From the sequence record MZ234015.1: a DNA stretch of 64,000 nucleotides; one strand, given 5' to 3'. The translations under genes were made by a program, and so were the position numbers. How positions within the stretch are numbered: the stretch's first letter is position 1; each line of letters opens with the position of its first letter. Positions 1-64,000 of the stretch are shown here, one piece after another. Below the pieces are notes generated by a model that was given only the letters and a program-made list of their open reading frames with translations, was not told where the DNA came from and ran no database searches. Source of the DNA: Escherichia phage vB_EcoP-101114BS3.

Positions 1-126
1 AATGTCATACATAAAATACTTATGCACAACTTTCCAATTCTCTCGATAGAATTCATCGAAGGTTGGGTAGTACTTAATAGGTATGCCATGAATACGATAG
101 CGTGTGGGTGTTGTCTTTTTCTTCAT
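1..126 (-). CDS. hypothetical protein, partial (N-terminus in window, continues past window start)
   Basis: ATG at 126 on minus strand preceded by AAGGA; frame open to window edge ([20 protein letters not shown]...). Confidence 0.4.
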
Positions 127-150
127 AAGTCATCCTTAACTTACTTTACA

Positions 151-375
151 TTAAACTACACAGAATAAATACATTGCTGTTTCAGGGGAAGGTATGTGGT
201 CACTAGGATATCTAACCCTAATCCACTCATCATCTTCTGCTACATAATAAGCCCAATAAGACCCATTTTCATTAATAAAGAACTTGAAGGTACAACCAAA
301 GATTTGGTTATTGTGTTCCCATACTGCATGAAACTGAGTAACACCTTCTGGTATTGTAAGTTCCGCTCTGATCAT
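151..375 (-). CDS. hypothetical protein
   Basis: 74-aa ORF, 4-nt overlap with upstream gene. Confidence 0.45.
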   Translation of the reverse strand: MIRAELTIPEGVTQFHAVWEHNNQIFGCTFKFFINENGSYWAYYVAEDDEWIRVRYPSDHIPSPETAMYLFCVV

Positions 376-632
376 TGTATTCCTCTCTCCTTTAGAGCTT
401 TAAGCAAACCGTTGTGGTTAGCGGCACAGGTTGTATAAGTGTCCTGATACCACTCGAGTGTTGTTGCAAGTGCTACTCCCTGTCCACTCTGAAGTAAAGG
501 GAGGTCTACATCACATTCAGCTTTTAGGTTTGTTGGTAAGGGCATTAGCTGCCTGCTGTTGTCGCTCGTTGAACAAGCTGACATACTCATCACTAGCACA
601 CACATTGTAAAAAACTGGCTTAGTCTTTTCAT
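372..632 (-). CDS. putative o-spanin (outer-membrane lipoprotein, Rz1-like)
   Basis: Signal peptide with lipobox-like VMSMSAC, Pro-rich mature part with Cys; overlaps 3' end of i-spanin candidate in another frame. Confidence 0.5.
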   Translation of the reverse strand: MKRLSQFFTMCVLVMSMSACSTSDNSRQLMPLPTNLKAECDVDLPLLQSGQGVALATTLEWYQDTYTTCAANHNGLLKALKERGIQ

Positions 633-864
633 AATGCATCTCTTTGTAAATAGTTTCCGTGTTCTTCTTCCAGTTAGATAAACCAGTCAGAACTTTCTGA
701 GCCACTTCATCAGCAGCCTTAGCTCTCTCAACCTCAATCTCTTGCTGTTTCTTCTCATGGTCAAGAGCATTACTATCACTTCTGTATTGCTCAAACTTGA
801 CACCACCAAAGAAAATAATAGCTGTGAAAATAAGAAAGCCTATATTGTTTTGAAGCTTTTCCAT
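517..864 (-). CDS. putative i-spanin (Rz-like)
   Basis: N-terminal TM helix (IGFLIFTAIIFFGG) then charged coiled-coil region; start moved to MEKLQ. Confidence 0.5.
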   Translation of the reverse strand: MEKLQNNIGFLIFTAIIFFGGVKFEQYRSDSNALDHEKKQQEIEVERAKAADEVAQKVLTGLSNWKKNTETIYKEMHYEKTKPVFYNVCASDEYVSLFNERQQQAANALTNKPKS

Positions 865-880
865 TTTAACTCCAACGAAA
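855..880 (-). terminator. rho-independent terminator (minus strand)
   Basis: Perfect 7-bp stem AGCCACC/GGTGGCT with CGAA loop followed by U-run on minus strand; downstream of 924..1664. Confidence 0.6.
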
Positions 881-923
881 AAAGCCACCCGAAGGTGGCT
901 AAGCTATTACAAGGAGAGATTCA

Positions 924-1664
924 TTAGAAAGGGCTGTCATCTTCTTCAAAGGTAGACTGCGGCTCTTCGTTAATAGTAGGGATACTTGGAGTAGCATCTT
1001 TCTGTTCAGTATCAGAAGCTTTAGTAACTTCACGACCAGCCAGAGGGATGTTCTTAGCATCATTAGCTTGGGTCAGAAGATTACGTTGGAATGGGAAGAT
1101 TGCTTGATAAGCAGCCAAGTTAGCATCAGTCTCAGCATACGGTTCGAAGAAGATCAACTCACTACGAGGGGCACCTACAGCATCACGATATTTGGTAGGG
1201 ATTGGAGTGATACTCTTAATGGAGTTTTTCTTCTCACCAGCTTTGTTTACATAGGAATTAACCAGAATGTTAACAGGCTGACCTAGCAGCATATCTTTAA
1301 ACCAACCCAAATCACCTTTCAGTGCTTGAACACTTGGGTCGATCATTTTAATCAGATTCAGAATACCAGAGTTCTTAGCTCGTGGGTTTACGTCGAAAGT
1401 TTTAAACTGGCAAGCAGGACGAGGGTCCAGAGGTTTGCCTTCATTATCAGTCCCTGTTGCATCTACGCCAATCAGCTCAAAAGCTAAGTCCATACGGAAA
1501 GCTGGGTTCTTAGGGGTAACTGCTTTGGTCTTAGGGTCAATCCAAGGGTCACGATTGTGAACACCTAAACCTACAACACGAACAATACGTGCTTCGTACT
1601 CACCATCAGGGATTACATCGTAGTTGGATTTACGGGATACAGACAGTTCAGGGATCATAGACAT
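924..1664 (-). CDS. putative ssDNA-binding protein (acidic C-terminal tail ending in Phe)
   Basis: 246 aa; C-terminus EEPQSTFEEDDSPF resembles SSB / T7 gp2.5-type acidic tails; strong terminator after gene. Confidence 0.4.
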   Translation of the reverse strand: MSMIPELSVSRKSNYDVIPDGEYEARIVRVVGLGVHNRDPWIDPKTKAVTPKNPAFRMDLAFELIGVDATGTDNEGKPLDPRPACQFKTFDVNPRAKNSGILNLIKMIDPSVQALKGDLGWFKDMLLGQPVNILVNSYVNKAGEKKNSIKSITPIPTKYRDAVGAPRSELIFFEPYAETDANLAAYQAIFPFQRNLLTQANDAKNIPLAGREVTKASDTEQKDATPSIPTINEEPQSTFEEDDSPF

Positions 1665-2078
1665 ATTAATATTTCCTTATATAAATTTAAGATTGTTGCT
1701 CTCTTTGAGCGGTTTGTATACTATATACATTACACTTATACAGATAAGGTTCTATTATACTATAACCTTTTTGGTAGTAGATAATGACAAGTAGTAATGT
1801 ATATATGGTATAGCTAGTAAAGCTATTGCAGGCTTGTATATTGGGCAATCATTGTAACCCTTGCAAGTACCGAAGGGCAGGAGACACCTGCGAGATAAAA
1901 TAGAGAATTAAGGAAATCCTTGATTTAGGTTGTAGGGACTCCTAGGGACTTTGATTCTCTATTTAAAAGAATATTAATTACTTACTACCTAAATAATTAA
2001 CTAACTTACTTAAACCAAACTCAAGAATAATAGATAAAAAGATTATTCCTAAGAAAGCTAAAAAGTAAAGGATATAAG

Positions 2079-2699
2079 TTACCATTCAAGTAAACCTTTA
2101 AAGTTAGTTTGTTCTACTATCCTCTGATAAGGTAAGTTAGATTCTGCTTGTTTGCTTAACACCTCTTGTACTTTATCAGTAATTGAATAATCTTTTTGTA
2201 ATAAAGAAGCTACCCACTCTTTCCTACTTTCCAGTTCTTTTCTAATCTCTTGCAGAGACACAGCTCTGTAATCAATTTGTTCCATAGAAGTACAGAAGTA
2301 TCTCCAATCTCTGATAGTAGAATTATGAGTATGAGCATAGATATTATACTTTCCTCTCATTTCATCAGAGTGAATAGGAATATGAGTTACCCAAAACTCT
2401 TTGTACTTATAATCACCACTGATGTGTCTAAAGACTTTCATCATATCAGGGAGAAGTTCTAATCTGTCATGGTTTCCTAAGACAAGATGTTTCTCTCCTT
2501 TTACTTCAGCGATAATATCAAGTGCATATTTCTCAAACACCCAATCACCTGTAAAGAAAGTTTTATCACGTTTAGTAACATGGTCAAACGCTGCTAAGAT
2601 AGCTTTGTCGTGTTCTTCAATACTACTAAACTTCTTCCTAAAGTTACAGATGTTACGATGGCCTAGGTGACCATCACCTGCAAAATAAACTTCAGCCAT
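2079..2699 (-). CDS. metallophosphoesterase (calcineurin-like phosphatase family)
   Basis: Motifs GDGHLGH, GDW, GNHD, AHTH in canonical order. Confidence 0.75.
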   Translation of the reverse strand: MAEVYFAGDGHLGHRNICNFRKKFSSIEEHDKAILAAFDHVTKRDKTFFTGDWVFEKYALDIIAEVKGEKHLVLGNHDRLELLPDMMKVFRHISGDYKYKEFWVTHIPIHSDEMRGKYNIYAHTHNSTIRDWRYFCTSMEQIDYRAVSLQEIRKELESRKEWVASLLQKDYSITDKVQEVLSKQAESNLPYQRIVEQTNFKGLLEW

Positions 2700-2928
2700 T
2701 CTCGTATGTGTCCTCGTAATATGAGTAGTTGAAGGATTCAGCTTTCGTTTCAGCCTCCTCCCTATCGTCTGTTTCTAAAATAACTCTCCAGCCAAAACCC
2801 TCAGGATACTCAGCCCCTTCGTCTAGCCAGACTTTATATCGTTTAGATAGTGCAACCATCGCAGATGTAATCTCCACTGAGTGACTCTTGTAGGAGGCGA
2901 GATTGTTCATCTGACACCAGTTTGTCAA
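2692..2928 (-). CDS. small acidic protein, paralog of 3427..3642
   Basis: Shared VW(L/F)xE...GW..IL.TDD.EEAE...Y.YYE pattern; start may be internal. Confidence 0.45.
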   Translation of the reverse strand: MTNWCQMNNLASYKSHSVEITSAMVALSKRYKVWLDEGAEYPEGFGWRVILETDDREEAETKAESFNYSYYEDTYENG

Positions 2929-3046
2929 CCTCCTCTTTCAGAGCCATAAGGTCAACAAAGGTTAGTAGCTCATGCCGGTCAGCAATTATTTGGTATTTGT
3001 AATCACTGATGTGCCCTACGGTTTGTGCGACGTAAATATTAGACAT
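2843..3046 (-). CDS. hypothetical protein
   Basis: 67-aa ORF in compact minus-strand operon. Confidence 0.4.
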   Translation of the reverse strand: MSNIYVAQTVGHISDYKYQIIADRHELLTFVDLMALKEEVDKLVSDEQSRLLQESLSGDYICDGCTI

Positions 3047-3270
3047 TATAAGATCTCCCTTTGTTTAGCGTTAATGACTGACATTGCTGTGATTGGATTA
3101 TTTGTTCCGAGATACTCTAGAACAGGTGGACTGCTAACTGGTTTATCAGCCTCCACATAATTCTTAACCTTGCCACCAAGAACCGCTAGAGAAGCCTGAG
3201 CTTCCGCTTCATCATAGTGAATTCGGTCAACTGTTTTCTTTCCAATCCTATAAGTGTGAACGTAAATCAT
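3046..3270 (-). CDS. hypothetical protein
   Basis: 74-aa ORF. Confidence 0.4.
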   Translation of the reverse strand: MIYVHTYRIGKKTVDRIHYDEAEAQASLAVLGGKVKNYVEADKPVSSPPVLEYLGTNNPITAMSVINAKQREIL

Positions 3271-3473
3271 TTAACTTCCTCAATATCAACTAATTCAAAA
3301 CTTCCTATTTCTTCAAGCTTAATAATCTCTTTAACTTTCTCAACAGCTTTAATAGGGTTTTCTTCTTCTACAACTTTACACCCTGATACTTCAAGACTGC
3401 CTGTTCCACGAAGGTATAAATTCAACTTATAAACTACTTTGTAGTATCTCATCGTGCTCCCAATTTCTTTCAT
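3267..3473 (-). CDS. hypothetical protein
   Basis: 68-aa ORF, 4-nt overlap with neighbour. Confidence 0.4.
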   Translation of the reverse strand: MKEIGSTMRYYKVVYKLNLYLRGTGSLEVSGCKVVEEENPIKAVEKVKEIIKLEEIGSFELVDIEEVK

Positions 3474-3642
3474 AATATCCAGAGTTGTAGTTTAGGGCGC
3501 ATTTCTCGGCCTCTTCTATGTCGTCTGTGTTTAGGATATTAACCCAACCACCAACTTCATCAAAACCCTCTTCTACCTCATTGAACCACACGCTGTATTT
3601 CTTCATCTTGATAAGACCCTTCCCCAATCCTTGATGTAACAT
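3427..3642 (-). CDS. small acidic protein, paralog of 2692..2928
   Basis: Shared motif with 2692..2928. Confidence 0.45.
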   Translation of the reverse strand: MLHQGLGKGLIKMKKYSVWFNEVEEGFDEVGGWVNILNTDDIEEAEKCALNYNSGYYERNWEHDEILQSSL

Positions 3643-3778
3643 CGACCATCAACCCACTTGGTCTCTGATTTAAACTTTTGAGAGATTCTTGTTTCACAGT
3701 CTTCTTTACTGTAATCACCAAGAGCATCCATCACCCAAAGAAACAGAGCAATTACAATAGACCAGATTAGAAACTTCT

Positions 3779-4171
3779 TCATCGTATCACCAGAGGCTCT
3801 TCAGAGTACACAGGAGAGGTTATTTCTACCGGAGGTGCTGCTCTAAGGTCATTAAGCCTTACGCCCTTCAGCATACCATCTAGGTGGTCCATTTTAGGGA
3901 TACCTACAGGGAAGTCATCAATCCAAACATCCACAAAGAAACCCAAGCTCTGAGTGACGGAATCCTTCTGAACACCATTGCAAAAGATAACAGGAATATC
4001 TAGACTTGCTGCATCTGCTAGAAGCTCCTCATTTGAATACCCATTAGGTTGAGCAAAACGATAGGTGACAATACGTACATCATGTCCACGAGATTTCATA
4101 AGACCTACAATGTGGGTCCACATCTCTTTGTCCACTGTAAAAGTGTCATCATAATCTAAACCAATATTCAT
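3779..4171 (-). CDS. HAD-superfamily hydrolase-like protein (possible nucleotidase)
   Basis: N-terminal IGLDYDDTFT matches HAD motif I DxDxT. Confidence 0.45.
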   Translation of the reverse strand: MNIGLDYDDTFTVDKEMWTHIVGLMKSRGHDVRIVTYRFAQPNGYSNEELLADAASLDIPVIFCNGVQKDSVTQSLGFFVDVWIDDFPVGIPKMDHLDGMLKGVRLNDLRAAPPVEITSPVYSEEPLVIR

Positions 4172-4182
4172 ATTAGCCTCTT

Positions 4183-4210
4183 AGACAAGAAAAGCCACCC
4201 GAAGGTAGCT
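4183..4210 (-). terminator. terminator-like hairpin (minus strand)
   Basis: AGCCACC-CGAA-GGTAGCT stem-loop (1 mismatch) followed by U-rich tract on minus strand; same sequence family as 855..880. Confidence 0.45.
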
Positions 4211-4455
4211 TATTTATTCTGTGTTTCCAGTTCGCTGATACGAACTTTCAAACCGTTAATCTCAGCCTGAGCAGCTTCTAGTTTAATTAGAGCTTCTTCA
4301 GCGTCAGCTTCTGTTTGAAGAACCGCAGTGGTTAGTTCGTATAAAGCTTGGCGGAGAGAATCTTTTCCCATAGCATGAATCTGTGCAACAAAGAATTGCT
4401 TACCTTCCGTGGTTTCCAAAGTCTCTTTTAATTCTTTAGATGTTAAAGTCATCAT
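4210..4455 (-). CDS. hypothetical coiled-coil protein
   Basis: 81-aa ORF, helical heptad-like sequence. Confidence 0.5.
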   Translation of the reverse strand: MMTLTSKELKETLETTEGKQFFVAQIHAMGKDSLRQALYELTTAVLQTEADAEEALIKLEAAQAEINGLKVRISELETQNK

Positions 4456-4622
4456 TACTCCCTTTCATAAATTTTAAGAACTGTACCGCCATCTGCTTCA
4501 ATCTGAGCAACTACTTCATCGCGCTCTTCATCAGAATAAACCAGTTGGTTGTGAAATTTGCCTGTACTATCTTGGAAATACACATTCCATTTTGGAGCAG
4601 GTTTACGAATCAAATCCATCAT
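4449..4622 (-). CDS. small hypothetical protein (57 aa)
   Basis: Below ORF-track cutoff; AGGAG 8 nt upstream of ATGATG; stop overlaps next start. Confidence 0.35.
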
Positions 4623-4834
4623 TGATCTTTCTCCTCTCGTTCAACCCATGTATGGAAAAGCTCCCCATACACTTTGGCATCATCAAAACGTCCTTCTTCC
4701 TGTGCGAGTTTTTGTTGCTTCAAGCACCATTCAGAACTTTTTACTTCTTCCACTTCCTTGTCTCCTTAAAAAGAACTAATCAATAAGACTAGTTCATTTC
4801 ATAATACGATTCAGCTCTTCCACTGAACTAATCA

Positions 4835-5146
4835 CTACTTCTCCACCACAAAGAGGTTAACTTCAATGAAAGTTTCGTATTGTGTTGACTCCTGCTTACG
4901 GGTGTAGTAGAAATGACGACCTTCTAATGCACCTCCGTACTGAGTGGCACATCTTTTAACCATCTCTTTTATCACATCTACAACTGATTCGCCTTTCCAC
5001 GGACGTAACCCCTGAGTTGGGACTTTTGCTGTACAGGTTACTTGTGTGTAACCTACATCTTGTAGAGATATCTCAAGAATCAGCTTTGCCCAAGCATCAA
5101 AATTAAGCTTGGGGTTATATTTAACTTCAGTTTTGATATCAATCAT
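4835..5146 (-). CDS. hypothetical protein
   Basis: 103-aa ORF directly downstream of polymerase gene. Confidence 0.5.
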   Translation of the reverse strand: MIDIKTEVKYNPKLNFDAWAKLILEISLQDVGYTQVTCTAKVPTQGLRPWKGESVVDVIKEMVKRCATQYGGALEGRHFYYTRKQESTQYETFIEVNLFVVEK

Positions 5147-6993
5147 TAGTGAGTATGATTCCAGTTTAATCCAATCTTACAATCTGATGCAAGAGGACAT
5201 TCCATCTTGAGGTATTCCCCTGCTTTACGAACACATTCTTCAGTGAGGGTACGAAGTTTGTTAACATCATCACGATGTACAGTGAACTGTCCTTCATCAT
5301 GCATGTCAATAACCTTCGCACAACGAACACCATCCCGCTCAATCCATTTATTGAGGAATAGCATTGCATACTTCATAACAATCGCCCCAGCGCTCTGTAA
5401 GAGTGTATTTAAGGCTTTATGGACCATAACCTTTCCAGTTGCATCTCTTCTCATTGTAATACGACGTCCATCCACACCGTAGATATATCCACTTTGCGCT
5501 TTCTCTGTCATACGTTCAATAAGGATTGCAATACAAGGGTTCTCTGCTAAGAATCTTGCTCTCATGATAGCCCCTTCGTCAGAGCCACCACCTACAATAC
5601 TTCCTAACTTAGCGTCACCTGCCCCATAGTTAAAGGCATAGATAAACGTTTTAGCATTATCACGAGTAGGAAGGCCAGCAAGTTTTTGGTTATGTGAGTG
5701 AATATCTCCTTCTAAAAGAATATCTCTATACATAACAGCAGAAGCTAGACCACGTTCAGCTTCTCGTTTCTTAGCCGGGTTGTTTTCTCGCTCTGCTTCA
5801 GCGAGCATCTCACGACATTCTTTAATAAGGTAGTGAGCTAGCATCCTCAGCTCAAGACCAGAGCCATCGTAACCTAAGAAGATTTCACGACCAGCAGGAA
5901 CATAGAACTTATAGGCACCTACGGGTTTGTCTTTCTTGCCCGGTTTTCCCACTTCGTAGATAATGTTAGTACCCTTTCGTACGTAACACCCATCAGGGAT
6001 ATGGTTGGTAATGATGAAAGGATGGTTATGACTATCGTCTGAGGAATAGTCAGATTGAAAAAGACTGCGGCACTCGTGACCAAACAAACCGCGAGAAGGA
6101 ATATTAACAACAATGCGATGTTTAAAACGAAATGTCGGAGTAGCGCAGCTATTAGCTTCGGCGGACAACTTACCATCTTTACGTTCCTTGTCGATAAGCC
6201 CGCTAATCAAACCTAGCCTGTGAGCCGCTACAACGCGTCTCTTAAGCAAACTTCCTACACCCCCTAGCTCACCCCCAAGCCCCTCTTCAAGAGTCTCCTC
6301 AAGGTTTGTAGGGGCTGTGGGCCACTTGTTTGATGTAGCCAAAGCTTTTTTGATTTCATCAAAGGTTACAGGTTTCTTCCTATTCGGATTAAGACCTAAA
6401 CCACTGACGTAGGCTTTCATGTAGTTGACAGTGTGATAACGGAAATGTTTATCCAAAAATCTTCGGATATCAGCATCTATCATCTCCGCTGTCTGTTTCT
6501 CTTTAGCATTACCTCGAATCCAAGCAGAATACCATGCAGAGTATGTACCATACTTCTTCATAGCTCTACGGATTTCAAATGTATTCCAAGGTTTCTTAGA
6601 ATAATTCCACTCTGGAGGTATGAAGCCCTCATCCATCAAGGCTTCTTTAATACGTGCATCTTTCGATGGGTCGAAGTCTACATACTCAACGCAAGTAAAC
6701 GCCCCACCGATATCTTCTCTTTTAAGACCAACCCTATCGCAATAGAGCTGAGGCCACTTCTGTAAAGCACCTGATTTCTTAAAAGGCTTAGCATAAGTTG
6801 AACCATCCACCCGCATTTTAGGGAGGAGAGGAATCAGTTCTTTATCAATATTGACAATAATCTCTTTGAGAAGGTGAACAAACCACCGAGCGTTTCTTCT
6901 GTTGAAGTTGACTCCATGCTTCGCTTGTTTTGAGATTATATCAGCGACTGTCATCTCCGTTATGAAAGGTAACTTATCAGGGTTATCCATCAC
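5146..6993 (-). CDS. DNA polymerase, family A (polymerase domain only)
   Basis: Motif A DGSGLELRMLAH, motif B RDNAKTFIYAFNYGAG, motif C VIDMHDEGQF; no exonuclease motifs in this ORF. Confidence 0.9.
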   Translation of the reverse strand: MMDNPDKLPFITEMTVADIISKQAKHGVNFNRRNARWFVHLLKEIIVNIDKELIPLLPKMRVDGSTYAKPFKKSGALQKWPQLYCDRVGLKREDIGGAFTCVEYVDFDPSKDARIKEALMDEGFIPPEWNYSKKPWNTFEIRRAMKKYGTYSAWYSAWIRGNAKEKQTAEMIDADIRRFLDKHFRYHTVNYMKAYVSGLGLNPNRKKPVTFDEIKKALATSNKWPTAPTNLEETLEEGLGGELGGVGSLLKRRVVAAHRLGLISGLIDKERKDGKLSAEANSCATPTFRFKHRIVVNIPSRGLFGHECRSLFQSDYSSDDSHNHPFIITNHIPDGCYVRKGTNIIYEVGKPGKKDKPVGAYKFYVPAGREIFLGYDGSGLELRMLAHYLIKECREMLAEAERENNPAKKREAERGLASAVMYRDILLEGDIHSHNQKLAGLPTRDNAKTFIYAFNYGAGDAKLGSIVGGGSDEGAIMRARFLAENPCIAILIERMTEKAQSGYIYGVDGRRITMRRDATGKVMVHKALNTLLQSAGAIVMKYAMLFLNKWIERDGVRCAKVIDMHDEGQFTVHRDDVNKLRTLTEECVRKAGEYLKMECPLASDCKIGLNWNHTH

Positions 6994-7006
6994 CCACTCC
7001 TTATAG

Positions 7007-7360
7007 TTATTGGTATATTAAGTCTGTGAATGCTTGGTTGTCTTCAACAATATCTAAAGCTTCATATGAATCAGACAATTCATCCACATAAAAGACTGCT
7101 GGAATATCTTCTGCTCGCTGTCTACGAGATTCCCTTTGTTCATTGATATTTCTTTGAACCTGTGCAAGTTTCATACCCCACACCTGCTCATACAACTCTG
7201 GATATTTGTCACTAACCACTACATAATTTCGAGCTGGTTGGTTTCTATTAATCTTCGCTGTCAACTCAATAAACTGGCGAAACTCTTGAATAGAGAGGTT
7301 GTCATGAATATTATCCCATTTGAGAACGCAGTGACGTTCTAGGCATTGAGGTACTGGCAT
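7007..7360 (-). CDS. hypothetical protein
   Basis: 117-aa ORF. Confidence 0.5.
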   Translation of the reverse strand: MPVPQCLERHCVLKWDNIHDNLSIQEFRQFIELTAKINRNQPARNYVVVSDKYPELYEQVWGMKLAQVQRNINEQRESRRQRAEDIPAVFYVDELSDSYEALDIVEDNQAFTDLIYQ

Positions 7361-7363
7361 AAC

Positions 7364-7633
7364 TTACTCCACTGTCGGGAATGGTTTTAGGTTGTTCATG
7401 GCTGTACGAACATCAGCACAGATTTCAGGATCACGATAAGAGAGGAATTTACCATCCTTACCACGAATCATTACATTAGTCCGTGATGTTTTATTAGGCA
7501 ATAAAGAAATCCCTCCAATAAGATGGTTGGTAGGGTGTTGTCCTTGATTAACCTTGTAGTCATGAGTCTGAGCGTCACCATTAAAGAGATGATCACGAAT
7601 TTGGATTAAGCTAATCTTCATATTATGCACCAA
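7364..7633 (-). CDS. hypothetical protein, tandem paralog of 7623..7874
   Basis: Shared SRTNV.IRG.DGKF.S.RD and NLKPFP motifs. Confidence 0.5.
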   Translation of the reverse strand: MVHNMKISLIQIRDHLFNGDAQTHDYKVNQGQHPTNHLIGGISLLPNKTSRTNVMIRGKDGKFLSYRDPEICADVRTAMNNLKPFPTVE

Positions 7634-7874
7634 AGTTAGGGAAAGGTTTCAGATTTTCAATAGACTTAGCAATACGCTTAGGAACAGCCTTATCACGGAA
7701 GGAGATGAACTTTCCATCAGGACCACGAAGGGCTACATTAGTACGAGCTGTTGTTTTGTTAAACTGAATCATCTCAACAGAGCTTGTAACATTTTCTACA
7801 GGAAAAGTATAGCTCTCAGTTGTGTTCAGAGAAGGGAGGAAATCAGTTACAGTGATGTAAGTTACTTTAGACAT
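7623..7874 (-). CDS. hypothetical protein, tandem paralog of 7364..7633
   Basis: Start moved to MSKVTY (RBS AAGGT upstream); shared motifs with neighbour. Confidence 0.5.
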   Translation of the reverse strand: MSKVTYITVTDFLPSLNTTESYTFPVENVTSSVEMIQFNKTTARTNVALRGPDGKFISFRDKAVPKRIAKSIENLKPFPNFGA

Positions 7875-7892
7875 ATTTATTACCTTAGGTTC

Positions 7893-7925
7893 TATAAAAG
7901 AAAAGGCCACCCGAAATGGGTAGCC
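7893..7925 (-). terminator. terminator-like hairpin (minus strand)
   Basis: GGCCACCC-GAAAT-GGGTAGCC stem-loop with U-tract on minus strand. Confidence 0.45.
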
Positions 7926-7930
7926 TTATA

Positions 7931-8248
7931 TCAACTTGAGCTTAAAGCTCCTTTGCGACCGCCTGCTGATTTTCCAGCACGATCTCCACTTTTGCCGCCG
8001 TTCGAGCGATTTCGAGAGACTGATTCAACACGTAAGTTACTTGACGCATTAGAACCTCCCGACTTGATTGATCGTTTGTGTCCAACATCTTTACCTCGGA
8101 CAGCAGCTTTTCCATCGCGCTTTTCAACGATGCGACGTGCACGGTGGCGCTGAGCATCTCCGCTCTTGCTACCAACGCCGGTCTCACCCCTTGCGATTGC
8201 AGTTCTTCGTTCTTGTGCATAATCACGTTTCGCCTTATCGGTCATCAT
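7931..8248 (-). CDS. basic Arg/Lys/Gly/Ser-rich protein
   Basis: Strong RBS AAGGAG before ATGATG; preferred over overlapping alternate-frame ORF 7942..8226. Confidence 0.45.
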   Translation of the reverse strand: MMTDKAKRDYAQERRTAIARGETGVGSKSGDAQRHRARRIVEKRDGKAAVRGKDVGHKRSIKSGGSNASSNLRVESVSRNRSNGGKSGDRAGKSAGGRKGALSSS

Positions 8249-8292
8249 AACTCCTTAATATATCAGTGTACACTAAGGAGTATACATTATGT

Positions 8293-9030
8293 TTATGATT
8301 TTTCAGATTCCATTGCTTTAACAATAGCTTTACAGAAACCTGAACGAACAATATCATCCGATTCGCCATCTACTAGAGCGGCAAATTCAAATAACTGGTG
8401 ACGGTAGATGAAATCAGTAGCCCAATCAAGACCGCTCTCACCACGCATGTCGTGCTGGTTAGTGTCCCCCATGCAGAACATCTGAGAGGTTTCACCAAGA
8501 CGTGTCATGATTGAATATGCTTCATCAGGAGTAGTGTTCTGGAACTCATCAACAATCACGATAGCATCGTTGAACGAGCGACCACGTAGATATTCCAGAG
8601 GTACGAACTCAATATTACCATTACCTACTTGACATTCGTAGAAACCTTTACCGTAGCGCTGAGTAATAACATCAACGATTGGCATTAGGTATGGTTCAAA
8701 CTTCTCACGAAGCCCACCGGGAAGTAATCCAAGACTATTACCCATACCAACAGCAGGTCGGCTTAGGATAATCTTCTCAATCTTCCCACTCTTCAGAGCA
8801 TCAATCACTGTAGAAGTGATTACGAAGGTCTTACCACAACCAGCAGGAGCATCTGTGAATACAACCTGTTTGGTTTTAATTGCATCAAGCAGCTCACTCT
8901 GGAATTGGTTCTGAGGTACTACCGGCTTAGCAAGAACTACTTCTTCAAATTCCCGCTTTCCTTTCTTGGTGACGAGAGCTTCACGACGTAATTCTCTCCG
9001 TGATGCTTTCCGAGATTCTCTACGACTCAT
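8293..9030 (-). CDS. phoH: PhoH-like ATPase
   Basis: Walker A APAGCGKT and PhoH-like architecture, 245 aa. Confidence 0.85.
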   Translation of the reverse strand: MSRRESRKASRRELRREALVTKKGKREFEEVVLAKPVVPQNQFQSELLDAIKTKQVVFTDAPAGCGKTFVITSTVIDALKSGKIEKIILSRPAVGMGNSLGLLPGGLREKFEPYLMPIVDVITQRYGKGFYECQVGNGNIEFVPLEYLRGRSFNDAIVIVDEFQNTTPDEAYSIMTRLGETSQMFCMGDTNQHDMRGESGLDWATDFIYRHQLFEFAALVDGESDDIVRSGFCKAIVKAMESEKS

Positions 9031-9208
9031 TTCCTACCTCCGTGTTCTTCATATAAGAAGCTACAGGATTTACACTCTGAGCAATGGATACCTATAACCT
9101 TAATTTCGACAAACTTCTTATTCTTCCCTTTAGTCGGGGAGCCTTTGGCAAGCTCCCGTATTACTTTCGAGTCCAAATGGAGAAGAGTTGATTCACATTT
9201 AAAACATT

Positions 9209-9529
9209 TCAGATTGATTTGTCCTTATGTAAACGGTATACTTCAGTAGCCATACAAGCTATACGCTCGTCATGTGGGAGATGCATACCAGTAGAGCCGT
9301 TCCATCCTTCGAACTCTGAATCAAAGAATCCAATAGGCTCGGGATACATCTCTTGCAAGGTGGTTAAGTCATCAGCCACTTGTTGCCACTTATCGTCAGA
9401 CCAGATTGGGTCATCCAACCAATAATACAAATAGGAGTGGATAAGCATCTGTGTTCTATGTCGTTTAATCACTTCAGCAGGACTGATTTCATTTCCGTTA
9501 CCAGTCCTAAATGTATTATTGTTGATCAT
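9209..9529 (-). CDS. hypothetical protein with LigA domain-Ia-like motif
   Basis: SYLYYWLDDPIWSDDKWQQVADDL resembles YLYHVMDAPEIPDAEYDRL of NAD-dependent ligase domain Ia; only 106 aa. Confidence 0.4.
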   Translation of the reverse strand: MINNNTFRTGNGNEISPAEVIKRHRTQMLIHSYLYYWLDDPIWSDDKWQQVADDLTTLQEMYPEPIGFFDSEFEGWNGSTGMHLPHDERIACMATEVYRLHKDKSI

Positions 9530-10005
9530 TCCAAAACCCTTTCTTCTAAATCATAAAAGATTTGATTTGTCCCATTATTCTCAACAAGCACTGTTCCATT
9601 ATCTAGCAGGGTAGCAACTTGGGAATAAGGAATGTTCTTTAACATCAGAGCATTAATGGTCGGCTTGTTTTTGAAGTAAGCGACAGGCTCAACATAGAAG
9701 GAAATCCCACGACTTCCTTTAATTGGGGTGCTTGAAGATAGAACCCAAATTGTTTCTGGCTTGTCTATTTCCTTTTCAACACCAACCTCAACAAGAGAGT
9801 CAGCAGCGAAACCTACAGGACGCCTAGAAGAACCAAGCAACCGAACATATCCCGGTAATTTTGACATATTAGACCAACTACCAGTGTTTTCATTAAACAC
9901 AGGTCTTACATCACCATATGCCCAAACCAGATTATCATAGTCACGGGCTATGTATTTAACCCAATCAGGAACATCATACTCCCTTCCTTCAAAAATAGCT
10001 TTCAT
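9526..10005 (-). CDS. hypothetical protein
   Basis: 159-aa ORF. Confidence 0.5.
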   Translation of the reverse strand: MKAIFEGREYDVPDWVKYIARDYDNLVWAYGDVRPVFNENTGSWSNMSKLPGYVRLLGSSRRPVGFAADSLVEVGVEKEIDKPETIWVLSSSTPIKGSRGISFYVEPVAYFKNKPTINALMLKNIPYSQVATLLDNGTVLVENNGTNQIFYDLEERVLE

Positions 10006-10200
10006 TTAGATAACCTTGTGCTTATAGATGTTAGGGTTGTAGTAATGCAACCAGTTTATGTATTGTTTCTGTTCAAGGTAGTGTCTGCAATCATGACAAA
10101 AAGCATGACCCAAACCTGTTTCCTCGTTCAGCTTGAAGTTGATAAGAAGCTTCTGCTTTTGACAGAAGCTACATGCTTTAGTGGGCTTCACGTAATGCAT
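10006..10200 (-). CDS. small Cys-rich (zinc-ribbon-like) protein
   Basis: CSFC...CHDC motifs; start uncertain because the long ORF overlaps thyX. Confidence 0.35.
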   Translation of the reverse strand: MHYVKPTKACSFCQKQKLLINFKLNEETGLGHAFCHDCRHYLEQKQYINWLHYYNPNIYKHKVI

Positions 10201-10828
10201 CCCATGAGATTGGGAAAAGTTTACGAAGCTCTTCATCAACAGTTGATGCGAACACTCGTACTTCATACTGAGCATGGTCGGACAGTCGCTGACGACATAA
10301 CTCTGACCAGCCATATAAAGAACCTGTCCACACCCACTCAGTGATCATACCTTGAGGTAGAACGAATCGGGCTTGCTCTGGAGCAATAAACTTAATCAAC
10401 TCATCATATGACTCAAGAGCTGTTTCATATGCCCGATTAATCAGAACTAGTGCAGAGTTTTGCGCTCCCGTGGTGAGGAGATTCCCCGCACCTGCATGGA
10501 GGTCCGAAGGTCTTTCAAAAATCTCTTTAGGGATGAAGAGTTCAACTGCTCCATCTTTATACCGCCGGGACATTTCGTTCCACGAGAATCCAACTTGATG
10601 CTTGCCCAGCTGTCTCGCAATTGCGATTGGCGCTTTGCATCGGAAGCTAATTGTCGGATGGCGGAATGGTGTGACATGCTTTTCTCTGGCAAGGAACTTG
10701 ATAAGGCGTTCATCTCGTTCATTTAACTCTCCTTCACGAGTAACCCCAAAGGAAACTCGAGCTGCATTAACAACAGATTTATCAGAACCCATTGCTTCAA
10801 TTAGTGTTGCTTGTAATTGTTCGTTCAT
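10178..10828 (-). CDS. thyX: flavin-dependent thymidylate synthase ThyX-like
   Basis: ThyX-like APIAIARQ...H..GFSWNEMSRRY; canonical RHR is KHQ here. Confidence 0.8.
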   Translation of the reverse strand: MNEQLQATLIEAMGSDKSVVNAARVSFGVTREGELNERDERLIKFLAREKHVTPFRHPTISFRCKAPIAIARQLGKHQVGFSWNEMSRRYKDGAVELFIPKEIFERPSDLHAGAGNLLTTGAQNSALVLINRAYETALESYDELIKFIAPEQARFVLPQGMITEWVWTGSLYGWSELCRQRLSDHAQYEVRVFASTVDEELRKLFPISWDALREAH

Positions 10829-10842
10829 CCTTGAATTCTTCC

Positions 10843-11058
10843 TTAGTAATGAATCTTTTTATAAATCAGGTTGCTTCCACTTTCTGTTTCAATCCCTTTC
10901 TGGATTGTAATCTTAGAAGCACCGGTATTAGCAATTTTTAAAGCTCGTTTAAAGCGGCGAGCCTCTCTCCGTGTTGTGTATGAGGAGAAGCTAGGGATTG
11001 TACTATCAAAATTAAACCACTTAACTACCCAAAAAGTAATCCAAGGTTTCTTTTCCAT
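10843..11058 (-). CDS. small protein, TRQEAR-motif family (3 copies)
   Basis: Paralog of 12923..13138 and 13138..13350. Confidence 0.5.
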   Translation of the reverse strand: MEKKPWITFWVVKWFNFDSTIPSFSSYTTRREARRFKRALKIANTGASKITIQKGIETESGSNLIYKKIHY

Positions 11059-11059
11059 A

Positions 11060-11335
11060 TTAAATACCTTTCAGAGCTGTATCTAAAAACGCACGGAGGT
11101 TTGATTCAGTTTGCATACCGGACAAGCTGTAGTGAGCACCACTGTTCATGTTAGGAACCACAAAGGCTGGGATACTGCGAACACCATATTCAATGGCTCG
11201 CTCTCGACCATTACCTTCAGAGATATTTACTTCTTCAACTTCTACGTTGTAATCAGCTACAACTTTCTTAAACACAGGAGCCATAGCTGCACACGGAGCA
11301 CAGGAATTACTATAAAACTTAATTACTTTACTCAT
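11060..11335 (-). CDS. thioredoxin/glutaredoxin-like protein
   Basis: CAPC active-site motif near N-terminus; start moved to MSKVIKFY with AAGGA RBS. Confidence 0.7.
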   Translation of the reverse strand: MSKVIKFYSNSCAPCAAMAPVFKKVVADYNVEVEEVNISEGNGRERAIEYGVRSIPAFVVPNMNSGAHYSLSGMQTESNLRAFLDTALKGI

Positions 11336-11525
11336 TTTATTCCTTGTTAATAAACAGATTGATATGACGTTGGGTAGCAGGAACAACAATAAAAGATTTA
11401 TACTGACCTTTTGCTAAGTCATGAGCAATCTTCTTTGTCTGACTAAGACCCATTACACAGCCACTAACAATAATAGCATGTGCTTGTAGCTCTTCAGGTA
11501 GGTTTAGTTTCACTCTTTGGGTTCC

Positions 11526-11711
11526 TTATAGCATACAAAGAATAATAACAAGAGGTAGTGTTATAGCAAAATGTACCAGAACAACACTACCTAGCTTGAT
11601 AGCTTTAACATCCTCTTCTGCTGGGTTTTCTTTAATTGCTAAATTTCGAGCTTTATATATAACAGTACCAACTATTAACGACCACACGGCCCACACAATC
11701 AGTGAAATCAT
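11526..11711 (-). CDS. small membrane protein, tandem paralog
   Basis: Two predicted TM helices; similar to 11721..11942. Confidence 0.45.
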   Translation of the reverse strand: MISLIVWAVWSLIVGTVIYKARNLAIKENPAEEDVKAIKLGSVVLVHFAITLPLVIILCML

Positions 11712-11720
11712 ATCAAACCC

Positions 11721-11942
11721 TTATGCAGTCAACAGGTGGAGAAGGAAAGGAATGACAACAGAGAAGACTACCAGAGCAATGCTGCCATGTTTAATGGGTT
11801 TAGCGTCATTCGGGTTCTCTTTAAGCATCTGTTTCTGAGCTACATAAACGATACCGCCAACAAAAATTGCCCATACAGACCATACGATTGCTGAAAACAT
11901 ACTCATATCCTTATAAAGAAGTTCGCCCCACCTCTTGAACAA
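11721..11942 (-). CDS. small membrane protein, tandem paralog
   Basis: VWSVWAIFVGG...KENPNDAKPIKHGS pattern shared with 11526..11711. Confidence 0.45.
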   Translation of the reverse strand: MFKRWGELLYKDMSMFSAIVWSVWAIFVGGIVYVAQKQMLKENPNDAKPIKHGSIALVVFSVVIPFLLHLLTA

Positions 11943-11963
11943 AGAGACAGGGCGGAGGTTTGA

Positions 11964-12530
11964 TTAGTAAGACACATCACCACTGGAGTGGGACATGTTG
12001 CTCTTGACGAAGTAACAGAACTTGCCAAGACCTTCATTAATTTCTTGAAGCATACTCTGGTCCACTGGATAGGTGCACAAGTCTGAATCAAACTCATCCA
12101 TCTTCTCAATGATACACATAAGAGTCATGCACATGTCGGAAAGCATACCGTCCATGTCAAGATCAGCGTTACCTTCTCGGAACCAAGCATGACCTAAATA
12201 ATTACTAGCAGTAGCATCCACTTTAACACAATGAAAGCGCATACGCTCTGCTATTCGGTCGCCTGCCTCACGAGCATAATCTTCTAGTTCATCGAACATA
12301 CCATGAACACCTTGGAAACCAGCTCCAGAGACGTTCCAGTGGTAGTTCTTTGCTTTGATGTGTAGAAGTTCAAGGTTAGCTTGCACACCACACAAGATGT
12401 GTTCTAAGCTGTTACCGCTAATCAGTTTATTCATTCCCTCAAGACGAGAGATAGAAGAGTCAGTAGCAGAGAATGGGTTGCTAGAACCCACTCGTGTTAG
12501 TTCTGGTAAGTCGAAGACATTATTATGCAT
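11964..12530 (-). CDS. Dps/ferritin-like protein
   Basis: HWNVSGAGFQGVHGMFDE...AER matches Dps ferroxidase-site signature; start uncertain (12530 or 12434). Confidence 0.5.
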   Translation of the reverse strand: MHNNVFDLPELTRVGSSNPFSATDSSISRLEGMNKLISGNSLEHILCGVQANLELLHIKAKNYHWNVSGAGFQGVHGMFDELEDYAREAGDRIAERMRFHCVKVDATASNYLGHAWFREGNADLDMDGMLSDMCMTLMCIIEKMDEFDSDLCTYPVDQSMLQEINEGLGKFCYFVKSNMSHSSGDVSY

Positions 12531-12870
12531 TAGGTGCATCCCCTTCTAAGTTAGTTGAATTAGCTACATTACGAGCAATGTTATCCATGACCTGCTGTGT
12601 AATAACAATGCAATTCTGAGGGTCTACTGATTTAGAACGCCCCATCTCAGGGTCATAGACTTTGACTCGCTTGGCTGTTGAGCCAGTAACTTGCAACACT
12701 TTGAGAAGATAGCCTTGGTTTCCAATAGACCATGCAACAACATCACGATTCTTGATATAACGACCAAGCATGTCACGATGATAGAACTGCTGCATAACTT
12801 TAGCTTTGCTAATCTCTTCAGATGGCGGGGCCACTTTACTCAAATCTAACATAACTCTCTCCTGTTTCAT
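12523..12870 (-). CDS. hypothetical protein
   Basis: 115-aa ORF. Confidence 0.5.
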   Translation of the reverse strand: MKQERVMLDLSKVAPPSEEISKAKVMQQFYHRDMLGRYIKNRDVVAWSIGNQGYLLKVLQVTGSTAKRVKVYDPEMGRSKSVDPQNCIVITQQVMDNIARNVANSTNLEGDAPNA

Positions 12871-12922
12871 ACAATATTCTTATACTGTATATACATTTGA
12901 GAGTTATCATATCTACTACCAA

Positions 12923-13138
12923 CTAGTAATAAACCTTGCTGGATATGAATCCAGCACTGTTATGGATATTTTCAATCCAACGATGAATCTCCACCTTTTC
13001 AGCGATTCCTAAAGCTTTTGTAGCTTTTATAGTTTTCTTAGCAAGACGAGCCTCTTGTCTTGTGTTGAATAATTGAATACAATCACCACCAAGAGCTTTG
13101 TTAGCCCATTTAGTACGAACTGCCCATAATTTATCCAT
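12923..13138 (-). CDS. small protein, TRQEAR-motif family
   Basis: NTRQEARLAKK...KVYY C-terminus. Confidence 0.5.
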   Translation of the reverse strand: MDKLWAVRTKWANKALGGDCIQLFNTRQEARLAKKTIKATKALGIAEKVEIHRWIENIHNSAGFISSKVYY

Positions 13139-13350
13139 TAGTAATGTACCTTTCCGCTGATATAGAAACGACCTGATTTAAAGTCTTGAGCTTTGTGGAT
13201 AGTGATCTTATTAATTGTGCTTTCACAACTTAATAAGAACTTCTTATGAGCGCGAGCTTCTTGACGGGTATTCCTAATACCCATTGACTCTGTACCACTG
13301 CTCCAGTGAATACGAACTACCCAACGTCTTTTCATTGTTCCAAACTCCAC
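13138..13350 (-). CDS. small protein, TRQEAR-motif family
   Basis: NTRQEARAHKK...KVHY C-terminus. Confidence 0.5.
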   Translation of the reverse strand: MEFGTMKRRWVVRIHWSSGTESMGIRNTRQEARAHKKFLLSCESTINKITIHKAQDFKSGRFYISGKVHY

Positions 13351-13541
13351 TATCTGTCAACCGATTTAGGGACAAACTGCATTACACAGACCTGACTACG
13401 AGGGAGATTTATTTCACAAGCGGCTCTTCTCGTCTCAATCTTAACGCTAGAATCTGGACCAACGTTAGATATAAATACTCCCATAGCAAATGCCCCAACT
13501 ACAAAACCTATAGCTAAGTAAGTAGCTTTTTCTTCTTTCAT
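13350..13541 (-). CDS. small membrane protein
   Basis: 63 aa with hydrophobic helix. Confidence 0.4.
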   Translation of the reverse strand: MKEEKATYLAIGFVVGAFAMGVFISNVGPDSSVKIETRRAACEINLPRSQVCVMQFVPKSVDR

Positions 13542-13546
13542 CTTGG

Positions 13547-14080
13547 TTATACACCCTTAGATGCAACTACACCATTACTGCCGTTGTATCGACCCTTCAC
13601 TGCATAAGAGTCATCACCAGCGTGAGAGTGTTCGAACATAACCATTTGACCAACACGCATCCCAGCACGAACTCGTAAGCTATGATTATGGGTAACGTTA
13701 TGAAATTCAAAGGTTAGTTTACTGCTGTTAAACCCTGCATCAGCCCAACCAGCATGGAGGTGGTTTAAACCACAACGAGCCATTGAGGAGCGAAGTACAA
13801 ACAGGCTTGAGATGTTATCTGGAAGGTTAAACTCTTCCATTGAGTGCGCTAAGAAGAATTGCCCCGGAGTGATAACAATACCATCTTCAGGGATTTTTAC
13901 TTCTTTCCACTTGAGGTTTTCTTTAGCATCAATGTCAACAATTCCGTCAGCCTGTTCTTCAACAAGGATAGTATCACCAATACGGATATCCACGCTAGCA
14001 GCGTTAACATATTTATGCTCCGCATCTAAAAAGCCATTATCAATAACGCTGTGTAATTCTTGAGAACCTAAAAGACTCAT
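13547..14080 (-). CDS. dcd: dCTP deaminase (dUTPase superfamily)
   Basis: Dcd-like LRSSMARCGL and C-terminal pattern, 177 aa. Confidence 0.8.
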   Translation of the reverse strand: MSLLGSQELHSVIDNGFLDAEHKYVNAASVDIRIGDTILVEEQADGIVDIDAKENLKWKEVKIPEDGIVITPGQFFLAHSMEEFNLPDNISSLFVLRSSMARCGLNHLHAGWADAGFNSSKLTFEFHNVTHNHSLRVRAGMRVGQMVMFEHSHAGDDSYAVKGRYNGSNGVVASKGV

Positions 14081-15540
14081 GAGTTTCTGTTTCCTTGTAC
14101 AGATGATGCCAAATTATTAATCATGTTACGAGCTGTTTCACGAGATAGTGTAACACCTGCTAAGTTGTTATGAAGCTCACCAGATAGCTCACGAGCAGCA
14201 GCTCGAAGTTCTGTACCAAGTGTAGTATCGGAGTGAGCCAAACCATTACGACGACTATAAGGTCGAGGAGCTTCGTTAGCGTCATTAGCCAATGATGCAA
14301 AACCAATATGAGCAGCTTCACGAGACGCTATAGTTGACACTCGATCTTCCGTAGGGGTTGGCAAATCACCAACTTCTACACGTTCTATATCACCAGCACG
14401 TAGACCCTGAACGACTGAGCTTACTGTTTCCCATGAACGACGAGAACGCTGTAAATCACCCATTGACGGAGAAGAAGCAGGTCGAACAGTTACTCCACCT
14501 GTATCATGAGTGACATGCCATGTACGAGTATCCATTCCAGAAGAGCGTGCACTACCAAAACTGCCAGTGAAAGTGTCACGAGGTGCCATTGTAGGAGGAA
14601 CTGCGAATCTTTCCTGTTGCCAAGAATCGCGTCTGTTAGTTCCCGGAGTCCAAGGCTGCGTGATTGCTTCAGCACCTATAGTGGTTAATCCGCTAGACCA
14701 TTCTGTCTGTAGGTTAACTTCCTCGTCCAGATAACTACGACCCCTTTCCTGAGGAATGTTTAATATAGTTTCCATCATCTTCAGGGTATAATGACGACGC
14801 TGATTCTGATATAAATTTACACCAGCCATAGGTCCAACTAAATCACTAATCAGGTGAACTTCTGGCTCACCGAAAGCTCCCATTGCAAGGTGCATATATT
14901 CGGTAGAACTGCTATAAACTGCAACAGTTGCTTCAGGCCACTTCTTGTGAACATACTTCATTTCACGACCAGATACCACAGGAATGTCACGAGTGTATGA
15001 CATTGCAAACAAACCTTCGTTTGACACATACATGTCATCAAGAGACATGAACCCCTGACAGATCATAGGAAAGCGACGGCTTAAAGTATCCATATCCAAA
15101 GGTAGATTAATCATCATCTGGATTTTAACTTGATCAATCTCAATTTCCAGAATCTCTTGGAAAGTGAAAAGTGCTTCAGCGTAAGTTGTCCCACTAACAG
15201 GCTGAACTAGGCGAGATGTAGTTTGAAGCCCTTTACTCTCTGTCCAAGACAAGAAGTTGTCAAGGAACAGTGCAGCATTCATCACGTTAGCAGGGTTGTT
15301 TTCCTGACGGGTGTTCCAACGAAACCCTCCTTGGACTAGGAAGATATCCACATCATTCGGAGTTCGGTTCTGGAAGAACGTATCACGGATAGCACCACCT
15401 GCAATAACAGGGTAGATACCATCAGGAACTACGTTGTCTCTGATCAGATTGCGAATCAGATCAAGCCCTACGCTGAGGGCTTCTCCTTCTTGAAGGTTTA
15501 ATTCAGACAATGGAATCTTAATCATTTCTACATTTTCCAA
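14077..15540 (-). CDS. Pol-beta-superfamily nucleotidyltransferase (CCA-adding-enzyme-like head) with long low-complexity C-terminal region
   Basis: VIAGGAIRD...DVDIF motif; C-terminal ~180 aa Ser/Arg/Thr-rich. Confidence 0.55.
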
Positions 15541-16076
15541 TTTAGAGATGGGGGATTCTTATAATCAAATCCAGCCATTTGGCAAAGACACATGTAAACC
15601 TTAACTGTCAAGTTAACGTCTTGCTCACAATACGTGAACATGTCTTCAGTGAATGCATCCCATGCTTCTTCCTGTTCACCATAATCACCCTTCAGCTCTC
15701 CCAGAAATTCGCCCCATTGCTTGAGGCCATGACCGCGAGGGCCATGTCTAGGGTCGCCTTTGGGGTATTCTGGACTATCACCAATACGGTCAGGCTTGAG
15801 ATATCTACTCAGGCACAAAGTATCGAAGACGTTAAAGCGAAAAGGTATCACATGAGAATAAAACTTAAACAAAGCAGGAAGGTCAAAATCAATAATATTG
15901 TGACCTATTACTACATCAGCTTCTTTCAGTTTGTGTAGTGCTTCTTCAATTTGGTGAGGGCGATACCCCCACCGCTCTCCAGATAATACATCAAATATCC
16001 AGATACACCAGACATTCTGAATACCATCATAGAGATTATCACCCTCGATATCAAACGCATACAGTTTCTTTACCAC
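15528..16076 (-). CDS. 3'-5' exonuclease (DnaQ-like), stand-alone
   Basis: Exo I FDIEGD, Exo [10 protein letters not shown], Exo III YCEQD. Confidence 0.8.
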
Positions 16077-17860
16077 GGACGTGCCTCCCCTTCCTGTGCA
16101 AGTAAGGAAGCTGCATCCTCTCCATTGGTAACGGTAAAAGGATGCTCTTCATCAACTTCATGATCTTCTCGTTCTACAAGACGACCTGTTTCGTTAATGT
16201 ATTTGGTATAGCAAACCCCTGTCTGTCCATAGTTACGCTCTTTGAGCAGTCGTATGATTGACAAGTTTTTACCTAACCCATCCGCTTGTTTGTTACGTTC
16301 AAAACCAATAATACACTGACACCAGCGCATCAATGAACGTGAACCAGTAAACTGTACTTCTTTAACCTGACCACCTTCTTCGTGAGGTGCACCACCTGCC
16401 GGAGCGTTCAAGTGAGATAATACAAAAGCAGTGAAGTCTAATTCCTTACACATACCAGCAAGCTCTGAAGCAATCTTGCTGATTTCTGTGTTTACCTCAG
16501 ATGGGGTTAAGTGAGATACCAATGCAGTGATGTTATCAAGAATGATAAATTTACACTGATTCTCAACTACCCAAAAGCGAATACACTGCTTAATGTCTTC
16601 CCACTCGTTCTGCCCAAAGTTGTCATACAAGAAAAACTTATCAGCGTATCGAAGTGCTTCATCTCGTAGCTGGCTTTCTTCGTACTCAACATCTGGTCGG
16701 TGGAATGGAATAGATGCAGATTTACCTGCAATGTTCTTAACAGACATGCCTACCTTCTCTTCCAAGAAGAAGCCACCACCATTAAAACCATGCTCAAGGC
16801 AAAGCCATGCTACTAGTTCGTGTGCGATTAAGGTTTTACCTGAACCAACACCACCGCCGATTGCAACCATCTCTCCCCAACGAATACCAAAGGTCATGTC
16901 GTTAAGAGTTTTCCACGGATAAGGAATACCCCATTCCGCTTTCTTCAGAGCATCTTCGAGGCAATCAAAAACTGTAACAGCTCCAGCAGGAGATTCCCGC
17001 TTAGCTGAATATTTCAGATTGTTGAAAAGCTCTTGACCTCTCCCTGCAAGTAACATGTCGTTTGCATCTTTGATTTCCTTTTCTTGTCCGTTATAAGTGA
17101 ACGTACCTTTTGGAATCCTTGCAAACTTAACATGCGGGTACAGAGAACGACCCTTAGTTAAAGCAATCTCACCTGCATCATCATTGTCCATGCAGAGTAC
17201 AATCTCCTCGAAACCATTAATAAAATCACGGTTTCTTGATAATACAGAAGAGATTGAACCTGCACCGAACGGAAGAGAGACGCAAGCAGGTTTGATGTTA
17301 GTTGCGTTTGTAAACGCGGTAAGTACGTGGAACCCAGACATACAAGAGAGAGGATCTTCAAAGATGAAGAGTTTCTTGTTGTATACGTCACCACGTTGTG
17401 CTTGAGCCATACCAAACAAGTCGGCTTCTTTCACATTACCTACATAATAGAACTTCTTGCTGTCTAGAAGTTTTACTTCATATCCAACAATGTTCCCATC
17501 ACGTTCACGAGGGAAGAAGTAGCTGTCAGGAGTTTGACCATCTGTTTGGCTTAAACCGATACGGCATCCATAACGTTCAGATACAGCTTTAGGAATTAAG
17601 CGACGAGTCAACTCTCCCTGAGGAAGCTCTAAGCAATCGTCTAAGACTTCTCGGAGTTCTTCAGGGGACAGCTCTTTCTTTTCATTAGGAGTGGGCGTCG
17701 TTCCTTTCTCGAAGATTTCATACGCACCACATCTGTTACATGAACCCCACTCCTCACCGGACTCTTCATTTCGGAAGAGAATCATGTGATTGCGGGTCTT
17801 ATCACGACCATGAGAGATACACTCTTTACAGCCTGTGTCTCCCAAAATGATCTTTGACAT
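16070..17860 (-). CDS. primase-helicase (T7 gp4-like)
   Basis: N-terminal Cys4 zinc finger, TOPRIM-like region, Walker [10 protein letters not shown]. Confidence 0.85.
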
Positions 17861-17895
17861 GCTCTATCCTCCTTGGAATTCCTTGAGCAATCTTC

Positions 17896-18102
17896 TTAGT
17901 AAAACGATCGTATTTCTTCCCACACATCATCTTGCAAGTTTCTAAAACCCTGCAAGGTTTGCTTTGTTCTGTGAATAAATTCTTCAGAGTGCTTATCAGG
18001 TGTGAGCATACTGACAAACTTTTCATAGCGATTAATCTTCCACCGCATCTTCAAGTAGTCAGATTCCAGCTTTCTTAACTTCTGCCTGTCAGTTACTGTC
18101 AT
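17896..18102 (-). CDS. hypothetical protein
   Basis: Start moved to MTVTD to limit overlap with upstream gene. Confidence 0.35.
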   Translation of the reverse strand: MTVTDRQKLRKLESDYLKMRWKINRYEKFVSMLTPDKHSEEFIHRTKQTLQGFRNLQDDVWEEIRSFY

Positions 18103-18520
18103 CCTTCTCACCTGCCAGATATGCTGTCCAGTCACCAGATTCAACCAGAACATCTTGTTCTTCGTCGATGTGATAAATCCACGCTTCCACAGTTTCACCG
18201 CTGTCCAATAATACTGGAATCAGTGTACGCTTGTAAAAGGTGTATGGGTTATCATTACCACGATGACCTTCCAGACCGTCATACGGACCTTCCAGACCAG
18301 CTTGGGTTGTTTCAAAGACTTCTACACGAACAGGCTTACCATTGCTGTCATGCTCCAAAGATACACTTGGGAAGTATGCTGTGCAATACTGATACAGGTT
18401 ACAGTTGTTTACTGTCCACCCTTCACCAATAGACACACCACCTGCACGAGCATTGATAGCGTGGTTGTGTTGACCTTTACGAAGAGAACCATACGTTGCA
18501 ACTAATACTTTATCAGACAT
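18089..18520 (-). CDS. gamma-glutamyl cyclotransferase-like (AIG2/GGCT fold) protein
   Basis: N-terminal VATYGSLRKGQ motif typical of GGCT/AIG2-like proteins. Confidence 0.6.
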   Translation of the reverse strand: MSDKVLVATYGSLRKGQHNHAINARAGGVSIGEGWTVNNCNLYQYCTAYFPSVSLEHDSNGKPVRVEVFETTQAGLEGPYDGLEGHRGNDNPYTFYKRTLIPVLLDSGETVEAWIYHIDEEQDVLVESGDWTAYLAGEKDDSN

Positions 18521-18524
18521 TACA

Positions 18525-18722
18525 TTACCTTTTGTTTAAAATTTCTTTTGTACAAGAAGTCCCGTTACACACGAGAACTGTTTGAGTTATAGAATCGACA
18601 ACTGTTACATGGCTGCCGCATTGAGTTATGATTTGACCTCTCCCTGAATCTTTAGAGATGCATTCATCAGCGGCGATCGCTGACACACTGAATAAGGAGA
18701 GGAAAAATAGAATCTTTTTCAT
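18525..18722 (-). CDS. small secreted Cys-rich protein
   Basis: Signal peptide MKKILFFLSLFSVSAIAA; 4 Cys in ~45-aa mature part. Confidence 0.5.
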   Translation of the reverse strand: MKKILFFLSLFSVSAIAADECISKDSGRGQIITQCGSHVTVVDSITQTVLVCNGTSCTKEILNKR

Positions 18723-18728
18723 GGCTGC

Positions 18729-19145
18729 TTACCAATCATGTTGGAAACCAGAATATCCAGAGAAGATGATTGATCGGATTGGCTTTTCAGGGAATCCTTC
18801 AAAACATCCCTTAATGGCTTTCTTGGTTTCATCAGAAATTGACTCTTTTTCACCAAACCAATATTCTTCAAAAATATCAGAGAAGATATAAGTTCGGTAT
18901 CTTTCCAAGTCATAAAAACCTTCCACTGCACTTGTAACAGCTCTACTAATTACACTTGAAGCTACAGGAAATAAGTCACCGTGTTCCAGAAACAAGCACC
19001 AACGATCAAAGAGAGGAATCTCTTCATCTTTCAGAAGACTTTCTAACTCTTCCTTTGCCTCTTTCTTGTGCTTCTCAAAGAGGTTTTTGGAATACTCTAC
19101 ATCTAAGATACGACTTTTAAACATATCCAGTTTATTATTAACCAT
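18729..19145 (-). CDS. hypothetical protein
   Basis: 138-aa ORF. Confidence 0.5.
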   Translation of the reverse strand: MVNNKLDMFKSRILDVEYSKNLFEKHKKEAKEELESLLKDEEIPLFDRWCLFLEHGDLFPVASSVISRAVTSAVEGFYDLERYRTYIFSDIFEEYWFGEKESISDETKKAIKGCFEGFPEKPIRSIIFSGYSGFQHDW

Positions 19146-19202
19146 TTTACAACCTCTAGTTAAATTCGAACTAGCCTCCTCTTTCGAAGAGGCTAAAGCA
19201 AA

Positions 19203-19388
19203 TTATTCTACTTCGAAGTGTTTGATCACACCAGTCAGTACATCAGATTGGAATGTACCCACTAGCTCTGTACCTCGGAAAAAGTTAACACTTGTTCCAA
19301 GTGATTCAAAGCGATCTGCTTGAATGTCCAGAGATTGAATATTTCCTTCTGCTGACATTGTACGAAACATGATTGTGTATTTATTCAC
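19203..19388 (-). CDS. hypothetical protein
   Basis: 61-aa ORF. Confidence 0.35.
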   Translation of the reverse strand: MNKYTIMFRTMSAEGNIQSLDIQADRFESLGTSVNFFRGTELVGTFQSDVLTGVIKHFEVE

Positions 19389-19627
19389 AGACTCGTTACT
19401 CCCTTATCTGCTTGTGCAATTGCGATGATACGCTCAGCACATTCCATTGAATACTTATCACCTCGTTTGAGGAAGGTGATGATTGCAGAGAACTGATTAC
19501 CAATCATTCTCTTATTTGTGATACCAAACTCTTCACAGAGTTGGTTGATAGCTTTACGAGAGCCTACAATCAGAGGCTCTTTTTCTTCGGTCATTCCACG
19601 GCTGATCAAATCTTCGATAGACAACAT
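19385..19627 (-). CDS. hypothetical protein
   Basis: 80-aa ORF. Confidence 0.45.
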   Translation of the reverse strand: MLSIEDLISRGMTEEKEPLIVGSRKAINQLCEEFGITNKRMIGNQFSAIITFLKRGDKYSMECAERIIAIAQADKGVTSL

Positions 19628-19653
19628 TACAAATTCCTTTTTGTTTAATTTAA

Positions 19654-20889
19654 TTACAGAGTTACTGCTACTTCGCTACCTTCAACATTGACAGACTCTA
19701 ACTTGCGAGGGTTATGAATCTGGACTGGATTGACCGGAACGTTCCAACCACTGCGGTAGAAGTTACGACCATCACAGAACAAAATGACATTGGCAGACAT
19801 TGCATTCGGTTGAAGGTTGTTGTGGACGTGACGGATATCTGCAATCCAGTAACCACGAGACAAAGTGTAACCAGTAGGTGCATTACGAATAGTTTGAGTA
19901 TTCATCTGACCTTCTAGCTGCATTTCTTCAGGAACTACATCTACCGAATCAACCGGCTGTGCTACTTGTCCTTCCAGTGCAAAGTTTTCATCATCAGCAC
20001 TTTCAATATCATCCACTAACTCACCGTCTCCATCTTCAATCGGAGTCTGGTAAACCACTTTATACTGAGGAGTATAGAGAGGGTTCTGAGCTTTAACAAA
20101 CTCAAGAATGTTATGACGGTAGGTATCCAGAGTTGTACCAGTCAGGCCCGGTGCTGTATTAACTTCCAGTACCCACGCTTCTTGACCTTTGGTGATAATA
20201 TCAACTGCACCGAAATCCAGACCCATTGATTCAACAGCTTTCACTGCATTGATCAGAGAGGCGTCATTCGGAGCATCTGTGAAGGAGCTTGAGTAAACCC
20301 AGCCAGTGTGGTGATTACGAATATCTTCACGATAGTTAGGGTCTTCGCGATAACCATTGCGACGAATCTTCTTCTGAACATAGGTGATTACACCTTTGAA
20401 CACATGGACACGCCACTCACGACGTGGGCCTTGAATGCCTTTAGTGTACAGTTCAGCTCGACCAAGACCATCACCCGGTTCTACAACAACAATGCCCGAA
20501 CCAGAGTGACCAGTCAGCTCATGGCGCTCATACACAATATTACCAGTGTTTGACCACTCTTGAGCAGTCTCTTGAACATCTGTGTATTCCACAGTTTTAA
20601 CACCTGCTTGGTCCATCACGCTGAAAGCACGACGTTTGTTCGCTGCCATATGTAAGGCTGCGGTACGGTTAAGGACGGTTGCAGAACCAAAGAATGATTC
20701 AGGATAGCGACGGTTCCCGTAGTTAACAACCACATCACCTTCACGAGAACGCCAGCGGCTATTCTCTGAAAGAAGACCCATCACGTTAGCATTGATGCGT
20801 TCATCACGGATAGTATCACTGATAGCAGATACTAGAGCGTTAACAGAATCAGACGGGCCATACGGAAGAACACGGATACGAGTAGTCAT
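19654..20889 (-). CDS. ATP-grasp family ligase
   Basis: ATP-grasp C-terminal signature WVLEVNTAPGL; 411 aa. Confidence 0.7.
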   Translation of the reverse strand: MTTRIRVLPYGPSDSVNALVSAISDTIRDERINANVMGLLSENSRWRSREGDVVVNYGNRRYPESFFGSATVLNRTAALHMAANKRRAFSVMDQAGVKTVEYTDVQETAQEWSNTGNIVYERHELTGHSGSGIVVVEPGDGLGRAELYTKGIQGPRREWRVHVFKGVITYVQKKIRRNGYREDPNYREDIRNHHTGWVYSSSFTDAPNDASLINAVKAVESMGLDFGAVDIITKGQEAWVLEVNTAPGLTGTTLDTYRHNILEFVKAQNPLYTPQYKVVYQTPIEDGDGELVDDIESADDENFALEGQVAQPVDSVDVVPEEMQLEGQMNTQTIRNAPTGYTLSRGYWIADIRHVHNNLQPNAMSANVILFCDGRNFYRSGWNVPVNPVQIHNPRKLESVNVEGSEVAVTL

Positions 20890-20891
20890 TT

Positions 20892-21122
20892 TTAGATACC
20901 TTTTAGTTTAAGAATTTCGTTACGACAGGATTGAATTTTAGCTTCGATTGCCCAATACTCAGCGAACATTTCGTCTTCTTGGGCATCGCTTGGAGAGTCG
21001 ATTAAGTTAAAAGCAAACGGATACAGCTTTCGCTGCTCCGTTACCAGTTGTTGAAGTCGGAGTTGTTGATACTCCAGCATTGTCAGGTGAGGCTTAGCTC
21101 CCTTGCTTGACATGAGGCTCAA
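20892..21122 (-). CDS. hypothetical protein
   Basis: 76-aa ORF between ATP-grasp and GATase genes. Confidence 0.4.
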   Translation of the reverse strand: MSLMSSKGAKPHLTMLEYQQLRLQQLVTEQRKLYPFAFNLIDSPSDAQEDEMFAEYWAIEAKIQSCRNEILKLKGI

Positions 21123-21327
21123 CTTTAATCCCCTTCATTTTAACATAGTCAGCCAACACGTTATTGATAACGGTTGGAAAAGGGATTTCTACTGGAGAGT
21201 CAACCAGCTTCCCAATACCTTCTTGCATCCACTTCTGGATTGCTCGGAGGTTATCACATCCTGTGCTTGTCATCGGAATACGGCGGGTAGTTACCACGTT
21301 ATCCAACATCAGTTTACGAACTTCCAT
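21094..21327 (-). CDS. hypothetical protein
   Basis: 77-aa ORF. Confidence 0.4.
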   Translation of the reverse strand: MEVRKLMLDNVVTTRRIPMTSTGCDNLRAIQKWMQEGIGKLVDSPVEIPFPTVINNVLADYVKMKGIKVEPHVKQGS

Positions 21328-21338
21328 AACTATACCTC

Positions 21339-23372
21339 TTAGTGTTTACCTTTACAGTAATCTGAATTACAGATCACCCTGTTTTCTTTGTTCAGTGAGC
21401 AAGTTTCTGCATCACGCCACGGAATTTGTTTATAACAGACTGCACAAAACCCAATTGAAGTCCAGAGGGCTTTTGTAAACTCAGCTGTTCGTTGTCCATC
21501 GTAACTGACAACTGTTTTTCGGAGAGAGGTTGACTTTTCTGGAAATGTCTCCGCTTTCTCAGCGGGTACCTCCTTTGGGGCATTCTTTGGACCATAAACA
21601 GAGATGGCATAAGTATCACCACCACGTTTTTCCAAATACGAATTAGGAACATCTGCAAGTGTGATGTCCCCTGAACGTTTTGCTGAGCTGACCATTACAA
21701 TCATACGGCTAAGCATACGTTCATCAACACGAACAGCTACTTCAGGACGACGTGGGTTGGTTGTGTCTACTGCTTTAGTCCAAATATAACCTTCAGATAG
21801 AGTAACATTCTTTACTTTATCTTTGATTTCTTTGGAGCAGATATAACAAACGTCTTCACCACGAAGTTTACTCATTTCGTTGTCAAACTCGAAATCAGTC
21901 TTGACTTCACCACAGATAGCACATACACCCAAAGGCACATCTTCTTCCTCTTCAGAGGTTTTAGATAACGCTTCGAAGCATTCTGGATGCCAGTATGCCT
22001 GATAAGCAAACACAGCCTTACGAGCATCTTTCCAGTCAATGTGCTTATCACAACCACCACAGTCACCATGAGAGTGAGATTCCCAGAACTTACGAGTGAC
22101 TTCTACACCATTCTTAGTGATGAAGGAGTCCTCTGCATCAAAAGGGATATCATCATCAAAATCAGCAGTAGTGCTTTGAGGCTCCTTATCTGTAGCATCA
22201 ACAAACAGCCCTGAAGTTAGTACGAGGCGAATCATACTGTCCACTTCGGAGATACAAGCAATCGTCCCGCGATATACTACCTTTGGGTTTTCAAGAGCCT
22301 TAAGATATTCATCTTTGGCTACGTTGTGAACATCCCCTTCGACATACTCTTGAGCTTTATCATCGTAGATGTAACCAACCATCTTACCACGATCTGTGTT
22401 GTTATAAGCATGGAACTCGTGAGGAATAATATCCACACGACCATCACGACGATAAGGAAGACCGCGATCGGCAGCCAGTTTGTTCTGGTCTTCAATCGCT
22501 TTACGACGACGAATGTCTCCGCTTGTCACGCCGGGCTTGTCGTCTTTGTTTCCGTAAATGTCGCTTGTGCTGCTGCTTGATTTGTTTGTCTGTTGGTTCT
22601 GATAAAGAGAGGAGTTCGAGTAATAGCCGCCCCAGCGACTCGTTACCGTAAAAACCGGAAGCGTGTGCTCCACCTCTTGAACCAGAGTCATACGACTGTT
22701 AGACACATCAAAGATATACTCAGTTCCCACTTTACATTCGAAGTGGTCATTGATATGGTTCTTATGGGACTTAGAACGCTCTAAAATCCACATAAGCATA
22801 GCTTCTTCAGAAGCTCCAAACCAATCCAAACCACAGCGGGCTAGGTGGAAAGGACGCTCATCATTACGGATAATGTGAAGTGTGTTGTCTTTAGCATCAT
22901 GCCAAATCAAAGTGAATGCACCATCCAGTTTTTGGATAGTCTCTGCTGCTCCAATGGTGTTAATTGAGTGGCAGATGTTTTCACTATCAACTTCGAAACG
23001 CTTACTGTCAGGAAGGAGATCTTGATCTAACAGGGTTCCATTATGAACCAGAGTAATATCCCCGTGAGTAAATGGGTGAGCATTTCGAGCATTGACAGCC
23101 CCACGAGTGGCATGTCGGCTGTGACCAACAATCCACGAAGGAGGAACTACGTAGTTCGTAAGCCCTTTGGTAATATTTGTATATTCTGTCTGGAGCATAA
23201 AAGCATAAGAAGGAAGAGCTTCTTTATAAGAGAAGACTTGCTTTTCACCTTTACGCTGACCAAACACACCAGTTGAGTGCTGTCCACGGAAAACACCAGC
23301 ATACAGAAGTTGGTTGAAAATGTCCAAATCTGCTGAGGTCATGTTGCCGCCAGCTAATACGATACCACAAAT
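21339..23372 (-). CDS. class II (Ntn) glutamine amidotransferase domain fused to Cys-rich zinc-ribbon region; predicted AUU start
   Basis: In-frame CGIVLAGGN...RGQHSTGV...LVHNGTL upstream of first ATG matches MCGIV...RGQD..G of class II GATases; only non-stop codon before Cys is ATT at 23370..23372; AGGTGG 8 nt upstream; C-terminal CxxC pairs. Confidence 0.65.
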   Translation of the reverse strand: MCGIVLAGGNMTSADLDIFNQLLYAGVFRGQHSTGVFGQRKGEKQVFSYKEALPSYAFMLQTEYTNITKGLTNYVVPPSWIVGHSRHATRGAVNARNAHPFTHGDITLVHNGTLLDQDLLPDSKRFEVDSENICHSINTIGAAETIQKLDGAFTLIWHDAKDNTLHIIRNDERPFHLARCGLDWFGASEEAMLMWILERSKSHKNHINDHFECKVGTEYIFDVSNSRMTLVQEVEHTLPVFTVTSRWGGYYSNSSLYQNQQTNKSSSSTSDIYGNKDDKPGVTSGDIRRRKAIEDQNKLAADRGLPYRRDGRVDIIPHEFHAYNNTDRGKMVGYIYDDKAQEYVEGDVHNVAKDEYLKALENPKVVYRGTIACISEVDSMIRLVLTSGLFVDATDKEPQSTTADFDDDIPFDAEDSFITKNGVEVTRKFWESHSHGDCGGCDKHIDWKDARKAVFAYQAYWHPECFEALSKTSEEEEDVPLGVCAICGEVKTDFEFDNEMSKLRGEDVCYICSKEIKDKVKNVTLSEGYIWTKAVDTTNPRRPEVAVRVDERMLSRMIVMVSSAKRSGDITLADVPNSYLEKRGGDTYAISVYGPKNAPKEVPAEKAETFPEKSTSLRKTVVSYDGQRTAEFTKALWTSIGFCAVCYKQIPWRDAETCSLNKENRVICNSDYCKGKH

Positions 23373-23449
23373 TTTCTAATCCACCTGAAGGGTAAACCCT
23401 TTCATCTAATTAACCTTTAAATGCGCCCTGTATAAGAGCGCCCGTTGTG

Positions 23450-24550
23450 TTACAGCAGTCGTTCTAATTGCATTTCCAGATGGTCTGGAATATAACCAGT
23501 GACGTTATCATCACTGCTACCTGATTCACGCATCAATGCAAACATGTGACGAATTTCACGAACCGTTGCGATTCGAGTGCTTTCAATCTGAGGGGTGTAG
23601 TAGGTCATGATCTCTTCGTAGACACTGTTGGCATTACCGCGCACATATCCCAAGAAACCATAGAAGTCATTCATATCACGTAAGTTGATAAGGACTTCAC
23701 CATCAGGGCCAGTCTGTTGCACACGAACACGACCAACCAAAGTTACAGATTGCTCACGACAGAAGAGAATATCACGAGCAAGACGATACCCTTCAGTGAG
23801 ATCACTGTCTCTTGGAGTATAGTCTAGGGGTAGATGTTGAATCATAGGAGCGAAGCGCAGCTCATTCAACTTCTCAACATAAGCTTCATTGTCTAAATCT
23901 GCATATTCAACAGCCAGTTTCTTGAGAACCAAGAAGCGGTTGACCAGATTCAGAAGTTGGCTCTTTTTCCACTTCGGCTCTGAGATACGGAACTCAACAG
24001 AACCAAATTGAGATAGAGGCAAAAGATTAAGGGAGGTGTATTTATCCCAGCTATTAACAAGAGAGTGGAAGAAAGCTTCCCCGTCTCGGTTGAACGCTGA
24101 CGAAGCATTCATAACTTGTGCTTGAACGACAGCAAAAGCTGGACAGAAGTTGCTACGATAGCGATGGTATCCAGAACATTTGAACATCATCTTTTCATAG
24201 AACGTCCATCCAAGAATAACTTTCTTAAGGATATTACTATCAGCGTCACGCATATCCATATGAACGTGAGTGGAGCAGCGCCAAGTTCCCTCGGCTCCAG
24301 AATCCTGTACTGCTTCACTCAGATTGTTAATAGCACGAAGTAATTCTTCACCGTTGTAAGGTCGTGCACATACTAATTCACAACCATCACGAAGAGAGCC
24401 ATCTTCAGTACAAACCCACATATCAGCGTCAATGTCAGTTGTACCTTCGACTTCTAACTCAATACCAACACCACACTGAAAAGCAATACTTGGATGCGGT
24501 TCAGATAAGCGAGGGTTACGGTATCCAAAAACTTGTGCTACGGTTGTCAT
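23450..24550 (-). CDS. amidoligase-like enzyme (carboxylate-amine ligase, glutamine-synthetase-like fold)
   Basis: GVGIELEVEG and STHVHMD motifs as recalled for Amidoligase_2-type enzymes. Confidence 0.6.
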   Translation of the reverse strand: MTTVAQVFGYRNPRLSEPHPSIAFQCGVGIELEVEGTTDIDADMWVCTEDGSLRDGCELVCARPYNGEELLRAINNLSEAVQDSGAEGTWRCSTHVHMDMRDADSNILKKVILGWTFYEKMMFKCSGYHRYRSNFCPAFAVVQAQVMNASSAFNRDGEAFFHSLVNSWDKYTSLNLLPLSQFGSVEFRISEPKWKKSQLLNLVNRFLVLKKLAVEYADLDNEAYVEKLNELRFAPMIQHLPLDYTPRDSDLTEGYRLARDILFCREQSVTLVGRVRVQQTGPDGEVLINLRDMNDFYGFLGYVRGNANSVYEEIMTYYTPQIESTRIATVREIRHMFALMRESGSSDDNVTGYIPDHLEMQLERLL

Positions 24551-25173
24551 AATGATTCCACCAACTCTACATTATATGATGACAGGTCTGAAGAAATATG
24601 CTTGAACTTCTCCAGAAGGTTTAAAGATTGACGACCATTGTCGCCATAACCAGCTTCAAGAAGCACGTTTCCAACGTAAGCCCCTTTGTAATAAACTTTT
24701 CCATCGACAGGATTGATATAGATGAAACGAGTAACCAACCCTTCAAACTCTGGATTAAACAGGTTATACACCAAATCACCCGGAATCGAACGTCCGAGAG
24801 AAGGTGGAGTACCACGAAGTTTATTCCCCATCAAGCCTTTAGCTCGCTGACGAACAGGGTTGATATGGGTCCAGCTCACCACGTTATTACCATGCTGAAG
24901 GTATCCTACATCTGGAGACTCCAGAATGAGGCTGTGATCAAACACTGGGATATTACTAACAATCTGACGTTCAAACTGACCTTCGGAGTTTTTAGTCCAG
25001 CGTTCCGCCTCAAACACTAAAGACATTTCAGCGTCGTGTGAGTAGTCGTCGATATCAAAGTTACCTTGCTGACGAACATCAAGCACATATAGAGGGAGGT
25101 TTTTACCATCAGGTGATCGCTGAGCAATCCATGTTCCACAATAATAGTGTTGAAAATCTCTTAACAAGCTCAC
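24547..25173 (-). CDS. hypothetical protein in ligase cassette
   Basis: 208-aa ORF, 4-nt overlap with amidoligase gene. Confidence 0.5.
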   Translation of the reverse strand: MSLLRDFQHYYCGTWIAQRSPDGKNLPLYVLDVRQQGNFDIDDYSHDAEMSLVFEAERWTKNSEGQFERQIVSNIPVFDHSLILESPDVGYLQHGNNVVSWTHINPVRQRAKGLMGNKLRGTPPSLGRSIPGDLVYNLFNPEFEGLVTRFIYINPVDGKVYYKGAYVGNVLLEAGYGDNGRQSLNLLEKFKHISSDLSSYNVELVESL

Positions 25174-25182
25174 AATATCACC

Positions 25183-25989
25183 TTATACAATCTGGAGTTT
25201 AGAGGAGAATTTATCTGCTTCTTTAACATCGTTACTGTTGATGATGTTGTGAAGCTTTTCAATTGGAAGGCGAGAGTGAAGTGACATCAATACTTCCATA
25301 TCACAGCCTTGAACAACCTTATCAACTTGCTCATAAACAAACTTGCGGGTTGACTTCTCGCCAATCCAGAAGTTAGAAAGAGAACGATATTCAATACCGT
25401 AATCCTTGTAACGAATGGCAGAAGCCTTTCCGTATAACTCTTTACGACGAGTGTCTTTATCCATGATTACAGCTGGCAAGGACAGGAAATAATCACACAA
25501 CACACCCAACATCATTTGAGTTTGTCGAGTAATCTCTAAAGTCCCGGAGACACCAAGGTGCACATGACCCCCAGCAGTACGCAAACCCTTATTAGTTGCG
25601 ACCGGTGAAGGGTTCTTTTGTCCAGTGAAGGCATTGAAATCAGGAGTACAACCAAATACAAAGGCTGACGGATGGAAAGATTCAAGCTCTTCTGAAGTGA
25701 ACACATGAGAGCTAATCCCAAGTGCTGCCTCCATGCCACGTTCATTGAGAACTTTGTTAGTCAGATCAATACCACGCTGAATGTTATCATCAAACGCTTC
25801 AAACCCTTCCTGTGGGTTAATATCAAACTCGGCCAGAACGTTGTCTTCTTGAAGACGAACATCAGGAGCCAGATCAATTTTATTGTCTTTAGAACAGCCC
25901 AGCTTACCAGCCACAGAGGTGATAATACCGGAAGCAGTACGAACAAACATTTCAGGGTCAGAGCCAATAAGGAAAGCGCGCTTAGTCAT
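25183..25989 (-). CDS. second amidoligase-like (COOH-NH2 ligase-like) protein
   Basis: GSDPEMF and GGHVHLG motifs parallel those in 23450..24550; start moved to MTKRAF. Confidence 0.45.
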   Translation of the reverse strand: MTKRAFLIGSDPEMFVRTASGIITSVAGKLGCSKDNKIDLAPDVRLQEDNVLAEFDINPQEGFEAFDDNIQRGIDLTNKVLNERGMEAALGISSHVFTSEELESFHPSAFVFGCTPDFNAFTGQKNPSPVATNKGLRTAGGHVHLGVSGTLEITRQTQMMLGVLCDYFLSLPAVIMDKDTRRKELYGKASAIRYKDYGIEYRSLSNFWIGEKSTRKFVYEQVDKVVQGCDMEVLMSLHSRLPIEKLHNIINSNDVKEADKFSSKLQIV

Positions 25990-26932
25990 TGTAATACTCC
26001 ACGAGTTCATCAAAAAGGGAAACAACACGAGCACCAGCTTCTTCTGGTGTCATTGAGGAAGGTACTGCTTGCATCAGACGTTCGATAAAACTTTGAACAG
26101 TAATTCTGTCCATACGCTGATCTAATACTTCTCGCTTGTGACCTGCACAAGTTGACCAGAGACGTAACCACTCACTCATACTCTCATAATGGTCAGGGTC
26201 TTGGTCACGACGACGTGCCATACGACGGAGAACTCCATCATTATGGTTTCGTACATAACCATCTCGGTTGTCATCAACACCGAATACATTCTGAACCCAT
26301 ACGTTTTCAGAAAATTCATCAGTGGTGCAAATTAATGGCAGAAATGCAATTGCACTCATGTCGCCATCAAAATAAGTCGCTGCTGACTCATCGGTTGAGT
26401 CTACGTCATTACTATAACACCAGCGACCAAAGAAGTTACGACTTAAACCAGCTAAGCGTAGAGCTAAACCGATTCGTTGTCGCTTAAGCAACTCTTCCTT
26501 GTCTTGTACGCCTTCCTGAAGGAACTCCATTCCATTAAAATCACCATCCAAATAGCTACGGATGGTCATTAGTCCAGTAAACACCTTGTCTGCTGGATGG
26601 TTTCGAAGGTTCACGGCAATAGAGTTCACCGAAGTGACAGAGAACATATCTTTATAGCAAGACATTGAGTTAAAAATGTCTGTTGCTTCAACTAAAGCTC
26701 TTTCGATATCTTTAGCTGGTACGCCATAAAAATTGTGAGGCCAGAAGTTAATAACTTCAATTTCTGAAGTTCTGTCACGAAGGCTTGTTCGGTTACGACT
26801 TTCACCGTTAATGTCTGTAACAGAATACATGTGCATACAGTTAAAAGTACCAAAGCAAGCTCTTCCTTTGAACACTGACTCACCGAAATCCTCTGCCGGT
26901 GTTACCGGAGCAATCGATGCGGAGATTGACAT
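25982..26932 (-). CDS. hypothetical protein in ligase cassette
   Basis: 316-aa ORF, no motif recognised. Confidence 0.55.
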   Translation of the reverse strand: MSISASIAPVTPAEDFGESVFKGRACFGTFNCMHMYSVTDINGESRNRTSLRDRTSEIEVINFWPHNFYGVPAKDIERALVEATDIFNSMSCYKDMFSVTSVNSIAVNLRNHPADKVFTGLMTIRSYLDGDFNGMEFLQEGVQDKEELLKRQRIGLALRLAGLSRNFFGRWCYSNDVDSTDESAATYFDGDMSAIAFLPLICTTDEFSENVWVQNVFGVDDNRDGYVRNHNDGVLRRMARRRDQDPDHYESMSEWLRLWSTCAGHKREVLDQRMDRITVQSFIERLMQAVPSSMTPEEAGARVVSLFDELVEYYND

Positions 26933-26940
26933 ATTCGCCT

Positions 26941-28158
26941 CTATTTATTAAAGAATAATTTTTCCATAATGGTTTCCCACTCTTCTGAGGGGAGGGTTGA
27001 GAACCCGTTTCCGTGAAGCCTGTTTGTCATGCAACTAATAATATTGTACATGTTGTAGCTTCGGGTGGATTCTGTTCCATTGTTCCAGTTATAACCGAAA
27101 ACAATTTTATCGAAGGAGGTTTTATCCGTAGTTACTTCTCGGATGAACTCAACCAAGAGCGATTTCTCTGTGATGACCGCACGTTCACCATCTGGCAGAT
27201 TACAATACTGAGGAAGAAGAATTGGTAAGAACATCGAATTGTTCACTCGACAATCACGAACATCTTCACTGCGATAGATTAGGCTTGAGAAGTCTTCATC
27301 ACGCAGGTGTCCTTCACCTTCAGTGTATTCACACTGTCGCCATTTGGTCTGACGAGGTTCAATCATTGTACTACCAACGCCTACTGTATACAGAGACGCT
27401 TGGAAGATACACGAGTCGTAATCATTCCCTGTTAAAGCAACTTGCTCATTGCCGAACACATCCACTGAAGAGTTAATCAGTCGGCTGAATGCAAGAGAGG
27501 CTAGTGGAGACCAACCTTTCTTATACATCTTGTTCAGCATTTCATACACAGCAGATTTTTCATCATCTGTATAGAATGTACGATTCAGCATCAGATAGAA
27601 CAGAGCGCGATCAGCAGGACAACCATCAGTACAAACACCCATGAATCCTACTTCATGCCATACCAGACATGAGTCAGAATCTTTATCCATGAATGCTTCA
27701 AAGGCTTCCATTACAGCCCTGTCAGTAACATCAGGACGGTTGTTTTCTTCTGCCCATGTTTCTACATGAGAAGGAGGACGAGGGTCTCCATTCTCCACCC
27801 CTTCGCGGAAATATTGAGTGGTAATAGGCTTTTTATCACCATAACGTTTTACACCATAAGCGGGAAGGTGTGTACCAGAGTTCCAGATGTACTTAATTTC
27901 GGACATAGGCATCATGTTTTCGAGAACGTTCTCTTCAGCAGTGCCTTGACGAACCATCATATTTTCACTCCACACCTTAATGCGGATATTCCAGCCGTAG
28001 TTGCTGTCATACGTGTTATAATAATCAGGATCACCATCTTCATCTTCATCATAATCACCACCCTGATAGTAACCTGCTTTCAGGAAACCATAACAAGGAG
28101 GCCAGACGGTTACAACATCATCTGATTCTTTCCAGCTTTGAAGTGTTACAGGGAACAT
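26941..28158 (-). CDS. hypothetical protein in ligase cassette
   Basis: 405-aa ORF, acidic N-terminal region, no motif recognised. Confidence 0.55.
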   Translation of the reverse strand: MFPVTLQSWKESDDVVTVWPPCYGFLKAGYYQGGDYDEDEDGDPDYYNTYDSNYGWNIRIKVWSENMMVRQGTAEENVLENMMPMSEIKYIWNSGTHLPAYGVKRYGDKKPITTQYFREGVENGDPRPPSHVETWAEENNRPDVTDRAVMEAFEAFMDKDSDSCLVWHEVGFMGVCTDGCPADRALFYLMLNRTFYTDDEKSAVYEMLNKMYKKGWSPLASLAFSRLINSSVDVFGNEQVALTGNDYDSCIFQASLYTVGVGSTMIEPRQTKWRQCEYTEGEGHLRDEDFSSLIYRSEDVRDCRVNNSMFLPILLPQYCNLPDGERAVITEKSLLVEFIREVTTDKTSFDKIVFGYNWNNGTESTRSYNMYNIISCMTNRLHGNGFSTLPSEEWETIMEKLFFNK

Positions 28159-28169
28159 CTTTTACCTCT

Positions 28170-28532
28170 TTACTCTGCTACCAAAAGGCTCAGAGATTTG
28201 CGAATGTAGTCAATACTACGGAAGTTTCGATAGTTCTCTTGGAAGCGCATTTTTTCAAACTCTGCTTCCTGAAGCTCTACCTCTGCTGCTTTATATCCTG
28301 ATAAAGCTAAACTTACCACATCCTGAGGTAAGGTATTACGACGGCGAATAAGATATTTATTCGCTTTTAGTTTACCTTGTGCACGAGCCATTTTGGCCTT
28401 TGCCGCCTTGATACCATGAGAAATCCAAAGCAGTTGCTGTTTCAGATCTTCCTCATCCATACCACCTAAATCATTTGCTACTTTATGCAGCGTAGACAGG
28501 TTCACATGGCCTTTAATGGGGCGTAGGTTCAT
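28170..28532 (-). CDS. hypothetical protein
   Basis: 120-aa ORF. Confidence 0.5.
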   Translation of the reverse strand: MNLRPIKGHVNLSTLHKVANDLGGMDEEDLKQQLLWISHGIKAAKAKMARAQGKLKANKYLIRRRNTLPQDVVSLALSGYKAAEVELQEAEFEKMRFQENYRNFRSIDYIRKSLSLLVAE

Positions 28533-28696
28533 AACTTCTCCTGTTTGTCACATTGATTGGTTAGCCAGTTGTAAGACCCACTGTTGTTCTTGCTTAACTC
28601 GCAAGATGCAAAAGAGTACATCCTGACAAACCCCACAGTGGCTAAGCAAATAAAGATTGCTGCCAATAAGAATTTAGCTTTCAACTTATTATCCAT
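28529..28696 (-). CDS. small membrane/secreted protein (55 aa)
   Basis: Below ORF-track cutoff; hydrophobic KFLLAAIFICLATVGF; stop overlaps next ATG. Confidence 0.3.
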   Translation of the reverse strand: MDNKLKAKFLLAAIFICLATVGFVRMYSFASCELSKNNSGSYNWLTNQCDKQEKL

Positions 28697-28898
28697 ACAA
28701 CCTCTTCTTTGAGCTTAAAAAAGGACTCTCCTAAGAGAGCCAAGCTTTAAGGCCAATTAAATAGATATCACCCAATATCTGTGGATAACCTGCTCTTAAA
28801 ATATTCTATCCGACGGATGTTCGAGGATTATTCCTCTCCCTAGCATCGGCCCCATACGGGAAAGATTAAATTAAGTTTAGGTTAGTTGAGCCAGAATA

Positions 28899-28934
28899 GC
28901 TCACATAGCCCTCTGATACTCACAAGGGCTATAG
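28899..28934 (-). repeat. conserved stem-loop element, copy 1 (ATAGCCC-14 nt-GGGCTAT)
   Basis: Near-identical to 34537..34570; abuts stop of a GDxF-family gene. Confidence 0.5.
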
Positions 28935-28937
28935 ATG

Positions 28938-29186
28938 TTACTCTGTGGCTCCGTCGAATCGGAGGATTGCTGCTGGAACAGGGTATGCTTCCAGATCTTC
29001 ATCCAGTCGGTATAGATGCCCTGTACTTAAATTTACAGCTGTTACTGGCTTAGAGTGGCCTCCAGCCTGTATGGAAGGAACTCTGATAAAGAACTCTTCT
29101 GGATATTCAACAGAGTGGAACACACTTCCTGAATAAAGATCTTTTATTTTAGAAGTTTGTTTAGGAGTTTTATCAGCAATTTTCAT
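28938..29186 (-). CDS. small protein, GDxF-motif family (5 copies)
   Basis: Alignable with 34583..34813, 30577..30831, 30307..30573, 33392..33643. Confidence 0.5.
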   Translation of the reverse strand: MKIADKTPKQTSKIKDLYSGSVFHSVEYPEEFFIRVPSIQAGGHSKPVTAVNLSTGHLYRLDEDLEAYPVPAAILRFDGATE

Positions 29187-29419
29187 TACAGACCTTTCTT
29201 AGCACGATCTTTGGCAGTTTTGCCAGTGCGGATACGATGGGAAACATTAACCAGCTCGCCACCTTCGACGATGGTTACGCTTTTGTTTTTCGCAATATCA
29301 AACACAGTTTTCTCTGTGCCGCCCAGACGAATCTGTTTAGGCTCACTGTGGGTCTGAGTTGATTTAGACTGGAACTGGAACGGCTGACGGATGGCATCAA
29401 TTGCGCTAACTTTAGACAT
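29186..29419 (-). CDS. hypothetical protein
   Basis: 77-aa ORF. Confidence 0.45.
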   Translation of the reverse strand: MSKVSAIDAIRQPFQFQSKSTQTHSEPKQIRLGGTEKTVFDIAKNKSVTIVEGGELVNVSHRIRTGKTAKDRAKKGL

Positions 29420-29447
29420 GTTTTTATTACCTTACATTAAAGAGAGA

Positions 29448-29861
29448 TTAAACAACGAATTGGAACGCTTCGTATCCAAACTTGTATAAGAAATCGTGTT
29501 TGAACTTTACTACACGACCACGATCGCGGAAAGCTTTCAGGCGACTGCTGAACCCAACCATTGGCTCAGGGTCAATAGGGCTACGAATCTTCATAGCTAC
29601 AGAGTGCAGCTTGAAGCGTTTACCAGTGCTACAGGCCATCATCACATACTCCATACGAGTAGTCCAGATGTTGAGCACCATGCTTGTTTTCTCCGCTGAC
29701 CAACCAGTCTTGCGGGCGATTTCTTTATGGACATTAAGCTCCAAAGGAAGAGGGAATTGCTTGTTGAATGAAGCCGGATATAGCTTGACCAGAAGGTCAA
29801 TGTTTTCTTTATACGTTAAGTAAGCCAATTTCTTGCTTACGTTAGGGAATTTCCCAGACAT
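29448..29861 (-). CDS. ProQ/FinO-domain-like RNA-binding protein
   Basis: LVKLYPASFNKQFPLPLELNVHKEIARKTGWSAEKTSMVLNIWTTRMEY parallels ProQ N-terminal domain pattern. Confidence 0.45.
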   Translation of the reverse strand: MSGKFPNVSKKLAYLTYKENIDLLVKLYPASFNKQFPLPLELNVHKEIARKTGWSAEKTSMVLNIWTTRMEYVMMACSTGKRFKLHSVAMKIRSPIDPEPMVGFSSRLKAFRDRGRVVKFKHDFLYKFGYEAFQFVV

Positions 29862-30059
29862 TTTTGAAGCTCCAAAACAGCGCCGAAAAGAGAGGCGTCA
29901 TAGTAGCTAAAAGGAGGAGAGAAGAGGGCTTATTTACTTGCCTTTTTCTGTCCGTTAATGTACCAGATAACTGAACCGTCAGGCTGTCGTTGACCGAAGC
30001 CTTTCAAGTTAACCATTTCTTCTTCAGAGTAGGCACGTTTTCTCACTGATTTTCTCCTG

Positions 30060-30317
30060 TCAGTAGAAGGTGTGTGTAGAGTCGTCGTTCATAGATAACC
30101 AAACGAAGAAGACAATCACACAGAAAGCAATAATACCGAGAGTTGCAAGGATTATAGTGTTAGCTAATGTGATATCTAACACGCTTTGCAGATATATAAA
30201 GAACTGTACGACACCACATACCATCAGCACAACCCCAACGACAATGAGGAGCCAATATGTGCAGAGAAGGACTGCATCTAATAGTGATACATACTTTGGA
30301 TGATCTTTATGTCTCAC
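30060..30317 (-). CDS. small membrane protein
   Basis: 85 aa with two long hydrophobic segments. Confidence 0.5.
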   Translation of the reverse strand: MRHKDHPKYVSLLDAVLLCTYWLLIVVGVVLMVCGVVQFFIYLQSVLDITLANTIILATLGIIAFCVIVFFVWLSMNDDSTHTFY

Positions 30318-30573
30318 TGATCTTTTCCACTAAATCCAGAGTTGCTGATTCAAATACAACACCAACTACCATATTAGGTGCCATATTACGAACGTATCCG
30401 CTCTGCATAGACACGGCCCGAGAGTATTCAGAACCGTTAGAACTTTTGTTTACCTTCATGTAAAGGGTTTGCTCTTTATCTTCTTTCAGAGTAAAGAAAG
30501 AGCCGGGAAGAAGCCTCTGAACAGTCAGAGGGATATCTGCAACATGAGTCTTATTGATAGTAAGAACTGTCAT
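30307..30573 (-). CDS. small protein, GDxF-motif family
   Basis: LLPGSFFTLKEDKEQTLYMKV motif. Confidence 0.45.
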   Translation of the reverse strand: MTVLTINKTHVADIPLTVQRLLPGSFFTLKEDKEQTLYMKVNKSSNGSEYSRAVSMQSGYVRNMAPNMVVGVVFESATLDLVEKISET

Positions 30574-30576
30574 TGC

Positions 30577-30831
30577 TTATTCCTTAATAGTTGCTTCAGC
30601 TTTAATAGGAATAACAGCAACATCTTTACGAGGTGCTGTCGCTCGACCTGTGTTAAGGCAGGCTACAAGTCTATGCTCGTCCGCACCCTTGATGCAGAGT
30701 CGAGTTGAGAACTCAGTAGACAGCAAGATGTACAAATCATCATCTTCACTGTTAGGGTACATGAAGCAATCCCCAAGTCGTAAAGCACTGAGAGGTATTG
30801 CACTCTTACCTGCTGGTTTATTAACTTTCAT
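30577..30831 (-). CDS. small protein, GDxF-motif family
   Basis: LRLGDCFMYPNSEDDDLYIL...VAVIPI. Confidence 0.5.
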   Translation of the reverse strand: MKVNKPAGKSAIPLSALRLGDCFMYPNSEDDDLYILLSTEFSTRLCIKGADEHRLVACLNTGRATAPRKDVAVIPIKAEATIKE

Positions 30832-31107
30832 TTTACCACCTTTAGTTATGGACCAATTTATGAGAGAACTCTCGGAAGAATGCTTTCATAAATAGGGGGA
30901 GGGGACGAATCCTCCCATATCCTATTAATTAATATTGCATGTAAGATCTAACAATTCGATGCTGTAGTGGATAGCGTAAAACGCTTACCGGCATTAAACC
31001 CAGCCCATGAGGGGCTTATGTGAATAAAATGCTCAACATTGAGCGGTTAGTTGATAGGAGATCTGAAGTCCTATCTCAAAGGACTCTCGTAAGAATCCTT
31101 CACGATA

Positions 31108-31362
31108 TCACTTAGTAAGAAAGATTATCAACTTATCCGCTACCCAGCCTATTAACATAAGGACAGGTAAGAAGAAGATAAAGATCAGCATAAAAGGCCA
31201 GAAGAATATCACCGTCCAAATAGAAAGTATATCAGGCTGACCACTCCATGAGCAGTGGAAGAAGTTGTAGAGTGTATTGGTTTTGAAGCACCATTTAACT
31301 ACAATGGCTGCTAACCACCAACCAATAACATAAATCAGGAGGACATACGCTGCTGTAACCAT
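31108..31362 (-). CDS. small membrane protein
   Basis: 84 aa, hydrophobic throughout. Confidence 0.5.
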   Translation of the reverse strand: MVTAAYVLLIYVIGWWLAAIVVKWCFKTNTLYNFFHCSWSGQPDILSIWTVIFFWPFMLIFIFFLPVLMLIGWVADKLIIFLTK

Positions 31363-31589
31363 TCACCGTTCCATTGATAGTTGCGAGTTACCACGTTTCC
31401 GTGGATAAGGAAGTGCTGGCGGCGAAGGATATCTTTAACGTTGTAGTAGGCAGCGTTACCGAGATGACCTTCTTTAATAAGCCAACGAAGATTACGGATA
31501 TCAACCAACAGCATTTTTACTTGCTGTTGGCATGAAGTTTGAGCTGCTGTTTCAAGTAGAGCTTTCGTATCAGAATAATGACCGGACAT
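31335..31589 (-). CDS. hypothetical protein
   Basis: 84-aa ORF. Confidence 0.45.
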   Translation of the reverse strand: MSGHYSDTKALLETAAQTSCQQQVKMLLVDIRNLRWLIKEGHLGNAAYYNVKDILRRQHFLIHGNVVTRNYQWNGEWLQQRMSS

Positions 31590-31590
31590 A

Positions 31591-31917
31591 TCACCACTCC
31601 TTACCCTTTGTTGTTACAGAGCCACTACACTGTACACCACGGGAGATAAAGTCATAACGCGACCAATCACCTTGTGTCTCCATATCACGCCCTACATAAG
31701 CCTTCTCATCAACAGCACCGCCGTTGGAACAAGAAGCACCAGCATAACGCATATCAATTTCACCACTAGGAATCTTCTCCCCGCTGTGCCAACGGGAAAC
31801 ACAGACACCTTCTACCGATAATGCACACCATCCATCAGGACGATGCTGTACGCAGCCTGTAAGAGCTACACAGGCGATAAAGATACAGGTTAAGGTAATT
31901 ACACCACCCCAGCTCAT
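31591..31917 (-). CDS. Cys-rich lipoprotein
   Basis: Signal peptide ending in lipobox LTGC; 8 further Cys. Confidence 0.55.
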   Translation of the reverse strand: MSWGGVITLTCIFIACVALTGCVQHRPDGWCALSVEGVCVSRWHSGEKIPSGEIDMRYAGASCSNGGAVDEKAYVGRDMETQGDWSRYDFISRGVQCSGSVTTKGKEW

Positions 31918-32054
31918 AATCCCTCCTGAAGCGCCTTACGGCGGCTATCTCGCCAAGCCATCCATAGGTAGGTTTTAAGTTCTTCTCTTTCTTCTTCGCT
32001 GAACAAAGGAGAAGTAAAGATATCATCGAACCACTCATTAAACTCAGGGGTCAT
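31914..32054 (-). CDS. small hypothetical protein (46 aa)
   Basis: Below ORF-track cutoff; strong RBS AGGAGG; stop overlaps lipoprotein ATG. Confidence 0.45.
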   Translation of the reverse strand: MTPEFNEWFDDIFTSPLFSEEEREELKTYLWMAWRDSRRKALQEGL

Positions 32055-32193
32055 AAACCCTCCTATTTGATTTGGTGGACTATCTGGAATCGAACCAGAA
32101 GCTCACTAAGAAAGCAATTCCCACTGTTATAAAAGCACTTGCCTCAACAGGGATACACTAACTTTGGTGCCGCACCCATACTAGCCCTAAATG

Positions 32194-32269
32194 TGGTGCG
32201 CCCTACAGGACTCGAACCTGTAACCAATAGCTTAGAAGGCTACTGCTCTATCCGTTGAGCTAAGAGCGC
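32194..32269 (-). tRNA. tRNA-Arg (anticodon UCU)
   Basis: Hand-folded cloverleaf: 7-bp acceptor with one G-U, D arm GCTC/GAGC, anticodon loop CTTCTAA (U33, UCU, A37), T arm ACAGG-TTCGAGT-CCTGT, encoded CCA. Confidence 0.9.
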
Positions 32270-32277
32270 GGAATTGT

Positions 32278-32487
32278 TTAACTGAAGATACGCAAGGCCA
32301 CATCATGACCAATATGACCGGGAACTTTATGCTGCTCTATTTTCAAGCAGCGCTTACAGATACGAGATACACGAGACTCTTTTCTCTCTACTGGAGTGTC
32401 TTTAGCGTGAGTGATGTGTAGGTTTTCAGTGATCACCCACTCGTGTTTACATCCAGAATCTTCGGGCTTTTTCTTACGAAAGAACAT
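32278..32487 (-). CDS. small zinc-ribbon-like protein, tandem paralog 3 of 3
   Basis: Start moved to MFFRKKK (RBS GAGGTG); C.H..W ... C..C pattern shared with two upstream genes. Confidence 0.5.
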   Translation of the reverse strand: MFFRKKKPEDSGCKHEWVITENLHITHAKDTPVERKESRVSRICKRCLKIEQHKVPGHIGHDVALRIFS

Positions 32488-32495
32488 AACACCTC

Positions 32496-32660
32496 TTAGA
32501 TCAGATCTGTTTTCTTGTGCAGACCACACACTTTACAGCGAGAGTAGATACGCAACCCTTGTCGCTCTCTGTCAGTAAGTTTATTTGTGATCGTCAGTTC
32601 ATAAGTATGAAGATCTTCCCACTCATGGAAATGAAATAGACGTTTGAACCATTTGATCAT
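32496..32660 (-). CDS. small zinc-ribbon-like protein, tandem paralog 2 of 3 (54 aa)
   Basis: Below ORF-track cutoff; MIKWFKRLFHFHEW...CKVCG nearly parallel to 32670..32855. Confidence 0.45.
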   Translation of the reverse strand: MIKWFKRLFHFHEWEDLHTYELTITNKLTDRERQGLRIYSRCKVCGLHKKTDLI

Positions 32661-32669
32661 AATGATTCC

Positions 32670-32855
32670 TTAGATTACATCACGATGACTAATATCACCA
32701 CACACCTTACACTGAATAATGTAACGTGTGCCCTTGTCATTGTTCCCATCTGAATCCGTATAGACCAGAGGACGGGTGTTAATAATCTTCCAATCATGAC
32801 AATGGAAGACACGCTTTAGCCACTTAATCATATTAAGCACACGCCGGTAATTCAA
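32670..32855 (-). CDS. small zinc-ribbon-like protein, tandem paralog 1 of 3
   Basis: MIKWLKRVFHCHDW...CKVCG. Confidence 0.5.
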   Translation of the reverse strand: MNYRRVLNMIKWLKRVFHCHDWKIINTRPLVYTDSDGNNDKGTRYIIQCKVCGDISHRDVI

Positions 32856-33090
32856 TTAACTGAGGAGTACGACAAGGGCCATCCTCATACACACCTACCA
32901 GTGTTGGCATGTAAGGCCCAGCGCACTGGTATTCATCGAACAGTTCATTGTAAGTAGGCTTCCACTTCCAAGCCCACACATAACCCATTCGATCAATGGC
33001 AATGTAACGAGTGTTCAGAGGAACCTGCATCATCACATCACCAACTGCTATTACTTTCGTAATAACTGCTGCTCGGAAGTTTGTCTTCAT
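32833..33090 (-). CDS. hypothetical protein
   Basis: 85-aa ORF. Confidence 0.45.
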   Translation of the reverse strand: MKTNFRAAVITKVIAVGDVMMQVPLNTRYIAIDRMGYVWAWKWKPTYNELFDEYQCAGPYMPTLVGVYEDGPCRTPQLIELPACA

Positions 33091-33395
33091 GACTTTGCAG
33101 CCTCCATCATTTTATTCATTTTAGCCACACCTTTACGGATAAGAGGCATAAATTCATCAGCCAGTTCAGTGGATAAAAGTTTAAGCCCGCCTGATTTAAT
33201 ACCGTTCACCGCCTTCTCAACTTCATCCGACAGCAATGTCATTGTTAACCACGGGGATTTTATTACCACAGTAAAGCCCGGTTCATACCGCGAGTGACTG
33301 TAGGTGAACTCTAAATGAGTAACACCGGGCATCTTAGACATTTGAGCACGGATATCTACATTAGGGTTGCAGCGAGTTGAAGATGAAATTGTCAT
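33087..33395 (-). CDS. hypothetical protein
   Basis: 102-aa ORF. Confidence 0.5.
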   Translation of the reverse strand: MTISSSTRCNPNVDIRAQMSKMPGVTHLEFTYSHSRYEPGFTVVIKSPWLTMTLLSDEVEKAVNGIKSGGLKLLSTELADEFMPLIRKGVAKMNKMMEAAKS

Positions 33396-33643
33396 GGCGC
33401 TTTAATCTCAATCTGAACGTTGACGACGAATACAGTATGGTTTGCACTGTACACTGAAGTGCCTATGATTGGCTTATCATCACTGAGGATTTCAACAGCG
33501 TGCTCAAGGTTAATCTTCAGATGAAGACGCCCTGATTCCATGAAGAAATCACCAGCACGTATCTCACCGAACTTAGCTGGCACACCGATAGAGGGTATCA
33601 GTATGTCAGTGCGACCTTTACGGTCAAATAAACGATTGAACAT
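33392..33643 (-). CDS. small protein, GDxF-motif family (divergent)
   Basis: IRAGDFFMESGRLHLKIN motif. Confidence 0.45.
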   Translation of the reverse strand: MFNRLFDRKGRTDILIPSIGVPAKFGEIRAGDFFMESGRLHLKINLEHAVEILSDDKPIIGTSVYSANHTVFVVNVQIEIKAP

Positions 33644-33652
33644 ATCACCCCC

Positions 33653-33862
33653 TTATGTAATATCAACCTCAAACCAACAGGTAAGAGCTTTTTCATTGTT
33701 GCGTTTTGGCTCAAAGGATTTAACAACCGATAACACTCGGCGCTGTTCTCCATCAAACCAGATAGTTTCATCTTTTTCAGGGAGTAGGTTGTGTGCAGCA
33801 CAAACAATCTCACCTAGTACAACCTGTCTGCCATCTTGCTTACGAACTAAACGAATGTTCAT
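33653..33862 (-). CDS. hypothetical protein
   Basis: Start moved to MNIRLV (RBS GAGAGG); upstream part of ORF overlaps a terminator-like hairpin. Confidence 0.4.
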   Translation of the reverse strand: MNIRLVRKQDGRQVVLGEIVCAAHNLLPEKDETIWFDGEQRRVLSVVKSFEPKRNNEKALTCWFEVDIT

Positions 33863-33942
33863 AACAACCTCTCTTGTTAGTTTAAGTAAGAGTTGTCCCT
33901 TAATTAAAACAACAAAGGCCACCCCTAAGGGCAGCCTCTTAT

Positions 33943-34158
33943 TTAAGCGCAAGCACTACGCAGTTTGTTATTCAAGAAGCGATCTTCTGCATTATACAGG
34001 AATGCATAGAACAACTCTTTTGCTACATCCCGATCGCAATTGAGACATTTAGAGATCTGTAACAACAAACCATCACGACTATTAGGATGGTCAATTATCG
34101 CAAGACGAATAATCTCACGAATACCAATGTCATGCTCAGCCGCCATAGAACCAATCAC
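33943..34158 (-). CDS. hypothetical protein
   Basis: 71-aa ORF; start uncertain. Confidence 0.4.
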   Translation of the reverse strand: MIGSMAAEHDIGIREIIRLAIIDHPNSRDGLLLQISKCLNCDRDVAKELFYAFLYNAEDRFLNNKLRSACA

Positions 34159-34536
34159 CCTGACGTTTACGAATGTTAGTTGTCAGACGAAGCATGGCAG
34201 ACTCAATCTTCAGAGCACCATTTGCTACTGCATCCATACGTTCAGGACGGTTCATACGTTTGGTTGTCTTTTTCATAATGTTCTCTCTTTATTGATGGAG
34301 GCAGGATTGCCAGTTAATATAAAGGGAAGCCCTACACGTTAAGACTTCCGCTTGTACAAACTGTCGAGAACTCTCTACCCCTAGATTGTTCTCTATCCCA
34401 AACCGATACATACCCCTACATATCGGAAAGCTGTTCGAAAATTAACAGGTTTTAGTCTATCACCGGATGTTTGAGACAAGTCTCGCCCTAGCGGTGAGCC
34501 ATATGGCGTTGAGATTATAGTTAATTGAGGAACACC

Positions 34537-34570
34537 CTCACATAGCCCTCTGATAAACACAAGGGCTATA
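34537..34570 (-). repeat. conserved stem-loop element, copy 2
   Basis: Differs from copy 1 at only 2-3 loop positions; 12 nt after stop of 34583..34813. Confidence 0.5.
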
Positions 34571-34582
34571 AGTCGATGTTAC

Positions 34583-34813
34583 TTAACCATTAATATGAGT
34601 TACTTGAACATCAGGTACAGGGATAACTTCATGGTCTTCCTGTAATTGGAACAGTGTCCCCTGACTAAGACCAACCACACGATGCATATCGTTAAGTCTA
34701 GTGTCTGTCTTTAGGTAGACATTTTCAGAGTTAGTTGGTAAACGGAACACATCGCCCGGACGTAACTCACTGAGCTTTTTAGTAACAACTACAGAGAAGA
34801 GATTAATTTTCAT
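34583..34813 (-). CDS. small protein, GDxF-motif family
   Basis: LRPGDVFRLPTNSENVYLKT...VIPVP. Confidence 0.5.
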   Translation of the reverse strand: MKINLFSVVVTKKLSELRPGDVFRLPTNSENVYLKTDTRLNDMHRVVGLSQGTLFQLQEDHEVIPVPDVQVTHING

Positions 34814-34969
34814 TTGATTAACACCAAATCAGTACGACGTTCGAAGGAAGGGGAGGATTCACCATTCCACTGAACAAGATAACAGAGAACACCATCAATC
34901 GTTGTTCTCCGACGAATAACACCTGTAACAGTTCCACCAACAAGACGAACGGTGTCGCCAACGGTAAAT

Positions 34970-35275
34970 TTAACCTTTGAGCGCATCTCCTGTTTCCTCA
35001 TTCTGGCGTTTAATTTCTTCAGTGAGTTGCTTATTAAGATCTTGAATACGCTTAATCTCCCAACCCAAAGAAGCCAAACGATCGTTACGTGCTTCGATTT
35101 GTTCCTGCATTTTAAGTAATTTGGAACGAACATCAGCATTAAAAACTTCTTCTTGCTTAAGAAGGAACTCGTAACGACGCTTCCAGCTTGCTGATTTATT
35201 TCTTAAAATAATAAACCCTAGAGTAGAAACCGTTACAGTGAGTACGAAAAGGAACTTATAAACCTCTAAAGACAT
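34970..35275 (-). CDS. membrane-anchored coiled-coil protein
   Basis: N-terminal TM helix then heptad-rich region. Confidence 0.45.
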   Translation of the reverse strand: MSLEVYKFLFVLTVTVSTLGFIILRNKSASWKRRYEFLLKQEEVFNADVRSKLLKMQEQIEARNDRLASLGWEIKRIQDLNKQLTEEIKRQNEETGDALKG

Positions 35276-35476
35276 ATCTTTATCCTCTTAAAGTAAGATA
35301 TTATAAGAAATATTATTTAGAATTTATTATTTCTAAACTTAATTCCTATCAATAATTTTCAGAGGTCTATATACAGTCATTACCTCTGGTCCCAAATCAC
35401 TTCCACTTTTTACAGAGAAAATCATAAGTGTGTGATTTATAAGGAAATTTAGTTTGTCAATATTGGCACTTATGAA

Positions 35477-35863
35477 TCAGTCACGGGAGCTGTTATTGAA
35501 CACTAAATCACCACAATACATCGGATTGGTATACCACTTTGGCACCCCTTCGCTCTTACTCTGAAAGTATGTACCGCTGTACAAAGGCACATAACCTTTC
35601 TTCAGTGCACGCCTTGCAAGCCGCTCGCTCTCTCTGATTGATTTCTTTATCAGAGGGTTATCATCACGAATTAGCTTTACATAACGCTTAAAAGGTTTCT
35701 CCTTCTTTAATAGGACGGGTATCCACTCGAACTGGTTTCGTTGATTTATAACCTGCTCGGCAGTCAGTTTTCGTTGTGACATTCTGTTTATTACGGTATC
35801 CGCTACTAATGCTTTGCAAGCGGTTGGCTGATTCCCTGCCTCATAATAAATAGTCAATGTCAA
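35477..35863 (-). CDS. cell-wall hydrolase (SleB/Hydrolase_2-like), candidate endolysin
   Basis: TIYYEAGNQ...VADTVINRM...QFEW pattern. Confidence 0.55.
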   Translation of the reverse strand: MTLTIYYEAGNQPTACKALVADTVINRMSQRKLTAEQVINQRNQFEWIPVLLKKEKPFKRYVKLIRDDNPLIKKSIRESERLARRALKKGYVPLYSGTYFQSKSEGVPKWYTNPMYCGDLVFNNSSRD

Positions 35864-35913
35864 AAGTAGCTGGGCTGTCGTTATCAGAACTTACTACCCC
35901 CTTGTTTTACGGG

Positions 35914-35942
35914 CATAAAAAAGCCCCATCCGAAGACGGGGC
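35914..35942 (-). terminator. terminator-like hairpin (minus strand), one of several in 35.9-36.15 kb
   Basis: GCCCCATC-CGAA-GACGGGGC with U-run on minus strand. Confidence 0.4.
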
Positions 35943-36180
35943 GACCTGAAAGAGTGAACATGACCTCACTCATTTAAGAATCCTCGTAAAGACTCTTAAA
36001 AAAGAGGCCTCGTTAAAGGCCCGGTCAAATGACCATCCAATAGGGATTGAACCATGCCAATGATTCACAAAGGGAGTTCCCTTTAGGTATCACTAGCTAC
36101 GCAAAAAGCCGCACAAAGGCGGCAGACAAAGACGCTCAAGAAGAGCGTCATAGTAGTTGACCACTGGTCCAGAAGAGGGC

Positions 36181-36624
36181 TTACTTAACTCTTGCTGTTT
36201 TGAGTGGGTCAATATATTTTTCAACTCCCCACTTATGTTTACTATCAGCGTAGAAAACATCTGGTGCACATTGGCTAGTAGTAGGAAATGCTTTCGGTGG
36301 CTTAGTGCTACCTTTATTCTTCTGCTTACCTTTAGTGCGACCATTACAAAAGATTTCTAAACGTTTTTCTTGTTCTGTTTTTGCTGCACCATTGGTTAAC
36401 AGAGAACGCTTGTGATCAGCAAGAAGAAGCGCATCAGCACGATGAACACGACGACCTAACACCTTCGCTACGGTAGAAGGTTTATGTTCTTGAGCGGCTT
36501 GTTTGATAGCTCTTCGTTTAAGGCTACGTTTGCTAATATGGTTAACAGCGGCTGGCTTTTCTTTTTCCAGCTCATTCATAGAGAACACTCGTCCGCCTTT
36601 CATGCTGATTTTAGATTTAGCCAT
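36181..36624 (-). CDS. basic protein (Lys/Arg-rich)
   Basis: 147-aa ORF. Confidence 0.5.
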   Translation of the reverse strand: MAKSKISMKGGRVFSMNELEKEKPAAVNHISKRSLKRRAIKQAAQEHKPSTVAKVLGRRVHRADALLLADHKRSLLTNGAAKTEQEKRLEIFCNGRTKGKQKNKGSTKPPKAFPTTSQCAPDVFYADSKHKWGVEKYIDPLKTARVK

Positions 36625-36694
36625 TGTTTTATTCCTTTCGCTGATAAATTATATCATGCAAGCCTTACCACATAGCAAGGCTTAACCAAATAAC

Positions 36695-36904
36695 TTAATC
36701 AATTAAACTAAACGATTTCCAACTACGTGTAATTGCTACCTTTTCGCCATCAAAGAGAACACTTACAGAGATCAGTTTACCGCGACAACTGGATACCGTG
36801 GTAATACGTCCGGTTAATGCCTTACCTTTATTCAGGTAGTGATAGCGGACACGACGTCCTAACAAACGAGTAGCTTTCTTCTCTAACGTGCTTAAGCTGG
36901 TCAT
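36695..36904 (-). CDS. hypothetical protein
   Basis: 69-aa ORF. Confidence 0.45.
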   Translation of the reverse strand: MTSLSTLEKKATRLLGRRVRYHYLNKGKALTGRITTVSSCRGKLISVSVLFDGEKVAITRSWKSFSLID

Positions 36905-37125
36905 TAAATAGCCCCTTTATGTTGGAGTGATCTTACACGACGATACATAACAGTTGATGCACTAATCGCCGCTTGTTTTCTTTCGTGCTCATGCTGATTC
37001 TTTCGAATCTTATCCATCTCGGCATCATTACGACGACGTTGTAAGATTCTGCTACATTTGCGATGGTTGTTATTAGCACGTGCTTTCTTACAGATAGGGC
37101 AAAGGTGGGATTGAGTTAAAATCAT
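36904..37125 (-). CDS. small basic zinc-finger-like protein
   Basis: CPIC...C motifs, Arg-rich. Confidence 0.45.
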   Translation of the reverse strand: MILTQSHLCPICKKARANNNHRKCSRILQRRRNDAEMDKIRKNQHEHERKQAAISASTVMYRRVRSLQHKGAI

Positions 37126-37346
37126 TTGCGAAGCCCTAACTTACGAAGGAATCGGCCTAGCTTAGTTTCCTGCGTGATAGTGTAAGTAACAGAGTTTTCA
37201 ATCAATGCTTGTTCTTGAATCGGCGACGGATACCACTCGCCAGTAAGAATGCATTTGCATTCGATTCCGTATTTATCGGTTTTACGATATGTCATGTTGT
37301 TGAGAATGTTACGATACATCTTAACTTCTGTTTTCAGTTTTGGCAT
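37122..37346 (-). CDS. hypothetical protein
   Basis: 74-aa ORF. Confidence 0.45.
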   Translation of the reverse strand: MPKLKTEVKMYRNILNNMTYRKTDKYGIECKCILTGEWYPSPIQEQALIENSVTYTITQETKLGRFLRKLGLRK

Positions 37347-37454
37347 GGTGTTTATCTCTTTTTAGTTTCTTTGATTAGTACACTGAATCAATGCACTAGT
37401 AAAAGAAAAGGCGCTACCCTTTCGAATAGCGCCTTATGTGTTCTTTATTGTTGG

Positions 37455-38357
37455 TTATGCTGCCTGTTGGCGTGCTGCCATGATTTCGGCAGCTTTGCGC
37501 AACACTTCTTCTTCTTCCTGCGCAGCTTTCTCGTTCGCTTTGATAGTTGAAGCATTTGAGATGCGACCACGAAGGTTAGACAATTTTTCAGTCATTTCGT
37601 TGATCGCTTTTTCCATTTCATCAGCGTATGAGTCCAGAGATTCAAGCTCTTTAGTCGAGGCATTAATCAGGTAGTCGTCGCTGATAGATACAGTTGATGC
37701 GGTCACTTTCTTAAGGAGTGAATCGAAAGTTTTCTTAACTTTGCCTACTTCTTCACTCAATGCGATAGTATTGTCAGAAGATGCGCCGTTGCGTTCATCT
37801 GCCAGTAGTGCCGCTTCAATACGGATTGCAGCCAGACGGTCAACCAGTGCATAAATATCCTGATTAAAGTTTTCGTTAACCTTCTGGTTGATTTGATTTG
37901 CTACCGGAACATTGTCGTTGCAACCTTTGTAGAATGCTGGGTTATCAACCTGCACGTCTTCACCTTTAGCAAAGCGTTCAAAGGAATTAGACCAGCGGGC
38001 GCGGTTTTGTTCCATTTTGGCCTTAACTTGTTCCGGTTTAGCATCCTCTTTCGCTTTCGCTTCACCTTCCAGATTAATCCATTTCTTTTTACCGTTCGCC
38101 CCGTCAGTGTTATATTTGATAGGAGTAAGGAAAGAGATTGCAACCGAAATTACATCTAAATCACGATAACGCTCAGTTAACAAGAAATCAACCGCCGCCT
38201 GCAATACATCCAGTTTCTTACCGTTGGTGCGGAAGTGCTGCAAATGGCCTAACAGGAAGTTAGAAACATCTTGTTTGATTGCCGCGTTGTTGCTACGAAT
38301 GTTGTTAGCCAGTGCATTAAAGCCGGATTCGTTAACCAGATTAAAAACTTTAGCCAT
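37455..38357 (-). CDS. hypothetical protein (300 aa), probably highly expressed
   Basis: Start moved to MAKVF (RBS AAAGGTG); codon usage rich in CGT/CTG; first gene after 1.3-kb ORF-free region. Confidence 0.6.
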   Translation of the reverse strand: MAKVFNLVNESGFNALANNIRSNNAAIKQDVSNFLLGHLQHFRTNGKKLDVLQAAVDFLLTERYRDLDVISVAISFLTPIKYNTDGANGKKKWINLEGEAKAKEDAKPEQVKAKMEQNRARWSNSFERFAKGEDVQVDNPAFYKGCNDNVPVANQINQKVNENFNQDIYALVDRLAAIRIEAALLADERNGASSDNTIALSEEVGKVKKTFDSLLKKVTASTVSISDDYLINASTKELESLDSYADEMEKAINEMTEKLSNLRGRISNASTIKANEKAAQEEEEVLRKAAEIMAARQQAA

Positions 38358-38366
38358 GATATTCAC

Positions 38367-39692
38367 CTTTCAATTGTAAGGGCACTATGCCCCGCTCTCT
38401 ATGAGCTTTTTAAGTCACTATTGACTTATCAATAATCACTCAATATCAAGTAATTATTGATAAGCGAGGCGGTCTTATCAGGAGTTAACCTTGCCGCCTC
38501 CTTATCCGTGATGTTTCATCTGGTATCTTTAATTAGTCGCTATAAATAAAGCCGACCTGATAGCGATGATCAATCATCACAATAAGGCAGTGCGTCCGAC
38601 TCTATTTAATTACTTTATCGTAACCGTCGGCAATATCGTCTACTTTGCTTTCGCTCCCGCCTATCCTTTTGTACTAACTCTCAATCGCTAACCATCGCCC
38701 ACTACGGGAGGTTATTGCGAAAGAGTCATTAGCCGTCTAATACATTGACGTTTTATATCTTTCAGCAGGTTTACTACATAAACTGATTATGTACGCCATC
38801 AATAGTGGCCTCAAATCATTCACATCGTAAACGTTCACACTAAACCTTATTGTTAAATAGCAATTTGCCACTTTTTAACCATTCACCGCCGCCCCCAATT
38901 GGGCGTTAATTCGTCGGATTTGCCTACCCTGATAAACTTCTTTCACTGTAGCACCTTGTTAGCGATGGCCGCCGCTACCCTTTAACCGTGGGCGATTAGT
39001 TTAGGCCGTTGCGTGTACTCAATGAATCCGTTTTATCAGTGGTGACGTTTCCAGTTAAGGGATTGTAAAAACTGTTTACCCTGATAATTTAGGGAGTCTT
39101 ACGCCGTTTTATCTGGTATGTTTTCCGATGGTTATTATCATCCAACATATTCAACCGATATAGGAGAATGTTTAAATTGTTAAAGAGCGGTAAATCTATC
39201 AGTGTGCTTTCTCACACTATGCAACTGTTAGCCGTTGTTACGCTTTTCTTAAGCGGTGAATTGCTTAAGTGTGCTCATTATGAATCATGCTGTTTTAGCT
39301 GTCAACCGCTTTTTTAATCTTTTTCGTCGTTCCCTTTATTGGGAGGATATATCAATCAGCTATATTTGATTGAAGATTAAGCGGTAAGGCTTAACTCACG
39401 ATTCATATTTTTAAAGAGCGGTGTTTCTTACTGCTTGGTGAACATTCTATCAGAGTATTTCACCTTGTCAACTCTTTTTATCATCTTCTTTTATTCTATT
39501 CCCTTATCTCGCTTGAATCTATGCGAAAGGGCAAGATGATAAATTGTTAAAGAGCGGGGCACTAAGTGCCGGATGTTTCAAGTCATCGCTGACCGTGTGA
39601 ACATCTTATCATAATGATTCGATGTGTCAACAACTATTTTTCGATTAATGCATCTTGATAAACTAGCGACCGTTAAGGCCGCTAACCTTACC
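38367..39692. other. 1.3-kb ORF-free, hairpin-rich region with repeated 17-mer
   Basis: No ORF of 60 aa or more in any frame; exact 17-mer AAATTGTTAAAGAGCGG at 39174..39190 and 39541..39557 plus partial copies; several perfect inverted repeats. Confidence 0.5.
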
Positions 39693-39893
39693 TTAGTTCA
39701 TACGTTTAAAGGTTAAATCTTTATCTGTACTTACCAGCGATAACACCGCAATAGCTTTGCCTTTATCGGCATCGGCTACCATCTCTTTTGCCTGCTGTAA
39801 TGTACTACCGACTATTCTCATAATCATGTTAGTAACGTTAATGCTAGTGCAAGTGATTTGCGTGTCTTTGCTTGAGAAGGTGTAGATGTTCAT
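39693..39893 (-). CDS. hypothetical protein
   Basis: Start moved to MNIYTF (RBS GAGGA). Confidence 0.45.
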   Translation of the reverse strand: MNIYTFSSKDTQITCTSINVTNMIMRIVGSTLQQAKEMVADADKGKAIAVLSLVSTDKDLTFKRMN

Positions 39894-40206
39894 TGATAAA
39901 TCCTCGTTATGGCATGGTTGAGAGTTTATCAAGATACACTAATCGAATTATTAAAGAGCAAGGCTAAACATCTAGCCTATCAGGAGGTAACTTACTGCAT
40001 CACGTCCTGATAAGATTCAATATACACTATCCTAAAACCGTTGCAAGTCTTTTTCTAAAATAATTTCACTTTCTTTTAGGCATAAAGGAACGAACACACG
40101 AATAACATCAAGGGAGGAAGAAAACAAGCTCTATAATCGAAATCTAGGCACATAGGAAGCATCCTAGCGAGCTAAACAGGGGCAAGATGTGCAATCACCT
40201 TAGAAA

Positions 40207-40232
40207 TGAAAAAAGCGCCTCAAAAGGGCGCT
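40207..40232 (-). terminator. rho-independent terminator (minus strand)
   Basis: AGCGCC-7 nt-GGCGCT hairpin with A6 run on plus side, i.e. U6 after hairpin on minus. Confidence 0.55.
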
Positions 40233-40252
40233 TAGAGAGTCTTACGGATTGG

Positions 40253-40579
40253 TTACGGATTGGTGCAAGTGCCGTTACCGGATGATATTTCGTTCATCGA
40301 CTCATCGAACAACGTCATGCTAGACCGCATCATGTGATCTATAGTGATTTGCTTTCCGGTAATTTCGTTAACAAGCATTGCAGACTTACTATCAACTATC
40401 TTGCTGTCGTAGTCGTTCAGGTCAATCAATACTACCTTGCTGGACTTCTTGCCAGTGTCGTAGTTTTCCATAAGATAGGTGCATTGCAGACCATCTAAAC
40501 TAGCCTCGTTGAATACGGCAGCATAGGACACGGAAGAAATAGCGAACAAAGCAGAACATACAGCTAATTTAATTTTCAT
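40253..40579 (-). CDS. secreted protein (signal peptide)
   Basis: MKIKLAVCSALFAISSVSYA signal-like N-terminus. Confidence 0.5.
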   Translation of the reverse strand: MKIKLAVCSALFAISSVSYAAVFNEASLDGLQCTYLMENYDTGKKSSKVVLIDLNDYDSKIVDSKSAMLVNEITGKQITIDHMMRSSMTLFDESMNEISSGNGTCTNP

Positions 40580-40671
40580 GATCCAACCCTTAAGCGGAAC
40601 GTGCAACAAAGAAAAACAAGTCATAGATAAATGCTATGATACAGAGAACTAACAGACAATGCAAAAAATAC

Positions 40672-40944
40672 TTATGTAACATTACTCACCACTTTATCTA
40701 GATGATCATCGAACGTTTCACAAATGGATTGCACTTCGTCAATATCTAGTAACAGACCGTGACGGGCAAAGAATTGAGCTAACTCAAGATAATCCGCACC
40801 AATAAGCATGACACCATTGAAAGGGGCGATCTTAACATCTTGAGATGTTACCAATAATAAATTACCAATATCAGCAATAGCGTCATAATTCAGCGTAACG
40901 CCTACACCGTAATTGTGTGTTTCAATAATGGCAATAGTTTCCAT
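40672..40944 (-). CDS. hypothetical protein
   Basis: 90-aa ORF. Confidence 0.45.
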   Translation of the reverse strand: METIAIIETHNYGVGVTLNYDAIADIGNLLLVTSQDVKIAPFNGVMLIGADYLELAQFFARHGLLLDIDEVQSICETFDDHLDKVVSNVT

Positions 40945-40946
40945 CG

Positions 40947-41195
40947 TTAATTATCCTCGACGGTTAGTAGTTCTTCCAGTGACAAACCGGATTTAACCAG
41001 CAAATCACGATATTCGTTAGCATCCATCGGATCGAGGCCGGATAATCGGGCAACGGTCATGCGTGCATGTGCTGAAGACAAGGAAGCTAAAGCACGGATA
41101 GGGATCAATACAAGCCCATATTTACCGCTGATAACTAAATCACCGTGCTGGATGCACATATGAGCATTTACTACGATTGCAAATGATTCATTCAC
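40947..41195 (-). CDS. hypothetical protein
   Basis: 82-aa ORF. Confidence 0.45.
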   Translation of the reverse strand: MNESFAIVVNAHMCIQHGDLVISGKYGLVLIPIRALASLSSAHARMTVARLSGLDPMDANEYRDLLVKSGLSLEELLTVEDN

Positions 41196-41692
41196 TGGAT
41201 AGCCTCACAATTAGCAAAGTTAATAAAGGTTGTATAAACTGCTACACCGTCATGATATGCAGTCGTAGCGAGTATGGTTTCACTTACATCACCATAGCTA
41301 ACGAGATTAGTTACAAACTGTAATTTCTCTTTCTCAACCTTCTGATACAGAGAATACGTCACCATATCGTGATCACTATCAGCACGTTTCAATTTAATGA
41401 CTGACTGAGTGCCGGATTTCTCGCCCAATGGGGTAAGAGTGACACGCACATTAGCGGTAGTGACTTCATTGAAGTGAACACGCCAGAATGCATCATTGCC
41501 ATCACTTCCAACGTCACGGCAAGCCATATCAGGAGCGTTCTTAAATGTGCTAACAAAAGATTGCAGACCAGTAGGAGCGGATAACCTCTTATCATCTTTA
41601 GCCTGCACATTGGTAGCGATAGCACTAACACCGATAGCTGCAACCAGTGCATAAGACGCTAGATTGATAGCCTGCATTGCTTTGATAGCCAT
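41192..41692 (-). CDS. secreted protein (signal peptide)
   Basis: MAIKAMQAINLASYALVAAIGVSAIATNVQA signal-like N-terminus. Confidence 0.5.
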   Translation of the reverse strand: MAIKAMQAINLASYALVAAIGVSAIATNVQAKDDKRLSAPTGLQSFVSTFKNAPDMACRDVGSDGNDAFWRVHFNEVTTANVRVTLTPLGEKSGTQSVIKLKRADSDHDMVTYSLYQKVEKEKLQFVTNLVSYGDVSETILATTAYHDGVAVYTTFINFANCEAIQ

Positions 41693-41970
41693 TATTACTA
41701 CTCCTGATAGATGAAAGATTGTTTGTCGTGTGTAGTTACTTAGGCTGATCAACCTTCACTACTCACTATCACCGCTAACTACTTTACATCACTGCTTCAT
41801 TAACGATAATTCAAACTACGATTGCAACTATATATTAAAGGAAAAACATGTCAACCACTTATTTTCAAACTCTTTCATAACTCACTGAATATAAAAGGAA
41901 TTTAATTTACTAAACTTTCTTACTCAGAGATACAGCTTACCAAATAGATGTTATTTTATAACACTTACAG

Positions 41971-42070
41971 AACGGGTAGCAGACCAACGGGATAGATAGA
42001 TGGGTAAGACGTGCCGCATAGGTTAGCCAATGGGTAAGAAGCCTAACGAGGAAGGGGAAACGGGTAGGAT
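41971..42070. repeat. iteron-like direct repeat array 1
   Basis: GGGTA at 41974, 42002, 42032, 42062 (spacing 28-30 bp). Confidence 0.5.
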
Positions 42071-42430
42071 ATAATGTAAGTTAGTTACAGGTAACAGGTC
42101 AGACCATGCGGTAATAAATTACCAGTCAAATTCCTACTCATCAAAAGAAAAAAGAAACGCTGAAAAAAGAAAAGAATAAAAGAAAGAATAAAAATAATAA
42201 CTAAAGTAAACAACTACCAGTCTAATGATACATACATCAATAATCCACTCATGAAACATTAACATAGGTTATTACTATTAAACTTGGGGTAGTGTGAGGA
42301 TTGTTATAATTGCATGGTGTTACCATTACTAACCTCACTATGATAGCCCTTACTATTAGCCCTCTTATTATCACCCCTTAACAGTACATCAGAGTCTAGC
42401 CTTTCATCCTTCCTTAACATGAGTAGAAGA

Positions 42431-42540
42431 AATACGGGTGGGATATTACTGGTTAGATATACATGGGTAAATAATGCATGTGTAATATCAATGGGTAGGG
42501 TATTTATGGGTAGGGATACCACTGGTAGCAGGTAGGGCAA
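42431..42540. repeat. iteron-like direct repeat array 2
   Basis: GGGT(A/G) at 42436, 42465, 42493, 42508. Confidence 0.5.
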
Positions 42541-42706
42541 GGCTTAGAGCTTAAAGGCTGATTGATTTCCTAAAGGCAATTGCATTGGTAATAACCCTTT
42601 TTTAAATGAGGACTCCCCCTTTTTAGGAAACGCGCTCGGAGAGGCTAGGTCCATCCGGTCAAATTGAAATTTTAAACTGTTATATATAAGCATAAGGAAT
42701 AACTTA

Positions 42707-42871
42707 ATGTGGAAATTGAAGATGATTATTCGTCAGATCAAATGTCAACATGAATACTACCCGATACGAATATCAAGAGGTGATGAACGATTACACGCTT
42801 ATTACAAGAGTACATGGAGATGTGCAGACTGTGGTAAGGTGAGGAATAGTAAATGGGTGGATAGGCCTTAA
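42707..42871 (+). CDS. small zinc-ribbon-like protein (54 aa), first plus-strand gene
   Basis: Below ORF-track cutoff; RBS AGGAA 8 nt upstream; C.H ... C..CG pattern like the 32278..32855 family. Confidence 0.35.
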   Translation: MWKLKMIIRQIKCQHEYYPIRISRGDERLHAYYKSTWRCADCGKVRNSKWVDRP

Positions 42872-42992
42872 CATGACATGGCCTTTATGGGTATGCCTTA
42901 ATGTGGGGTAGCCTTTATGAAGTCCCCTTTACTTCAGCGTACATGGGTTTATACATGGGTGGGCCTTTAGATGAGTACGCCTTTATGGGTTG
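42851..42992. repeat. iteron-like direct repeat array 3
   Basis: GCCTTTATGGGT at 42881 and 42979, related copies at 42911 and 42962, ACATGGGT at 42941 and 42953. Confidence 0.5.
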
Positions 42993-43021
42993 ATCACTCT
43001 CGTTTATCAGAGGAGAACAAA

Positions 43022-43271
43022 TATGTTTCTAGACTTTTTATCAGAGGTACTTCCCTACTTCCGCACTGAGAAATGTGCATTTGTATTTGATGAAGGGGAG
43101 GAGTCAATGACTTGTTTGGGTAGATTAGTAGACCTAGACGATGATGAAGATTTTGATGCTACGATGGACATTAGTTCATTGGGCTGGTTGTACATGAGAT
43201 GCTTTGTAAGTTACAAGGCTGAAACGTTTAAAGATTATCGCTATAGCGCTGAAGGAGAGAATGATGAATAA
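43022..43271 (+). CDS. hypothetical acidic protein
   Basis: Start moved to MFLDF (RBS GAGGAG). Confidence 0.45.
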
Positions 43272-43917
43272 TATGACAGGAACTAATACACTGAATGCAA
43301 TCTATGAGAACATGGGATGTAAAGGCGAGGTTGCTTACAATGGCTCACTCCGTCCTTTATCAGAGGACACTTTCTATCTGAATCGTGTTCATGAAACTAC
43401 TGGAGGTAAATCCCGAGTTGAGATGGTAAAACAACTGGCTCATGGTTCTGTGTACGGTTATGCTCCTTCAACCCGTGAAATATGGGAAGGTTTGATTCCT
43501 CGTACAGAAGCTAAAGATGTGAAAGACTATTTCACTGTAGCAAAAGAAGTTAAACGTAAGTGTCCATCCAATTTAGAAGTTGTTCCGTATGTAGCTGACA
43601 AACATGCACACCTACCGGACTATGCCCGTGAGATGATTGAGATGATTGAAGAAGCCGAGTATGAAGCTCTGAATAATTATTTAAATTCAAAAGATCAATG
43701 GTCACGTAATGTAGTAATTGATGAAGAAGGTAATGAAGTTGTAACGTGGGTGCATGTTAGTGAACAAGCTCTGGACCCCGAGCTTGAAGAATACAAAAAA
43801 TTTTTGGCGTCCTCTTCTTTTGAGGTAGAGAATGACAAATCTATTCCAGTTGGCTGGGAAGGTGAAACTGTAGCTCTCCAGACTTTGTTCAACCTACACG
43901 TAGGTGATGTAGATTAA
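43261..43917 (+). CDS. hypothetical protein
   Basis: 218-aa ORF, RBS AAGGAG. Confidence 0.55.
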   Translation: MMNNMTGTNTLNAIYENMGCKGEVAYNGSLRPLSEDTFYLNRVHETTGGKSRVEMVKQLAHGSVYGYAPSTREIWEGLIPRTEAKDVKDYFTVAKEVKRKCPSNLEVVPYVADKHAHLPDYAREMIEMIEEAEYEALNNYLNSKDQWSRNVVIDEEGNEVVTWVHVSEQALDPELEEYKKFLASSSFEVENDKSIPVGWEGETVALQTLFNLHVGDVD

Positions 43918-43928
43918 TAAAAGGCGTT

Positions 43929-43955
43929 GCCTCCTCTCGTGGGAGGCTTTTTGTT
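43929..43955 (+). terminator. rho-independent terminator
   Basis: GCCTCC-6 nt-GGAGGC hairpin followed by TTTTTGTT. Confidence 0.6.
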
Positions 43956-43982
43956 ATAATGATAATGTAGAAGGAGTATAAG

Positions 43983-44450
43983 ATGTTTGGAGAAAAAGGA
44001 GAACTCACGCCTGCACAGGTAGCTGAGATTACAGGAAGACTGCCCGGAGTAACGGAAGAACTTGAATCCAAGGGCATGGAACCAAGCACAGGGAAGTTCA
44101 CTAAAGGTAATAAATTTGGACGTCCCAAAGGTAGTAGAGGTAAATTGACACAGCTCATGCTCGATCGTGTTGCTGCTAGTCATCTGTCTCCCGATGAAGT
44201 GTTGATTCAGATTTATGAAGATCCAAATATTCCACCCGATCTTAGATTCAAGGCTGCAAGTAAAGTCGCTGATCTGGTATATCCTAAGGCAGCTTCTGTT
44301 GAGGTTAAGATTGAGGAAGAGAATGTAATCAATGAAGAATCACTGAACGCACAGATTCGAGACTTCTTGACTGGTGCACTGAAAGTGGATGTGCTACCTC
44401 CAGAGGACTCTGAGGACGCTGAAAAGGAGGAGGAAGCGGACGAGAGTTAA
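43983..44450 (+). CDS. putative terminase small subunit
   Basis: Position immediately upstream of terminase large subunit; basic N-terminal region, acidic C-terminus; no motif proof. Confidence 0.4.
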   Translation: MFGEKGELTPAQVAEITGRLPGVTEELESKGMEPSTGKFTKGNKFGRPKGSRGKLTQLMLDRVAASHLSPDEVLIQIYEDPNIPPDLRFKAASKVADLVYPKAASVEVKIEEENVINEESLNAQIRDFLTGALKVDVLPPEDSEDAEKEEEADES

Positions 44451-44516
44451 TAGGAATAGAGGGGAGGGTTCTTTTCGCGAGGGATCTCTCCCTTTTTTAT
44501 TTTATTGGAGGAATAT

Positions 44517-46058
44517 ATGTCGTTAGATAAAGAAATCTATGAAGCTCTAACTGGAGACAAGTTGAGTATAGAGGAAAAGAAAGCTTTGCTCAATATGTTA
44601 AAAGAAAGGGACCAGTGGAGAAAATATAACAAGATGTTGGCTTTTAAAGCTTACGACTTTCAGAAGAAATTCTATGCAGCAGGGTTGAAGCATCGCTTTC
44701 GATTCCTGTGCGCAGCTAACCGTGTTGGTAAATCTTACAGCGAGGCATACGAGTTTGCTTGTCATGTCACAGGTCGCTATCCAACTTGGTGGACAGGTTA
44801 CAGATTTAATCGACCTATATTGGCTTGGGCAGTAGGGATTACAGGGGACTCTACAAGAAAGGTATTGCAAAAGGAGTTGTTTGGAACACCTATCGGAAAG
44901 GATATGAATCTAATAGGAACAGGTGTTATTCCTCGTGATGCTATCGTATTGGACACGATAGAACGAGATGGGAACAAATTACAGATTGTACAAATTAAGC
45001 ATCAAAACGCGAGAGGCGAGTTTGACGGTTTAAGTACATTAGAGTTCCGTTCTACCCAACAGGGTGAACATACATTGATGGGTGCTACAGTTGATTATAT
45101 TTGGCTGGACGAAGAAGATCCATATGAATCTATGGCAATCTTCTCTCAGTGCGTAACACGTACACTTACAACTAAAGGTTTAGTTACTATTACAGCTACA
45201 CCAGAGAACGGTTTAACAGAGCTGGTGGATAAGTTTATGAAAGGTGAAGGAGATGAGAACACAGGTTCTCTGTATTTCCAGAATGCTTCTTGGTGGGATG
45301 CTCATGTAGATTTAGGTGGACATATCACTGACCAAGATATTAAAGACATGACTGAAGGTATTCCAACATGGCAGTTAGAGATGCGTTCAAAAGGTATGCC
45401 GTTGCTTGGTTCTGGTTTGATTTATGATGTATCAGATGACATGATTAAGTGTGATCCCTTTGAGATACCTGATACGTGGAAACGTGTTTGTGCTATTGAT
45501 ATTGGTATCGATCACCCGACAGCCGCTGTTTGGACAGCATATGATGCTAACACTGATACGATTTATGTTTATGACTGCTATAAAGAAGGTGGGTTTACTC
45601 CGGTGTACCATGCACCAGCTATTAATGGTCGTGGTCAGTGGATTCCAGTTATTCTTCCTCACGATGCCGATAATATTGAGAAGGGAAGTGGTTCGTCTGT
45701 TGCTCAATTCTATAAGAATGCAGGGGTTAATGTACAGAGTGAGACCTTCTACAACAAGATTGGAATGGATGGTAAGAAGAACTTCTTTGTAGAGCCGGGA
45801 ATTACTGATATTCGTGAACGTATGATGTCAGGTCGTTTTAAAATCTTTAACATTGCTTCGTGTGCTAAACTCTTTGAAGAGAAAGCTCGCTATCACCGTA
45901 AGGTTGGCAAGATTGTTAAGGAACATGATGACTTGATGGATGCTATGCGATATTCAGCTTGTTCTGTAACACATCGTGGACGTAGTAAGCATGATGCTAG
46001 TTATGGTAGTTCATCGCTTTATCAAGACAATATTAACAGATGGAATCAGACCTACTAA
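44517..46058 (+). CDS. terL: terminase large subunit
   Basis: Walker A ANRVGKS, Walker B IWLDEED, C-terminal nuclease-like Asp residues; start moved to ATG after GGAGG (ORF track began at TTG). Confidence 0.85.
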   Translation: MSLDKEIYEALTGDKLSIEEKKALLNMLKERDQWRKYNKMLAFKAYDFQKKFYAAGLKHRFRFLCAANRVGKSYSEAYEFACHVTGRYPTWWTGYRFNRPILAWAVGITGDSTRKVLQKELFGTPIGKDMNLIGTGVIPRDAIVLDTIERDGNKLQIVQIKHQNARGEFDGLSTLEFRSTQQGEHTLMGATVDYIWLDEEDPYESMAIFSQCVTRTLTTKGLVTITATPENGLTELVDKFMKGEGDENTGSLYFQNASWWDAHVDLGGHITDQDIKDMTEGIPTWQLEMRSKGMPLLGSGLIYDVSDDMIKCDPFEIPDTWKRVCAIDIGIDHPTAAVWTAYDANTDTIYVYDCYKEGGFTPVYHAPAINGRGQWIPVILPHDADNIEKGSGSSVAQFYKNAGVNVQSETFYNKIGMDGKKNFFVEPGITDIRERMMSGRFKIFNIASCAKLFEEKARYHRKVGKIVKEHDDLMDAMRYSACSVTHRGRSKHDASYGSSSLYQDNINRWNQTY

Positions 46059-46123
46059 AAATAGGGGAGGCTTTGTCCTCCCTTTAGTAGTTCCTTCCAA
46101 GCTATCACCGAGGGAGAGATTAG

Positions 46124-48367
46124 ATGGCTAAGAAGAAATTTAGTGAAGATGTTTTGGATGAATTACGCGTTGACCTTCAACGTCGATTCAATTATGCTCA
46201 AGGTTATGTAGACTTAGCTGTAAAAGGCTATGCTCGTGAGGCTTGGGAATACTTCTATGGGAACCTTCCTGCTCCAGTTACTGCTGGTAGCTCTAGTTGG
46301 GTAGACCGTACAGTATGGGAATCAGTGAATGGTACGCTCCAAGATATCATTAACGTGTTCTGTTCTGGTGACGAAGCGGTAACTTTCGTAGCCGATAACC
46401 AAGAAGATAGTGATGCTGCTGACGTAGCCACTAAACTTGTCAACCAAATTTTGTTACGTGATAATCCGGGATACAATATTATCTCTTCAGCGGCACAAGA
46501 GTGTCTGGTTACACGTAACTCTTTTATTAAATATTATTGGGATGAACAAACTTCTACCCAAACAGAAGAAGCAGAGGGTGTTCCTCCGGAAGCTTTGGCT
46601 GCATATGTCCAAGGTTTAGAAGCTGGTGGGCTTCAAGATTTAGAAATCTTTACCACTGACAACGAAGATGGTACAGTGGATGTTAAAGTAACTTACAAAC
46701 AAACAGTAAAACGCGTTAAAGTAGAATATGTTCCTTCAGAACAGATTTTTGTTGACGAACATGCTACCTCTTTTGCAGATGCTCAGTATTTCTGTCATCG
46801 CACACGTAAATCTAAAGAAGATCTGGTTGCTATGGGCTTCCCTAAAGATGAAATTGAAGCTTTTAATGACTGGACTGATACAATGGACACCACTCAATCT
46901 ACTGTTGCATGGTCACGTACTGACTGGCGTCAGGATATAGATTCAGATATCGGTGTAGACACTGATGATATCGCTTCTATGGTTTGGGTTTACGAGCATT
47001 ACATCCGTACTGGTGTACTGGATAAGAATAAAGAAGCAAAACTCTATCAAGTTATTCAAGCAGGTGAGCATATTCTCAGTTGTGAAGAAGTAACTAGCAT
47101 TCCTTTTGTAACATTCTGCCCTTATCCTATTCCGGGTTCATTCTATGGACAATCTGTTTATGATATCACCAAAGATATTCAGGATTTGCGTACCGCTTTG
47201 GTTCGTGGTTATATCGATAACGTAAACAATGCTAACTATGGTCGATATAAGGCGCTTGTAGGCGCGTATGACCGTCGTTCTTTGCTAGACAACCGTCCGG
47301 GCGGTGTAGTAGAAATGGAGCGTCAGGATGCGATTGATCTCTTCCCTTACCACAATCTACCTCAGGGTATTGATGGCTTACTAGGAATGTCAGATGAGTT
47401 GAAAGAGACTCGTACTGGTGTTACTAAGCTTGGTATGGGCATTAACCCTGATGTGTTTAAGAATGATAACGCATATGCAACTGTTGGATTGATGATGAAT
47501 GCTGCTCAGAACCGTCTCCGTATGGTCTGTCGTAACATTGCTCACAACGGTATGGTTGAATTGATGCGTGGTATTTATAATTTAGTCCGAGAAAATGGTG
47601 AGGTTCCTTTACAAGTACAAACCCCTCGTGGTATGGTTCAGGTTCATCCTAAACAACTGCCTGCTCGTCACAATCTACAAGTTGTTGTAGCTATCTCTCC
47701 TAGCGAGAAATCAGAACGTGCACAGAAACTCATTAGTCTGAAGCAATTAATTGCTGCTGATGCTCAGTTAGCACCTCTGTTTACTCTGGAGCAAGATCGT
47801 TACATGACTGCACAGATCTTCGAGTTGATGGGAATTAAAGACACTCACAAATACTTAATGCCTCTGGAACAGTATCAACCGCCAGAACCTTCTCCGATGG
47901 AAATCCTCCAGCTTGAGATGACTAAAGCACAGGTTGAGAACGTACAGGCTTCTTCTCAGAAGATGATTGCTGATGCATTCGACCAGCGTGAACGTACTAC
48001 GTTTGAACAGCAGAAAGCTGCGGACGAGTTCAGCTTACGTCAAGAAGAACTGCAATTTAAGCAAGAGAATGCTGCTGATCAGATGACTTTGGAGAATCGT
48101 AAAGAAGACAACAGTGCTACACTTGAACAGGCTAAGCACAAGTTGGCTCTGCTCCAGCAACAGGTCCGTCAGTATGAATCTGTACTTAAAGAATTGCAGA
48201 TGACTCTTAACCATCAGGTTGATGTTGAGAAAGTTGCAAATCAGGCTAAAATTCAAGATAAGACTTTGGAACTCCAAAAGAAAGAAGCAAATGAAACTAA
48301 GAAAGAACAGCAAAGTTCAATCAAAGATTCACGGATTCCTAACCGTCGTCTTGGTAGTAGAAAATAA
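46124..48367 (+). CDS. portal protein
   Basis: 747 aa directly after terminase, C-terminal coiled-coil/charged region. Confidence 0.7.
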   Translation: MAKKKFSEDVLDELRVDLQRRFNYAQGYVDLAVKGYAREAWEYFYGNLPAPVTAGSSSWVDRTVWESVNGTLQDIINVFCSGDEAVTFVADNQEDSDAADVATKLVNQILLRDNPGYNIISSAAQECLVTRNSFIKYYWDEQTSTQTEEAEGVPPEALAAYVQGLEAGGLQDLEIFTTDNEDGTVDVKVTYKQTVKRVKVEYVPSEQIFVDEHATSFADAQYFCHRTRKSKEDLVAMGFPKDEIEAFNDWTDTMDTTQSTVAWSRTDWRQDIDSDIGVDTDDIASMVWVYEHYIRTGVLDKNKEAKLYQVIQAGEHILSCEEVTSIPFVTFCPYPIPGSFYGQSVYDITKDIQDLRTALVRGYIDNVNNANYGRYKALVGAYDRRSLLDNRPGGVVEMERQDAIDLFPYHNLPQGIDGLLGMSDELKETRTGVTKLGMGINPDVFKNDNAYATVGLMMNAAQNRLRMVCRNIAHNGMVELMRGIYNLVRENGEVPLQVQTPRGMVQVHPKQLPARHNLQVVVAISPSEKSERAQKLISLKQLIAADAQLAPLFTLEQDRYMTAQIFELMGIKDTHKYLMPLEQYQPPEPSPMEILQLEMTKAQVENVQASSQKMIADAFDQRERTTFEQQKAADEFSLRQEELQFKQENAADQMTLENRKEDNSATLEQAKHKLALLQQQVRQYESVLKELQMTLNHQVDVEKVANQAKIQDKTLELQKKEANETKKEQQSSIKDSRIPNRRLGSRK

Positions 48368-48376
48368 GGATACTGA

Positions 48377-48613
48377 ATGAATACAAGACAGCAATTCAAT
48401 AAAGAGCACGCCGCCGCTTTGGCGGCTCTCAATCACAACGGCATTCTTGACGCAGCATTAGAGGCATTAAAAGAAACCCTCATGAGAGATATTGTATTAA
48501 CCGAGGCTCATGAGAATAAGAAACGCGAAGAGTGTTATCAAAAGTATAAAATGGTTGGTAGCTTAAAAGAGGTCATAAAAGCTGCTATCAATAATGCAGG
48601 AGATAATTCCTAA
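48377..48613 (+). CDS. hypothetical protein
   Basis: 78-aa ORF. Confidence 0.45.
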   Translation: MNTRQQFNKEHAAALAALNHNGILDAALEALKETLMRDIVLTEAHENKKREECYQKYKMVGSLKEVIKAAINNAGDNS

Positions 48614-49695
48614 TGGCAAATGATTATATTGACCCGAACGATTTTAAATCTTTCCTCCAACTAGACGACTTAAAAGGCTCCTTCAAAGAAGAGCTTAGTC
48701 AATTAGAATCAGAACGTGAACCAGAAGTGAACATTGATGATGAATTCCCAGAACAGTCTGAGACTTTTGATCTTGATGCTTCCGACCTTCTCGGTGATGA
48801 CGATACGTTAGCGTTCGAAGATGAAGATGGTTGGGAAGATCGTGAAGAGGAAGGCGAAGAAGAAGAGGAAGAGTCTGAGTTCTCTGATGAAGACGATGAA
48901 GAAGATGATTCCGGTGAAGCAGATCACGATGAAGCTGCTAACAGTGATGAAGATGGCGAAGAAGGTGAAGTCTTTGACGTAGATTATGAAACTGTTATCA
49001 CCCTTCCTGATGGTCGTGAGATGACTATTGAAGAGTTGTCTAATGGCTATTTGACTGGTGCAGAAATGTCCGAACGTGAGACTACTTTGCAGCGTCATGT
49101 TGAAGCTTTTGAAGAACGTGTTTCTGGCTTGGGTGATGTATTAGAACTAGCTGCCCTAGAAGCAGACCGAGTAATTGAAGATTACAACGGTTTTGATTGG
49201 GACAAACTCGCACAAGAAGATCCTCAAGCTTATGTAGAAAATAAACGTTTCTTAGAAAAATATACAGCTCGTCGCCAACAGCTTGAACAAGCTCAGCTTA
49301 AAATCAAGCAAGAAGCACTAGCAAAAGAACAACAGCTCTTCCAAGCTAAATGTACTGAGTGTGTAAGCGTACTTAAACGTGAGATTCCTAATTGGGATGA
49401 CAACTTGTATCAGAACCTGATGCAGTATGCAATCGACTTAGGTGCTACAGAAGAAGAAGTGCTGAAAGAGAACCGTCCGTCAATCTTCCTAGCTCTACAC
49501 AAAGCATACCAGTTTGATAAAGGTAAGCAGCAGGTGATGGCTAAGATTAAACGTCCCGGCTCTCCACGCAAGGTTGTGAAGTCCGATGCTTCTAAGTCTC
49601 GTTCTTCCAATACGCCAGACAACGCTAAGGTTGCCAAGGCATTCTCAGAGGGTCGTATTCGTCACGAAGATGCATTTAAGTATCTCGTAGATTAA
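48613..49695 (+). CDS. putative scaffolding protein
   Basis: Highly acidic N-terminal half, helical C-terminal half, position between portal and capsid. Confidence 0.5.
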   Translation: MANDYIDPNDFKSFLQLDDLKGSFKEELSQLESEREPEVNIDDEFPEQSETFDLDASDLLGDDDTLAFEDEDGWEDREEEGEEEEEESEFSDEDDEEDDSGEADHDEAANSDEDGEEGEVFDVDYETVITLPDGREMTIEELSNGYLTGAEMSERETTLQRHVEAFEERVSGLGDVLELAALEADRVIEDYNGFDWDKLAQEDPQAYVENKRFLEKYTARRQQLEQAQLKIKQEALAKEQQLFQAKCTECVSVLKREIPNWDDNLYQNLMQYAIDLGATEEEVLKENRPSIFLALHKAYQFDKGKQQVMAKIKRPGSPRKVVKSDASKSRSSNTPDNAKVAKAFSEGRIRHEDAFKYLVD

Positions 49696-49735
49696 TCGAC
49701 AAATTTATTTTTAATAGTATAGGAGCTAATATAAC

Positions 49736-50791
49736 ATGGCAAATCCAACTTTATTTGTATCTTACGACCAGAATGGTAAAAAACTTTCTTTTGCTAACTG
49801 GATTTCTGTCCTGTCTCCGCAAGACACTCCGTTTGTGTCTATGACTGGTAAAGAGTCTATCAATCAGACTATTTTCAGCTGGCAGACCGATGCTCTGGCG
49901 AGCGTAGATGCTAACAACGCCCACGTCGAAGGCTCTCGTGCTGAAGACGGCGAAATGAAACCGACTGTAATTAAGTCCAACGTTACTCAGATCCTGCGTA
50001 AAGTTGTTCGTGTTTCTGATACTGCTAACACCACCGCTAACTACGGTCGTGGTCGTGAACTGATGTATCAGCTGGAGAAGAAAGGTAAAGAGATTAAACG
50101 TGACCTCGAGAAAATCTTGCTGTCCGGTCAGGCTCGTACCGATATTCTGGCAGACCAGTATCTGACCAACTCTGCAACTGATCCTGCTGTTGTAGGTCAG
50201 AATGATACCTCAGCTGCTCGTAAGACTGGTGCTTTCCAGTTCCTGTGTGCACACAATGGTGTTGCTGGTGGTGTTGTTAAGAAAGAAGATGGTCCTGCTG
50301 ACCCGGATACTGGTGCAGTAACTGTTAAAGTTGCACAGAATGCTTCTAACCCGACTACTAACATCGGTTTTGATGAAGCTGATATCTTTGATATGACTCT
50401 GCAATTATATACCGCTGGTTCTGAAGCAGACATCATCATGATTAACCCTGCTCACGCTAGCATCTTTGCTAAGCTTCAGGAAAACTCTGTTGGCTCTCGT
50501 CAGCGTATCTTTGAGAACACCAAACAGTTCATCTATGAAGTTAACAGCATCACTGACCCGCTGGGCCAGAGCTATAAAATCATCGTTAACCGTTGGATGC
50601 CTGCTGATGCAGTTTACTTCTTCCGCAGCTCTGACTGGACTCAGATGGTTCTTCGTGCTCCGAAACGTACTGAACTGGCGAAAGATGGTTCTTACGAGAA
50701 ATGGATGATCGAAATGGAAGTTGGTCTGCGTCACCGCAACCCGTATGCCTCCGGCGTTCTGTTCACTGCTGCGGGAAAGGTGGCGGCGTAA
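49736..50791 (+). CDS. major capsid protein (zero-frame product)
   Basis: Position after scaffold; strongly biased high-expression codon usage; strong terminator downstream. Confidence 0.8.
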   Translation: MANPTLFVSYDQNGKKLSFANWISVLSPQDTPFVSMTGKESINQTIFSWQTDALASVDANNAHVEGSRAEDGEMKPTVIKSNVTQILRKVVRVSDTANTTANYGRGRELMYQLEKKGKEIKRDLEKILLSGQARTDILADQYLTNSATDPAVVGQNDTSAARKTGAFQFLCAHNGVAGGVVKKEDGPADPDTGAVTVKVAQNASNPTTNIGFDEADIFDMTLQLYTAGSEADIIMINPAHASIFAKLQENSVGSRQRIFENTKQFIYEVNSITDPLGQSYKIIVNRWMPADAVYFFRSSDWTQMVLRAPKRTELAKDGSYEKWMIEMEVGLRHRNPYASGVLFTAAGKVAA

Positions 50792-51315
50792 CAGTAGACA
50801 GTGTGACTGTTAGCCCTGCGTCTTTAGCAAGTCTAGAGACAGGGGCTACTCGGCAGTTCACTGCAAGCGCGGAGAAAAGTGATGGTTCTACCGAAACAAC
50901 TGGCTTTACTTGGTCAGTGACAGGAGGTGGTTCTATCACTCAGTCGGGTTTGTATACTGCTCCGAGTGCGTCTCAATCCACTGATGTATCCATTACTGCA
51001 ACTTTAGAAGGTGTTTCTGGAACAGCAACCATTTCTGAAATTGTTGCTCCTGCTCCTACTATTGTAGCTAAGGGTCCAATTACGGGTAAAACTGGTGGTT
51101 CCTCCACTAATTTCACTACCATGTTTACTGTAACTAATTCTGCTGCTGCGGATTACACGTTTGTTGTAACTCCTACAGAAGCTGGTACAGTAAGTGCAGC
51201 TGGTGCGTTAACCTTAGATGCTGCTGCAAGTGGCGAAGTTACTGTTCAAGCAAGTTTGACAGCTGATCCGTCCATCAATGCAACATGCACTTTTACTGGT
51301 GTAACACCTGCTTAA
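50773..51315 (+). CDS. capsid C-terminal extension via predicted -1 frameshift (Ig-like Big_2 domain)
   Basis: Slippery heptamer G_GGA_AAG at 50773..50779, 10 nt before capsid stop; -1 frame open to 51315 and encodes Big_2-like sequence. Confidence 0.55.
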   Translation, partial: GKGGGVTVDSVTVSPASLASLETGATRQFTASAEKSDGSTETTGFTWSVTGGGSITQSGLYTAPSASQSTDVSITATLEGVSGTATISEIVAPAPTIVAKGPITGKTGGSSTNFTTMFTVTNSAAADYTFVVTPTEAGTVSAAGALTLDAAASGEVTVQASLTADPSINATCTFTGVTPA

Positions 51316-51321
51316 AACTAG

Positions 51322-51347
51322 ACCCTGCCTTCGGGCGGGGTTTTTTC
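51322..51347 (+). terminator. rho-independent terminator
   Basis: 7-bp stem with TTCG loop followed by TTTTTTCGTTTT. Confidence 0.7.
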
Positions 51348-51416
51348 GTTTTAAGACCTATACAAGCCAGTGTGTAATGTATATTCTTTGTCTACATACA
51401 ACTAGGAGGACAATCT

Positions 51417-52169
51417 ATGGCGATGCCAGACGTTCAAAACCCAATTAATACCTACGGATGGCTTAAGAAGGCTGTGTCCCTCTGGGCTGACCGTGATGAC
51501 CCTGAATTTGTTAATCAAATTCCAAACTTTATTAACTTTGCAGAAAAGGAAATCTACCGTAATTTACGCATTCCTCCTCTGGAAAAAGAAGTCTATTTAG
51601 ATATTAAAGATGGAGTAGCTTATATTCCTCCTGATTACTTAGAAGCTCAATGGATGATGAGAGCTAAAGATGGTACAATCTTCCAAGTAACATCTCCGGA
51701 AGAGATTAGCTATCGTAGACAGCATGGAACAATTAACCCATCTCATTGGAATAATCAACCTGTTAATTTTGCTCGTTTCGGTAGTCGTTTCATTTTCTAT
51801 CCTAGTATTGAAGCAGATACTCCGTACTACCCTGATGATGGAAGCCCTTTGATTCCAGCAGAAAACTCAGTGATTCTTAGCTATTATGCAGACCCACCGG
51901 AATTCCATGAAGATACAGATACTAGTACTATTCTTACTATAGCACCGGAACTTCTTCTGTACTTCACCCTACGTCATGCTTGTCTCTTTGTTCAAGATGA
52001 TAATGGTGTTCAGAAATGGTCAGCATTAGGAAAAGCTATCCTTGATGAAATGGTAGAACAGAATAAGAAACAAGAGTACTCAGGTTCACCTATCGCAATT
52101 CCGAATAACATGACTCGACTTCAGAGCAGCTTGCCTGATATTTATGGTATTCGTACTTCTCGTGTATAA
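51417..52169 (+). CDS. virion structural protein (possible head-tail adaptor)
   Basis: 250-aa ORF between capsid and tail fiber genes. Confidence 0.45.
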   Translation: MAMPDVQNPINTYGWLKKAVSLWADRDDPEFVNQIPNFINFAEKEIYRNLRIPPLEKEVYLDIKDGVAYIPPDYLEAQWMMRAKDGTIFQVTSPEEISYRRQHGTINPSHWNNQPVNFARFGSRFIFYPSIEADTPYYPDDGSPLIPAENSVILSYYADPPEFHEDTDTSTILTIAPELLLYFTLRHACLFVQDDNGVQKWSALGKAILDEMVEQNKKQEYSGSPIAIPNNMTRLQSSLPDIYGIRTSRV

Positions 52170-52178
52170 GGAGATAAT

Positions 52179-54821
52179 ATGATCGTTTATAATAACCAAG
52201 CACCTGATGCAGTGAATAACGTTGGGCAGTTTGGTGCTACTGAAGGCTCTATCGGAGCTTACAAGCAAGCAGCAGAGTATGCAGCTGACTCCAAATATTG
52301 GGCACTGTTAGCGGAGTCTAAGTTTGGTACAATTGATGACTTGATCGCTGAAGTAGAGCGTCTGTATCAACAGGGTGTTCTGATGAAGCAGGATATCGAG
52401 GATCTTAAGCAGGATTTTAAAGATCAAGATGCTCGTCTGATGAGTTTGATTGCTCAAACTAACGCAGCGGTATCAGATGCGAATAATGCTGTAGCTCTAA
52501 TTAATCAGAAACTTATTGAAGTCCAGAACCAGCTTGACGTTCTGTTAGGAATGTCCGTTGATGTAACCACACTTCCTCCGGGAACTCCGGCTACTGGTTC
52601 TTTTAATCCTAACACTGGTGTAGTCTCTCTAGGTATCCCAGAAGGCGAACCCGGAAAGGATGGTTCTGTTAAGGATTTAGACACAGCTCCTACTGGTGTT
52701 CCAGAGCTAGGTGACTTGGGTTTCTATGTTGATAAAGATGACAATACCGTCCATAAAACTACTCTAGAGAATATTGCTAACTTAATCCCATCTGTTCGTT
52801 CTGTTTCTGTTAATGGGGGACCAGCTCTTGATGGAGAGGTTGCTCTAACAATCAACAAAGAGACAGTAGGTTTAGGAAATGTTCTGAATGTTGCTCAGTA
52901 CAGTCGTCAAGAGATTAATGACAAATTTGACAAGACTACCAAGACATACCAATCAAAAGCAGAGGCTGATGCTGATGCTCAGTATCGTCAAGTTGGAGAG
53001 AAAGTCTTAGTTTGGGAAGCTACTAAGTATGAATTCTACACTGTTGCTGCTAACAAAACACTAACTCCTGTTAAAACTGAAGGTAGAATCCTTACCGTTA
53101 ACTCCCGTTCTCCAGATTCCAGTGGTAACATTGACATTACCATTCCAACAGGAAACCCTTCTCTGTATCTTGGTGAGATGGTGATGTTCCCTTACGACCC
53201 ATCTAAGAATATCTCCTACCCAGGAGTTCTTCCTGCTGATGGTCGTCTGGTATCAAAAGAATCTGCTTCAGATTTAGGCCCATCCCTTGTCAGCGGACAG
53301 CTCCCTGTTGTTTCAGAAACTGAATGGCAATCGGGGGCTAAACAGTACTTCTCTTGGGGCAAGTTAGCAGACGGTATTACCGATGCGGATTCTACTAATT
53401 TTATCAACATTCGACTCCCTGATTGGACTGGAGGGGAGGCAATAAGAGCACCAGATTCTGATAAAGACTCTCAGTACAATGGGTCTGTACAGGCTCAGAA
53501 ACCTTATGTTGTTACTGTAAATAACCAAGCTCCTGATGAGATTACTGGTAATGTGAACATCTCCAGATCAATTTTAGGTGCTGCTTCTTCTGGAGCAAAC
53601 TCTGACATTACATCTTTATCTGGACTCACAACACCGCTATCCATCTCTCAAGGTGGTACTGGAGCTAAAGATGCTGCTGGTGCTCGTTCTAATTTAGGTC
53701 TAGGCTCAACAGCTACCCTCAATACAATACCTGTAGCCAATGGTGGCACAGGAGCAACTACTGTTGATGTTGCTCGTTCCAATTTATCCATAGACCGAAT
53801 AGATCAAGCCTCCGGGGAGAGTAAATTATTATCCCCTAACAAAGAAACCTACCTCTTTGTGGATAACAATGGGTGGGGCTGTTATAGTACCTCAGCTGGA
53901 AGGGTTGGTGATGTGGCTCTTTCTGTTGAAAGAGGCGGTACTGGAGCTAAAAATGCTGCTAGTGCCCGATCTAACTTGGGGTTGGGGAGTGTTTCCACTC
54001 TAGATAACGTCCCTATCGCTAGTGGTGGGACAGGGGCTGGAGATGCTGCTGGTGCAAGGTTTAATCTTGGGTTAGGTAACTCAGCCACAATGAATACCGG
54101 AACTAACAGTGATAATGTTCTTAAGGTTGGTGATTTTGGAATTGGAAGACCTGACGGCGCTCTTGTTTTTGATACTACTTCACAAGACCAACTTCTTGCT
54201 GGACTTGACACTTATGGGCTGTGTGTGTTTAGGAATAACCAACAAATAGCAGCACCTTGGGACATATGGAACTACTCCTCAAACCTTTTCTTTAGGGCGG
54301 GTGACACATATAGTATGATAAGTATTCCGTTTGAGTCTGCCGGTAAGATAAAAGTTTTTGGTGGTGCATCAGGCAGTGGGTGGAAAACCTCAAGGACGGT
54401 ATATGATACTGTAAATACAACTGTTGACGTCAATGGCTTTATCAAAGCAGCGTCACCAATAGTTAAGGTATTCCATGACGGAAGTTTTGAAACAAACGAA
54501 CAATCTGATGGAGTTAGTGTTAAGAAAATCTCCACCGGGGTTTATTTAATTTCAGGGTGTCTTGGTCTTAATTCTGATGCAGGGTGGGGTGGGGTAGATG
54601 GAGGTTTTGAAATCCCAATAGACCGAAACAAACAACCTAGAGTTTGGCTTGACTATGAGGTTAAAGAGGATGGTTCTCTTTTAATTAAAACTTATCATAG
54701 AACCCATTCAACATCCCCAGCTTTTGCTAGAAACGAGTTGGAAGGTTTTTCTGACGGAGACCCTGTTGACATTCCTAAGGATGCGTTCATTTCGGTTCGT
54801 GTTGAAATGCCTTCTAAGTAA
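52179..54821 (+). CDS. tail fiber protein
   Basis: Repeated GGTGA..AA.ARxNLGLG tail-fibre repeat motifs. Confidence 0.75.
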   Translation: MIVYNNQAPDAVNNVGQFGATEGSIGAYKQAAEYAADSKYWALLAESKFGTIDDLIAEVERLYQQGVLMKQDIEDLKQDFKDQDARLMSLIAQTNAAVSDANNAVALINQKLIEVQNQLDVLLGMSVDVTTLPPGTPATGSFNPNTGVVSLGIPEGEPGKDGSVKDLDTAPTGVPELGDLGFYVDKDDNTVHKTTLENIANLIPSVRSVSVNGGPALDGEVALTINKETVGLGNVLNVAQYSRQEINDKFDKTTKTYQSKAEADADAQYRQVGEKVLVWEATKYEFYTVAANKTLTPVKTEGRILTVNSRSPDSSGNIDITIPTGNPSLYLGEMVMFPYDPSKNISYPGVLPADGRLVSKESASDLGPSLVSGQLPVVSETEWQSGAKQYFSWGKLADGITDADSTNFINIRLPDWTGGEAIRAPDSDKDSQYNGSVQAQKPYVVTVNNQAPDEITGNVNISRSILGAASSGANSDITSLSGLTTPLSISQGGTGAKDAAGARSNLGLGSTATLNTIPVANGGTGATTVDVARSNLSIDRIDQASGESKLLSPNKETYLFVDNNGWGCYSTSAGRVGDVALSVERGGTGAKNAASARSNLGLGSVSTLDNVPIASGGTGAGDAAGARFNLGLGNSATMNTGTNSDNVLKVGDFGIGRPDGALVFDTTSQDQLLAGLDTYGLCVFRNNQQIAAPWDIWNYSSNLFFRAGDTYSMISIPFESAGKIKVFGGASGSGWKTSRTVYDTVNTTVDVNGFIKAASPIVKVFHDGSFETNEQSDGVSVKKISTGVYLISGCLGLNSDAGWGGVDGGFEIPIDRNKQPRVWLDYEVKEDGSLLIKTYHRTHSTSPAFARNELEGFSDGDPVDIPKDAFISVRVEMPSK

Positions 54822-54861
54822 ATTAACAATGCTCCCTTCGGGGAGCTTTAAGGAGATTTTA

Positions 54862-57009
54862 ATGTCTAGAGAACTAATGCCCAAATCTGGCATAATGATG
54901 CCTCATGTAGTTGTAACCAGAGATGCGGCTGTTGTTGGCGTTTCTACTGTAGATGGGGCCGCTGGTGCTATCAACTTAACAGAAAAATACCTTCAGAAAT
55001 CTGACGCTGAAGCAACCTATCAAACGAAAGCAGAAGGGGCTACTAAGCAATATGTAACCGACGCTATCAACCCCATTATGACAAATGCTCTTTTTAAAGA
55101 TGACCCCTTTGTTAATAATGACACACCTATTCGCTCTGGCGGTGGTAATGGTGTTGAATCGGTAGATATGATTAAAGTCACCCCTGAGAACACCATCAAA
55201 CTAGGGAGCTATGCTTCTTCTGTTCAGGGGGTTGAGATTCATTCTGCTGGTCGTCTTCAGGTTGTTGATCAGAATGATAGTGGTGTAGAAACTAAATACC
55301 CTGTGTATTCTAAGCGCTATCGTCCTGAGATTGAAGATTTACCTTTTGCTGCAATCGGTTCTTATGTTAAGGATTCAAAAGGTCGTACTGTTGGTGTAAC
55401 CCGTACCGGTATCAACTCTGATATCAAACAACTTACACAGAAAGTCACTTTTACTCAACCTGTAACCGTAGCCGATGCTGTAGGCGATTATGATGCAGTG
55501 ACACTGAGACAGCTTCGTAACAGTGGTGGTGGTTCTGGAGGTCCTACCATGAGTGGTATCTCGAACTTTGGTATCGGTGATTTCCACTTACGCGATAGTC
55601 GTGCTTTTATCCCAGCTTTTGAAGTAGTGTCTGATGGTCAGCTTTTGAATCGTGCTGATTATCCAGATTTGTGGGCTTATGCTCAACTGCTATCTCCAAT
55701 CGAGGATTCTCTTTGGTTATCTAACATCTACCAGAGGGGTAAATACTCTACGGGTAACGGTACAACGACTTTCCGTGTTCCTGACCGAAATGGTATTCAA
55801 GAAGGGTCTCTGAAAGCTCTGTATGGTCGTGGTGATGGTGGAGCTTCGGCTGCTAATGGTCAAATATTTGATTCTGCTGCTCCTAACATTTATGGAGATA
55901 TTGGTGGTGTTGTTGCTTATGGCCAGACTGGAGCTATTCTACGAGGTCAAGAGGAACAACCTCTCGCCCCTCAACCTTCAACTGGAAATGGTGTCTTGAG
56001 AGTTAGTTTAGACGCCTCAAAAGCAAGTCCTGTATATGGTCGTTCCACCGATGAAATCCTAACCCGTAACTTTGTTGGTGTTTGGACTATTCGTGCTCAT
56101 GGTGGTTTTACTGCTGCTAATACTTCTTGGTCTGTTGTTAACAGTGACACAAATCGTCCTCCTAAAGGAACTAAAGCTTCTAGCGGTTCTGTTGTTGCTG
56201 AATATAAAATTGGTTCAGAAGTAGAGGCTTCTACTACGCTCCAAACTGATGCTTATATCGACGGAGCTTATTATGGGATTATCAATGTTTATAATAAAAC
56301 CAAAGGAGTTACCAAGCAATTAGCTTTTGACGATTCTGGAACCCTGAACTCTGATAGATATGTTGCTCGGTTTGGGACATTGATGTCTTGGAGTGAAACA
56401 GGAAGTCGCAGAGGGACGTTTTCTACAGACAACCAAGGGATCGGTGCTAACTACTCTTTTAACTCTATACTGAGTGCTTCCCAAGCATCCCAAGGTGGAT
56501 ACAAAACTACTACCCATGTAGGGATGATTCACAATGATGCTGGAACTTTTGCTGATTCTTGTTGGCACGTAGCTGGGGATGAAGATAACAAGTATGGTTG
56601 TCGTTTAACTCTTCGACCAAACAGAAATGAGATTTATTACTACACTTGGCAGCCAAGTTCAACCGGAACTTATACTCTTGCTATGAATCCTGTATCTGAT
56701 GAAAAGTTGAAACATAACATCCAAGATATCTCTCCTGATGAAGCAATTCGTGCGATAAAAGGTTTGGATTTCAAATCGTTTGTGTACAACAATGATAATC
56801 AAGGAAGAACTCGTCGTGGTATCATTGCACAGCAGGCAGAGAAAGTTGAACCTCTTTATGTTAAAACTCGTAAATTCCATGACAACGATGGGGTAGAGCA
56901 GGAACAGAAAGAGTTGGATGCAACTCCAATGCTTTTAGATACCATGCAGGTTGTTCAAGATCTGCTGAAGCGTATTGAAGTTCTAGAAGCGAAGTTAGCA
57001 GAGAAGTGA
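54862..57009 (+). CDS. tail fiber/spike with C-terminal intramolecular chaperone (peptidase S74-like) domain
   Basis: C-terminal DEKLKHNIQDISPDEAI...GIIAQQ...coiled coil resembles autoproteolytic chaperone domains; start moved to ATG after AAGGAG. Confidence 0.75.
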   Translation: MSRELMPKSGIMMPHVVVTRDAAVVGVSTVDGAAGAINLTEKYLQKSDAEATYQTKAEGATKQYVTDAINPIMTNALFKDDPFVNNDTPIRSGGGNGVESVDMIKVTPENTIKLGSYASSVQGVEIHSAGRLQVVDQNDSGVETKYPVYSKRYRPEIEDLPFAAIGSYVKDSKGRTVGVTRTGINSDIKQLTQKVTFTQPVTVADAVGDYDAVTLRQLRNSGGGSGGPTMSGISNFGIGDFHLRDSRAFIPAFEVVSDGQLLNRADYPDLWAYAQLLSPIEDSLWLSNIYQRGKYSTGNGTTTFRVPDRNGIQEGSLKALYGRGDGGASAANGQIFDSAAPNIYGDIGGVVAYGQTGAILRGQEEQPLAPQPSTGNGVLRVSLDASKASPVYGRSTDEILTRNFVGVWTIRAHGGFTAANTSWSVVNSDTNRPPKGTKASSGSVVAEYKIGSEVEASTTLQTDAYIDGAYYGIINVYNKTKGVTKQLAFDDSGTLNSDRYVARFGTLMSWSETGSRRGTFSTDNQGIGANYSFNSILSASQASQGGYKTTTHVGMIHNDAGTFADSCWHVAGDEDNKYGCRLTLRPNRNEIYYYTWQPSSTGTYTLAMNPVSDEKLKHNIQDISPDEAIRAIKGLDFKSFVYNNDNQGRTRRGIIAQQAEKVEPLYVKTRKFHDNDGVEQEQKELDATPMLLDTMQVVQDLLKRIEVLEAKLAEK

Positions 57010-57098
57010 GATAAGCCCCTTCGGGGGCTTTTAGGAGTGAAACTGGTGAATAAGTAATGAAACTACTATATCCAAAAGGAAAATGAAAGGAGAAGAAA

Positions 57099-57317
57099 AT
57101 GAAAATGATGAAACAGGTAACTTATGGTCTAGCTTGCTTAGGGACAGGTTTTGTGATTTCCACAGCAGTACCTGTAAATGCAGTAGGCTCTCATTCTATT
57201 ATAGAAGCTCCTGTAGAGAAGCTTAGTTCTCAATGTAAACAAAGGACCATTCAAAATAATTTGGTTGTTATTTGCCCAGACGCTCAATCTTCAGCTCTGA
57301 GAAAAATTCTTCCTTAA
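57099..57317 (+). CDS. small secreted protein
   Basis: Signal peptide-like N-terminus, 72 aa. Confidence 0.4.
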   Translation: MKMMKQVTYGLACLGTGFVISTAVPVNAVGSHSIIEAPVEKLSSQCKQRTIQNNLVVICPDAQSSALRKILP

Positions 57318-57350
57318 TTGACCTAAAATAACAACAAAAGGAGGTCAAAG

Positions 57351-57842
57351 ATGGACGCTATCGCATTGCCGCCTATACAGATGAGCCTAAGTCCGGCTGG
57401 TATGGAGTTTATCATGAAGCATGAAGGCATGAGAACTAAAGCCTATAAAGACTCCGCTGGAATCTGGACTATATGTGTAGGGGCTACGCGCGATATGAAT
57501 GGGTATCCAGTAAGACAAGGATTAACGTATTCTATAGAGGATTGTCTAGCTCTGCTAGATAGAGACACACAAGACTCTGTTCGTGCTACTCAGAAAAACA
57601 TAAGAGTTCCTATGCTAGCTCATGAATTTGATGCTGTCACTTCTTTCAACTTTAATGTTGGTGGTGGTGCTTTGTCAGCTTCAAAACTTAGGAAAGTGAT
57701 CAACGGAGATGTGAAGGGTGATGTTTACTCAGAGTTCTTACGTTGGGATAAGATAACTGTTAAAGGTGTAAAGCAGCGGAGTCCGGGACTTCACAATCGC
57801 AGGGTTGCAGAAGCAAATCTATACACTACAGGAAAATATTAA
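57351..57842 (+). CDS. lysozyme (glycoside hydrolase family 24, T4-lysozyme-like)
   Basis: KHEG...AYKDSAGIWTICVG catalytic Glu/Asp/Thr pattern. Confidence 0.85.
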   Translation: MDAIALPPIQMSLSPAGMEFIMKHEGMRTKAYKDSAGIWTICVGATRDMNGYPVRQGLTYSIEDCLALLDRDTQDSVRATQKNIRVPMLAHEFDAVTSFNFNVGGGALSASKLRKVINGDVKGDVYSEFLRWDKITVKGVKQRSPGLHNRRVAEANLYTTGKY

Positions 57843-57854
57843 TGGAGGTGCCTT

Positions 57855-58658
57855 TTGGCTATCGAAACAACTGCGGTAGTTACTACCGATTTAAACCCCC
57901 TATACCCACGGGACAGGGATTATCTTTATGAAGGGGCTGCCCAGATACGACTGGTCAAACAAGTATTAATTAACACCTTTCCTAACATCACAGAGCCAGT
58001 TCAACTTGACTCAGATTCTTTCAACATCTTAGCAAACAAGGTTTCCTTTACTGGAGATTCTATGGATGTTGGAGGTTTGATGATCAAAAACTTAACTCCG
58101 GGAACTGGTGATAAAGATGCTGTAACCAAAGGTCAGATGGAAGCTTTCATGTTAAACTGGATGCAGAATAAACTCTATCGTATTGGGGCTTACTATATCA
58201 CTGAAGAAGATATCAACCCCGGAGATTCTAGCTCTCTTGGTTTTGGTTCTTGGGCTAAAGTAACTGGTGTTGTTATGGGTACTGGTGTTGTTAACCCTGA
58301 TGGCTCTGTTCCTAATGCTCAGCGTGTAGAGTTCCAAGCAGGTGGTACTGGTGGTCGTGTATTTAACACAATTCGTGCTGACAACATGCCTCTGACTACA
58401 ATCAATGGTTCTAGTTTTCAAGTTAGTTCTTATTCTCACTCACATAATATCACAATGGGTCGTGGAGATGCTAGTGGTCACAACAGCAGTCCTAATTGGT
58501 ATAGTCCGGGTGGTGGTTATACTCAGGTAACTGACACTAACACCCACTCTCACTCAATTACAGGTTCTGTTAGTTTTGGACGTGATGATGTATCGAGACA
58601 ACCCATCAACACTTTGCCGCCTTTCAGAGCAGCGCATATCTGGAGACGTATTAGCTAA
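57855..58658 (+). CDS. tail fiber-like protein with HxH motifs; TTG start
   Basis: SHSHNI and HSHSI motifs; only in-frame start after upstream stop is TTG at 57855 preceded by GGAGGTG. Confidence 0.5.
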   Translation: MAIETTAVVTTDLNPLYPRDRDYLYEGAAQIRLVKQVLINTFPNITEPVQLDSDSFNILANKVSFTGDSMDVGGLMIKNLTPGTGDKDAVTKGQMEAFMLNWMQNKLYRIGAYYITEEDINPGDSSSLGFGSWAKVTGVVMGTGVVNPDGSVPNAQRVEFQAGGTGGRVFNTIRADNMPLTTINGSSFQVSSYSHSHNITMGRGDASGHNSSPNWYSPGGGYTQVTDTNTHSHSITGSVSFGRDDVSRQPINTLPPFRAAHIWRRIS

Positions 58659-58667
58659 GGAGGAACT

Positions 58668-61600
58668 ATGGCGCTTTATCCAATAAAATCTTTAGGGGCT
58701 GTAGGGGTTATTGCTGACCAAGCTCCGACTGATTTAGCACCTAATGCTTTCACTAATGCTATCAATGCCCGCTTTGTAGAGCAAAGAGTTTTTAAGACGG
58801 GGGGCAATGCCCCTCTTTCTTATGTAGAAGAAGATAAAGAGATTACACCACTTTCTTTTATATCAATGCCTTTTGACTACTATAGTGCAGGTAATAGCTT
58901 TCTGATTGTTGGTACAGACAAAAAGCTATACAAGCTAACAGATGAAAGTTTGACAGATATTAGCCGAAAGGTTGCTACTGTCACAAAAAGAGCTTCCGCT
59001 TCTATTAAGATATATCCGGTTGTTTCTCAGATTGTTCCTAAAGAAACTTCTATTTCAATGAATTTCAATCAAACTAAAACCTTGGAAGTTTCTATTCTTC
59101 CTGAAGATGCTAATAACACAGCTTTAGTTTGGGAGGTTAGTAATTCTTCTTATGGTAAAGTAGAAGCTGACACCGAGAACCCTAAAACTGCAACCTTGAC
59201 GTCTTATGAAAAAGAAGGGAATTTAGTAGTTACTGTATCAACAGCTGATAAATCTATTAGTGCTCAGATTGCAGTAAACATCATAGATGGTGATTCTGGT
59301 ATCTTCTTAAGTCAGGATACAATAACTGTCCGCAAAGGTGGTAACACAACACTAACTGCTGTTACTGGAAAAACTCCTGTAACTTGGGTCTCTAGTAATG
59401 CTTCTGTTGTGTCTGTAACACCTAATGCTAATACACTGACAGCTACTTTGTCTGCTAATGGTGAGGGTACTGTAACAATAACTGCTGATAACGGAACTAA
59501 GAGTGCTTCTTGTCAAATTACTGTTATACCTCAGATAGACAGTATCACTCTGAGTCAGACAAGCGTTCAAATGAGCAGGGGTACTCAGTATGTTTTAACT
59601 GCTACGGTTAATCCTTCAGATGCTCCCAATAAAAGCATAACTTGGACTTCCTCTAATCCTGCCATTGCCACAGTTTCTGGAAATAGTACAGAAGCGGTAA
59701 TAACAGGGTTACTAGCTGGGTTTACTGAAATCACAGCTGTTACTCAAGAGGGTGATAGATCAGCAACCTGTACAGTGAGAGTTGATTTAGCTGGGAGAAT
59801 GATGCGAACTTCTGCAATGGCTTTATCAGAACCTGTTGTAGATTCTATACAAGAAGAAGAAACCAATAATACTCCTATCGAATCAGAAGAGGTTTTATAT
59901 TTTGTTAATGAGCCATCTGGAGTTGATACCTCAGGGATGTATGAAGGTAACAACTTCTATGATTACTCAAACGTCAATGATATGGAAGGTTTTGCACGAG
60001 CTGCACTTATGTCCAGCGATACTCCGTTGCAATCTTTATCACTAGATATCATCGATGCCTCTCTTGATGTTGGGGAAGATATTGTAATTACAGCCAATGC
60101 TTTGCCTGAGGGAGAGTATTTCTATCAGTGGACAGTGGACAAAGCAGGATATGTTTCAACCACATCTACTACCGGGAAATCTCTAAAACTGACAGCTATT
60201 CGTAAAGGTGAGATCAAAGTTACTTGTACTGCTAGTCAAATGACTCAGAAAGATTATGATGCTTTTGACGACTATCCTTGGTATCACACCATAATCTCTA
60301 ACTGTGCAGTGGCTACCACTCACTATGAAACACCACAGGTCAAAGAATTTGAATCTGAGTATTTCGTAGATCTTCCGGGATGGGGTGAGCAAACAGTCGT
60401 TGATAATGATGGCAACCCTTCTGTTAAGAAATTTAACTGGAAGTGTGAGCGTATTCGTGCATTCAACAACAGACTTTTTGCTCTGAATATGAGGGAATCT
60501 AATGCATCTGGTGTAACTACTCACTACCCTCTAAGACTTCGGTGGTCGAATTTCGCTAACGAAAACAAAGCTCCATCTCTTTGGGATGATTATGCTTATG
60601 ATCGTTTAACAACTTCAGACCTATCAGCAAACATTGTTGGTCAAACTGAGGCTTTGGAAAATGGGTACGCTGGGTATATAGATTTAGCAGATTCTAACGG
60701 AAGCTTGATTGATGTACTTCCTCTGAAAGATTACCTTTTTGTTTACACGGAGTTCGAAACCTACATTGGTTCTCCAACCAATAACACATATCAGCCTCTT
60801 ATGTTTAAGAAGCTGTTTAATGACTCTGGCATACTTGCTCCTGAGTGTGCAGTTGAAGTCGAAGGTGGACACTTCGTAGTAACTCAAAATGATGTGATCT
60901 TACACAATGGTGCATCTAAAAAATCTATAGCATCTAACCGAGTCAAGAATCTTCTCATTAATGAGATCTGTCTAGTAAACCCTCTAGCTACTAGAGTTCA
61001 CCTACACCAAGACAAGAAAGAGGTTTGGGTTTTATATGTAGGTCCGGGAGAGCCTAAAGAGAGTTTTGCTTGTAATAAAGCCGCTGTTTGGAATTATGAG
61101 TTTGACACTTGGTCTTTCCGTACAATACCATATGCTCAGTGTATTGGGTTAGTCGATCCACCAGTTCTTGAGAGAGGTCCAATCTGGGCAGATTTTCAAG
61201 AGATCACTTGGGATGATCCCTCTATTAACCAATTAGTCTGGAGAAAGGATGCTAATAACTTCCGTCAAAGGATTACAATAGTTGGCTCTTTCCTGAAAGG
61301 ATTCTATCAAGTGGATGTTGGTGCTCTGGATTACATCTATGATAGAACCAACGATAGGATTATAGAAAAACCTTTAGAAATGAGGCTAGAAAGAACTGGT
61401 ATTGATTTTGATAGTGTCACTAACGAGTGGAATCAAAAACATATTAATAGATTTAGACCTCAAGTCACTGGTACGGGTACCTATACTTTTGAAGTCGGTG
61501 GAAGTCAATTCTCAAACGAGTATGGACATAATCACTCAACTAAAGAGTTTAGGGTAGGCTCAGATCGTCATGTATCCGTGAGACTGAACCATCCATACCT

Positions 61601-61688
61601 ATTCTATAATGTTATAGATAATGATGTTAACAGTAATGCTTCTATGAATGGTTTAACTATAGAGTTTAGTGTTGGCGGTCGAAGATAA
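58668..61688 (+). CDS. large tail protein with tandem Ig-like (Big_2) domains
   Basis: Three to four Big_2-like repeats in residues ~120-380, 1006 aa. Confidence 0.7.
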   Translation: MALYPIKSLGAVGVIADQAPTDLAPNAFTNAINARFVEQRVFKTGGNAPLSYVEEDKEITPLSFISMPFDYYSAGNSFLIVGTDKKLYKLTDESLTDISRKVATVTKRASASIKIYPVVSQIVPKETSISMNFNQTKTLEVSILPEDANNTALVWEVSNSSYGKVEADTENPKTATLTSYEKEGNLVVTVSTADKSISAQIAVNIIDGDSGIFLSQDTITVRKGGNTTLTAVTGKTPVTWVSSNASVVSVTPNANTLTATLSANGEGTVTITADNGTKSASCQITVIPQIDSITLSQTSVQMSRGTQYVLTATVNPSDAPNKSITWTSSNPAIATVSGNSTEAVITGLLAGFTEITAVTQEGDRSATCTVRVDLAGRMMRTSAMALSEPVVDSIQEEETNNTPIESEEVLYFVNEPSGVDTSGMYEGNNFYDYSNVNDMEGFARAALMSSDTPLQSLSLDIIDASLDVGEDIVITANALPEGEYFYQWTVDKAGYVSTTSTTGKSLKLTAIRKGEIKVTCTASQMTQKDYDAFDDYPWYHTIISNCAVATTHYETPQVKEFESEYFVDLPGWGEQTVVDNDGNPSVKKFNWKCERIRAFNNRLFALNMRESNASGVTTHYPLRLRWSNFANENKAPSLWDDYAYDRLTTSDLSANIVGQTEALENGYAGYIDLADSNGSLIDVLPLKDYLFVYTEFETYIGSPTNNTYQPLMFKKLFNDSGILAPECAVEVEGGHFVVTQNDVILHNGASKKSIASNRVKNLLINEICLVNPLATRVHLHQDKKEVWVLYVGPGEPKESFACNKAAVWNYEFDTWSFRTIPYAQCIGLVDPPVLERGPIWADFQEITWDDPSINQLVWRKDANNFRQRITIVGSFLKGFYQVDVGALDYIYDRTNDRIIEKPLEMRLERTGIDFDSVTNEWNQKHINRFRPQVTGTGTYTFEVGGSQFSNEYGHNHSTKEFRVGSDRHVSVRLNHPYLFYNVIDNDVNSNASMNGLTIEFSVGGRR

Positions 61689-61693
61689 CAAAT

Positions 61694-61720
61694 AGGGGCT
61701 TCGGCCCCTTTTATTGTTTT
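61694..61720 (+). terminator. terminator-like hairpin
   Basis: AGGGGC-TTCG-GCCCCT followed by TTTTATTGTTTTT. Confidence 0.55.
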
Positions 61721-61735
61721 TAATTGGAGGTACTT

Positions 61736-62704
61736 ATGGGTGCTGGAGGTTTTCGAAAGAATACTGGTAGAAACAACACCACACTTCCGTACAATGTTGG
61801 TTTTCTAAACAATGTGCAGGATACAGAAACTTACAACGTTGCCGTCTATGATGAACTACAAAAAGTTAGTACAGCAACTAATCAGATGTTTCAAGCCATT
61901 GATGAAATACATGAAGAAATTGATGTTAGGATTAAAGCTCTTAATGCAATGAATCTTCAATTTGATGAACTTGAAAACAGAATTACTACAGAGATCGAAA
62001 CAGCTATTGCTGATATTCAAACACAGATGGGCAATCTGTCCACTGAAGATATTTGGGATAATTCAGTACAACCGCCAGTTAAGCTAGAAAGTTCTATGGC
62101 AGGGTTTAAAACTTCTATAGAAGGTAATGAGGTTAAGATACAATCTGTTGAGGGAATCGTAAACCAGCAGGGAGAGGAAATTGGCTTAGTTCAAACAGAG
62201 ATCTCTAATATCAATAGCAGCCTATCTTCTTATATGAAGCTATCTGACTACGAGGCTACGTGGGGGGTTAACTCAAATGTCAACGGTAGGTATGCTGGTG
62301 TCAAACTAACTAACAATGGCACGAACAGTCAGTTCCAAGTTACGGCTGATAAGTTTGTTGTGGGTGACGGTAACTCAGGTAATACACCTTTTGTGTTTGA
62401 AGGAGGTCGAGCTAAGATAGAGTTTGCTGATATTAAGAATGTCAATATCACAACTGCTCAGATTGCTAATGCTCGTATCCAGTTTGCTCAGATAGATAAC
62501 GTGTGGATTACTGATGGTCAGATTGCCAATCTTACAGCTAACAAGATCACTGCTGGCTCTATGTCCGGTTCTAACTGGAGACTTACAGTAGGTGGAGATT
62601 TTGTAATGGGTGGTACAGGCGGTTCTCAGTTATGGATGAACGGTAATAGAATAGATTTTTATGATGGGAGTGGAACTCTTCGCATAAGAATAGGGAGTTG
62701 GTAA
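61736..62704 (+). CDS. tail fiber/tail tip protein
   Basis: Start moved to ATG after GGAGG; coiled-coil N-terminal half and beta-rich C-terminal half. Confidence 0.5.
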   Translation: MGAGGFRKNTGRNNTTLPYNVGFLNNVQDTETYNVAVYDELQKVSTATNQMFQAIDEIHEEIDVRIKALNAMNLQFDELENRITTEIETAIADIQTQMGNLSTEDIWDNSVQPPVKLESSMAGFKTSIEGNEVKIQSVEGIVNQQGEEIGLVQTEISNINSSLSSYMKLSDYEATWGVNSNVNGRYAGVKLTNNGTNSQFQVTADKFVVGDGNSGNTPFVFEGGRAKIEFADIKNVNITTAQIANARIQFAQIDNVWITDGQIANLTANKITAGSMSGSNWRLTVGGDFVMGGTGGSQLWMNGNRIDFYDGSGTLRIRIGSW

Positions 62705-62705
62705 T

Positions 62706-63740
62706 ATGGCATATGGAATATGGACAAGACCTGTTGGTCCGGGTCCGGCGGCACCTGCTGACATTTACATTGATAGTGGTAGCACGTTTCCTCAACTCAA
62801 GAATAGAGTTAGCGGTAACTTTGCATTTAGTGGAAACATTTGTGACCTCCCTATAAACGGGTGGGATGGAAGTGGTCAAATAGTTATTGTCCCAACAGGC
62901 TCTGTGGTATGGGAAAGATACATACCGCCTAATGTGACCTCTGACGTATACTGGATAAATAACATCTCAGTTATTAATAACTCTACTTTTCGAGTTACTA
63001 TGGATTATAATGTTAATGGGTGGATATTTGATATGGCTTTTAATGTGTATCAGATATGGCCTAGAGCTAATAGAAACTACGGAATTACTTTTTCTAACAC
63101 AGCTGATTACTTCTCTATTTCTGACTCTGGTACTGTTGGTCAGTGTATCTGGGCTTGGGAAGGTGACATAAACGGCTCTCTTCAGATACCAGATATTGGA
63201 GGTTTTGATATGAGCCGGGCAACTGTTTATGCAAACTGGAGTCACGGAGGGGCTGGGTTGTTATATAACCCGTCTAACAGGGTTGTTTATGTGTACCAAA
63301 ACAGGTCTCACGATAACAGTAACACAAACCAAACAGGATATATTGGTGGTGTTAGGATTGCTGTTTTCTGCGATGGTTCTGTGGTACCAACTCACAACGG
63401 TGGCCTAAATATCTTTTCCCCAAATGGGTCTCAGTGCGTATTCTCTACCTACAGAACCCCTTTTAGTGTTGAGGGGTTTATGCCTATGAGTGGAGGTAAT
63501 ACATCTCTGGCCTATCCAATGATACCACTGTCTTATGGGGCTGGGGCTATACGAGGAAGTGCTAGTGGTTGGTACTTTCAACACACAAGATCTCATATGA
63601 TGAATGGATCTTCTTTTGGGACAGGGTATGGAAGAATGATATACTCTTGGTCAAATCAGTATGATCTCGGTGGTGGGGGTGCTCTAGGATTAAGTATTCC
63701 GGTATTAGACGCCAAGAAGATTTTTAGAAGCATACAATAA
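62706..63740 (+). CDS. virion structural protein (possible receptor-binding protein)
   Basis: 344 aa, Gly/Ser/Asn/Trp-rich, directly after tail fiber gene. Confidence 0.45.
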   Translation: MAYGIWTRPVGPGPAAPADIYIDSGSTFPQLKNRVSGNFAFSGNICDLPINGWDGSGQIVIVPTGSVVWERYIPPNVTSDVYWINNISVINNSTFRVTMDYNVNGWIFDMAFNVYQIWPRANRNYGITFSNTADYFSISDSGTVGQCIWAWEGDINGSLQIPDIGGFDMSRATVYANWSHGGAGLLYNPSNRVVYVYQNRSHDNSNTNQTGYIGGVRIAVFCDGSVVPTHNGGLNIFSPNGSQCVFSTYRTPFSVEGFMPMSGGNTSLAYPMIPLSYGAGAIRGSASGWYFQHTRSHMMNGSSFGTGYGRMIYSWSNQYDLGGGGALGLSIPVLDAKKIFRSIQ

Positions 63741-63749
63741 GGAGAGGAT

Positions 63750-64000
63750 ATGGATAGGATTTTAGGAGTTTCAGAACTAGACCCACTGGTTCAACAAGCT
63801 GCTAAGAAGTATGGTATTCCTGCTGCTCTTGTTCATGCGGTGATTCAGAGGGAGTCTAGTGGTAAACCCTCTGCCGCTTCAGGAACAGGGCCAGTAGGAT
63901 TGATGCAGATTAGTAAAGGCTTGGCTAAAGATTATGGATATAAACTTGAAGATAGGTTAGACCCTGCAAAGAATATTGACATGGGTGCTAGATATTTAAG
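63750..64000 (+). CDS. lytic transglycosylase (SLT) domain protein, partial (continues past window end)
   Basis: RBS AAGGAGAGG; VIQRESSGKP...GLMQI SLT motif. Confidence 0.8.
   Translation, partial: MDRILGVSELDPLVQQAAKKYGIPAALVHAVIQRESSGKPSAASGTGPVGLMQISKGLAKDYGYKLEDRLDPAKNIDMGARYL

Follow-up and report, generated by a model that had tools for sequence, protein, structure and literature searches.

Two paralogous RNA modules in the early region

The stem-loop flagged in this genome is an RNA structure on the mRNA-sense strand (the minus strand of the window). It is H1, the helix that opens each of two structured and paralogous intergenic RNA modules, A and B. The window, i.e., the whole 64-kb stretch of DNA analysed, comes from a phiEco32-like phage; both modules lie inside its early small-gene region, and the genes around them, as well as the element itself, are on the minus strand. 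The original prediction described two near-identical hairpins, each following one of two paralogous genes, and both hairpins are indeed present:

28904..28933, minus strand: copy A, upper stem-loop of hairpin H1, the flagged element, UAUAGCCCUUGUGAGUAUCAGAGGGCUAUG (folding and alignment)
34541..34571, minus strand: copy B, upper stem-loop of hairpin H1, UUAUAGCCCUUGUGUUUAUCAGAGGGCUAUG (folding and alignment)
28938..29186, minus strand: upstream paralog 1, 82 aa (ORF list and protein comparison)
34583..34813, minus strand: upstream paralog 2, 76 aa (ORF list and protein comparison)

The pattern ATAGCCCTCTGATANNCACAAGGGCTAT matched exactly twice in the window (28905-28932 and 34542-34569; 0.00 matches expected from 100 shuffles), the looser pattern ATAGCC-N6-24-GGCTAT found the same two sites only (0.03 expected), and a covariance model recovered exactly two copies at 125 and 116 bits, with the next match at 14.8 bits. 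Relatives likewise have two places per record. The 34-nt copies differ at 2 positions, in agreement with the few loop differences first noticed, and the elements as originally delimited lie 3' of the stop codons of the upstream genes, at distances of 3 nt (28938..29186) and 12 nt (34583..34813). These genes are paralogous at about the 30% identity proposed (32% over 71 aa, E = 3e-8) and have PHROGs 6570/7431/7832/8365/16423 in common. The description of a 7-bp stem with a 14-nt loop needs revision: the stem has at least 10 bp plus a small apical extension, and its base is prolonged by a second helix in both copies. Similarity between A and B also reaches beyond the hairpin to cover the entire ~250-310-nt intergenic regions; the original description had missed this much larger, conserved and structured module, of which the hairpin makes up no more than the 5' helix. 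One further motif, reported as related in the opposite orientation at 31005-31020, is at chance level, with 1 match in the window against 0.34 expected and at least one match in 30 of 100 shuffles, and its region scored 7.8 bits (E = 5.3) under the covariance model:

31012..31023, plus strand: GGGCTTATGTGA, taken as a chance occurrence that does not belong to the element

Both modules fold into multi-hairpin structures, for which folding and alignment gave the following parts:

28697..28945, minus strand: module A, ~250 nt, multi-hairpin, reaching from around the stop codon of ORF 28938..29186 as far as the start of ORF 28529..28696
28861..28887, minus strand: copy A, AU-rich linker, ACUAACCUA, invariant in 16 of 16 aligned sequences
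28851..28860, minus strand: copy A, small hairpin CCC-GUAU-GGG, with a C-G to G-C swap and 2 of 3 pairs compensatory across families
28810..28849, minus strand: copy A, P1 (CCGAUG/CGUCGG), 7x7 internal loop and P2 (GAGGA/UCCUC), with covariation
28763..28780, minus strand: copy A, hairpin AGAUAU-UGGGUG-AUAUCU, absent in 7-11 and SE131
28717..28741, minus strand: copy A, intrinsic terminator GGCUCUC-UUAG-GAGAGUC followed by CUUUUUU, the module end (terminator scan)
34277..34585, minus strand: module B as a whole, ~310 nt, multi-hairpin
34461..34507, minus strand: copy B, small hairpin GCC-AUAU-GGC, P1 (CACCG/CGGUG) and P2 (GAGAC/GUCUC) (alignments)
34366..34426, minus strand: copy B, two hairpins (34403-34426 and 34366-34393), each with the loop UAGGGGUA (alignment)
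34300..34351, minus strand: copy B, long hairpin with variable apex and terminal hairpin GGCA-AUCC-UGCC; helix 10 has 6 compensatory pairs

The most conserved core is P1-internal loop-P2, whose loop reads CUAGGGN / RAACAUC overall and CUAGGGC / AAACAUC where it is enclosed by P1 of copy B; 5 of 6 P1 pairs are compensatory in the cross-family alignment. In module A, UAACCU of the linker is predicted to pair with AGGUUA at 28786-28791 and so to close a multi-branch domain, and the terminator, annotated as such in SU7 and 7-11, is conserved with G.U/A-U variation. In module B, the two hairpins with the UAGGGGUA loop contain one (helix 7) and five (helix 8) compensatory pairs, in phiEco32-type phages the apex of the long hairpin is enlarged by an insertion of 58 nt, and the terminal hairpin precedes the ribosome-binding site of ORF 34136..34276. 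Small CDSs within module B are annotated in MZ234017 and not in SU7 or phiEco32; the several small ORFs annotated inside the modules in deposited genomes are probably not genes.

A scan placed strong sigma-70 promoters at 39630, 39471, and 39305, and terminator-like hairpins occur downstream of them on the minus strand of the early region (37435, 35942, 36022, 33939, and 28741). Gene orientation and these strong upstream promoter matches suggest that the modules are co-transcribed with the early genes.

Compensatory changes, strand specificity, and the DNA-level reading

Pair counts on the RNAalifold structures gave 57 pairs for module A (97.8% of cells paired; 13 pairs changed on both sides) and 77 for module B (99.2%; 15 pairs). 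Sliding the 3' partner by 1-3 columns as a control left only 0-5 compensatory pairs, and the observed values were reached in 0 of 500 shuffles. The cross-family alignment was 98.5% paired, with 17 of 23 pairs compensatory, and 6 of the 9 H1 pairs were changed on both sides across families. On the opposite strand, 86-87.5% of cells can form the same structure, because 12% of cells are G.U pairs, and the structure is therefore specific to the mRNA-sense strand.

Within the module A alignment, the six pairs at the base of H1 (columns 15-20 with 37-42) never change, and the four above them differ between sequences but mostly remain paired. Relatives likewise keep the base UAUAGCC/GGCUAU followed by GUGAG, a combination conserved across phage families, and their tops vary in sequence and length. 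Variants that retain the stem as its length changes include ATAGCCTTC[TTCG]GAGGGCTAT, ..CC[CTCC]GG.., ATAGCCTACT[CCCG/TCCG/TACG]AGTGGGCTAT, ATAGCCTTC[TTCT]GAAGGCTAT, and UAUAGCUCA..UGGGCUAU; loop variants of copy B in relatives are GUAUCCAUC, GUGCUUAUC, GUAUUUAUC, and GUGUUUACC, and one contig (L114) has a wholly different stem sequence at the place of H1. UNCG tetraloops are a common cap: copy A ends in UUCG, CUCG, UCCG, or UACG in the compared Kuravirus and 7-11-group phages and in neither window copy. A retained base below a varying, UNCG-capped top argues for an RNA structure and against a promoter or operator.

A promoter or operator had been offered among the possible roles, but a DNA-level element, whether a sigma-70 promoter with operator, a cassette of the PeSL type, or a protein-bound inverted repeat, is now largely refuted and highly improbable. 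In its favour, TATAAT occurs in an AT-rich stretch 27 nt downstream of copy B, TTTAAT is found downstream of copy A, and the 5' edge of the module falls where gene content changes from phage to phage, a property shared by the PeSLs of T4-type phages (PMC4122927). The promoter scan, however, placed no sigma-70 site at either module; the TATAAT of copy B becomes TATATC, TTATTA, or ACATCA in relatives that conserve everything else, and in the 7-11 version extra nucleotides are inserted in the region where a -35 box would have to lie. The two half-sites are spaced by 10, 12, 13, 16 nt and more with their complementarity kept, unlike an operator of fixed spacing; on the sense strand 98-99% of cells pair, compared with 86-87% for the opposite strand; UNCG tetraloops cap the relatives; and there are only two copies per genome, whereas PeSLs are numerous. 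Promoters of the phage sigma factor gp36 of phiEco32 carry the element tAATGTAtA / AATGTA (PMC4281155, PMC12276001); CTATGTGAG matches this consensus at 4 of 9 positions and inspection found no AATGTA in either module, so a gp36 promoter was rejected.

As originally recognised, H1 is not an intrinsic terminator either: GUGAGC or GUGAGG stands directly after the stem with no U-tract (the next sequence is GUGAGCUAUUC in A and GUGAGGGUGUU in B), and H1 is absent from the hits of the terminator scan, which include the hairpin that closes module A (28741-28724), a separate structure. The class that fits best is an RNA-level element of processing or stability, also among the original suggestions, in view of the compensatory changes, the sense-strand-specific G.U pairs, the UNCG caps in relatives, and the position at the stop codon.

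Conservation, spread, and probable gene conversion

The hairpin is far better conserved than the neighbouring coding sequence, as first proposed, and this holds for the modules as a whole: identity to phiEco32 is 86% for module A and 82.5% for module B, compared with 66-70% for neighbouring genes where these have not been replaced, and over 11 kb, nothing but module A matches Salmonella phage 7-11 at the nucleotide level. Both modules occur in about 100 phage records, and remote members were found in Zobellviridae phages. The modules are kept even where the flanking genes are swapped, with other genes upstream in LAMP, Bas93, IMEP8, and NJ01. The module is thus not bound to the paralogous genes, which had previously gone unnoticed.

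A hairpin pattern scan returned 67 loci, mostly by chance, of which weak hairpin-only candidates (L041, L048/L059, and L027) were left after the model search; pattern scans of metagenomes and genomes contributed new variants and one remote member, other matches having no H1 and fewer than 18 bits; and a scan of IMG/VR with the core pattern found the same phage group only. With Rfam 15 in gathering mode, the whole window gave tRNA-Arg alone, and in E-value mode the best match to either module was STnc100 over the terminator part (21 bits vs a gathering score of 47). A tRNA-like reading of GGGCUAU..GAGC..GCUC was rejected, as ARAGORN and Rfam detected only the true tRNA-Arg. These elements go unmentioned in the papers on SU7, SU10, and 7-11.

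Near-identity of the two hairpin tops is restricted to the genus Suseptimavirus. Copy A is short-topped in the Kuravirus, Nieuwekanaalvirus, and 7-11-group phages compared, and a B-like top in copy A was seen only in Suseptimavirus (this phage, SU7, and ECBP2), where the two copies have two differences, both in the variable loop. The simplest explanation, and a probable one, is a short gene conversion in Suseptimavirus with copy B as donor and copy A as recipient; the near-identity of the tops does not indicate selection on the loop sequence.

Alternative folds at the upstream stop codon

In 30 of 30 cases, TATAGCC follows the upstream stop codon at a distance of 4-13 nt; the genes that end there (71-155 aa) differ between phages, and the lower helix usually includes that stop codon. 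The upper stem-loop of copy A alone folds at -14.6 kcal/mol (z = -3.5), and the region around the stop codon can adopt two folds:

28892..28945, minus strand: copy A, extended hairpin of lower helix, internal loop, and H1 upper stem (MFE -23.6 kcal/mol, z = -3.2)
34528..34583, minus strand: copy B, extended hairpin (MFE -21.9 kcal/mol, z = -3.5)
28888..28902, minus strand: copy A, hairpin H2, GAGCUA-UUC-UGGCUC, whose variants keep pairing
34527..34539, minus strand: copy B, alternative hairpin H2, GAGG-GUGUU-CCUC (folding and alignment)

In copy A, the lower helix pairs GAGUAAC (28937-28943) with GCUAUUC (28894-28900), contains the stop codon UAA (28938-28940), and is mutually exclusive with H2. 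In copy B, it pairs AACAUC (34575-34580) with GGUGUU (34531-34536) across the internal loop GACU / GUGAG, and the upstream stop UAA is at 34583-34585. Lower-helix pair 8:49 reads A-U/G.U/G-C in the module A alignment and C-G (10), U.G (4), or U-A (1) in that of module B, with more U-A and U.G variants elsewhere. All variants of H2 in copy A stay paired (GAGUUA..UGACUC, GAGUCA..UGACUC, GAGUUA..UAACUC, and GAGCUA..UGGCUC), and H2 of copy B showed no covariation among the compared sequences, its arms being unchanged and its loop having one substitution (GGGUG to GGAUG). Overall, the lower helix and H2 have few covarying positions each. The minimum free energy fold is the extended hairpin in both window copies and H1 plus H2 in phiEco32 and 7-11.

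Possible functions of the modules

We tentatively propose that H1 most likely serves as a post-transcriptional boundary for mRNA processing and stability, possibly sensitive to translation of the upstream gene. Placed 4-13 nt past the stop codon, it would form a stable 3' hairpin of the upstream cistron. The upper stem, internal loop, and lower stem, together with the AU-rich single-stranded linker, could present a site for an endoribonuclease of the RNase III or RNase E type, and cleavage near H1 would leave the upstream message on one fragment and the module body with the downstream genes on another. On reaching the stop codon, a ribosome would have to open the lower helix, which would move the balance towards H2 and could make folding dependent on upstream translation. 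Cleavage and stabilisation are purely inferred, because no transcript-end data for Kuravirus or phiEco32-like phages were found in the literature within reach. An architecture of the T7 RNase III type (upper stem, internal loop, and lower stem) is what both window copies adopt as their minimum free energy fold, and the lower helix shows some covariation, but the duplex is short and H2 offers an alternative fold.

Some properties sit less well with such a boundary. Measured against classical RNase III sites of E. coli, the duplex (6-7 bp plus 9-11 bp) is short, and a plain stabiliser needs neither a base sequence and GUGAG conserved over three phage families nor a further 200-250 nt of conserved structure behind it. 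The conserved base, GUGAG, and body point to specific recognition, be it by a protein, by RNA polymerase, or through tertiary contacts within the module, for which the boundary explanation does not account.

Recognition by RNA polymerase would be central if the modules were processive antitermination RNAs like put of HK022, which suppresses termination in cis through the beta' zinc-binding domain of the polymerase. H1 and H2 (55-70 nt) in the nascent early transcript would then bind the host enzyme and allow read-through of the many early intrinsic terminators, including that of module A. This seems rather unlikely to us. H1 and H2 are adjacent (2-4 nt apart) and both covary, there are two copies in the early region as for putL and putR, several terminator-like hairpins lie on the same strand downstream of strong sigma-70 promoters, and cross-family conservation of the H1 base would suit recognition by a conserved host enzyme. 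The modules, however, are not promoter-near but 5-11 kb downstream of the early promoters, after terminator-like sites, and read-through would explain neither the 200+ nt of further conserved structure nor the fixed post-stop position. The best hit of module covariance model R1 in the HK022 genome was 8.2 bits (E = 2.8), which also speaks against this reading, as a test of homology only, R1 being a model of the module family.

The body could instead be a trans-acting non-coding RNA cut from the early transcript, with H1 and the linker as its 5' processing site, that binds or sequesters a host or phage protein or RNA via its G-rich loops (CUAGGG, UAGGGGUA twice, and UAGGGCU); we regard this as unlikely too, if somewhat less so. 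The multi-hairpin form with the same 8-nt loop on two covarying module B stems is in its favour, as is the invariant 7x7 internal loop, whose non-Watson-Crick covariation resembles sheared pairs (A..G 20, C..A 15, A..A 3, and C..G 0). Module A also ends in a real terminator, as do 3' UTR-derived small RNAs, noncoding conservation across phage families is extreme, and no Rfam family matches. Yet the scan found no promoter of its own and -10-like boxes are not conserved, a search of 5,426 E. coli genomes gave no homolog or mimicry target, and the loops do not contain the GGA motif of CsrA sites. CsrA-type GGA loops were rejected on finding that half of the sequences read CUAGGGC, and a trans target of UAGGGGUA was rejected as well, its complement occurring twice in coding regions, at chance level.

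The exclusive helices bring to mind a cis-acting attenuator or riboswitch-like leader, in which H1 and H2 would be part of a switch and the multi-branch domain of module A would sense a ligand, a protein, or upstream translation and set its own terminator or the translation of the next small gene. In module A, the junction and invariant internal loop lie directly upstream of the conserved terminator and the next ribosome-binding site, and the competition between lower helix and H2 recurs in the window copies and, from sequences read by eye, in Klyazma and L114. We nevertheless consider this improbable: a U-tract terminator is missing from module B and from the Zobellviridae members, none of the known riboswitch classes matches, and the candidate anti-terminator pairing AAGAGC/GCUCUU is short and lost in 7-11. 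Anti-terminator pairings of GGGAGAG or AAGAGC with the terminator 5' arm were dropped for this lack of conservation in 7-11.

Beyond the boundary role, it is possible, and we hold this with some doubt, that the modules represent a family of large structured RNAs (about 230-350 nt) new to science, with a dedicated role that goes further than message trimming. Such a family would be marked by a stop-adjacent extended hairpin, a loop-E-like invariant internal loop (CUAGGGN / RAACAUC), and repeated G-rich loops, and its distribution covers early regions of enterobacterial podophages from three taxa (Gordonclarkvirinae, Grimontviridae, and Zobellviridae). The phiEco32-like, 7-11-like, and CVT22 genomes examined have a phage sigma factor (from the literature and, for CVT22, the annotation) and an amidoligase gene cluster. 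Possible dedicated roles are the reprogramming of host RNA polymerase or ribosomes and a decoy for a host factor, and either may involve a switch that is read out by ribosomes terminating on the upstream gene.

phiEco32-like phages serve as a model of how a phage takes over host transcription and are in development for therapy, and their early region has so far been treated as a string of small unknown genes. The best-conserved sequences of that region are not genes but two folded RNA segments, which survive gene shuffling and reach other phage families. Should the segments work as free RNAs, or govern how early messages are processed, read through, or translated, they would represent an unrecognised regulatory layer in this phage group and a candidate new RNA family.

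Comparison with known systems

The RNase III signals of phage T7 early mRNA (R1.1 type) are intercistronic hairpins with an upper stem, an asymmetric internal loop, and a lower stem. Similarly, H1 is an intercistronic hairpin in an early polycistronic transcript of the host polymerase with a predicted asymmetric loop, here GACU / GUGAG (~4/5 nt), and, by analogy, the cleaved hairpin would stay as a 3' stabiliser of the upstream message. Compared with R1.1, H1 has a shorter duplex (9-11 bp plus 6-7 bp) and a lower helix in competition with a second hairpin; ~200-250 nt more of conserved structure follow, there are only two copies, and cleavage is putative.

The putL and putR sites of HK022 are about 70 nt long and consist of two stem-loops with some shared sequence (PMC9378689). 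The modules resemble them in having two copies per genome in early units, two adjacent stem-loops of ~60-70 nt, terminators downstream, and copies alike in structure and partly in sequence; they differ in showing no detectable similarity to put, in not being promoter-proximal, in being embedded in a larger structure, and in their fixed relation to a stop codon.

PeSLs of T4-type phages are short and numerous, with a near-consensus sigma-70 promoter beside the stem-loop (PMC2839356, PMC4122927). In common with them, the modules are conserved intergenic stem-loop sequences in a hyperplastic early region of small ORFans, with breakpoints of gene gain and loss at the element, and recombination between copies is plausible, which would here explain the conversion of A by B. 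In contrast to PeSLs, the modules number only two, have no conserved promoter beside them, and form a large RNA structure with covariation.

In T4, intercistronic hairpins capped by C(UUCG)G / UNCG have been described (Tuerk et al. 1988, as cited in PMC8948821, ref. 27), and in phage 7-11 a GTTCGG stem-loop between genes 48 and 47 gives a primer-extension stop that was interpreted as a processing site or a reverse-transcriptase stop (PMC8948821). H1 is likewise a very stable RNA hairpin between cistrons, with copy A capped by UUCG, CUCG, UCCG, or UACG in most relatives. The window copies differ from these hairpins in their longer, non-UNCG tops, and H1 differs from generic stabiliser hairpins in that the base of its stem and the GUGAG that follows are conserved in sequence across phage families.

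Genomic setting and shape of the hairpin

The two near-identical stem-loops (copy A, 28904-28933; copy B, 34541-34571; both minus strand) are, on comparative sequence evidence, each the first helix (H1) of an uncatalogued structured RNA module that is deeply conserved and occurs here twice. Both sequences were present where originally predicted, the 28-nt core pattern having 2 matches in the window against 0.00 expected, and the loose pattern ATAGCC-N6-24-GGCTAT matched at the same two sites only. The predicted hairpin stood, with a stem of at least 10 bp and a small apical extension rather than a 7-bp stem and 14-nt loop (free energies of -14.6 and -13.8 kcal/mol; z about -3 to -3.5), while a supposedly related motif at 31012 was at chance level (0.34 expected; at least one match in 30 of 100 shuffles). 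The two upstream genes are indeed paralogous (32% identity, E = 3e-8, PHROG families in common).

The region is 100% identical to that of Escherichia phage vB_EcoP-101114UKE3 (MZ234017; Gordonclarkvirinae, Suseptimavirus; phiEco32-like podophage), and the minus strand carries every gene surrounding modules A and B, the intergenic segments opened by H1. By homology with phiEco32 and SU10, the early-gene block would be transcribed by the host polymerase (PMC4281155).

Features of modules A and B and their surroundings
39630, 39471, 39305: strong sigma-70-type promoters (promoter scan); the small early-gene block with both modules is downstream of them
34583-34585, minus: stop codon of the gene upstream of copy B; hairpin downstream on the coding strand
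34277-34585, minus: module B, intergenic
28938-28940, minus: stop codon of the gene upstream of copy A; hairpin downstream on the coding strand
28697-28945, minus: module A, intergenic
28717-28741, minus: canonical intrinsic terminator at the end of module A (terminator scan; annotated in SU7 and 7-11)

Between the modules lies a tRNA-Arg(UCU) (32194-32269, minus), the sole Rfam or ARAGORN match in the window. A cluster of strong intrinsic-terminator-like hairpins (35864-36150 and 37405-37435, minus), including GCCCCGUC[UUCG]GAUGGGGC+U6 at 35942-35923 and one with a 12-bp stem at 37435-37408 (both minus), sits within the early region, separating the early promoters from most early genes, which prompts the question how early transcription gets past them.

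Architecture and covariation of modules A and B

Alignment of the two intergenic segments gave blocks in common along their whole length, beyond the 35 nt of the hairpin, in the following order: H1, GUGAG and a small second hairpin (H2); an AU-rich linker; a hairpin of 3 bp (GCC-AUAU-GGC or CCC-GUAU-GGG); the stem P1, which surrounds the distal stem P2 and an internal loop that is strictly conserved (CUAGGGN / RAACAUC); and more hairpins. Module B carries the identical loop UAGGGGUA on two hairpins; it also has a long hairpin whose apex varies and, ahead of the next gene, a small final one. Two unpaired positions beside P2 covary (A..G 20, C..A 15, A..A 3, C..G 0), as expected of a sheared non-Watson-Crick pair.

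Within H1, the base UAUAGCC/GGCUAU and the GUGAG behind it are constant, and the top varies in both sequence and length: ATAGCCTTC[TTCG]GAGGGCTAT in phiEco32, ATAGCCTACT[CCCG/TCCG/TACG]AGTGGGCTAT in the 7-11 group, and, as other variants, [CTCG], CC[CTCC]GG and [TTCT] with U.G changed to U-A. Many of the caps in relatives are UNCG tetraloops, whose stabilising effect is RNA-specific (Tuerk 1988, cited in PMC8948821). Judged from these alignments, H1 varies in the manner of a structural RNA helix.

RNAalifold was applied to the distinct sequences collected, 16 of module A and 15 of module B, and yielded 57 and 77 pairs, with 97.8% and 99.2% of cells paired and 13 and 15 pairs changed on both sides, respectively. 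Sliding the 3' partner by 1-3 columns left 0-5 such pairs, and the observed values were reached in 0 of 500 column shuffles. G.U pairs make up about 12% of cells and the opposite-strand reading of the structure pairs just 86-87.5%, and the fold is therefore assigned to the mRNA-sense strand. The original prediction of an RNA element other than a terminator agrees with these data; its alternative, a promoter or operator, is argued against by the variable half-site spacing, the G.U pairs and the lack of a conserved -35/-10, and we regard DNA-level readings as largely excluded and highly improbable.

Small CDSs annotated in MZ234017 (tags 095, 117 and 118; 28901-29002, 34289-34411 and 34393-34560, minus) overlap H1 or lie within module B, and none is annotated in those positions in SU7 or phiEco32. 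Because length differences in relatives are not multiples of 3 and the RNA structure covaries, we suggest that these CDSs are spurious.

Other structured, conserved or repeated stretches were also observed. A third long intergenic spacer (30832-31107, minus; MFE z = -3.25; 77% conserved with phiEco32) opens like the modules, with a stop codon, a UNCG-capped hairpin AAGGAUUCU[UACG]AGAGUCCUU, a hairpin GAUAGGA..UCCUAUC and the 9-mer CAACUAACC, found exactly elsewhere in module A only; the covariance model described below did not recognise it (7.8 bits). The region's best-conserved segment relative to phiEco32 (87%) is 29881-30034, in the spacer 29862-30059, and its phiEco32 counterpart is annotated as a 38-aa ORF, phi32_94. 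A direct repeat of about 35 nt (TGGRTRGGCCTTAA..GCCTTTATGRRT) occurs three times in 42858-42990 (spacing 30 and 68 nt). By the coordinate offset (window position = record position - 33294; record length 75747), this stretch falls just outside the deposited linear record, past its end, and would therefore be close to a genome terminus. In the late-gene part, a 48-nt coding repeat, GGTGGTACTGGAGCTAAAGATGCTGCTGGTGCTCGTTCTAATTTAGG, occurs four times in 53651-54070 (plus; 71-85% identity), arranged in pairs 90 nt apart.

Conservation, gene exchange and remote members

Each module occurs in about 100 phage records. Identity to phiEco32 is 86% for module A and 82.5% for module B, against 66-70% for neighbouring coding sequence where it is not replaced, and over 11 kb compared with Salmonella phage 7-11 (Grimontviridae), nothing but module A matches at the nucleotide level. 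Despite differing upstream genes (71, 72, 77, 82, 98, 103 or 155 aa), TATAGCC has a stop codon 4-13 nt ahead of it in every case, most commonly UAA or UGA inside a conserved AGUAAC / AGUGAC / AAUAAC. Since the upstream gene differs and the stop-codon position is kept, the element evidently does not belong to the paralogous genes; on these comparisons, it stays in place while genes are exchanged around it.

In the Kuravirus, Nieuwekanaalvirus and 7-11-group genomes compared, the H1 top is short in A and long in B, with only the base and GUGAG in common. Among the genomes compared, a B-like top in copy A was restricted to Suseptimavirus (the window phage, SU7 and ECBP2), where it differs from B at 2 positions, both among the 4 loop positions variable across B copies. 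On the simplest reading, a short tract of A was converted to the B sequence in Suseptimavirus, which would explain the likeness of the copies. Separately, Escherichia phage EcoN5 carries two identical module A copies (locus L077, 6479-6611 and 7997-8129) about 1.5 kb apart, through tandem duplication of the block gp92-gp91-module-gp90-gp89.

A covariance model was built from H1, P1, P2 and the small hairpin between H2 and P1; it recovered exactly two copies in the window. On fetched loci it also recovered remote members, one in a CVT22-like podophage contig of 48.7 kb assigned to a Flavobacterium MAG by binning (63 bits) and two in Zobellviridae, namely Klebsiella phage Klyazma (38 bits) and Citrobacter phage CVT22 (25.5 bits). 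The H1 and P1 stems of the contig are wholly different in sequence and its internal loop (CUAGGGC / AAACAUC) is identical; Klyazma retains UAUAGC..GCUAUGUGGG. In these two the surroundings are a region of small genes and the element stands behind a stop codon; in CVT22 it occupies the intergenic spacer directly downstream of gp79. The amidoligase gene cluster is present in CVT22 and Klyazma, and a sigma factor is annotated in CVT22 as well. The cross-family alignment, which was fitted to the model and hence biased towards it, was 98.5% paired; 17 of its 23 pairs were compensatory. No Rfam family matched the module, and no homolog was found among 5,426 E. coli genomes.

UAUAGCC..GGCUAU with (G/A)UGAG, then a second hairpin and an ACUAA(A/C)C-like stretch, also occurs in unrelated-looking IMG/VR viral contigs (L041 2911-3026, L048 2526-2630, L059 3748-3852; 20-28 bits) that lack the P1/P2 core; these were retrieved by a pattern demanding the hairpin itself and are thus weak evidence.

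Alternative pairing at the stop codon and possible function

Below its base, H1 is extended by a lower helix, GAGUAAC with GUUAUUC in A (GCUAUUC in the window) and AACAYC with GRUGUU in B, where the intervening internal loop is GACU / GUGAG. The lower helix covaries (C-G, U.G or U-A in B; A-U, G.U or G-C in A), and both window copies have the extended hairpin as their MFE fold (-23.6 and -21.9 kcal/mol). H2 overlaps the 3' strand of this helix and has covariants of its own (GAGCUA..UGGCUC, GAGUUA..UGACUC, GAGUCA..UGACUC, GAGUUA..UAACUC); in phiEco32 and 7-11, the MFE fold is H1 plus H2. Because the 5' strand of the lower helix contains or adjoins the upstream stop codon, a ribosome terminating there would have to open the helix, thereby favouring H2.

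The best-fitting mechanism, which we put forward tentatively, is a post-transcriptional boundary. A search for transcript-end mapping in phiEco32-like phages found none in the literature consulted. The boundary reading leaves the cross-family conservation of the H1 base and the large conserved body unexplained, and three rivals were therefore retained. A trans-acting RNA freed from the transcript is unlikely, a put-like antiterminator, with no homology to HK022, is rather more doubtful, and an attenuator setting the module A terminator or downstream translation seems distinctly improbable.

Under the boundary mechanism, the upstream message may be separated endonucleolytically at H1 or the linker, and the stable hairpin directly behind the stop codon may protect its 3' end, as suggested by the stop-adjacent position of that hairpin, the stem, internal loop and stem shape, and the AU-rich single strand behind. 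In this stem, internal loop and stem shape, H1 with its lower helix resembles R1.1 of phage T7.

Follow-up and report, generated by a model that had tools for sequence, protein, structure and literature searches.

Small early ORFans, the majority of which are still unclassified, have yielded most of the phage anti-defence and host-takeover factors identified so far. In the 64,000-nucleotide stretch of Escherichia phage vB_EcoP-101114BS3 analysed here (MZ234015.1; hereafter the window), belonging to a member of the genus Suseptimavirus within the Gordonclarkvirinae, five short ORFs had been singled out as one family of small proteins with a common GDxF-type motif, situated in the early region and diversifying under selection as host-takeover or anti-defence genes. 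The locus therefore raises two questions: whether these ORFs are true paralogous genes and, if so, which function a phage could assign to so many variants of one small protein.

Gene set and early placement

The five ORFs, named P1 to P5 here, are found where they had been placed, all on the same strand (Table 1), and coincide with CDSs annotated in NC_070982, each of them as "hypothetical protein". A recognisable Shine-Dalgarno sequence is present in four of the five genes (AAGAAAGG in the case of P1), the exception being P5, in which the start codon overlaps the stop codon of the preceding gene in the sequence ATGA. P2 begins 3 nt downstream of P3, so that the two form a tandem pair. On the basis of the CDS annotation, of the Shine-Dalgarno sequences or translational coupling, and of dN/dS values of 0.05-0.25 in seven genomes, all five ORFs are real genes of an expressed type.

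The assignment to the early region was supported by position. In particular, the leftward right arm that holds the family cluster is syntenic with, and matches, the early class established by experiment in phiEco32 and SU10, a temporal class taken here from the papers that cite it (PMC8948821, PMC4281155, PMC9965538). By homology to these two phages, we infer early expression of the five genes. The signals predicted along the arm are consistent with this arrangement. Specifically, SU10 has three early promoters between CDS120 and 121 (PMC4281155), matched in the window by a cluster of three strong sigma70-like promoters that, judged by consensus matches only, likely drive the arm containing the family genes. 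A further promoter of this kind, predicted at the right end of the leftward arm, corresponds to the one upstream of the last early gene of phiEco32 and SU10 (PMC4281155). The exact phage-sigma promoter motif TAATGTATA does not occur between 28 and 41 kb. At the opposite end, just downstream of P1, a predicted terminator-like hairpin may close the transcription unit of the family, and the SU7 record carries a terminator, also predicted, at the equivalent place.

Table 1. Family genes and predicted transcription signals in the window
Feature	Coordinates	Strand	Length	PHROG match	Family HMM E-value	Remarks
P1 (gp096)	28938..29186	-	82 aa	phrog_6570, E 4e-14, plus cross-hits	1e-20	
P2 (gp101)	30307..30573	-	88 aa	phrog_12612, E 3e-29	6e-18	
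P3 (gp102)	30577..30831	-	84 aa	phrog_7832, E 2e-21	3e-19	
P4 (gp140)	33392..33643	-	83 aa	phrog_22099 (sole match)	0.02 (HMM built without P4)	divergent member; profile-profile comparison
P5 (gp134)	34583..34813	-	76 aa	phrog_16423, E 7e-24, plus five cross-hits	9e-22	
Three sigma70-like promoters	39277..39630 (39630-39603, 39471-39444, 39305-39277)	-				strong; 10-11/12 consensus matches
Sigma70-like promoter	41827..41854	-				strong; 11/12 consensus matches
Terminator-like hairpin	28724..28741	-				prediction

Homology, family breadth and predicted fold

Pairwise identities among the five proteins are low (12-31%) and several phmmer pairs are non-significant when taken alone, such as P2-P3 with an E-value of about 4-6. 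Even so, when P5 was used as phmmer query against the 479 ORFs of the window, its top four matches were the other four family ORFs (P1, E 7e-5; P3, 4e-3; P2, 0.1). Profiles provide the stronger connections. P1, P2, P3 and P5 each match one PHROG over the full length, with E-values from 4e-14 to 3e-29, in addition to weaker matches to several of the remaining PHROGs: P5 matches phrog_7832 (the family of P3) at 4.5e-10 and phrog_6570 (the family of P1) at 1e-9, while P2 cross-hits phrog_6570 at 6e-4 and also phrog_7431. P5 is the "hub" member, the nearest to the family consensus, and the four proteins are clearly homologous, by PHROG profile as well as by phmmer.

The status of P4 is different, and here the proposal of a five-member family stands in a qualified form. 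P4 has no PHROG cross-hit and reaches only an E-value of 0.02 with the family HMM built without it, at which it is nonetheless the best non-member among the 479 ORFs. As a single sequence, it scores 44% in hhalign, compared with 14.6% for the runner-up among 451 other ORFs of up to 200 aa. When P4 and its orthologues are used as a profile, the value rises to 88.5% in one comparison and to 95.6% (E 1.3e-8, 56 columns) in another; accordingly, the profile-profile check suggested together with the original prediction connects P4 to the family as a divergent member. In addition, the TH34 orthologue of P4 matches the family HMM directly (E 7.7e-5). HMM and hhalign searches over the ORFs of the window found no further members. 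ORFs downstream of P5 (34289-34560) were considered as possible remnants of the additional 74-aa member present in IME267, Bas88, ECBP2 and TH34, and were discarded since no protein resemblance is visible by eye.

Chance resemblance, or a bias in composition, between short and perhaps non-genic ORFs, for which one could invoke the low identities and the P2-P3 E-value, has practically no likelihood left and is already refuted by profile statistics and purifying selection: independent PHROG profiles cross-link P1, P2, P3 and P5, a profile of these four recovers 242 full-length relatives in 1.84e9 proteins, P4 joins at 95.6%, and all five are annotated CDSs with dN/dS far below 1, four with a Shine-Dalgarno sequence and P5 with its ATGA overlap.

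The family extends well beyond this phage. The profile search of 1.84 billion proteins returned 242 clusters (50% identity, E<=1e-3), and almost all members are 70-90 aa long, stand alone as proteins and are matched over their full length; a few are two-domain fusions. Two giant proteins (P0036 and P0037) were rejected as members, being repetitive and with scores summed over many weak stretches. Absent from Pfam and from the PDB, the family is split in PHROGs across about nine clusters, all of "unknown function" (phrog_7832, 7431, 6570, 8365, 12612, 9955, 16423, 10911 and 34455), with 62-67 of 79 diverse members matching phrog_7832, phrog_7431 and phrog_6570. In other words, one superfamily has been cut into about nine pieces, while P4 sits apart in phrog_22099 and is joined here by profile-profile comparison. 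Among known phages, the family HMM recognises N4 gp21 (E 7e-18, also a Foldseek match to the P5 model), LUZ24 gp7 (3e-9) and PaP3 orf65 (1.7e-6), proteins of 74-79 aa with the same conserved motifs. These "unknown" PHROGs, the three phage proteins and the 5-11 genes of each Gordonclarkvirinae genome are thereby merged into one SH3-like family in which multi-copy, tandem arrangement is habitual; N4, LUZ24 and PaP3, in contrast, have a single copy. In N4, gp21 is located in the middle-gene region, past the RNAPII genes and among genes of the replication region; consequently, early location is not universal for the family. By tblastn with P5 or the family consensus, only close relatives and two or three weak Vibrio phage matches were retrieved, and literature searches on N4 gp21, LUZ24 gp7, the PHROG identifiers and phiEco32 toxicity returned nothing on the family. 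YonG_N genes occur near some members, and one distant member adjoins a Gad2-like anti-Gabija gene, a single observation.

The motifs initially noticed are real, as they correspond to conserved columns of the wider family: in order, L-x-x-G-(D/S)-x-F, Y-(M/L)-K, V-x-L-x-(T)-G and V-x-P-V. When P1, P2, P3 and P5 are aligned with their orthologues, G20, F23 and G52 never vary, and in 143 family sequences the two glycines are 100% and F23 99% conserved. P4, aligned by hhalign, retains G-D-F-F, L-K-I and the C-terminal V-x-V block and loses the L-x-T-G turn. The conserved columns hold mostly hydrophobic residues or glycine and represent core and turn positions, with burial deduced from residue type; the only conserved basic positions are K2 and K35. 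The beta2-beta3 loop (8-33 aa, with a long insertion in P3 according to the alignment) and most other positions vary across the family. Most members (77%) are acidic (pI below 7; median 5.7), and for the five proteins of the window the pI is 5.9-7.7.

Structure prediction, another check proposed at the outset, gave for P5 a five-stranded, partly open SH3-like barrel (AlphaFold2, pLDDT 82), so that the predicted fold of the family would be a small SH3-like barrel; the model of P4, computed from just five near-identical orthologues, has a pLDDT of 40 and is unusable. The small barrels compared include the C-terminal domains of uL2, DtxR/IdeR and UvrD, FeoA, the VapX antitoxin, the N-domain of EF-P/eIF5A, and Tudor/KOW domains. 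The resemblance is at the level of fold, neither of family nor of function. A Foldseek search of the P5 model against the PDB gave no match at E<=1e-3, no sequence relatives of the family were found in the PDB, and in Pfam none of the five window proteins exceeded a gathering threshold (SH3_3, FeoA, KOW, Tudor and YorP included). Even at E<=10, 79 family members gave only scattered single Pfam matches. YorP, an SH3-like protein of SPbeta, was examined as a relative and set aside, with one member matching at E 0.096 and no consistent Pfam or PDB signal.

Evolution of the repertoire

That this is a multi-copy family is supported: its members are true paralogues, numbering 5-8 between close relatives in Suseptimavirus, 9 in phiEco32 and 11 in EP335, and two or more copies, mostly adjacent, are present on each of the six metagenomic phage-like contigs examined, which are unrelated. 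The idea that the genes are diversifying under selection, on the other hand, does not hold at the level of whole genes. Pairwise NG86 dN/dS values in seven Suseptimavirus genomes are 0.21 for P1, 0.19 for P2, 0.05 for P3, 0.11 for P4 and 0.25 for P5, all within the range of the neighbouring genes (0.06-0.46). All five genes are under purifying selection, and no gene-wide signature of positive selection or of an arms race (dN/dS above 1 or above the neighbours) was seen in these seven genomes.

What is seen instead is replacement by deeply divergent alleles, together with gain and loss of copies. Synonymous divergence reaches 0.44-0.81 in P1, P2 and P5 versus about 0.2 in the flanking genes, and P1 (dS 0.81) occurs in the genus as two types of allele that share about 60% identity; P3 and P4 are almost invariant. 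Between genera, the identity of the family genes is 27-34% or undetectable, with phi32_95 as the best match of P2 (32%), and that of conserved neighbours is 40-93%. In our best explanation, the repertoire evolves by old tandem duplication, by gain and loss of cassettes and by recombinational swapping of divergent alleles, and not by rapid point substitution.

Candidate roles of the family

Taken as a whole, the best explanation, in which we place about even confidence, is a widespread paralogous SH3-like family of non-enzymatic binders of host or defence macromolecules. The two parts of this statement differ in strength: that these are a real paralogous family of SH3-like early proteins is very probable, whereas binding to host or defence factors is a tentative proposal, a little short of an even chance. 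Each protein consists of a single free-standing domain of about 75-90 aa, for which a five-stranded SH3-like beta-barrel is predicted. A non-enzymatic binding scaffold is the most likely reading because conservation is concentrated in core and turn positions, the loop and most other positions vary freely, most of the proteins are acidic to neutral and no catalytic motif is present. Each paralogue might have its own binding target among host or host-defence macromolecules and, soon after infection, modulate it without killing the cell. A single member of the family, LUZ24 gp7, has ever been assayed; in that screen it did not score with the early proteins that inhibit growth (PMC4635203), which argues against a host-shutoff toxin and not against an anti-defence function or a subtle modulator. 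No homology to characterised anti-defence or host-takeover inhibitors was detected in Pfam (Gad2 included), PDB sequences or PDB folds.

The same lack of toxicity would also suit small adaptors or chaperones serving the phage's own replication, transcription (the phage sigma factor or a gp79-like factor) or DNA-modification enzymes. The near-invariance of P3 and P4 (dN/dS 0.05 and 0.11) is what conserved phage partners would lead one to expect, and N4 gp21 is found among replication-region genes, downstream of those for RNAPII. However, the number of copies varies from 5 to 8 across very close relatives with the same core machinery, members are found in phages whose replication and transcription systems are unrelated (N4, LUZ24/PaP3, Gordonclarkvirinae and metagenomic phages of 100-185 kb), and its inter-genus divergence far exceeds that of core genes, so that we regard such an internal role as unlikely. 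Should the proteins prove inert or such adaptors, the definition of the family would still be useful for annotation.

RNA-, ribosome- or DNA-binding regulators that adjust transcription or translation in the phage or the host, in the manner of uL2, EF-P/eIF5A, KOW or Tudor proteins, would fit the top structural matches equally well, as these are ribosome- or RNA-associated SH3-like domains. Nevertheless, the scores are at fold level, with no sequence relationship to any of those proteins, and neither the mostly acidic or neutral character of the family, window members included, nor the conserved columns, mainly hydrophobic or glycine and with K2 and K35 as the only basic positions, speak for nucleic acids as ligands. 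A regulator of this kind is therefore rather improbable.

Returning to binders of host or defence factors, the same genomic niche, that of short genes within early operons that sigma70 drives in related podophages, is occupied by LUZ24 gp4 (Mip), PaP3 gp70.1 and phiEco32 gp79, which are in a similar size range and have no homology to the family. LUZ24 gp4 (46 aa) differs from the family member of that phage, gp7, and phiEco32 gp79 is a different protein encoded outside the family cluster. PaP3 gp70.1, an RpoS binder, was evaluated as a characterised relative and rejected, as it does not match the family HMM.

Gordonclarkvirinae are unusually resistant to the defence systems tested, with no known inhibitors (PMC11990801). 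A bolder version of the binder proposal, which we consider a long shot, is that the family constitutes an expandable, modular toolkit against host immunity, in which the variable loop and surface of each paralogue would neutralise a different defence system or sensor and the swapping of cassettes between phages would reshuffle the repertoire. Such a toolkit would explain how Gordonclarkvirinae, which carry 5-11 copies, withstand nearly all of the defence systems tested without a known inhibitor, and it offers a concrete hypothesis for this unexplained resistance. The family provides a defined set of deletable targets in tractable phages, namely the BASEL isolates Bas86-93, N4 and LUZ24.

Homology of P1-P5 and predicted fold of P5

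The five small early-region ORFs P1-P5 all lie exactly where the original prediction had placed them, and each coincides with an annotated CDS (see table) of vB_EcoP-101114UKE3 (NC_070982 / MZ234017, 75.7 kb), a phiEco32-like C3 podophage (Gordonclarkvirinae, Suseptimavirus) to which positions 28000-36000 of the window show a 100% megablast match. A recognisable Shine-Dalgarno sequence is found for four of the five, and the start of P5 forms an ATGA overlap with the gene upstream. To judge from pairwise NG86 dN/dS in seven Suseptimavirus genomes (P1 0.21, P2 0.19, P3 0.05, P4 0.11, P5 0.25), P1-P5 are protein-coding genes under purifying selection; the expectation of genes diversifying under selection did not hold at the gene level: no gene-wide positive selection was found in these genomes (range 0.05-0.25).

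Features of the early arm and extra family members in related Suseptimavirus loci (L010-L013)
Feature	Coordinates	Strand or direction	Remarks
P1	28938-29186	minus	CDS gp096 of NC_070982, 'hypothetical protein'
P2	30307-30573	minus	CDS gp101 of NC_070982, 'hypothetical protein'
P3	30577-30831	minus	CDS gp102 of NC_070982, 'hypothetical protein'
P4	33392-33643	minus	CDS gp140 of NC_070982, 'hypothetical protein'
P5	34583-34813	minus	CDS gp134 of NC_070982, 'hypothetical protein'
Slot downstream of P5	34289-34560		unrelated short ORFs
Second paralogous pair	32496-32660	minus	54 aa
Second paralogous pair	32670-32831	minus	53 aa
Possible third member of the pair's group	32278-32487		weak likeness, E 0.3
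ORF labelled 'DNA helicase'	34970-35275	minus	101 aa
Barrel-like ORF	34810-34986	minus	
Barrel-like ORF	36695-36904	minus	
tRNA-Arg	32194-32269	minus	anticodon TCT
Strong sigma70-like promoters	39630-39277	leftward	10-11/12 consensus matches
Strong sigma70-like promoter	41854-41827	leftward	11/12 consensus matches
Extra member, L010	6993-7217		
Extra member, L011	6651-6875		
Extra members, L012	6333-6563, 7274-7498, 7729-7968		
Extra members, L013	7092-7316, 7547-7786		

Since identity in a five-way alignment of P1-P5 is just 12-31%, it was necessary to exclude chance likeness. Among the 479 window ORFs of at least 35 aa, the top four non-self phmmer matches of P5 are P1 (E 7e-5), P3 (4e-3), P2 (0.1) and P4 (0.5). 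Among the PHROG profiles, which are independent of the alignments made in this analysis, the best own profiles of P1, P2, P3 and P5 are 6570, 12612, 7832 and 16423, respectively (E 4e-14 to 3e-29), and the four proteins also match one another's profiles, as seen for P5 with phrog_7832 (E 4.5e-10) and phrog_6570 (E 1e-9) and for P2 with phrog_6570 (E 6e-4). Moreover, when each of the 451 window ORFs of up to 200 aa was compared with the family as a single sequence in hhalign, these four members scored 98.6-99.4%, P4 44% and the next ORF 14.6%. The sole PHROG match of P4 is phrog_22099. Family HMMs built without P4 match it at E 0.5 and, in a broader version, at 0.02, where it is the best-scoring non-member ORF of the window; its orthologue in phage TH34 matches the family HMM directly (E 7.7e-5). 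When the four orthologues of P4 are used as a profile, hhalign gives 88.5% against the family and 95.6% (E 1.3e-8, 56 columns) against a second family alignment.

On the strength of the phmmer, PHROG and hhalign results, P1, P2, P3 and P5 are, by sequence comparison, secure family members and P4 a divergent fifth, and the reading of their likeness as chance is refuted. The five-ORF family of the original prediction is thus borne out, for four ORFs through PHROG profiles and phmmer and for P4 through profile-profile hhalign, a check proposed at the outset that upheld the significance of the alignment. Family HMM scans and hhalign of the window ORFs found no further members in the window.

In P5 numbering, the conserved columns are L17, G20 (100%), D21, F23 (99%), Y33, M/L34, K35, V47, L49, G52 (100%), V63, P65 and V66, and the motifs first read from the five ORFs are conserved columns of the whole family. 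In 143 family sequences, hydrophobic residues and glycine make up most of these columns; elsewhere most positions vary strongly, and the length of the loop that joins strands 2 and 3 runs from 8 to 33 residues. The structure prediction that had likewise been proposed was run for P5 with AlphaFold2 (21 sequences) and returned five beta-strands at pLDDT 82, read as an SH3-like barrel; no PDB chain matched this model at E<=1e-3 in Foldseek. The model of P4 reached pLDDT 40, too low to be usable.

Distribution and turnover of the family

A profile built from P1, P2, P3 and P5 together with their orthologues, run exhaustively against 1.84 billion representative proteins, matched 242 clusters at E<=1e-3. 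Nearly all are 70-90 aa long and align over their full length; a handful are two-domain fusions (126-161 aa). Three giant matches were rejected as members, being repetitive proteins with summed weak matches; one of these, the bacterial cell-wall protein P0038 (1397 aa, seven SH3b-type repeats, E 1.2e-9 overall), hints at a remote likeness of the family to bacterial SH3b domains, without confirmation by Pfam scans. Beyond scattered single matches, no Pfam family was matched by P1-P5 or 79 diverse members even at E<=10, no related PDB sequences were found, and no description of the family was found in the literature searched. PHROGs splits it over about nine clusters, every one of 'unknown function'.

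Family-HMM scans of named phage genomes counted nine members in phiEco32 (phi32_95, 96, 97, 98, 104, 109, 113, 114 and 115), eleven in EP335 and one in N4 (gp21, E 7e-18), and identified orf65 of PaP3 and gp7 of LUZ24. Foldseek against BFVD adds members from Serratia, Erwinia, Proteus, Morganella, Klebsiella and Vibrio phages. Another six, distant representatives come from metagenomic phage-like contigs of 2.8-183 kb, where they lie in arrays of small unknown genes; all six loci carry at least two copies, mostly adjacent, and one has a fused two-domain gene. Multiple copies are therefore a habit of the family and not peculiar to this phage. On the metagenomic phage-like contig JGI 3300059473 (122 kb; also L006, 406-1017), a gene with a Gad2 domain (PF26128, anti-Gabija) is immediately preceded by the member P0040 and what is probably a second copy, a lone instance of a family member beside a known kind of anti-defence gene.

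Within Suseptimavirus the copy number is five (this phage, SU7, and Bas87, which shares the five genes of this phage), six (IME267, Bas88), seven (ECBP2) or eight (TH34), with extra copies inserted beside P5 and elsewhere. A cassette slot adjoins P5: a 74-aa member lies immediately downstream of it in IME267, Bas88, ECBP2 and TH34, and unrelated short ORFs occupy the position in this phage. ECBP2 and TH34 also have a 79-aa member upstream of P5, and TH34 an additional one of 76 aa. P3 and P4 show almost no variation within the genus. P1, P2 and P5 have deeply divergent alleles, with dS (0.81, 0.65 and 0.44) far above that of flanking genes (about 0.2). This pattern suggests that alleles were replaced by recombination, not altered by rapid point substitution. 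Between genera, the best counterparts share 27-34% identity (P1 with EP335 gp089, P2 with phi32_95, P5 with phi32_115), those of P3 and P4 are undetectable, and conserved early neighbour genes share 40-93%. P1-P5 are as distant from one another as from N4 gp21; the duplications are therefore old.

Early setting and likely function

P1-P5 sit in the leftward-transcribed right arm, which has strong sigma70-like promoters. Exact copies of the phage-sigma promoter motif TAATGTATA occur only at 1724, 1795, 8281 and 51375, all outside the arm. Synteny links the arm to phi32_89-128 and to the right arms of SU7 and EP335; it makes up the early class that was defined by experiment in phiEco32 and adopted also for SU10 (CDS 69-125) and YF01 (PMC8948821, PMC4281155, PMC9965538). 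By this analogy, early timing of P1-P5 in this phage can be inferred on good grounds, and the proposal that the early arm carries a multi-copy family is supported. N4 gp21 is positioned downstream of the RNAPII genes, in the middle-gene region of N4, and early timing is therefore not universal for the family.

P1-P5 and their relatives would act as a non-enzymatic binding scaffold, each paralogue with a different partner. This reading is suggested by the predicted fold, a small and stable barrel that keeps its core and varies at most other positions and in one loop; by acidic charge without a catalytic motif; by tandem multiplication, occasional domain fusion and rapid turnover of the repertoire; and by the placement of the genes among early accessory genes. 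Host or host-defence factors are tentatively the most likely partners, since Gordonclarkvirinae withstand almost every defence system tested, with no inhibitors known (PMC11990801), and the family spans phages whose replication and transcription systems are unrelated. The one experimental result is for LUZ24 gp7: of 13 early proteins that were expressed in P. aeruginosa, four inhibited growth, and gp7 was not one of them (PMC4635203 with supplementary table). This argues against a role in host shutoff as a toxin, and would agree with an anti-defence role or subtle modulation.

Binding of nucleic acid or the ribosome is suggested by the fold neighbours, but the charge of the proteins, mostly acidic or neutral with a median pI of 5.7, speaks against it. 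The members might instead be adaptors for phage-internal machinery, a rival that would fit the invariance of P3 and P4 but not the distribution of the family. The family is one more of the uncharacterised families of small early proteins, a familiar kind.

Other features of the early arm

A second paralogous pair of small proteins (phmmer E 3e-11 against each other) starts with MIKW(F/L)KR(L/V)FH-x-H-(E/D)-W and has a C-terminal CKVCG motif, zinc-ribbon-like in look; both have counterparts in phiEco32 and EP335 at 46-52% identity. The 'DNA helicase' label that one ORF carries in several records, and phi32_116 too, looks like a propagated annotation artefact, as 101 aa is far too short. Two further small ORFs resemble by eye different SH3/KOW/Tudor-like barrels (e.g. 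VGDTVRLVGG...LVQWNG), and neither is matched by the family HMM. Several unrelated small-barrel proteins may be present in the early arm. A tRNA-Arg gene lies amid the small genes, at a position kept in SU7, phiEco32 and EP335.

With window position 28000 at record position 61294, the linear GenBank record would end near window 42453; the window runs to 64000 and therefore either is permuted with respect to this record or extends across the record's ends. The strand switch from early to late arm is at about window 42450, and the GC skew flips sign at about 42 kb.

Follow-up and report, generated by a model that had tools for sequence, protein, structure and literature searches.

The open reading frame at 29448..29861 (-) of the window (the whole stretch of 64,000 nucleotides that was analysed, from Escherichia phage vB_EcoP-101114BS3, MZ234015.1) encodes a 137-aa protein whose membership in the FinO/ProQ-domain family is supported by profile, family, fold and key residues. 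Judging from homology, we think it probable that this early-expressed FinO-domain protein grips the 3' ends of structured RNAs via Tyr72 and Arg82, protecting these RNAs from 3' decay and/or aiding their pairing. Among the RNA-binding regulators of bacteria, the FinO/ProQ proteins form one of the main classes, alongside Hfq and CsrA. The identification of the family is itself already known and not new. In UniProt, the ortholog from phage SU7 (A0A8F3C9D8, 96% identical) is named "ProQ/FinO domain-containing protein", as are the homologs from 7-11 and Aeromonas phages (these names surfaced in a fold search against a viral structure library), and distant homolog records carry labels such as "ProQ/FINO family protein", "proQ: RNA chaperone" and "sRNA-binding protein". 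Since the family assignment of the ortholog already stands in UniProt, the discovery is a modest one. A 2023 review of the family explicitly lists bacteriophage-encoded FinO/ProQ homologs (PMC9977716). The papers on Suseptimavirus and on the Gordonclarkvirinae of the BASEL collection make no mention of the gene, and a literature search for experiments or RNA-binding data on any FinO-domain protein of virulent or other phages found none.

A small FinO/ProQ-domain protein

The reading frame is a genuine gene, and selection on it is purifying. Its 137 codons, from an ATG start to the stop codon at 29448-29450, fit 29448-29861 (-) exactly, and the ORF list, the annotated CDS, the dN/dS ratio and the composition of the product all bear on it. 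A Shine-Dalgarno sequence, GGAG, can be read from the sequence 8 nt 5' of the ATG (29870..29873 (-)), and a ribosome-binding site is annotated at the equivalent position in SU7. At 100% identity, the window matches the genome of Escherichia phage vB_EcoP-101114UKE3 (MZ234017 / NC_070982), a 75.7-kb podovirus of the Gordonclarkvirinae (Suseptimavirus) and a relative of phiEco32; in MZ234017, the CDS at 29448-29861 (101114UKE3_098) is labelled "hypothetical protein". Between UKE3 and the SU7 ortholog, and for this pair only, dN/dS is 0.079, with 18 of the 25 nucleotide differences at third codon positions. The product is strongly basic (pI 10.0; 24 Lys+Arg vs 11 Asp+Glu), including its N- and C-terminal helices.

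Taken alone, the protein matches Pfam PF04352 (ProQ/FinO) with E=1.1e-5 and 25.8 bits over residues 18-87 (29601..29810 (-)), a stretch that carries FP..F, PL, the N-cap Ser55, W66-T67, R69, Tyr72 and Arg82. The curated cut-off of PF04352 is 27 bits, which leaves the single-sequence score 1.2 bits short. A word-indexed homolog search gave the near-identical cluster only, and an exhaustive HMMER search over 1.84 billion representative proteins was required to arrive at 42 homolog clusters. PF04352 is matched by every one of the 38 homolog sequences of the resulting family alignment, A1 (best E=1.7e-20), and the nine nearest homolog clusters, near-identical ones excluded, score 35.9-73.5 bits against it, all above the cut-off. 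When the A1 profile was compared with all PDB sequences, seven matches were obtained, every one of them a FinO-domain entry: E. coli ProQ (5NB9, the N-terminal FinO domain; the best match, E=6.7e-15), RocC (best 4.4e-12, three constructs at ~5e-12), FinO (1DVO, 1.5e-9), Lpp1663 (6S10, 4.7e-9) and NMB1681 (3MW6, 3.7e-6). The family profile was needed for this, as a single-sequence phmmer search of the protein against PDB sequences found nothing. An NCBIfam search at E<=0.01 likewise found none, and in PHROGs, where only families of unknown function were matched, the protein is assigned to phrog_18901, "unknown function". The sub-cut-off Pfam score, the empty single-sequence searches of PDB and NCBIfam and the PHROGs label explain why the gene is "hypothetical" in GenBank and RefSeq.

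The sequence-only reading had pointed to a ProQ/FinO N-terminal pattern over residues ~20-90. This pattern is indeed present, as Y28-P29, F32, P39-L40, S55, L63, W66 and Y72, and falls together with the Pfam match as well as with the A1 columns that do not vary (L24, P29, F32, L40, W66, R69 and Y72). The same reading had named the lack of any significant profile match as what would speak against it; significant matches were found, to PF04352 for the single sequence and to ProQ for the family. At the level of sequence, the resemblance of the protein to ProQ/FinO is well beyond chance.

An AlphaFold2 model built with A1 reached a pLDDT of 93.2 and a pTM of 0.87. It places helices at residues 10-27, 44-52, 56-66 and 70-79, a beta-hairpin at 81-95 and two further helices at 98-110 and 114-128; by model and Foldseek together, the whole predicted FinO-domain fold takes in residues ~10-112 (29526..29834 (-)). 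The 26 best Foldseek matches in the PDB are RocC, FinO, NMB1681 or Lpp1663, all with probability 1.00 and with a target-normalised TM of 0.5-0.7, and rank 27 stands at E~0.9. The predicted structure of the 137-aa protein is thus that of a FinO domain, and the ProQ/FinO-like identity first put forward from the letters alone is borne out by the single-sequence match, by a family profile that reaches FinO-domain PDB entries only and by a high-confidence model.

Could the resemblance be due to chance, the protein being something other than a FinO domain (e.g. a winged-helix DNA binder)? The Pfam score under the curated threshold, a weak match to DUF7343 (19 residues, E=7.8e-4) and the occurrence of winged-helix regulators among the fold-search matches could be read in this way. 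However, the winged-helix matches have E-values of about 0.9 or worse and a TM of 0.15-0.39, and DUF7343, which is under its cut-off and matched by 1 of the 38 family members, was rejected as an identity. Profile, family transitivity, fold and key residues all converge on FinO, and the Pfam matches of the family, the PDB profile matches, Foldseek and the scores of the nearest clusters effectively refute a chance resemblance, which we regard as hardly credible. A Pfam match to ribosomal protein L31, over a short stretch and under the cut-off, was also rejected.

The predicted architecture is a minimal single FinO domain followed by one extra basic C-terminal helix outside the canonical domain (residues 114-128, 29478..29522 (-)), whose motif F.K.F...FG..AF is common to part of the phage family in A1. 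The protein is devoid of the ProQ-type linker, of the Tudor-like C-terminal domain and of the long N-terminal helix of FinO, and therefore is not an ortholog of ProQ or FinO in the strict sense. ProQ strictly defined (the NCBIfam equivalog NF003434) is a protein of ~230 aa with a basic linker and the Tudor-like domain, compared to the 137 aa found here; FinO strictly defined (NF010317) is the plasmid fertility inhibition protein, which has FinP/traJ as its partner RNA pair, and the present gene is phage-borne with no FinP-like antisense RNA found. The closest likeness in layout is to NMB1681, the ProQ of Neisseria meningitidis, and to Lpp1663 of Legionella, both matched by profile and fold, which likewise consist of a single FinO domain with short extensions, are of similar size and have no Tudor-like C-terminal domain. 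These two are chromosomal, global RNA binders, whereas the 137-aa protein belongs to a virulent phage, bears the additional helix 114-128 and is without several of the basic hairpin contacts.

The 3'-end pocket and the duplex-contact surface

The best structural match of the protein is the FinO domain of RocC from Legionella pneumophila (7RGU, with the RocR terminator; Foldseek E 2e-4 to 2.4e-3, probability 1.00). The crystal structure of RocC with RocR shows how the RNA is gripped: Tyr87 and Arg97 jointly secure the 3'-terminal nucleotide by its phosphate, and the helix N-cap engages successive phosphates along the hairpin (PMC9674577). Residues were compared through an explicit alignment with E. 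coli ProQ and L. pneumophila RocC, and counts per position were taken over the 38-member family. Tyr72 corresponds to ProQ Y70 and RocC Y87 and is found in 38/38 members; Arg82 corresponds to ProQ R80 and RocC R97 and is found in 36/38, and the 10-residue spacing of the two is identical to that of the ProQ and RocC pairs. Ser55 is the helix N-cap serine (RocC S70, ProQ S53), a position occupied by Ser or Thr in 28/38. Thr67 equals RocC T82, Arg107 equals RocC K119, and the "R-x-[DE]-Y" motif, R84-L-D-Y87 in RocC, reads R69-M-E-Y72 in the phage protein, with Arg69 (RocC R84) invariant and Glu71 near-invariant across the phage family. RocC and the phage protein thus have in common the Tyr/Arg pocket for the 3' nucleotide, the N-cap serine and the threonine. 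The hydrophobic core is kept as well (P29, F32, L40, W66 and L85), and the ProQ residues conserved in the phage protein are Y70, R80, S53, T65, L34, P22 and F25.

In RocC, R97M lowers RNA affinity more than 200-fold and abolishes repression (PMC9674577), and Y87F abolishes repression in vivo; since the Y87F protein is insoluble in vitro, the effect of this substitution may partly be on folding (PMC9674577). Substitutions of Y70 and R80 in ProQ abolish the RNA interaction (PMC7192607).

The surface that contacts the duplex in ProQ and RocC is another matter. ProQ K54 (RocC K71) is replaced by Ala56, ProQ R58 (RocC R75) by Ser60, ProQ R62 by Asn64, ProQ K35 by Glu41, ProQ D82 by Lys84 and ProQ G85 by Ser87. 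Where a basic hairpin clamp would be expected, the phage protein therefore presents Ala56, Ser60, Glu41 and Asn64, with Lys58 (RocC K73) as the sole basic residue, and the phage family as a whole is without a conserved R58-type residue. The beta-hairpin is also divergent, with K84, S87 and two additional residues. The near-universal beta-turn glycine before helix 4 (ProQ G37, RocC G52) is Asn43 in this protein; the family has Gly in 34/38 and Asn in 3/38. Asparagine is the usual replacement for glycine at left-handed turn positions. Within the phage family, Asn43, Lys84 and Ser87 are outliers, and the atypical nature of these three residues is probably the reason that the protein scores just under the Pfam cut-off.

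The replaced positions matter for affinity in the characterized proteins: in RocC, R75D causes a loss of more than 100-fold and K71D of about 12-fold (PMC9674577), and in ProQ, K54A and R58A strongly reduce binding (PMC7192607). The canonical hairpin clamp is therefore presumably weakened or built differently in the phage protein. Because clamp residues affect affinity and not the fold, their loss lowers our confidence in canonical binding and leaves family membership as it is. We read the alignment as showing an intact 3'-end pocket beside a re-arranged duplex-contact surface; the protein is likely to bind RNA, in a mode that may not be fully canonical. As several of the basic RNA contacts of ProQ and RocC are missing, the term "RNA chaperone" is something that we infer for this protein and not a result.

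The same substitutions could be taken to mean that the fold was kept and the job changed, the protein serving as a protein-protein adaptor or decoy (e.g. competing with host ProQ for its partners) or binding another form of nucleic acid. The loss of the equivalents of K54/K71, R58/R75, R62 and K35, the divergent beta-hairpin and the asparagine in place of the turn glycine all fit such a change, and mutating those positions cripples binding in ProQ or RocC. However, the two most conserved RNA contacts (Tyr and Arg) and the N-cap serine have been kept under strong purifying selection, and nothing in the genomic context suggests a protein partner. Furthermore, the family, although without R58-type residues, has an invariant Arg69 and is uniformly basic, which argues that the RNA surface was re-arranged rather than abandoned. 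A changed job is, in our view, unlikely.

We favor a mechanism in which the RNA-binding role is retained. The protein would be made from the early leftward cluster of a virulent phiEco32-like podovirus. The RNA bound would be a terminator hairpin that has a U-tail and a free 3'-OH: its last nucleotide would sit in the Tyr72/Arg82 pocket, to which Thr67 and Arg107 would also contribute, and its stem would be contacted by the N-cap Ser55 of helix 56-66 and by the basic helices at the N and C termini. The bound RNA, of phage or host origin, might then be shielded from 3' decay and/or helped to pair with a partner. It is plausible that the protein remodels host small-RNA networks or stabilizes phage transcripts, as the sequence-only reading had suggested, and it may affect infection.

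An accessory gene in the early cluster

The gene is part of a series of small leftward genes with unknown functions and has homologs of phi32_93 and phi32_94 on either side. In phiEco32 itself, genes 93 and 94 are only ~106 bp apart and the 414-bp gene is absent. Searches with tblastn located the protein in ~20 Escherichia phage records (Suseptimavirus and TH34); no match came from the ~80 Kuravirus genomes, which have the flanking DNA in common with them. The gene is thus an accessory cassette, and its function can be considered accessory because the sister genus Kuravirus does without it. Orthologs are present in Bas86, Bas87 and Bas88 of the BASEL collection, whose Gordonclarkvirinae phages were obtained using E. 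coli K-12 in which the O-antigen had been restored. Replacing "hypothetical protein" by "FinO/ProQ-domain protein" would be possible in ~20 Suseptimavirus genomes, and PHROG 18901 would gain a function. Being small and confidently predicted, the protein offers an entry point to the FinO proteins of virulent phages in a host, E. coli, for which the ProQ regulon is mapped, and Kuravirus, where a clean gap of the size of the gene marks this site, provides a natural control.

Distant homologs (28-41% identity) occur in Kolesnikvirus (phiEa21-4-like) phages of Erwinia, Hafnia and Salmonella, in Salmonella 7-11-like phages, in LAh-type phages of Aeromonas and in Shewanella phage KASIA. The phage homologs already annotated (A0A8F3C9D8 of SU7, the 96%-identical ortholog, and, among the distant ones, G0X555 of Salmonella phage 7-11, "proQ" of phiEa21-4-like Erwinia phages and the "putative RNA chaperone" of Aeromonas LAh phages) belong to the same family. 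Those of the 7-11 type bear an additional C-terminal domain of ~100 aa, and many phage homologs adjoin a pair of PRPP-synthetase-like and NAMPT-like genes, whereas the phage studied here has no such pair nearby.

Synteny supports a position of the gene in an early, leftward-transcribed cluster. In the phiEco32-like phage SU10, CDS 69-125 are assigned to the early class (PMC4281155), an early class has been demonstrated for phiEco32 (PMC8948821), and in phiEco32-like genomes this class is read leftward from sigma-70 promoters at the right end (PMC4281155, PMC8948821). The placement in the early region that had been proposed from the sequence is therefore consistent with the phi32_93/phi32_94 neighborhood, which belongs to the early cluster (PMC4281155, PMC8948821). 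The first intrinsic terminator downstream of the gene, GGCUCUC-UUAG-GAGAGUC followed by C and U6, lies at 28716..28741 (-), with its hairpin at 28741-28724; it was found by a terminator scan, is annotated in SU7, and its pairing is kept in eight phages. It is likely to be the 3' end of the transcript that carries the 137-aa gene. A "promoter" annotated in SU7, equivalent to 30827-30854 of the window, was not accepted as the promoter of the gene because it runs across the start codon of the following ORF.

A position among host-takeover genes invites the idea that the protein is directed at the host, hijacking or blocking host RNAs of the ProQ class (e.g. 3'UTR-derived sRNAs and type I antitoxin RNAs) during takeover, which would be a narrower version of the 3'-end binding proposed above. 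By profile, E. coli ProQ is the closest solved relative, and E. coli already contains a large pool of ProQ ligands (PMC7192607, PMC7367173). However, the divergent binding face argues against simple ProQ mimicry, and the gene is dispensable in a sister genus that infects the same host species. We regard host targeting as possible, if rather doubtful.

A conserved structured RNA downstream of the gene

A conserved, structured non-coding element of ~180 nt (28709..28886 (-)), which ends in the terminator at 28716..28741, closes the same leftward gene block 0.5 kb downstream of the 137-aa gene. It was recovered by blastn from 104 phage records in two families, including six Salmonella 7-11-like phages, which belong to a different family and share 72-76% identity; an exact-pattern scan of IMG/VR for the core of the RNA had given three contigs only, and the diversity was then gathered by blastn. 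In an alignment of eight sequences (A4), the consensus structure consists of 7 helices with 44 pairs, of which 10 show compensatory double changes, although A4 covers two deep lineages only and these changes represent few independent events. In the pairing control, 98.6% of cells are paired, compared to 37-59% when the partners are slid, and in the covariation control, 0 of 500 shuffles reach the observed value. The element has no family in Rfam, where the nearest match, to STnc100 (E=0.09, 21 bits), is far from the gathering score of 47. Its terminator combines a stem of 7 bp and a U6 tail with an A-rich 5' stretch facing the U-tail; these are features described for ProQ-type ligands, and the last of them is enriched there (PMC7367173). 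It is only because of this ProQ-type 3' end that the RNA can be named a candidate ligand of the protein.

Plasmid FinO and FopA, which are also FinO-domain proteins of mobile elements, act with one cis-encoded antisense RNA in the setting of conjugation or copy-number control, whereas the present gene belongs to a lytic phage; FinO (1DVO) is matched by both profile and fold, and the plasmid and phage homologs have been placed in one heterogeneous FinO/FopA/RocC branch (PMC9977716). RocC, for its part, extends into a long C-terminal region and has RocR as an sRNA dedicated to it. A search around the gene for a FinP/Inc-type cis-antisense RNA yielded no antisense RNA/target pair. The sigma-70 scan made for this search gave 3 promoter-like sites (vs 8.7 expected from shuffled sequence), the sole antisense terminator-like hairpin within the gene (29785-29800 (+)) is weak, with 6 pairs including 3 GC, and the only Rfam matches were a tRNA and, below the threshold, one to STnc100, with no FinP-like antisense RNA.

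The ~180-nt element could instead be the RNA that the protein serves, in the manner of FinO/FinP or FopA/Inc, another narrower version of the proposed 3'-end binding. The conservation of the element in ~104 phage genomes of two families, the covariation of 10 of its 44 pairs, a terminator with the features described for ProQ-type ligands (PMC7367173) and the presence of both the RNA and a FinO homolog in 7-11-like phages would all be in keeping with a dedicated partnership. However, in ~80 Kuravirus genomes, phiEco32 among them, the RNA is present and no homolog of the protein is detectable; the RNA is thus independent of the protein, and co-location in a densely packed phage genome is weak evidence. 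Such a partnership seems improbable to us. It is more speculative still to imagine that an early FinO-domain protein with a rebuilt duplex face and its own ~180-nt RNA, with a ProQ-type terminator and a DnaA-box-like 9-mer, form a dedicated pair controlling a step of host takeover or replication; we offer this as a long shot. If true, it would be the first functional FinO-type RNA-protein pair in a lytic phage.

The 9-mer in question, TTATCCACA, is a perfect DnaA box and is held in an invariant unpaired stretch of the RNA element. It occurs twice in the window, compared to 0.75 times expected, and 19 of 100 shuffles reach two occurrences; the 9-mer is thus not over-represented, and only its invariance is worthy of note. 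The 240-nt gap that follows the next two genes downstream contains no coding sequence and is unusually conserved, being largely invariant in UKE3, SU7, TH34 and phiEco32.

A structured RNA element downstream of the FinO-like gene

At 28709-28886 on the minus strand, within a wider gap at 28697-28937, lies a structured non-coding RNA element that is conserved among phages. The element is found in 104 phage records in all: it is nearly invariant across the Gordonclarkvirinae, the subfamily of the source phage, and can still be made out in the Salmonella phages of the 7-11 type. Its consensus comprises 44 pairs in 7 helices, with compensatory changes at 10 of the 44; the 3' end is an intrinsic terminator, which is flanked on its 5' side by an A-rich stretch. 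No family in Rfam matched the element. Phage phiEco32 has the element and lacks the FinO-like gene.

Within the element lies a perfect DnaA-box 9-mer, TTATCCACA (28780-28788, minus strand), which forms part of an unpaired stretch, GGTTATCCACA, that is invariant in all eight of the aligned phages. Since the 9-mer is not significantly over-represented in the window by count (2 versus 0.75 expected), only its invariance is notable. Given this invariance, the element could also work as DNA, for example in replication.

A hairpin, UAUAGCCCUUGUG..UAUCAGAGGGCUAUGUGAG, occurs twice in the window, at 28900-28942 and 34537-34583, both on the minus strand. The two copies share 87% identity and each has a stop codon directly 5' of the hairpin. 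Most related genomes also carry it at two places, and the differences in the phiEco32 version are confined to the loop and the upper stem. The hairpin may be a signal for processing or termination.

Variants, distribution and neighbours of the FinO-like family

Some members of the FinO-like family form a subgroup of longer proteins, 227-250 aa in length: the homologs P0015, P0016, P0019, P0028 and P0031 together with the Salmonella phage 7-11 protein AEK82037 (2483-3187 of locus L007). At the C-terminus these have an additional domain of ~100 aa, in which a GNHP motif is conserved. The record of pSal-SNUABM-01 compares this domain to the T4 '12.8 kDa protein in the cd-pseT intergenic region'. 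When the viral structure library was searched by fold with a model of the FinO-like protein, Salmonella phage 7-11 appeared to encode two different FinO-fold proteins (G0X555 and G0X575), one of which is unannotated, and Cronobacter phage GAP52 to encode a further unannotated one (K4F7Y7).

The FinO-like gene is also carried by Escherichia virus TH34 (L006, MT446407), with a DNA identity of about 86% over the gene region. This phage is labelled Kuravirus in a record marked 'UNVERIFIED'; either the distribution of the gene does not strictly follow the genus label, or the label of TH34 is imprecise.

In four other phage lineages, a pair of genes, one ribose-phosphate pyrophosphokinase-like and the other nicotinamide phosphoribosyltransferase-like, lies no more than 2 genes from the FinO-like homolog. 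The loci concerned are those of Hafnia phage SPARTY (L003), pSal-SNUABM-01 (L004) and Salmonella phage 7-11 (L007), and the metagenomic phage contigs L008-L010 (~98 kb). This pair may resemble a phage NAD+ reconstitution module. No such pair lies near the FinO-like gene in the window.

Other features of the gene cluster

A second long non-coding gap, of 276 nt (30832-31107, minus strand), lies upstream in the same gene cluster as the FinO-like gene, and holds two terminator-like hairpins on the minus strand, at 31044-31031 and 30916-30897 (GGGAGG...CCCTCCC). A tRNA-Arg gene with anticodon TCT is found amid small early genes at 32194-32269, also on the minus strand.

Follow-up and report, generated by a model that had tools for sequence, protein, structure and literature searches.

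We consider it likely that a 1.3-kb gene-free stretch of Escherichia phage vB_EcoP-101114BS3 (positions 38367-39692 of the window, by which we mean the whole stretch of 64,000 nucleotides from record MZ234015.1 that was analysed) serves an early minus-strand transcription unit as its control and leader part, and that this unit is built like a ribosomal RNA operon of E. coli. Promoters and copies of boxA, a sequence to which the Nus factors of the host respond, appear to drive the synthesis of a highly folded RNA of about 800 nt (39176-38379, minus strand), which lies directly ahead of a gene for a gp124-like protein in every relative that we examined. The fold of this RNA is backed by compensatory changes among related phages, and the promoter-boxA modules are kept even where the neighbouring protein has diverged considerably.

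The window represents a phiEco32-like phage: identity with Escherichia phage vB_EcoP-101114UKE3 is 100% over the query region, and 96 further records of phiEco32-like coliphages (Gordonclarkvirinae) match it at 79-99% identity. Most of these 96 carry no annotation across the gene-free stretch, and phiEco32 has an unannotated gap of about 1.9 kb at the matching position. The genes that flank the stretch are all on the minus strand, so the stretch itself has to be read on that strand; all of its features turn out to lie there (Table 1), and the plus-strand reading adopted in a preliminary description of this DNA is therefore set aside. The compositional part of that description stands. There is indeed no ORF of at least 60 aa between 38367 and 39692 (the largest have 49-54 aa), the region is not AT-rich (GC 0.398, with 0.417 for the window), and its CG dinucleotides are raised, with 48.3 per kb where the mean is 31.6, so that it ranks in the top 3.5% of equal-sized windows. 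Hairpins resembling intrinsic terminators bound the unit on both sides, and SU7 has a terminator annotated at the place that matches the downstream one. No tRNA was found.

Table 1. Features of the minus-strand unit, in the order in which they would be transcribed
Feature	Coordinates	Strand	Remarks
Intrinsic-terminator-like hairpin and T-run	40213..40233	-	AAGCGCCCTTTTGAGGCGCTT then TTTTTCATTTC; 3' of preceding gene; upstream boundary of unit
Predicted promoter P4 (weakest)	40019..40046	-	TTGCAA-16-TATATT, 9/12 consensus positions; upstream of boxA-4 and the 66-aa ORF
Two leader hairpins	39962..40012	-	Directly 5' of boxA-4; -21.2 kcal/mol, z = -3.05; second ends 2 nt before boxA
boxA-4	39948..39959	-	GCTCTTTAATAA; exact GYTCTTTAANA match
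Small ORF, 66 aa	39693..39893	-	No family match; CDS in SU7 and PAS59 annotation
Predicted promoter P3	39603..39630	-	TTGACA-16-TAAGAT, TG before -10, A-rich upstream stretch; kept in relatives
Hairpin GGCAC-UUA-GUGCC	39558..39570	-	Abuts boxA-3
boxA-3	39541..39557	-	17-mer CCGCTCTTTAACAATTT; 19 nt GCTCTTTAACAATTTATCA in common with E. coli rrnB leader
Predicted promoter P2	39444..39471	-	TTGACA-16-TAGAAT, TG before -10; kept in relatives
boxA-2	39405..39421	-	CCGCTCTTTAAAAATAT; about 18 nt after predicted start; no preceding hairpin
Predicted promoter P1	39277..39305	-	TTGACA-17-CATAAT, A-tract just upstream (AAAAAGATTAAAAAAG); kept in relatives
P1 leader hairpins	39200..39269	-	Include boxB-like hairpin 39218-39201 (AGUGUG-AGAAAG-CACACU)
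boxA-1	39174..39190	-	17-mer; last copy ahead of large RNA
Large RNA, domain 1	38874..39176	-	Closed by helix 5 (12 pairs, 3 compensatory, 97.4% paired); inner helices 6-18
Large RNA, hairpin	38855..38873	-	Between domains 1 and 2
Large RNA, domain 2	38579..38853	-	Closed by stacked helices 20-22 (about 23 bp); contains GAAA tetraloop hairpin
Large RNA, 3' region	38379..38578	-	Third domain 38578-38510, then terminal hairpins to 38379; includes GAGGCGG/CCGCCTC helix 38500-38466
gp124-like gene	37455..38369	-	Shine-Dalgarno AAGGTGA 38369-38363, ATG 38357; 300 aa; PHROG 13018
Intrinsic-terminator-like hairpin and T-run	37408..37435	-	Just 3' of gp124-like gene; downstream boundary of unit

Promoters, boxA sites and their hairpins

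When a 7-kb stretch is scanned for matches to the sigma70 consensus, a scan that also supplies the predicted starts used below, the four best matches are all on the minus strand, and three of them (P1, P2 and P3) lie within the gene-free stretch. These three agree with the consensus at 10-11 of 12 positions, with spacings of 16 or 17, and are conserved in 16 relatives; the -35 and -10 hexamers of P1 are almost invariant in 16 phages. That there are promoters in this spacer is already known, because an array has been reported for phiEco32 and SU10: the SU10 genome paper describes three sigma70 promoters here, as in phiEco32. In the present phage, promoter activity is predicted from the consensus matches and from these reports for relatives.

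The preliminary description drew attention to an exact 17-mer, AAATTGTTAAAGAGCGG on the plus strand, and this is indeed present twice, at 39174-39190 and 39541-39557; with a third copy that has two mismatches, there are three matches where 0.17 are expected, and none of 100 shuffles reaches three. Two of the partial copies listed with it are also real, the one at 39411..39421 belonging to a copy with two mismatches that spans 39405-39421, and the one at 39948..39957 being boxA-4 at 39948-39959. The inverted partial copy near 38380-38398 amounts to 7 nt (CCGCTCT, plus strand) within two covarying RNA hairpins and is not another site. The minus strand gives the 17-mer as CCGCTCTTTAACAATTT, which agrees exactly with GYTCTTTAANA, the published consensus of functional Nus-factor BoxA sites in gamma-proteobacteria. 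The window contains five exact matches to this consensus, against 0.63 expected, and four of them are on the minus strand at 39188, 39419, 39555 and 39959; we take the fifth, which lies antisense within a gene at 9634, to be a chance match. The boxA copies differ from one another at a single position (C, A or T), for which the consensus has N. The minus-strand core GCTCTTTAACAA recurs with at most one mismatch at 39188, 39419, 39555 and 39959, and there is a degenerate copy of it, GCTATTTAACAA, at 38861. Each of the four boxA copies is placed 18-82 nt downstream of a predicted sigma70 start and outside translated ORFs. An array of the sort first suggested, of phage-specific promoters or factor-binding sites, does exist, but the promoters are of the host sigma70 type, and the 17-mer is not itself a promoter but lies downstream of each and agrees with the RNA site to which host NusB/S10 binds.

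In three of the four cases, boxA is preceded by a hairpin that ends about 1-12 nt upstream, and hairpins stand before most copies in relatives too. A hairpin close to every 17-mer copy had been noted before; three of four copies have one (1-11 nt away), and in the direction of transcription it precedes the motif instead of following it. The boxB-like hairpin at 39218-39201 (helix 4 of the consensus fold) has compensatory changes in three of its six pairs, 100% pairing and a conserved, purine-rich loop. In most of the distant relatives the hairpin before the last boxA has the loop AGAAAG or GUAGAAA, which may be compared with the rrnB boxB loop GAGAAAAAG. The order of hairpin and then boxA is that of boxB and boxA in rrn operons, and the reverse of that in lambda nut sites. 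Since these hairpins differ between modules, and the P2 module has none, we use the term 'boxB' as a positional analogy only. As for boxC (UCUGUGUGGG, 18-19 nt after boxA), no match with up to two mismatches is found in 38300-40100; the analogy here is only functional, in that the strand after boxA takes part in a long-range helix (helix 5). We also considered whether boxA might pair with AGAGCGG at 38392-38386, which is complementary to it, and dropped the idea: distant relatives do not conserve this pairing, and a covarying hairpin competes with it.

Between two and six of these modules are kept in all 26 related phages examined, among them some in which the neighbouring protein has no more than 45% identity. 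Among the coliphage relatives, 16 of 16 have 3-6 promoter-boxA modules, and the sequences between the modules differ. More distant relatives, ten metagenomic contigs, were reached through homologues of the gp124-like protein (PHROG 13018, 45-69% identity), and each of the ten has 2-3 exact boxA copies upstream of the gp124 homologue, the last of them 870-971 nt before its start codon, in gene-free gaps of about 1.0-3.4 kb. Scans of IMG/VR returned only the known isolates and one contig. A 14-base pattern with which metagenomes were scanned proved too unspecific, a single locus being genuine among the 80 listed. In Salmonella phage 7-11, which is more remote and has the same general transcription strategy, the right-end 12 kb contains neither a boxA nor a match to the covariance model R1 described below.

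It might be argued that the boxA copies serve mainly as a sponge, which would take NusB, S10 and SuhB away from the rRNA operons of the host and so contribute to host shut-off. Having 3-6 copies per genome on transcripts of very strong promoters is consistent with such a role, and the autoregulation of Nus factor levels through boxA in E. coli suggests that the pool is limiting. We nevertheless judge it improbable, given that one boxA per promoter, near the start, is what loading onto polymerase requires, and that T7 manages with one copy.

Fold, strand and spread of the large RNA

The evidence for a large RNA comes from an alignment of 16 sequences that runs from P1 to the gp124 start, in which compensatory changes are visible by eye. 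The consensus fold given by RNAalifold for these 16 sequences has an energy of -251.7 kcal/mol and comprises 240 pairs in 42 helices, 81 of the pairs having changes on both sides. Standard pairs occupy 98.9% of the cells, against 35-46% when the partners are slid by 1-3 columns, and none of 500 shuffles reaches the observed pairing or covariation score. The comparative alignment with related phages proposed in the preliminary description finds both the boxA modules and the RNA pairing kept in relatives.

The pairing is also strand-specific, with 401 G-U cells and only 13 A-C cells, and the opposite strand gives 88.8% canonical pairs and -154 kcal/mol. This bears directly on the idea that the stretch is a replication origin, or some other element acting as DNA through iterons and hairpins, with the 17-mers bound by a DNA-binding protein of phage or host. 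Some phage origins do show a motif repeated in a gene-free stretch that adjoins strong promoters, and an origin was among the candidates first put forward; we regard it as highly improbable. A region with GC of 0.40, near the genome mean, is not AT-rich, the excess of G-U over A-C cells and the 98.9% against 88.8% of canonical pairs are not to be expected of an element acting as DNA, and the repeats fit an RNA signal, since they match the host RNA boxA consensus down to its degenerate position and always occur just downstream of a promoter on the transcribed strand. Because the pairing is specific to one strand, an element acting at the level of DNA is ruled out, and the direction is that of the promoters. 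Regularly spaced TACCCRT repeats at 41972-42893 are a better candidate for an end or origin element.

The RNA itself is organised in closed domains (Table 1). Helix 5, which closes the first, has a 5' strand that starts directly after boxA and a partner segment about 290 nt downstream, and the covarying helices 5, 6, 12 and 20-22 join positions about 290 nt apart. Of the inverted repeats picked out beforehand, GAGGCGG/CCGCCTC (38500-38466) is a genuine helix (helix 37), with a compensatory change in five of its seven pairs. TGATAAG/CTTATCA is present as a repeat, but in the consensus fold CTTATCA pairs downstream with a different partner (helix 39, 38459-38430).

The suggestion of a cluster of structured non-coding RNAs was right in that the 3' 800 nt are a structured RNA, but wrong as to number: the covarying long-range helices, which span about 290 nt, make this one large RNA of several domains. 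An arrangement of several independent small RNAs, one for each promoter, could draw on the presence of several promoters and many local hairpins, and the short pieces of leader that separate P3, P2 and P1 might build up as small RNAs. We think it unlikely, because between 39176 and 38500 on the minus strand there is only a weak, 9/12 promoter-like match (38814-38786) and no terminator-like site, because helices 5, 6, 12 and 20-22 link such widely separated positions, and because the spacing from last boxA to gene is conserved at 870-971 nt.

Could the stretch encode small proteins instead? On the transcribed strand, no ORF of at least 25 aa is conserved in position across the 16 phages, and three phages have none. 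Some antisense ORFs do recur, but several relatives lack them, and with DNA that is 80-90% identical such recurrence is to be expected. On these grounds the small CDSs of the MZ234017 annotation were rejected. Several GenBank records carry up to seven spurious small 'hypothetical proteins' over the large RNA. Compensatory pairs, confined to one strand, and no conserved ORF are thus what we find, as for a structured non-coding RNA.

At its 3' end the large RNA runs into the Shine-Dalgarno sequence and the ATG at 38357, with no terminator between. It is accordingly possible, if doubtful, that it is merely a giant cis-acting 5' leader of the gp124-like gene, concerned with translation control or the stability of early mRNA and without an independent role. 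The uninterrupted passage from RNA to start codon, the adjacency of RNA and gene in every relative and the terminator right after the gene are all in keeping with this. Against it, some 240 conserved pairs, closed domains and long-range helices go far beyond the needs of known bacterial leaders, conserved single-stranded islands persist where the neighbouring protein is 45-53% identical, and 3-6 tandem strong promoters point to a very high output of RNA. We lean towards an RNA that acts in trans or as a scaffold, and not towards a simple 5' UTR. Analysis of the gp124-like protein yielded no functional clue.

How far does this RNA extend among phages? A covariance model of its 3' 170 nt, that is, of the 3' domain only (R1), matches ten of the ten distant loci, with E between 4e-31 and 6e-7 and always just upstream of the gene. 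The R1 alignment shows compensatory change in 39 of 45 pairs and pairing in 98.1% of cells, with 31-43% in slid controls, the alignment being fitted to the model, which favours structure. Domains 1 and 2, examined in the distant relatives by plain sequence alignment, keep their pairing in part (25-81% per helix), which could reflect misalignment or real divergence; the extent to which the whole fold is conserved is less certain on that account. The 536 kb of metagenome DNA that the 14-base pattern had brought in served to gauge the specificity of R1; there it has one match, in a close relative, and no other, and it has none in T7 or in Salmonella phage 7-11. A search against the covariance models of Rfam, likewise suggested at the outset, gave no family match in Rfam 15 at E up to 1 for window positions 36000-42000, nor at E up to 0.1 for seven distant loci. 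A host origin of the large RNA was rejected, there being no blastn match to it in 5,426 E. coli genomes.

Likeness to ribosomal RNA operons and a possible mode of action

In an E. coli rrn operon, the promoters P1 and P2 are followed by boxB, boxA and boxC, and the complex that forms consists of NusA, NusB, NusE, NusG, SuhB and S4. Like the rrn leader, the phage region has strong sigma70 promoters in tandem, with stretches rich in A/T upstream of them, and soon after the start a hairpin is followed by boxA. The two also have in common 16-19 nt of boxA identity (with the rrnB leader), a long, untranslated and highly structured RNA downstream, and a boxA-adjacent strand engaged in a long-range helix, as boxC is in the leader-trailer helix. 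It differs in having no boxC, in giving each promoter its own boxA where rrn has one shared copy, and in a long-range helix that spans about 290 nt compared with about 1700 nt in rrn; in addition, the phage RNA bears no relation to rRNA, and a protein gene follows it.

What we infer for the boxA sites is Nus-factor binding, antitermination and assisted folding, and the steps might run as follows. The tandem strong promoters P3, P2 and P1, together with the weaker P4 before the small ORF, would fire leftward, and the nascent RNA would carry a boxA 18-82 nt from each start, usually just after a hairpin. The boxA RNA would bind host NusB-S10 and, with NusA, NusG and SuhB, would make RNA polymerase resistant to Rho and to pausing, as on rRNA operons. 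Polymerase modified in this manner would then transcribe the untranslated RNA of about 800 nt (39176-38379) and go on through the gp124-like gene to the terminator at 37435-37408. The boxA-tethered complex may also help the large RNA to fold during its synthesis by promoting closure of helix 5, as has been proposed for the leader-trailer helix of 16S. In the rrn complex boxA stays at the RNA exit channel, where it is thought to hold the leader strand until the distant partner emerges, and because boxA remains bound there, the complex could assist the closure of helix 5 in a similar way. The need for antitermination is not self-evident, since the large RNA is G-rich rather than C-rich (the plus strand has a GC skew of -0.17 to -0.26) and heavily folded, and so would be a poor substrate for Rho loading.

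Among phages, the nearest parallel as judged from the sequences is the early region of T7, another lytic coliphage that uses host polymerase for its early genes, from three tandem sigma70 promoters (A1, A2 and A3) near the genome end. T7 has an exact CGCTCTTTAACAA 63 nt after the start of the third and last early promoter, and then gene 0.3. Unlike the present phage, it serves three promoters with a single boxA, leaves only about 100 nt between that boxA and the first gene, and has no large structured RNA, R1 finding nothing in it. With lambda nut sites the region has in common a boxA of the CGCTCTT type beside a hairpin with a purine-rich loop and, as we would suppose for our phage, processive antitermination through NusB and S10 as the mode of action. 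The lambda order, however, is boxA and then boxB, whereas here the hairpin is 5' of boxA, the phage boxA is of the full-length rrn type, and a scan of the seven neighbouring proteins for an N-like family identified no N homologue; a nut site of the lambda kind, with boxA followed by boxB and an N protein, is not what we see. The boxA-protected non-coding transcripts, such as CRISPR arrays and the suhB leader, likewise have a consensus boxA that opens a long untranslated transcript which Rho might otherwise cut short; the phage RNA differs from these in its elaborate structure, and in boxA copies that have been multiplied along with the promoters.

As an RNA, it invites comparison with GOLLD, ROOL and OLE, large structured RNAs of phages and bacteria that extend over several hundred nucleotides, have several domains supported by covariation and are of unknown function. 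The size class, the covariation-backed multi-domain fold and the carriage by a phage are alike, whereas no Rfam 15 family matches the phage RNA, and the hosts and the context (an early operon leader with boxA) are different. We put forward, tentatively, that phiEco32-like phages and a wider group of uncultured relatives have a new class of large RNA whose synthesis copies that of rRNA: it would have tandem strong promoters, and boxB and boxA would recruit the host complex of rRNA antitermination and chaperoning for protection and folding. Early in infection the folded RNA would then work in trans, for instance by serving some host or phage factor as a scaffold or decoy, possibly together with the gp124 protein that is always encoded next to it.

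The promoters of this spacer apart, no report of boxA sites in phiEco32-like phages was found in the literature searched, from which the primary phiEco32 papers are excepted; the same holds for the large RNA, as far as titles and abstracts go and with the same exception. The Salmonella phage 7-11 paper states that the antitermination strategy for 7-11 'remains to be defined'. If functional, the boxA copies would supply an antitermination mechanism, previously undefined, for this phage group, and would be a case, as T7 may be, of a lytic phage that exploits the rRNA machinery with no N-like protein. The control of host RNA polymerase by phages has phiEco32 as a model, and the BASEL collection includes close relatives, so these proposals can be put to the test in E. 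coli K-12, for which nus, suhB and rho tools exist. The large RNA would be new among large structured RNAs and is carried by a coliphage that grows easily, and it would furnish a natural, non-ribosomal substrate with which to ask whether the rrn complex is a general chaperone of RNA folding, and what purpose the boxB hairpin has.

A repeat array near the deposited genome end

The TACCCRT repeats include four copies spaced 28-30 bp apart (at 41972, 42000, 42030 and 42060) and three further copies within 42463-42512, in surroundings that are AT-rich and hold few ORFs. The switch in gene orientation and the turning point of the cumulative GC skew both coincide with this stretch, and the deposited genome, as computed by offset from the GenBank record, ends at about window 42453. 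We think that the array is likely to be an element of terminal-repeat, packaging or origin type; as an origin candidate, it is better than the gene-free region that carries the boxA copies and the large structured RNA.

Positions of features discussed here, in window coordinates
Feature	Position	Strand	Location
TACCCRT repeats, 8 copies	41972-42893	minus	
boxA look-alike GCTATTTAACAA, 1 mismatch	38850-38861	minus	in the hairpin separating domains 1 and 2 of the large RNA
AGAGCGG, complement of the 5' part of boxA	38386-38392	minus	overlapping a covarying hairpin of the large RNA
Small 'hypothetical proteins' annotated in MZ234017 (3158-4417)	38457-39716	both	across the large RNA and promoter array
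Very basic small proteins	36904-37125	minus	directly downstream of the unit

Variation and pairing within the large RNA

Phage LAMP has swapped part of domain 2 (columns ~540-625 of A2, the alignment of coliphage relatives) for an unrelated AT-rich segment that is ~35 nt longer while retaining the remainder of the large RNA. The fold thus tolerates change in the replaced part, which is peripheral to it. In three metagenomic relatives (L027, L029 and L032), the gene-free gap before the gp124 homologue reaches 2.7-3.4 kb, much longer than in the coliphages, with the extra 1.5-2 kb sitting upstream of the first boxA, a predicted Nus-factor antitermination site. The seven small CDSs (30-49 aa) of MZ234017 are probably over-predictions, and none is annotated there in most other records.

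Within the RNA, the look-alike GCTATTTAACAA is kept in nearly all coliphage relatives. Its mismatch falls on a conserved C of the consensus, which makes it unlikely to work as a boxA. In addition, CCGCUCUUU and AGAGAGCGG could pair over up to 9 bp, which would link the 5' end of the large RNA to its 3' end, and this pairing of boxA with AGAGCGG is without conservation in the distant relatives.

Possible antitermination elements beyond the unit

The genes directly downstream of the unit (promoter-boxA array, large RNA and gp124-like gene) encode several very basic small proteins, with pI values of 9.7-11.2, one of which carries an arginine-rich stretch, RILQRRRNDAEMDKIRKNQ, that loosely resembles the arginine-rich motif found in the N proteins of lambdoid phages. 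That such a protein might bind the boxB-like hairpins, which lie 5' of most boxA copies, is pure speculation.

Phage T7 has an exact rrn-type boxA, CGCTCTTTAACAA, at 812-824 of its genome, 63 nt 3' of the start from promoter A3 and ~100 nt ahead of gene 0.3. Since it too follows tandem early promoters, this layout is common to two unrelated groups of lytic coliphages.
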